DNA from: Eledone cirrhosa
Taxonomy: Eukaryota
Direction: 5' to 3'
DNA length: 14,506 bases
Assembly: GCA_964016885.1 (NCBI GenBank)
Contig: CAXHJY010000820.1
Location: 1 to 14,506, forward strand
Under the pieces are notes generated by a model. That model worked only from the letters and a program-made list of their open reading frames with translations, did not search any database and was not told the DNA's origin. The translations under genes and the position numbers were made by a program. Shown here one piece after another: positions 1-14,506 of the stretch (within the stretch, counting starts at the first letter, position 1; the number at the start of each line of letters is the position of its first letter).

Positions 1-25
1 ACATATATAGTATGTATATATGTAT

Positions 26-603
26 GGTAACATGTATCCCAGTACAAGCTGTCTCATGGTCGGGTTGTTGGCGACTAAACTGGCAACCCCACCAAGGTAT
101 TTTGGTGAGGAGGGTGACTTTAGACATCCTGCAGGACTAAAAACAAAACCTGTCAAAGGGCAAAGGAACTCTTAAGAGTCAATGGCCATTCAAAATCACC
201 GGGAGAGATGACCCTTAGCCTTTGTCAAGGCAGAATTCTAGGAGAAGGGAAGCTCTGATATAACACCTGCAACTCTGATGGTATCCAATGATGCTGACTT
301 GTTCTTCTTTTTGGCAAATATCATCTTGGTTAAGAGAGTGGGACTGGCTTTGTGCAGTGCCTTTGCTCACTATAAAGGCTTCACGGCACAGGCATTGCTT
401 TATATCTGGAGATCTCTCTGCATTTGTCATTACATGGTACCATGGGCCCAGCACTATGTGTCAATAATTGTCACAAGTGTAGTGTTTGTACCAGAGTTTT
501 CAAGTCGCTGGCTGGACTAAAAAGTCACACTTGTTTAGCGCATCGGTAGGAGCTCTTCTACATGGATATAAAGTAGTGGCCGTACTTGAAAAACGAGTTG
601 GCA

Positions 604-610
<7 letters not shown>
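26..610 (+). mobile_element. Non-autonomous RTE-LINE-derived element (copy 1) ending in a C2H2 zinc-finger remnant and a GCAGCCATCA-(TA)n tail
   Basis: About 138-610 aligns by eye with 9910-10310 (e.g. AAAACAAAACC.GTCAAAG, AAGAGTCAATGGCCAT, GTTCTTCTTTTTGG, GGACTAAAAAG, GCAGCCATCATATAT). The 3' part encodes a zinc finger typical of RTE ORF C-termini. Microsatellite lies on both sides. Confidence 0.7.
442..549 (+). pseudogene. C2H2 zinc-finger remnant MGPALCVNNCHKCSVCTRVFKSLAGLKSHTCLAHR*
   Basis: Manual translation gives C-x2-C-x3-F-x5-L-x2-H-x4-H just before a stop and the element 3' tail, as at the end of RTE-clade ORFs. Confidence 0.7.
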
Positions 611-651
<41 letters not shown>

Positions 652-664
652 GTATATATGTATG

Positions 665-719
<55 letters not shown>

Positions 720-720
720 G
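610..720. repeat. (TA)n microsatellite with TATG interruptions
   Basis: Directly visible. Confidence 0.97.
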
Positions 721-800
721 TAAATGAAGTATTTCCGTAGGAAAGGTAAAGGAAAATAGAGTGCTCTATGTAGGCTACATCTAATAAACAACATAAGATA

Positions 801-870
801 ATTATTTCATTTACCAGTGATTTTTAGAAGACAGAAATTTATATCTGTCTTCAGTCGTCAGAATGAATAA
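801..870 (-). ncRNA. Degenerate type I hammerhead ribozyme motif (G12 replaced by A, probably inactive)
   Basis: Minus strand reads UUAUUCAUU-CUGACGA-CU-GAAGACAGA/UAUAAAUU/UCUGUCUUC-UA-AAAA-UCACUGG-U-A-AAUGAAAUAA. It has a 9-bp stem II, a quasi-palindromic stem III and a 9-bp stem I with one bulge, all in register. AAAA stands where GAAA is needed. Confidence 0.6.
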
Positions 871-895
871 CAGAATTTTTATTGAATATGGATTT

Positions 896-898
896 GTA

Positions 899-939
<41 letters not shown>

Positions 940-947
940 ATATATAT

Positions 948-993
<46 letters not shown>

Positions 994-1266
994 GTATATG
1001 TGTATATGTATATGTGTATATATATATGTATATGTGTATATATATATATGTATATGTGTATATATATATATGTATATGTGTATATATATATATGTATATA
1101 TATATATATGTATATGTATATATATATATGTATATGTATATATATATATATGTGTATGTGTGTATATATATATATGTGTATATATATATATGTATATGTG
1201 TATATATATATATATGTATATGTATATATATATATATGTATATGTATATGTGTATATGTATATGTG

Positions 1267-1298
<32 letters not shown>

Positions 1299-1795
1299 TG
1301 TATATGTGTATATATATATATGTATATATATATATGTATATATATATATGTATTTGTATATATGTATATGTATATATATGTATATATGTGTATATGTATA
1401 TATATATATTGTTATACTTTGGGAGGGTCATGTTGCCAATAACAAATTCAGAAACGAAATATATATATATATATGTATGTATATGTATATATGTATATAT
1501 GTATATATATATATGTATGTATATGTATATATGTATATATATATATGTATATATATATATGTATATATATATATGTATATATATATATGTATATATATAT
1601 ATGTATATATATATATGTATATATATATATGTATATATATATATGTATATATATATGTATATGTATATATATATGTATATATATATGTATATATATATGT
1701 ATATGTATATATATATGTATATGTATATATATATGTATATATATATGTATATGTATATATATATGTATATGTATGTATATATATGTATGTATATG

Positions 1796-1832
<37 letters not shown>

Positions 1833-1996
1833 GTATATGTATATATGTATCTGTATATATATATATATGTATATATGTATATATGTATCTGTATATATAT
1901 ATGTATGTATGTAATGTATGTATATTTATATATATGTATGTATATGTATATATATATATATATATACGTATATATATATGTATATATGTATGTATA
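896..1996. repeat. Long compound (TA)n/(TATG)n/(TATATG)n microsatellite, interrupted by unique sequence at about 1409-1458
   Basis: Directly visible. It is the source of the YI/YM/VY ORFs. Confidence 0.97.
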
Positions 1997-2059
1997 TTTT
2001 AGTTGTTCTTTTGCTTATTTAAATTTTACTAATCCATTAGTATTATATTTTCTAACATT

Positions 2060-2198
2060 CATACATATATATATTTATACATGTACATATATAAATTATA
2101 TATATAATTCTCTTTTGTTTATATATATATATACATATATATTTACACACACACACATATATATAAATACGTTTTTATATATATATATATATATATAT

Positions 2199-2261
<63 letters not shown>
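2060..2261. repeat. (TA)n/(CA)n microsatellite region
   Basis: Directly visible. Confidence 0.9.
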
Positions 2262-2262
<1 letters not shown>

Positions 2263-2901
2263 TCATCCAATCTTCCCCCCCCCCCCTCCTCCTCCCAATC
2301 TTTTGGAAATAATCAATTTTATTTAAATTCTTTTATTAGACTTTTGGAAATTTAAATTCTTTTCCGATATATTTTTAGAAATTTTTTGTTGTTAGTTACT
2401 TTAATATTCTATCTGTATCTAGTTTACAATAGGTACAACATAGTCCTGCCTGCATTTAGTTTAGCTTAGGTTGACAGTTTCCCTGTGTGTATCATCTTTA
2501 GAATAGGTGCCCTATATCCCTATATCTTTGTAAGAGGGGACTAAAAATATTGGTGCCGTGAAACATTGCCTAAAATAAAACAACCTATGATGAGTATGAA
2601 ATCCATCATTGTCAAGCCATGATATCACAGGGAATGTGGTCTTAGAACAGTTATTGTTGTTATTAGTTACTTTAATTCAGAGTGGTGAAGAATTGATATT
2701 GTTGCAAAGGTCAAAGGTTCTTTCCATATTTAGTTTTATCTTACCTTTCGTCTTTCTTTGGGGTATGAAATATGAATTGGGGGAAAAGATGGCAGTGTAA
2801 GTGATTATATTCTAGAAAGCAGTGCTTCAATATGTCCACAGTCCAATGATAGAAACCAGGTACTTTAGCAATCAGCATCAAATGCATATGATTTATGTAT
2901 G

Positions 2902-2904
<3 letters not shown>

Positions 2905-2971
<67 letters not shown>
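2905..2971. repeat. Perfect (TA)n
   Basis: Directly visible. Confidence 0.98.
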
Positions 2972-2975
<4 letters not shown>

Positions 2976-3002
2976 TACATGTACATTTGCAATAGAACAG
3001 GA

Positions 3003-3193
3003 CTTCTCCAAAATTGCAGGCCTTTTCCAAAATTGCAGGCCTTTTCCAAAATCGCAGGCCTTTTCCAAAATCGCAGGCCTTTTCTAAAATCGCAGGCCTT
3101 CTCCAAAATTGCGGGTCTTTTCCAAAATTGCAGGTCTTTCTAAATTTGTAGGCCTTTTCCAGAATCGTGAGCCTTTTCCAGAATCGTAGGCCT
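3003..3193. repeat. Minisatellite, 10 copies of a 19-bp unit CTTTTCCAAAAT(T/C)GCAGGC
   Basis: Units start at 3003, 3022, 3041, 3060, 3079, 3098, 3117, 3136 (18 bp), 3154 and 3173. There are no spacers. Confidence 0.95.
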
Positions 3194-3492
3194 GTCACAA
3201 CAGACCAGCCCGACCCTCCAACTCATTGGGTTTGGTCTACTCACATATGTCTATTTTGGCTATTTTTTGTGCACAGATTTTATATTCCTATTTTTGCCTC
3301 ACTTACTTGCTAGTAATTTATCATTAATATGTGCTTTAATTAATTTTAATTATTTGCTACTAACCTAACTAATTTAATAATGAGAAAATGATTAATATAA
3401 TTTTTCTTTTTAGCGTGTTTTTTAAAAATATTTCGTAGCTGCTTTGATTTTTGCAGAAAATTCTTATATATATGCACATATATATATATATT

Positions 3493-3630
3493 TATCATCA
3501 TTTTACATCTGCTTTCCATATTGGCATGGGTTGGCTGCATCATGGTTTGAGACCAGATGGTTTCTATAACCCGATGTCCTTCCCAATGCTGCCCACTTTA
3601 CAGAGTGTATTGAGTGCTTTATTTTTATTT
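3493..3630 (-). mobile_element. SINE-like repeat with RTE-related 3' tail ending in (ATG)n
   Basis: Shares TTTCCAT..TGGCATGGGTTGG and GGTTTCTA...ATGTCCTTCCCAATGC..CCACTTTACAGAGTGTA with 4385-4545 and 5616-5890, and in inverted orientation with 11569-11765. Confidence 0.7.
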
Positions 3631-3631
3631 T

Positions 3632-4110
3632 CGTTGACATGGGTTAGACATGTCTGTTTCAACTCAACTACAAGTTACATGTCATAAGCCATCTCCATCC
3701 TGATATAAATCTCACTACTTCTCATGCTTTCTTCCTTCTTTCATCTTCTGCAGGCTTTTTTTTCATGTGCAACATTTAACAAATTTTCCACCCAACTACC
3801 CACCTACAGTTCTTCATACACATGTCATGTCGATACTAGCACAATCTTCTATCTGTTACACACTATGGCTGATACTGTTAGTGCTCAGGTTTTTCTTTCA
3901 GCACAATCATTCTTCATTGTAGATGCACACTGACATTATACATCCAGTTGAGCATGCTTGCTGCATTTCATTCCAGCCTTTGTATACCCTTCACATGCAA
4001 CATTGCACTTCATACACAAACATCATTATAATCGGCTCACCAGCTTGGAGTAAGAAGACCTTACTGCAAACACAGCTAATAGTTCCCTGAACTTTTCCTC
4101 ACTCATTCGT
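3632..4110 (-). mobile_element. Decayed RTE-clade LINE, ORF C-terminal part and 3' end
   Basis: Minus-strand translation with frameshifts and stops gives KFRELLAVF..., YDVCV*SAMLH, IQRLE*NAASMLNWMYNVSVH and RLC*YRHDMCM. These match RTE motifs KFRELL / LYxACVRSAMLH / RLERNEASMLRWMCNV / RLRWYGHVMRM as I recall them. Confidence 0.8.
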
Positions 4111-4384
4111 TCATAGGTTCCTTCTATTTGCATTGATTTCAACTTAGTCCCACTGTCATTCTTCCTATACATACATCACATGTCACCACCAGTGCAGTCT
4201 TCTCTACTTTTTCACCCTATAACCTCTCATGCTTGATTTTATTTTTCTCTCAACTCACCTATAGCCTGTTGTACCTACTCACTAATATTACTCATGCTTG
4301 AATAATATCTTTTTAGCTTTTACAGATCTTAACCTTATCTCACTGCCATGCAATGCTTCTTACACAACACACACACACACCCAC

Positions 4385-4545
4385 ATCATTATCATTATCA
4401 TCATCATCATCATCATCATCATCATTTTTATGTCCATTCTTTTTCCATGCTGGCATTGGTTGGACAAGAATTTTTGAGGCAAAATTCTATGGTTTGAAAT
4501 ACTTCCTTGATACTAATCCTCACTTGTTTTTTAAGTAAGGTACAG
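4385..4545 (-). mobile_element. SINE-like 3' fragment with expanded (ATC)n tail
   Basis: (ATC)n followed by TTTTATGTCCATT...TTTCCATGCTGGCATTGGTTGGAC, the same tail family as 3493-3630. Confidence 0.65.
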
Positions 4546-4807
4546 GTTTTTGCATATCTAATTGTTGACAGGTGGGATTACTGTTCGTGCAGAATGTAAG
4601 CAAACATATTGCCTGTGATGTCGATTGTGAAGAGACAAAGACAAACAGACATATGCAATGTGGTTGAAACACATCAAATACCATTCATTAATGTTTTGAT
4701 AATAGCAAGAGAGAACTAAATCATCAAATTTCTTACCAAGAAGTGTTGTTGAGAGAGAGAGAAAGAGAGAGAGAGTTGCAGAAGGAAAGATGGTAATAGA
4801 GCTATCA

Positions 4808-5172
4808 ATGAATATTGTGAAGAGAAATGGAATGAGATGGTTATGTCATGTGTTGAGGAAGGGGGGGGGGGGGTGACGAGGTGAGAGAAATAGATGAATA
4901 TTGTGAAGAGAAATTGAGTGAGACGGTTGGGTTATGTGTTGAGGAAGGTTGAAAGTAACTGGGTGAGACGTGTAATGGAAATGAATGTGGAAGGAAGTGG
5001 AGAAATATGGAAGACCAAGAAATACGTGGCTAAAGATGGAAGAGTAAATGGAAATCTGAAGTTGATGAGGTGGTGATGTAGATGATAGGGAAAATTGGAG
5101 AAGCTTGTCATTAAGTTCACAAAGCTAATCCCTGTTTTAGCAGGGAAACTGGCCTTAAAACGGTTGCTGTTG
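4808..5172 (+). mobile_element. Decayed RTE-clade LINE 3' end with a local duplication
   Basis: Translates to MRWLCHVLRK, then VRRLGYVLRKVESNWVRRVMEMNVEGSGE and, after a frameshift, GRPRNTWLK. This fits the RTE RWxGHVLR...VEG...GRPRxTW motif. It ends TAAAACGGTTGCTGTTG. Confidence 0.8.
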
Positions 5173-5615
5173 AAATTGTTACTCTGACTGAAATAAAATA
5201 TCCTATGGATAATGCTTATACAAGTTCATTTAGCACTATATAAAAAAAATGGTGTGCATTGTTTCAAGCTTGAAGATGATGAACATACTGAACTAGCTTT
5301 TTTTTTTCTACGGTTTAGTCAAGGGAAGAAAAGTAGTACCTATGATCTACTTCAGGGCCTAAAAAAAAAGCCATCCTTAAACCACAGACCTTGTCTGAAT
5401 GATTGCAAGAAAGTGGATTTTGTTAAAAGCACCTACGTGCCAGGCAAAGGTGTTAAACTGGCTGATGGATTAAGTTTACAACACAAGTAGGCTGCAGCCA
5501 GATTTGAACTCAAAACAAATACTGCAAAATATCTCAGTCCAGCAAAAAAGATAATTTGGCACAGGGTTGAAAGCAAAGGTACCAGCAAATTAGTATTGTA
5601 CCTGTATAAATATAT

Positions 5616-5890
5616 ATCATCATTCAGTGTCCATTTCCTTTCCTAGCAAGGGTTTGATGTGTCATCACAGACAAATTAGCCACTGACTTTCAGGTGGGCT
5701 GACATATCATCCTGTGCTCTACTGAGTACAGTTTATCATGACACTTACACTAGGGGAGTTGTCATGTTTTCATACAGCTTAAGAGTCTTCCTGGCCCTTT
5801 AATTGGCTGATTTTCTATGACTGTATGTCGTTCCTTTCACCAACCACTTTACACAGTGTACTGGGTATATTTCATGGCAGAAACCAGCTC
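5616..5890 (-). mobile_element. Diverged SINE-like copy (same family as 3493-3630)
   Basis: ATCATCATTCAGTGTCCATTTCC...AGCAAGGGTTTGA and TTTCTATGACTGTATGTCGTTCC...CCAACCACTTTACACAGTGTACTGGGT. Confidence 0.6.
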
Positions 5891-6064
5891 AGAACCATAT
5901 CGGAATTATCTCCCTTGCTTCTTATTACTTGGTTGTTTTGGTCTTGAAATTGCAATAAGCTCAGTTGAACTTGCCATGTTCAGAATGCGAGACTCTATTA
6001 GTATGTATGCACTTCATGCAGAGCACTCCAATCAGGTATTTCCGCCTCTACCCTTTGTTAAGAC

Positions 6065-6167
6065 ATATGTGTGTGCTTATATATATATATGTATGTATGT
6101 ATGTATGTATACGTATGTGCATGTATGTATGTATACGTATGTGCATGTATGTATGTATATATATATA
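6065..6167. repeat. (TATG)n/(TA)n microsatellite
   Basis: Directly visible. Confidence 0.9.
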
Positions 6168-7004
6168 AATTTGTGTATATACTATATTTATAAACACATA
6201 CACAGAAAGCAAATGCCCCTTCTCAGTATTTCCCGCTGACTAAGTCAATTTCAACTGGCTGATACCAATGCCTTTGTTACGTTAATATTGTAGTAACCTG
6301 TTTTTGTTATGATGAGACAGTCAGTAAGCAGGGGAGGTAACTGTTGTACTTTGAAGAACTTTTCTTTAGTAGAACATAAAAAAAAATATTATTTTCTATT
6401 AGCTGATTGATTGTTAACTTTTGATACATTTTTGAACATTTTATTGTGTATTTCTCTCTCCTTCTCTCTCTTTTATTCTCACTCTGGTTTTCTCCCTCTC
6501 ACTCTTTCGCACATTTTCTCATACACGCAGACTCCCACTCATTCTATTTTTCTCTTATACACACGCACACACACTGTCTTTCATTCCCTCTGACATATAC
6601 TTCCACTCTTGCTATCTCTCTTGCGATCACATACATGCCTACACACACACGCACATTCAAAACCAGAAGTGACCTCTGAGGGAGATTCTGAAAATGTCTA
6701 TTTTTAAACACAAATTTTATAAAAATGTTTAATTAAACAGATTTATATAGATAGATAGATAGATAGGGTCTACAATTTTGTTTTTTGTTTTCAGCAAATT
6801 GTTTATTCTTAATTATTTTCTATTTTTTTTTCATTGGGTTTCTTGTTTATTGTAGAGAATTGTTTATTGGAACTATATTGGTCAAACAACAAAATAAATT
6901 GCTGGATATATTTTATTTCTTTTCAAATATATTTGACCAGAGGTCATTTCTGGGCAGTGGTCATTATCTAATTTTCTTTTTCTTTATATCACAATTTGGC
7001 CAAT

Positions 7005-8230
7005 TAGTTTGAAAACTGGATATCTCTACAAGAGCTTCAAACTAATTATGTAAAACTGGATAACTTGACAGGAGATACACATCTATGAGTTATTAAAAAA
7101 CAACAAAGCAGTTATTTAAAACTGGATTACTCTTCAAAGATTATAAAAATATGAAAGTTATTTTAAAATCTTTAAAGAAATTATATTTAAAACTTACTTA
7201 AAAATGTAAGCTCTACGTAAGTTATGAACTGTAAAAGTTATTTACAAAGGAGTTATGTAAAACAGTATAGCTCTATAGAAGTTATAAAACTGTAAAAGCA
7301 GTTATATAAAACTGTATAATTCTAAAGGAGTTATAAAGTTATTTAAAACATTTATTAAAAACTGTTATGTAAAACTGGATGGCTCTACAGGAGTTATAAA
7401 ACTGCAAAGAAATTATTCAAAGAACTGTTCTATAAAACTGGATAACTCCACATAAAACAGTTATGTAAAATTCTACATAATTCTACTCTATATAAGTTAT
7501 AAGTCTATAAATGTTGTAAAGAACATTTATATAAATATAAAACTGATAACTTTTAACTGATAGCTAGATTAGTTAAAAACAGTTATATAAAACTGGATAA
7601 CTCTGCATGAGTAATAAATCTATAAAAGTGATTTTAAGAAATAATATATTTTTTAAAACTTTGCAAGGGGTAGAAAACAGTTATTTAAAATTGGAAGATT
7701 TAAAAATAGTTATACAAAACTAGTTACATCAGCTAGAGTTACAAGGCAGTTATATAAAGCTGAATAATGCTAGAATTATAAAACTGGATAACCCTATATG
7801 AGTTAAAAACCAATTTTAATACTGAATAATTATATGAATGAGAAAACTGTTATATGAAATTAGATAACTCCACATAAGTTAAAGCTATAAGTTATAAAAA
7901 ACAGTTATGTAAAATTCTACATAATTCTACTCTATATAAGTTATAAGAGTATAAATGTTGTAAAGAGCAGTTATGTAAAACTGATAACTTTTAACTGATA
8001 GCTTTACTAGTTAAAAACAGTTGTATAAAACTGGATAACACTGCACGACTTATAAAACTATAAAAGTAATTTTAAGAAATAATTATTTTTCAATTTTGCA
8101 AGAGGTAGAAAACAATTCTTTAAAATTGGAAGATTTAGAAATAGTTATATAAAATTGGCTAACTCTACAGCAGTCATATAAACTGGATAACATTACACAA
8201 GTTAAAACAGTTATATAAAACTGAATAACC
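7005..8230. repeat. Degenerate A-rich satellite built on AGTTATATAAAACTGGATAACT, with a higher-order duplication offset by about 444 bp
   Basis: The motif recurs throughout. AAAACAGTTATGTAAAATTCTACATAATTCTACTCTATATAAGTTATAAG occurs at 7454 and 7898, and similarity continues for about 270 bp. Confidence 0.9.
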
Positions 8231-8315
8231 ACACAATCATTACACACACACACACATGCAAAGTAATGCACTCAGTTACCTCTGTACTCTCTCTATTTAC
8301 AGATAAAACTTTATC

Positions 8316-8353
<38 letters not shown>

Positions 8354-8787
8354 AAAAAAAAAATGAATTGGTTTTAAGATACTGAAACAATGCAAATGGA
8401 ACTTTAATTATTGTGGTGCCAAATAAAGACGGAAAAAGATGAAGAGATGGAAAAAGACAAAAAAAAATAAAAAGAAACAAGGGATCTCAATGTTACTTGG
8501 GAAATATTTAATAGTTCTTTATATTTCAGATAAGATATCCATTATCAAAGAAAAACATGAAAGAACTCTTGTGGAGAGACTTATACTTCGATTGCATTTG
8601 AATTGTTTGCCAACACTGGATATATATTAATATATATATTAATACACACACACATTCATATATATATAGACATACTAACCAGAAAACCTTTCTTTGTCTC
8701 CTGCTGCTGCTGTTCAGTCCACACCAATCCTTACTCTCTCTCTCTCTTTCTCTTTTTCTCTTCTTTTCTTTTCTCTTTCTTCAGTAG

Positions 8788-8877
8788 TGTCCTGTCTGCA
8801 CCCTACAGAATGATACAGCGGTTAAAGAAAGACTCCAACTTCTCATAATGGAATCACTAAGAGATTATATGAGTCCA
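8788..8877 (+). CDS. Candidate internal coding exon (90 nt, phase 0-0): CPVCTLQNDTAVKERLQLLIMESLRDYMSP; host gene unidentified
   Basis: A pyrimidine tract of about 50 nt precedes CAGTAG (8782-8787), and GTAAGT follows at 8878. The length is a multiple of 3, only one frame is open, and the sequence is non-repetitive. Confidence 0.5.
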
Positions 8878-9239
8878 GTAAGTCTTATACATGGCACACC
8901 TGTCTAATATATTTGTGCCACTATTACACACTTCCTTTTTCAAGACCTACAGATTAGGATGGGCATCAGTAAAGCAGGCATTTTTTTTTTACAGATATTA
9001 AAAATAATTTCTTTTTTTAAATATATAAAAACATTTCCTTCTGGTTATCTACACCTTCAGTTCAAATCTTATTGAAGCCAAATTTGTTTTTCAATAAAGC
9101 ATCCAGTAGTAGGGTCGATTCTGCACTCTCTCTCACCCCGTGGAAGAAATCCGCTATAGTCAAATCTATAGAGGGAAGTTTAAAATGCCCAAGTTACACT
9201 GGTACACATACAACATGGGATCAATGATTAGTGATTTCA

Positions 9240-9700
9240 TGTTGGTGGTGTTATTGGTGAAGAGGGTGTTGCTGGTGTTGTTGTTAGTGGTGTTGGTGGT
9301 GTTGTTAGTGATGTTGGTGTTGTTGTTAGTGATGTTGGTGTTGTTGTTAGTGTTGTTGTTCGTACTGGTGTTGTTGGTATTGGTGTTCGGTGTTGTTTGT
9401 GTTGGTTGGGTTGTTGGTGTTGTTTGTGTTGGTGTTGTTGTTGGTATTGGTGTTGTTGTTGTTGGTATTGGTGTTGTTGTTGTTGGTATTGGTGTTGTTG
9501 TTGTTGGTATTGGTGGTGTTGTTGGTATTGGTGTTGTTGATGTTGTTTGTGTTGGTATTGGTGGTGTTGGAAATGTTGGTGTTGTTTGTGTAGTTGTCAG
9601 TTGTAGATAGTGGTGTTGGTATTGTTGTTGTTGGGGATAATGTTGGTGTAGGATGTGTTGTTGTTGTTAGTGTCGTAGTAGGTGGTGGTGGTAGTTGTGG
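9240..9700. repeat. (GTT/GGT)n low-complexity repeat with GTTGTTGTTGTTGGTATTGGT-type subunits
   Basis: Directly visible. It yields poly-V/L and poly-N/T ORFs. Confidence 0.93.
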
Positions 9701-9909
9701 CATTTTTAAAACCATTTCTTGACTATGTATTTCTAATGATTAGCTTGTTTATGTATTTCAGTTAATTGTAATCTTCAAAGATAATCAAAATTTTGTAGAG
9801 TGTGTTATGGTAGTAGCATAAAATGTATTGTGGTAGTAGCATATCTGTAACTTTATATATTGGTATATATTACTTATATGTGTAATTTTATAATATTATG
9901 TATGTGATG

Positions 9910-10310
9910 AAAAACAAAACCCGTCAAAGAGTGGAGGAACACAGAAGAGTCAATGGCCATCCAATAATTTTTTTTCCCCTTGTGGAGCGAGAGACTCCGA
10001 GTCTTCATTACGACATCTCTCTTGGAGAACGTCCCTTTGATATAAAACGTCCGACTTTGTTTGCATCCAATAATGTAGACCAGTTCTTCTTTTTGGGCAA
10101 ATGTATTCAATGTTCAGAGAGTGATATTGGCCCCCGTGCAAAGCCTTTCCTCACTTAAAAAAGCTTCAAGCACAGGCATCACATTTTTTGCGATGCATGG
10201 CATTGCTGGCCATTGGCAAGTCCCTAGCAGGACTAAAAAGCCATGTCCTTAATGCTCATGCTTAAGTATCAAGTGATAGCATTACTCAAAATAGAGTTGC
10301 AGCCATCATA
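9910..10310 (+). mobile_element. Non-autonomous RTE-derived element (copy 2, diverged and 5'-truncated)
   Basis: Homologous to about 138-610. It retains KSLAGLKSHVLNAHA* at 10218-10265 and ends GCAGCCATCATATAT. Confidence 0.7.
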
Positions 10311-10332
10311 TATGCATACATGTATGTATGTG

Positions 10333-10680
10333 GATGAAATGCAGATTGGATTTGTGCTAGGAAGAGACACGACCAATGCCATCTTCCTAGTGGGACAACT
10401 ACAGGTAAACTATGTAGCTAGGAATAAGGAATATACCTATATGCTAAACTTTTATTGACATTTAGAAAATATTTGACAGAGTCCCATGGTCTCTGATCTA
10501 GTGGGTGCTCAGGAAGCTAAGAATAGATGAATTGCTGGTAATGGCTGTAGAAGCCATGTGTGGCAAGGCAGTCAGCAAGGTAAGGAAATCAGGAATGAAT
10601 ACAGTGAGAAATTTAGCATGAAGGTAGAAGTTCATCAAAGCTCAGTCCTCAGTCTCCTGATGTTTATTATAATCTTATAG
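10333..10680 (+). pseudogene. Reverse transcriptase fragment of an RTE-clade LINE (disrupted)
   Basis: DEMQIGFVLGRDTTNAIFLVGQLQ..., FIDI*KIFDRVPWSLI*WVLRKLRIDELLVMAVEAM..., NEYSEKFSMKVEVHQSSVLSLLMFIIIL. These are the RT motifs QxGF, F(V/I)DLEKAFDRV and GVxQGSVLSPLLF. Confidence 0.92.
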
Positions 10681-11118
10681 TTGAAATAACTTTTGTTTAA
10701 ATTTCTTGAAACATTTTGTGCGAACGTAGAGATCCATCAAGGCCTAGACATCAATCCCCTACTTTATATTATAATCCTATAGTTGGGATATTTTCTGTTT
10801 ATGTGACTCCAGCTAAGAATGGGAAGTGGGTCAGAGACCAAGGAAGCCACTAGAGATTGAGATTCTAAATAAATAAATCCATAGTTTCTTTCCTAGGAGC
10901 TTACAGAACTAAATAATTGAATTTATAAATATATAAACACTGAAGACAATACATGATAAATGAATCAATGAACAGATAAAAGATAAACGTCGACCATTTA
11001 AATAGGATTCTGGCAGAGTGACCAAGTGTTGGCATAGCTTGTTGAGCCATTGCCAGCATCTCTTCATACAGTTGGATGCCATGGATGGTGTGTAAACCAA
11101 TAGTGGTTTGGTGGAGCC

Positions 11119-11330
11119 TTAACCCTTATGATGATTTTCAAAATGTTTTGAAAATAATGAAGAATTCGGAGGGGTTTAGTAAAATAAGTAAAATAACTCT
11201 TTTGTTAACATATTTCTAATGAAAAAAAAAACACCATGTGTGATTTTGAAAATAACCTGGTATTTGGAGAGATTTAGTAAAATAAGTAACTTTCTTGTTA
11301 TTAAGCTGGTGTTTTTAACATAATTTTACA
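11119..11330 (+). repeat. Dispersed AT-rich repeat, possibly a decayed MITE starting TTAACCCTT; related copy at about 11770-11890
   Basis: TTTGGAGAGATTTAGTAAAATAAGTAACTTTCTTGTTATTAAGCTGGTGTTTTTAACATAA at about 11263-11323 resembles TTTGGAAGGATTTAGTAATATAACTAACTTTCTCACTATTAAGCTGGTGTTTTGAACATAA at about 11830-11890. Confidence 0.6.
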
Positions 11331-11392
11331 AAGGTTCATTCACAGAATTGTAATAATTTTGCTTTTAGATGAATATAAACATTTTAGCCCTT

Positions 11393-11560
11393 TTAACCTT
11401 TTAGTATTTGCATTACTCTGTATATATTGTGTATTTTCGAAGCAATAGGCTTTACCTCACATAATTATCTCACATAATACTGAATTTATGAGATTTTGAT
11501 ATTATTTGTTTTGAGAACAATTCTGACCGGATACAGCCGGTTTAAATACTAAAGGTTTAA
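11393..11560. mobile_element. 168-bp TTAA-flanked MITE (piggyBac-like ends)
   Basis: The left end TTAACCTTTTAGTATTT and right end AAATACTAAAGGTTTAA are near-perfect inverted repeats, with TTAA at both outer edges. Confidence 0.7.
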
Positions 11561-11568
11561 CTCATTTT

Positions 11569-11765
11569 GGTGCCATGATAAAAGGTATTCAGTCCACACA
11601 GTAAATGTGGTTGGCATTAGAAAGGGCATCCAGATATAGAAACCAAGCTAGAAACAGTTTTGTATGAACAAGACATGGTCATCTGACTTGACTTGACTTA
11701 CGATGAGACAACTCATCTAACCCATGCTAGCATGGAAAAGTGGATGTTAAACTGTCATGATGATA
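11569..11765 (+). mobile_element. SINE-like repeat with RTE-related 3' tail
   Basis: GTGGTTGGCATTAGAAAGGGCATCCAG.TATAGAAACC ... AACCCATGCTAGCATGGAAAAGTGGATGTTAAA..ATGATGAT is the reverse complement of the motifs at 3493-3630. Confidence 0.75.
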
Positions 11766-12140
11766 ATACCAAATTTCTAATAAATGATACTTCCTATGAT
11801 TTACAAATAACTTTGTAAAGAATCAAGGATTTGGAAGGATTTAGTAATATAACTAACTTTCTCACTATTAAGCTGGTGTTTTGAACATAACAGATATTTA
11901 GATAAAATTAAAACACAAGCAGCATCCTCGTGTAAGAAATATGACTATAAATGGTTAATGTTGTTATTATTGAGATTGTTGTTGACATATATATATATAT
12001 TAGGATTGGTGCCCTGAAATAGCGATGTATACATGAATGTATGTATAATATATTTGGCAATATACCATATGTTTAATTAAAAACATTTTGGAGACCTTGC
12101 GTTATCATTTTTAAAGTAGTGACTATGTCACTTACTTCTT

Positions 12141-12231
12141 TTTTCGGCAAAAGAAGGGAGAGAAGCTGACAGATTCTGTTTCACGCTGTTGGCGATCCTC
12201 AGAGCATCGTACTCCCTGCCTCTGCCGAAAA
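12141..12231 (-). ncRNA. Type I hammerhead ribozyme (left arm, minus strand); predicted cleavage between 12168 and 12167
   Basis: Exact reverse complement of 12286-12376. Confidence 0.88.
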
Positions 12232-12285
12232 TTATAGAGGCTGGATTCTTATAGAATTCCAGTAAGAATCAGGAACTGATTATAA

Positions 12286-12376
12286 TTTTCGGCAGAGGCA
12301 GGGAGTACGATGCTCTGAGGATCGCCAACAGCGTGAAACAGAATCTGTCAGCTTCTCTCCCTTCTTTTGCCGAAAA
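12286..12376 (+). ncRNA. Type I hammerhead ribozyme (right arm); predicted cleavage after GUC at 12349
   Basis: CUGAGGA (12315-21), stem II U-CGC-CAACA-GCG-U, GAAA (12335-38), stem III ACAG-AAU-CUGU, C17 at 12349. Stem I is GAUGCU/AGCUUC, then a UAC/U internal loop, then a 20-bp distal helix 12286-12305 with 12357-12376. Confidence 0.88.
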
Positions 12377-12505
12377 AAGAAGTAAGTGATATAGTCACTA
12401 CTTTAAAAATGATAACGCAAGGTCTCCAAAATGTTTTTAATTAAACATACGGTATATTGCCAAATATACTATACATACATTCATATATATATATATATGT
12501 ATATA

Positions 12506-12549
12506 TCATCATCATTGTTTAACGTCCATTTTCCACGCTAGCATGGGTC
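12506..12549 (-). mobile_element. Short SINE/RTE 3'-tail fragment
   Basis: CATCATCATTGTTTAACGTCCATTTTCCACGCTAGCATGGGT is close to the reverse complement of the tail at about 11720-11765. Confidence 0.7.
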
Positions 12550-12754
12550 TGTATATATATGTATACATACATACATATATATGTATACATACATATATAT
12601 GTATACATACATACATATATATTTAATTTGTTGGAAATCCAACAAATATAGATGTTTATAACTGATTCAGAGCACTCAACAGATTTCTGGAGTAAGTATT
12701 CAATGATATTAAATAAATGGCAACTATATTTATAAAACCATATTTATTCTATTC

Positions 12755-12910
12755 GGACGCCATGCTTTCCAGCATAGTTACGTCCCCTTACGATCTGAGT
12801 TCAAATCCCGCCGAGGTTGACTTTGCCTTTCATCCTTACGAGGTCGTTAAAATAAAGTACCAGTAATGCACTGGGTAATTGCTGGCCTTGTGCCTAAAGT
12901 AGAAACAATT
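12755..12910 (+). mobile_element. tRNA-derived SINE (5'-truncated) with a Meta-domain-like core
   Basis: A Pol III B-box-like GAGTTCAAATCC at 12797-12808 is followed by GACTTTGCCTTTCATCCTTACGAGGTCGTTAAAATAAAGTACCAG, which resembles the MetaSINE core as I recall it. Confidence 0.7.
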
Positions 12911-12960
12911 ATATATATTTCAAGGGTACCAAACATTTTGGTACGCTATCATCAGATAAA
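12906..12960 (-). ncRNA. Hammerhead-like motif with intact core but weak or truncated stem I
   Basis: Minus strand reads UUUAU-CUGAUGA-U-AG-C-GUACCAAA/AUG/UUUGGUAC-C-CU-U-GAAA-UAUAUA-U-A-AUUG. It has an 8-bp perfect stem II core and a palindromic stem III AUAUAUAU. The 3' strand of stem I runs into the SINE end. Confidence 0.55.
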
Positions 12961-13035
12961 ATACAAAATGTTTTATAAATATTTGACATGACCAAGGATA
13001 ATATACCTTAATGGTTCAAGTTATCCCTGGAAAGT

Positions 13036-13364
13036 GTATATATATATATATTATTATACATACATACATATATATGTATACATACATATATGTATACATA
13101 CATACACATATATGTATACATACATACATATATATGTATACATACATACATATATATGTATATATACATACATACATATATATGTGTACATACATACATG
13201 TCTATATGTATACATACATATACATGTATACATACATATACATGTATACATACATATATATGTATACATGCATACATATGTATACACACATATATTTGTA
13301 TGTATACATACATATATATGTGTGAGTATACATATATATGTGTGTGTATATATATATATACATA

Positions 13365-13406
<42 letters not shown>
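13036..13406. repeat. Compound (TACA)n/(TA)n microsatellite
   Basis: Directly visible. Confidence 0.96.
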
Positions 13407-13410
<4 letters not shown>

Positions 13411-13783
13411 TTTGTGGTTTTCATTTGTTTTTTTTATTGTTTTTTTTTTTAGAGTGAGTCATCTGTAGAAGGTTCATGATGAAAAGAAGGGAAAGAAGAC
13501 TTGATATGGGAAAGAAAGAAAGAACAGCAAGCAATTAAGGAACCAACAGCAACAACAATGAAAATTAAAAGCAATGAAGAGGAGGAAGGAGGAAGAGATA
13601 CTGGGGAAGTGAGGAGGTTCAGAAAGATAGAAAAGATGAAAGGCAAGCTAGAGAGGAGAACAACAACAACAACAACAACAAATACAAGATGGGGAGAAAG
13701 GGGAGACAAACAAAAACAAAAAAAACAACACACAAATATTGTATAACTTCAAACTCCTTCCCGCCATTACAATTCCTACCGAT

Positions 13784-14506
13784 ACTACCACCTTCACTAC
13801 CACTATAACAAGTCCCACCGCGACTACTACTACATTTAGTACCACTACTATAAGTACCACTGCTACTACTACTTCCACTACCACTATAAGAAGTCCCACC
13901 ATGACTACTACTACCTCTAGTACCACTATTACAAGTACCACTGCTACTACTACTACTACATTTAGTACCACTACTACAAGTACCACCACTACTACTACTT
14001 CATTTAGTACCACCACTACTACTACTTCATTTAGTACCACTACTACAAGTACCACCACTACTACTACTTCATTTAGTACCACTACTACAAGTACCACCAC
14101 TACTACTACTACATTTAGTACCACTACTACAAGTACCACCACTAGTACTACATTTAGTACCACTATTACAAGTACCACTACTACTACTACTTCATTTAGT
14201 ACCACTACTACAAGTACCACCACTACTACTACTACATTTAGTACCACTACTAGAAGTACCACCACTAGTACTACATTTAGTACCACTATTACAAGTACCA
14301 CTACTACTACTACTTCATTTAGTACCACTACTACCAGTCCCACCGCTACTACTACTACTTCTACTATATTTAGTACCACTACTACAAGTCCCACCGCTAC
14401 TACTACTATATTTAGTACCACTACTACAAGTCCCACCGCTACTACTACTACTTCTACTACATTTAGTACCACTACTACCAGTCCCACCGCTACTACTACT
14501 ACATTT
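13784..14506. repeat. (ACT/ACC)-derived minisatellite, unit about 39-45 bp (TTTAGTACCACTACTACAAGTACCACCACTACTACTACT..), running off the window
   Basis: The recurring TTTAGTACCAC anchor is directly visible. Confidence 0.93.

Follow-up and report, generated by a model that had tools for sequence, protein, structure and literature searches.

What kind of element places two outward-pointing hammerhead motifs, one on each strand, within a single short palindrome? The question is raised by a locus in the 14,506-bp stretch of Eledone cirrhosa DNA analysed here (the window), which is a whole unplaced contig of a 3.0-Gb assembly. A first, sequence-only reading had described a young palindromic element and proposed that it was either a non-coding hammerhead retroelement or an inverted pair of pseudo-LTRs (pLTRs) of a Penelope-like element (PLE). 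A non-coding hammerhead retroelement with a PLE-type inversion is supported here by the repeat unit, the layouts of its copies, and their TA targets. We consider it probable that a 317-bp, non-coding hammerhead repeat present in many copies (a non-LTR retrozyme) inserted once at this locus, as two 5'-truncated, head-to-head copies in (TA)n that were likely written by PLE enzymes. Such a locus is ordinary for a PLE-rich genome, with a known insertion pattern and a new retrozyme family.

The palindrome and both hammerhead motifs are real. As first described, the two arms (12033-12236 and 12281-12484) are 204 bp each and differ at three positions (12048/12469, 12067/12450, and 12127/12390), while their inner 109 bp match perfectly. 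The arms are indeed rich in CpG (observed/expected 0.89-1.02, against 0.37 in the left flank at 11500-12032 and 0.32 over the whole window), and no open reading frame (ORF) of at least 100 aa overlaps them. The claim that both outer ends merge into a TACA/TA microsatellite holds in part: (TA)n abuts both true ends (11987-11999 on the left, 12485-12498 on the right), but the left end is not microsatellite at 12033. There the element runs 33 bp further, to 12000, and the TACA-like letters belong to it. The whole insertion therefore spans 12000-12484, as two 5'-truncated copies of the 317-bp repeat placed head-to-head with their 3' ends outward. Projected on the family unit, the minus-strand, long-end arm (12000-12284) covers positions 34-317 with a complete 3' end, and the plus-strand, short-end arm (12281-12484) covers positions 82-284. 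A 33-bp tail (12000-12032, unit positions 285-317) is present on the minus-strand arm and absent from the other, consistent with family ends that fall at two places. The 44-bp centre (12237-12280) is only an apparent spacer, being the 5' part of the minus-strand copy, and the inversion junction (12281-12284) is a 4-bp TATA overlap common to both arms. Since both flanks are (TA)n, a target-site duplication is unreadable.

Read outward, each arm presents CUGAGGA, stem II, GAAA, a 4-bp stem III, GUC, and a long, open-ended stem I, which is the layout of a type I hammerhead motif; the core order CUGANGA, GAAA, and UH cleavage site is found on both strands as CUGAGGA, GAAA, and GUC. The putative plus-strand motif lies at 12286-12376 (CUGAGGA at 12315-12321, stem II with U.U at its base, GAAA at 12335-12338, C17 at 12349), and the putative minus-strand motif at 12141-12231. 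The 5' ends that had been expected at 12350 (+) and 12167 (-) agree with the predicted cuts, 12349/12350 and 12168/12167, respectively. Of the claim that each arm holds a full ribozyme, the core and stem layout thus stands on both strands, without a counterpart in Rfam, which returned no hammerhead family on the window (E<=1) or on the 103-base motif at 12283-12385 (E<=10). The assignment is based on the motif, its pairing, and its variation across copies. Across 64 distinct copies, 91.9% of cells at hammerhead pairs are paired, whereas sliding the partners lowers this share to 42-56%. At one position of stem II, 44 of these copies have an A-U pair and 15 a G-C pair; in stem I, three pairs switch between G-U and standard pairs. 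This covariation amounts to essentially one subfamily event. In the hammerhead consensus, the pair that closes the base of stem II (10.1-11.1) is a standard one. Here that pair is nonstandard in the window copy and in 51 of 123 pieces (U.U), and A-U in 69; U.U at this position also occurs in an unrelated hammerhead adjoining PLE-like ORF remnants. The minimum-energy fold predicted for a single arm mispairs the core and lies 2 kcal/mol below the active fold. Each strand of the window copy carries one sense ribozyme motif, and this copy could therefore not release a unit-length circle.

The repeat behind the locus was derived from 98 near-full pieces and can be read directly from its genomic copies. 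Its 317-bp unit is non-coding, carries one hammerhead in one polarity, and falls within the retrozyme size range (a non-coding unit of ~170-400 bp with a type I hammerhead, here without an ORF). Searching the source genome with an arm, as had been suggested, revealed a high-copy family in which palindromic, single-orientation, and tandem copies could be counted: there were 2,232 first-look candidates, 219 exact matches to a 28-mer within the ribozyme, and 2,001 exact matches to a 27-nt motif at the 3' end. At least 2,000 3' segments of the repeat are present in the genome. The sequence upstream of the unit's first base is usually the 3' end of a previous unit, with 94 exact head-to-tail junctions; among these 94, no run at unit spacing was found, and long arrays did not turn up. 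At 6 of the 85 loci sampled, two complete cores share an orientation; the window locus has no such pair. Our literature searches listed no paper on this family, although supplements of published work may hold related consensus sequences.

A sister non-coding family of ~340 bp was met at L195-L209 (e.g., L199, L200, and L202). It shares the 3' segment and the TA targets and comes in both tandem and inverted layouts; its hammerhead has a long palindromic stem III and the U3-A8 core variant reported in PMC4209133. Because the sister family combines this segment with equal layouts, the shared 3' segment suggests a signal that may be recognised by the enzyme. A separate observation concerns short-read contigs of run X5, from another organism, which cover the unit's 3' part (window 12016-12071) far more deeply than the ribozyme part. 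This hints at a related family with a common 3' end, with the qualification that summed depth is not copy number and that the stretch is partly low-complexity.

To place the window copy within its family, we used a main sample of 85 distinct loci, drawn from the first 100 of 219 listed 28-mer matches and thus selected for the hammerhead. Of these, 48 are head-to-head with their 3' ends outward, none is simply tail-to-tail, 2 are complex, and 35 have a single orientation. The hammerhead core is spanned on both strands at 23 of the 85. A third sample of 27 loci, picked on the 3' motif and unselected for the hammerhead, contains 12 head-to-head loci; 3 of the 27 span the core on both strands. The inversion breakpoints, i.e., the 5' ends, are scattered along the whole unit and do not pile up at the ribozyme cut (5 of 171 within positions 146-156, against 13 in the flanking 22 nt). 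Insertion is therefore a variable process that yields the two-ribozyme palindrome among other outcomes, and the initial view of the unit as a palindromic element does not survive.

The outer 3' ends show a very different order, which is likewise directly observed. They cluster at two places, 33 bp apart, and a TA run adjoins 103 of 136 of them, compared with 83 of 850 background positions. Among 63 outward loci, taken from the 85 together with the 25 best BLAST loci, 19 with a damaged end were set aside; in 40 of the remaining 44, one end is long and the other short, so that exactly one end carries the 33-bp tail (p=9e-9 vs 50%). The same rule applies to all 8 classifiable loci among the 12 outward loci of the third sample. 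These copies display the hallmarks of PLE-type insertions: a head-to-head, 5'-truncated inverted copy, a one-sided tail, and a microsatellite or AT-rich target.

Four published systems bear on this pattern. Retrozymes, and the proposal that PLEs mobilise them, have been set out for metazoan non-LTR retrozymes (Cervera and de la Pena 2020, PMC7229834) and by Li, Clavereau and Pollet (2026, bioRxiv 10.64898/2026.07.22.740005). Our family resembles the metazoan elements in its non-coding unit of ~300 bp, low GC content, type I hammerhead, head-to-tail junctions, and dispersed monomers and short multimers. It differs in that the majority of its loci combine incomplete units with an inverted arm, and two same-orientation cores are infrequent. 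PMC7229834 uses neither the word "inverted" nor the word "microsatellite". For PLEs, Craig et al. (2021, PMC8557442) described inverted, 5'-truncated copies that sit in (TA)n targets, with a tail of 30-40 bp that is often confined to one end, and Arkhipova et al. (2013, PMC3846280) described head-to-head layouts and, on one inverted pLTR, a tail of 31 bp; in the accessible parts of both papers, the one-sidedness of the tail is stated qualitatively. The window family shares with endonuclease-bearing PLEs that have inverted pLTRs the head-to-head copy, the one-end tail (33 bp here), partial tandems, (TA)n, and microhomology joins. Unlike these elements, it has no ORF and no partner was found here, and its unit is itself a tandem repeat. 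Hammerheads 100-700 bp apart on opposite strands in Schistosoma, read as truncated PLEs (Cervera and de la Pena 2014, PMC4209133), offer a similar pair of motifs, although those are minimal hammerheads, whereas in the window motif stem I is long and stem III is a near-palindrome of 4 bp. Lastly, the PAc Poseidon PLE studied in vitro cuts both strands and has two RT start sites that bracket the tail (Frangieh et al. 2024, PMC11167929). The likeness extends to an AT-rich target with both strands cut and extended there, start sites that define the tail, and no need for hammerhead cleavage, in keeping with the lack of a 5'-end pile-up at the cut in our family. However, that system, as far as the available text describes it, shows no strand difference in the choice of start site, while the genomic copies examined here pair one long with one short end in 40 of 44 cases; the in vitro study therefore does not explain the long/short rule.

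These comparisons can be combined into a possible route of insertion. The RT/GIY-YIG protein of a PLE would bind the repeat RNA, as a circle or an uncleaved multimer, and would cut both strands of a TA target. Each target 3' end would be extended, with synthesis beginning at either of two RNA start sites, and the two cDNAs, having ended prematurely, would be joined, at the window locus via the TATA microhomology. Ribozymes on opposite strands would then arise whenever both cDNAs run past the hammerhead, and the long duplex is likely a by-product. In the specific form towards which we lean, with modest conviction, both strands at a double-strand cut would act as primers (twin priming): an RT working as a dimer would extend each target strand from its own fixed start site on the RNA, the two sites lying 33 nt apart, before the cDNAs are joined. 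The relations between the arms are informative here. The two arms belong to the same subfamily at 24 of 28 testable loci (shuffle mean 12.5), yet at 15 of the 37 clean loci the tail-less arm extends further 5' than the long-end arm, the lengths of paired arms show no correlation, and at 7 loci neither arm contains the other. Together, these features speak less for fold-back than for a pair of cDNAs that were separately primed from a single RNA source.

Fold-back would involve the same family and enzymes, with the first cDNA (or an antisense RNA) priming itself at a microhomology and copying itself, and later central deletions blurring the geometry. Taken alone, the window locus fits such a process, as its short arm (unit positions 82-284) lies wholly inside the long arm (34-317) with a TATA overlap; overlaps of 1-5 bp occur at 28 of 66 junctions, self-priming has been proposed in PMC3846280, and a fold-back palindrome that later lost part of its centre asymmetrically could likewise end up with arms that do not contain each other. 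Nevertheless, the 15 loci with a longer tail-less arm and the 7 non-containing loci speak against it, and it gives no reason for stopping exactly 33 bp short at 40 of 44 loci. We therefore regard fold-back as unlikely.

It is also conceivable that the copies represent not a self-contained retrozyme but truncated stumps left by the pLTRs of an autonomous PLE, since all of their insertion hallmarks match those of PLE pLTRs. Many ORFs combining an RT with a C-terminal GIY-YIG domain are indeed present in the genome, and several have a cysteine-rich linker that we take to be Neptune-like. However, the 3' end of a previous unit precedes the unit start at a precise junction (the 94 exact cases), and no shared upstream ORF exists across 110 + 27 loci; no autonomous PLE ORF was found at the window locus or upstream of these sampled copies. 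Nor does the 317-bp unit serve as a pLTR at any of the 50 GIY-YIG loci examined (of 150 scored, of 10,597 candidates), one of which (L074) carries it as an insertion in its TA tail. Copies joined to a PLE RT/GIY-YIG ORF, a prospect raised at the outset, were thus absent from both the sampled copies and these 50 loci, and we hold the stump interpretation to be quite improbable. Two candidates for a larger element were set aside along the way: a same-strand pair 4.5 kb apart at C2:124.68 Mb, considered as a full-length PLE, is a local duplication without a PLE ORF, and the common upstream DNA of L212 and L224 is a segmental duplication.

A more trivial concern is that the palindrome is an assembly or fold-back artefact, given that the window is an unplaced contig in its entirety. 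Its right ~1.5 kb (12975-14500) overlaps the chromosome-scale sequence C6 (G000:C6:71027495-71029051) next to a 200-N gap, and the probable place of the contig is therefore within this gap or alongside it. The 50 kb of C6 inspected lack the element, and as the overlap is confined to 12975-14500, the assembly offers no second allele of the insertion site. Among the short-read matches listed, no piece bridges the central junction, and depth falls to zero at 12268-12291 in 2 of 3 runs, a hole that proves nothing; the left flank is absent from all 3 runs at 98% likeness. On the other hand, one short-read contig (run X4) equals 11877-12025 with zero differences, 26 of its letters lying within the element. 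The three arm differences, the one-sided tail, and the microhomology junction, as seen at dozens of loci on chromosome-scale contigs, also make an artefact very improbable.

The sequence-only reading had further pictured a built-in switch between double-stranded RNA and ribozyme. Its geometry holds, as the full read-through transcript is predicted to fold into a long duplex at -375 kcal/mol, against -290 kcal/mol with the hammerhead enforced, which would bury the ribozyme by ~85 kcal/mol; the switch itself finds no support. Despite this predicted fold, and although all 12 core bases are intact on both strands at 13 of the 23 two-strand loci, a selected switch is scarcely credible in view of the scattered breakpoints, the minority status of two-ribozyme copies (23/85; 3/27), arms that decay to a median difference of 6.6%, and a core that goes unprotected in inserted copies. 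In these copies, bases of the 5' core change at 3.0% compared with 3.4% for the rest of the unit, the pattern expected of unselected copies. A viroid-like design with ribozymes in both polarities is likewise unsupported, because the unit has one hammerhead in one polarity and the second stems from the inverted copy. If transcribed, hundreds of such palindromes could passively supply long double-stranded RNA.

Relative to its family, the window insertion looks young, as had been supposed. Its arms differ at 3 of 203 aligned sites (1.5%), the lowest of 49 pairs, the other 48 having a median of 6.6%. The simplest reading of this divergence is a recent insertion; gene conversion between the arms is the alternative.

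The counts assembled for this family bear on two questions that are left open in the accessible parts of earlier papers: (i) which enzyme mobilises animal retrozymes (PMC7229834) and (ii) how PLE inverted repeats and tails form (PMC8557442, PMC3846280). If twin priming is correct, the family would be direct genomic proof of retrozymes riding PLE machinery, with a minimal substrate of 317 nt. The one-long/one-short rule and the non-containing arms provide a testable prediction for an in vitro PLE system.

The window and the fetched loci contain further repeats that are distinct from the 317-bp family. The minus strand at 12955-12730 carries another hammerhead repeat, unrelated to the first, with CUGAUGA, a long stem II, and an AU stem III that is palindromic; it is split at its predicted cut by a very high-copy insertion of ~160 bp (~12751-12908). 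Intact copies of this repeat occur at L037, L061, L072, and L113, and many short-read contigs skip the ~160-bp insert. At L087, L114, and L186, repeats downstream of PLE ORFs have U3-A8 type cores (UUGAAAA ... GAAACCGGUA), and many further hammerhead families are present among the fetched loci. The window also has threonine-rich, low-complexity open frames at 13652-14506 (+) and 9166-9666 (-), which are either simple repeats or mucin-like in character. Near 13453, a run of pyrimidines closes with AG; this is a possible splice acceptor which, if real, would place the element in an intron.

Follow-up and report, generated by a model that had tools for sequence, protein, structure and literature searches.

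Results

A type I hammerhead motif and its antisense twin

The window analysed here is a whole 14.5-kb contig from a 3.0-Gb genome, and it carries on the plus strand, at 12286..12376, a type I hammerhead ribozyme (HHR) motif recognised by base-by-base parsing and by covariation across genomic copies. All features named in a preliminary description of this stretch were found in place: GUAC followed by six nucleotides and CUGAGGA on the 5' side, C17 followed by six nucleotides and an unpaired U on the 3' side, and loop II CAACA. Distal helix I comprises 20 positions (5' strand 12286..12305, partner 12357-12376; parse and compensatory changes), including one C.U (12299/12363) and two G.U oppositions (12297/12365 and 12295/12367). 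The 5' bulge UAC after G12305 (12306..12308) is U-R-C across the family, with UGC in 29/59 and UAC in 19/59 copies. It leads into the 6-nt 5' strand of proximal helix I (12309..12314; parse and counts at pair 1.6), which pairs with the 6-nt 3' strand at 12350-12355 and contains a second U.U (12311/12353), absent from the preliminary description. The core segment C3-A9 (CUGAGGA, 12315..12321), polymorphic only at N7 (G in 36 and U in 19 of the 59 copies), precedes stem-loop II (12322..12334; parse and covariation), in which U12322.U12334 at position 10.1:11.1 is followed by C-G, G-C and C-G pairs and the loop CAACA (12326-12330). The core residues G12, A13, A14 and A15.1 (GAAA, 12335..12338; parse and family conservation) open into helix III, an 11-nt near-palindrome (12338..12348; 4 bp and an AAU loop) with a calculated energy of -0.5 kcal/mol as a hairpin and -10.6 kcal/mol as a homoduplex. 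By the parse and the established rule for HHRs, the predicted cleavage site lies after C17 of GUC (12349), that is at 12349..12350.

The core CUGANGA, GAAA and UH thus surrounds three helices, with helix I open, as in type I HHRs; the G10.1-C11.1 pair, usual but not obligatory in this type, is missing in the window copy and replaced by U.U. A strict HHR descriptor matched twice in the window and in 0/300 dinucleotide shuffles. The fold z-score is -2.69 on the plus and -1.52 on the minus strand. The minimum free-energy fold of the isolated motif lacks helix III, and the helix probabilities, for the HHR alone or starting from the spacer, are 1.0 for distal helix I, 0.48-0.76 for proximal helix I, 0.52 for helix II and 0.19 for helix III. 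At the level of sequence, a genuine hammerhead RNA motif of type I, probably of the Sm-alpha class, is confirmed, and cleavage is predicted.

The type I hammerhead from S. mansoni has GUAC-N6-CUGA spacing and a C...A loop II, and a Schistosoma-like tertiary contact had been proposed for the window motif. The bases that such a contact would need are present: as in the Sm-alpha HHR described in passages of PMC2553840 and PMC6155905, a bulged helix I faces loop II, and both the final A of loop II and the U adjacent to residue 1.6, which Chi et al. 2008 describe as a conserved Hoogsteen pair (excerpts of PMC2553840), are each retained in 58/59 copies, so that the unpaired U at 12356 (+) is the predicted Hoogsteen partner of A12330. 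The proposed geometry does not carry over in full. Loop II has 5 nt, whereas the numbering to L6 in PMC2553840 implies 6, the bulge is U-R-C rather than a fixed UAC, and G10.1-C11.1 is not fixed (7/100 of the core matches listed).

The second descriptor match, which the preliminary description did not mention, is an identical twin HHR on the minus strand (12141..12231; descriptor and sequence comparison), with its predicted cut between 12168 and 12167. Both HHRs lie within a 212-bp inverted repeat (12025..12492; parse and fold) with a 44-nt spacer (12237-12280) and a hairpin energy of -377 kcal/mol, the arms of which (12025-12236 and 12281-12492) differ by 5 mismatches, none inside the HHR. 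By comparison with the ~320-nt repeat unit characterised below, the right copy (12281..12484, plus strand) is 5'-truncated, covers unit positions 85-287, and has a 3' end of type A followed by (AT)n; the left copy (11999..12284, minus strand) covers positions 37-321 and has a 3' end of type B with a 34-nt tail, followed by (AT)n at 11987-11999. The two meet in a head-to-head junction with a 4-nt TATA overlap (12281..12284). The window locus is therefore two 5'-truncated unit copies joined head to head. Since (AT)n extends beyond both ends (11999 and 12484), a target duplication is unreadable here.

Several other features were seen in the window. The stretch 12753-12918 is a very common interspersed repeat, present in many of the loci examined, which resembles a tRNA-derived SINE. 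Low-complexity tandem arrays with Thr/Ser-rich open frames occupy 9200-9700 and 13650-14506, and large arrays of (AT)n and of (ATAC)n are found at 600-2300 and 13030-13430.

Hammerheads of this kind escape Rfam

Searches against Rfam returned no hammerhead match for the whole window at E<=1 or for the HHR region at E<=10, and no HHR at the gathering score in five sibling loci. A sibling with G10.1-C11.1 gave a weak match to Hammerhead_1, scoring 14 bits at E 0.95 where the gathering score is 34. Hairpin-type miRNA models did match, and were rejected, as these matches arise from the long hairpin and from AT repeats. More than 1,000 HHRs of this kind in a single genome thus escape Rfam.

A ~320-nt repeat family with two fixed 3' ends

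Genome-wide searches found 211 exact cores with the helix III of the window copy, 792 exact matches to an anchor 3' of the HHR and, over all subfamilies, 1,109 exact-core matches; reversed-pattern controls gave 0 each time. The unit is 320 nt long, non-coding and 36.6% GC, and has z = -5.7 relative to 100 shuffles when folded as a circle, in agreement with what defines a retrozyme unit (150-450 nt, GC below 50%, non-coding, highly self-paired).

Ends and arrangements were surveyed in 100 listed of the 792 anchor matches, all on contig C1 and representing 85 distinct loci. In these listed matches, 85/100 segments stop in two windows, at unit positions ~287 and ~321; 44 ends are of type A and 41 of type B, 34 nt apart, and nearly all are followed by (AT)n. 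None of the 100 listed segments has its 5' end at unit 153/154, the cut site, where a copied cleaved linear RNA would start, and 86/100 continue through that site. Apparent 5'-end peaks at unit positions 116 and 176 were rejected as largely subfamily divergence from the reference. Head-to-head pairs are present at 47/85 of the loci from the matches listed. Thirteen of the 47 had at least one unclassifiable end; of the 34 classified pairs, 31 combine one A with one B end (p = 4e-7 at 0.5). The inversion junctions differ from copy to copy over the 85 loci.

A segment longer than 320 nt occurs in 46/85 and one of more than two units in 1/85 of the loci from the matches listed. In the loci examined, the two longest uninterrupted stretches measure 645 and 669 nt, and none exceeds ~2.1 units. 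Tandems with two HHRs are found at L024, L132, L141 and L178, and the head-to-tail junction is also present in contigs of runs X1-X3 (one sample); a long tandem array was not seen among the loci examined, whereas typical retrozymes reach multimers. At L015 (1746-3021), 28 nt from within the unit (positions 249-284) have been amplified next to an insertion, giving a minisatellite that exceeds 1 kb. We found no paper on this ~320-nt family in the open literature; the supplements of PMC7229834 and PMC4209133 may list cephalopod HHRs, and excerpts of an octopus repeat annotation (PMC13282606) do not mention ribozymes.

RNA-level selection on the ribozyme

RNAalifold returned zero consensus pairs for an alignment of 59 full-length HHRs (the window copy and 58 of 84 rows, after removal of those that were truncated, deleted or duplicate), and the structure was therefore set by hand from the window copy and then counted on the alignment, with 500 shuffles that ignore relatedness. 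Paired cells amount to 89.8%, compared with 85.3 in shuffled alignments (reached in 0/500) and 45-50% in slid controls, and the covariation score is 0.210 compared with 0.128 (0/500). Cells with a double change, part of the covariation check put forward in the preliminary description, number 117 against 44.9 in shuffles (0/500). The number of pairs with a double change (12 versus 9.0; 28/500 shuffles) and of further pair types (212/500 shuffles) was not significant. The double changes include pair 10.2:11.2 (U-A 30, C-G 25 among the 59 copies) and pair 1.6 (U-A 42, G-C 13). G-C/A-U and C-G/G-C switches in the distal helix fall at alignment columns 27/114, 28/113, 33/108 and 34/107; helix I and II pairs switch between G-C, A-U and U-A, and helix III is without double change.

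Homologues had been expected to conserve the core, and they do: 24 of 90 columns are polymorphic, none of them among the 12 fixed core columns (p = 0.018). The polymorphic core positions, N7 and N17, are the two known to be free. Position N17 is C in 111, U in 15, A in 3 and G in 3 of 145 copies (13 unparsed), and whether it is C or U differs between subfamilies. The two distal G.U wobbles of the window copy had been read as a sign of RNA-level selection, and the family makes this argument far more strongly, with 108 G.U against 43 A.C cells in the 59 copies. With covarying helices and 12 core columns that hardly change next to a variable N7, the family shows that selection acted on an RNA hammerhead; these alignment counts support RNA-level selection on a type I HHR, probably of Sm-alpha class.

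U.U at 10.1:11.1 and the palindromic helix III

The preliminary description regarded two traits of the window copy as atypical. The first of these, U.U at 10.1:11.1, is in fact one of three states in the family: a hand count over 100 listed of the 1,109 core matches gave A-U 54, U.U 36, G-C 7 and other 3, and among the matches listed of the 211 cores position 10.1 is A in 74 and U in 26. It also occurs in a second retrozyme-like family (see below) and has been published. Perreault et al. describe a natural U10.1-U11.1 and give it as the best-tolerated mispair (passages of PMC3088659), and according to sections of PMC7229834 the axolotl HHR_Amex2 has U.U, its monomer cutting 22% in 1 h and its dimer much better. 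The AU test spoke against U.U having arisen only once (p = 1e-10; 58 rows, stem-loop II masked, the long-branch L108 left out), for a U.U group that was named after the first tree was seen, and well-supported branches force at least 3 changes at this position. Recombination between subfamilies could be an alternative source of the non-monophyletic U.U. We regard U.U as a tolerated state that probably lowers activity and has been repeatedly exchanged with A-U and G-C.

The second family was seen at L155 and L156 (G000:C4:375778000-375794900), in tandem units of 426-438 nt that are unrelated to the ~320-nt unit. Each of its units carries a canonical type I HHR with U.U at 10.1:11.1, a 6-nt loop II, A17 and a perfect 6-nt palindromic helix III; Rfam missed these HHRs.

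The second trait, the near-palindromic helix III, is no more unusual, as a short palindromic helix III is the rule in canonical metazoan type I HHRs according to passages of PMC4209133 and the Fig. S8 legend of PMC3088659. Helix III variants of 9, 10, 11, 12 and 13 nt were found, in which the centre changes and self-complementarity is kept. Calculated energies range from +2.1 to -1.8 kcal/mol for the hairpins and from -6.9 to -13.6 for the homoduplexes (9-12-mers), and a modelled double hammerhead reaches -37.6, compared with -28.0 for two monomers (9.6 kcal/mol lower). Given such weak hairpins, stable homoduplexes and a lower-energy double hammerhead, dimer-enhanced cleavage is likely in these models. 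The same figures, the self-complementarity of the main helix III variants despite altered centres, and the 86/100 listed copies that were reverse-transcribed across an uncut site would also fit a stricter reading, in which the ribozyme is an obligate dimer like the minimal PLE (Penelope-like element) hammerheads and a single HHR copy does not cut. We consider this rather doubtful. Self-complementarity is a property of every short hairpin, and the helix III variants derive by indels from a single ancestral palindrome rather than being independent cases; helix III here has 4 bp, next to tertiary-contact bases and a 20-bp covarying distal helix that favours local folding; and HHR_Amex2, with its U.U and a shorter helix III, cuts as a monomer to the extent given above (sections of PMC7229834).

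The proposed likeness to PLE hammerheads that cleave as dimers holds in part. Like the minimal PLE HHRs described in portions of PMC4209133, the window motif is type I, has a palindromic helix III region and sits in PLE-type insertions. However, the further features given there (a helix II that is long, a helix I that is short, one additional base following A9, conserved G10.1-C11.1, no tertiary contacts) do not apply here, and a minimal PLE hammerhead identity was rejected by parsing the motif against that text. Moreover, since the two HHRs of the window lie on opposite strands, neither a cis dimer nor a cis double hammerhead can form from them. A minimal PLE-type hammerhead with a long helix II, a TA-palindromic helix III and the 3' side cut short was seen elsewhere in the window (12905-12961, minus strand, core start 12955); L003, L009 and L028 also contain the stretch 12908-12987, and L151 has a related motif.

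A probable retrozyme family with Penelope-type insertions

According to passages of PMC8557442 and PMC3846280, PLE insertions have a 30-40-bp tail at just one of their ends, together with a 5'-truncated copy in inverted orientation and a (TA)n bias, and excerpts of PMC11167929 describe two internal RT starts and extension of both target strands. The ~320-nt family has the same structure, with two 3' ends 34 nt apart, a tail on one arm, a head-to-head partner and a microsatellite target. It differs from autonomous PLE insertions in its repeat period of 320 nt and in having no RT/endonuclease ORF; the unit as an autonomous Penelope-like element was rejected because there is no RT and GIY-YIG ORF between pseudo-LTRs. 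As in the animal non-LTR retrozymes of Cervera and de la Pena 2020, exemplified by axolotl Rtz353 (sections of PMC7229834), a canonical type I HHR resides in a 150-450-nt, low-GC, self-paired, non-coding head-to-tail unit; Rtz353 with HHR_Amex2 likewise has U.U at the base of helix II, a weak helix III and co-existing autonomous PLEs. In contrast to Rtz353, the present family was seen as scattered copies that span ~2 units at most and frequently have an inverted partner, with no long arrays seen, and its helix III is longer. We assign the repeat, on these sequence features, to the animal non-LTR retrozymes as a previously undescribed family. Very probably, the motif serves as canonical type I hammerhead in a family of ~320-nt non-LTR retrozymes that are non-autonomous and presumably mobilised by a Penelope-type enzyme.

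A young PLE is very abundant in this genome (33,784 first-look candidates, of which 150 were scored at 93-100% identity). By motif inspection, its loci L148-L162 carry ORFs of up to ~818 aa with RT and GIY-YIG motifs, and they show a minimal HHR in the pseudo-LTR, partial tandems, inverted 5' copies, two 3' ends ~90 nt apart and (AT)n flanks. The 818-aa ORF gave no Pfam match at E<=0.1 and no meaningful PDB match, so the label Neptune-type, which we presume from clade features, rests on these and on motif inspection. No similarity to the ~320-nt unit was detected in 15 regions around long-ORF copies, and this PLE is therefore a mobiliser candidate only.

Every insertion mark of the family is a PLE mark, a 2026 preprint gives retrozymes of Xenopus as homologues of pLTRs, and ~145 of the more than 1,100 copies were inspected. 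One could accordingly view the unit as a mere pseudo-LTR stump of an autonomous Penelope-like element, with the HHR as a passenger. This is improbable: 66/85 of the loci from the matches listed wrap across the unit boundary into the unit (a count that includes overruns of a few bases), 46/85 exceed one unit, a shared ORF-bearing flank was not seen in the loci examined, and the PLE that was examined is dissimilar to the unit and carries an HHR of another, minimal kind.

The window locus is probably an inactive copy

When both arms were folded in one transcript, the probabilities of all HHR helices fell to 0. Since the 212-bp hairpin of a read-through transcript abolishes the HHR fold, the window locus is, judging from these folding models, probably an inactive two-armed insertion copy with both HHRs buried in dsRNA. 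The near-perfect hairpin, and the variants that are rare elsewhere and common to both arms, might suggest that the locus is important in itself, its hairpin giving rise to small RNAs by which the family is silenced, which we think very unlikely, as 47/85 of the loci from the matches listed share its architecture, nothing singles it out, and the shared variants are explicable by a single template or by inter-arm conversion. Least credible of all is a DNA hairpin (MITE-like) element or a chance motif with no RNA function: Rfam gives only hairpin-type miRNA models and the locus is a large inverted repeat, but the 108:43 excess of G.U over A.C, the invariant core with variation at N7 and N17 only, and 0/300 matching shuffles speak against it, and inversion junctions that vary between copies mean that there are no fixed terminal inverted repeats.

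Discussion

In this study we have described a family of retrozyme-like repeats whose copies may record a retrozyme life cycle. In the cycle that we envisage, a source locus of at least two head-to-tail units would be transcribed, and the HHR, as in the retrozyme literature, would cut after C17, releasing a unit that is then circularised. Cleavage would use G12 as base and G8 as acid, with the U-A Hoogsteen contact joining helix I to loop II, and would proceed at modest rates in the monomer and at better rates in a double hammerhead with merged helix III. A putative Penelope-like RT/GIY-YIG protein would then nick both strands of an (AT)n target; the observed pattern of ends suggests priming at two internal sites that are fixed and separated by 34 nt (~287 and ~321), followed by copying through the uncut HHR, often beyond one unit. 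The head-to-head arrangement of the copies is observed, and two cDNAs might be joined in this way by microhomology. The window would be one two-armed insertion of this cycle.

We put forward only tentatively the full proposal that the family records a life cycle in which a Penelope-type enzyme copies a circular HHR RNA, priming on both target strands, each from its own fixed site on the RNA, and passing through the ribozyme while it is uncut, and in which the successive subfamilies amount to a natural survey of how the hammerhead is tuned (at 10.1:11.1, and in a helix III of 9-13 nt). If it is true, the ribozyme would be held at a strength low enough for circles to persist and high enough for tandem transcripts to be cleaved. 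HHR cleavage was not required for insertion in vitro (excerpts of PMC11167929), and 8/9 retrozyme dimers did not cleave in the 2026 preprint.

The enzyme that mobilises animal retrozymes is still a proposal. PLEs are called 'a strong candidate' in sections of PMC7229834, and the 2026 preprint offers phylogenetic support in frogs for PLE mobilisation and admits to little life-cycle evidence. Here, a retrozyme with a canonical HHR bears the full PLE insertion signature. As U.U and a palindromic helix III were already known, the ribozyme features by themselves are ordinary; what is new is the insertion signature at the level of a family together with a natural series of HHR variants, a modest but real addition. 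The subfamilies provide matched natural variants at 10.1:11.1 (U.U, A-U and G-C) and in helix III length for comparing monomer and dimer cleavage, and the fixed priming sites are testable in the existing in vitro PLE assay. As a separate observation on the ends, the last ~14 bases of the type B end in the window (11999-12012) loosely resemble the distal second 3' end of the abundant PLE (CACC..TCCTA..AT), as seen in L153, L154, L159 and L162, which may reflect a shared priming signal or chance.
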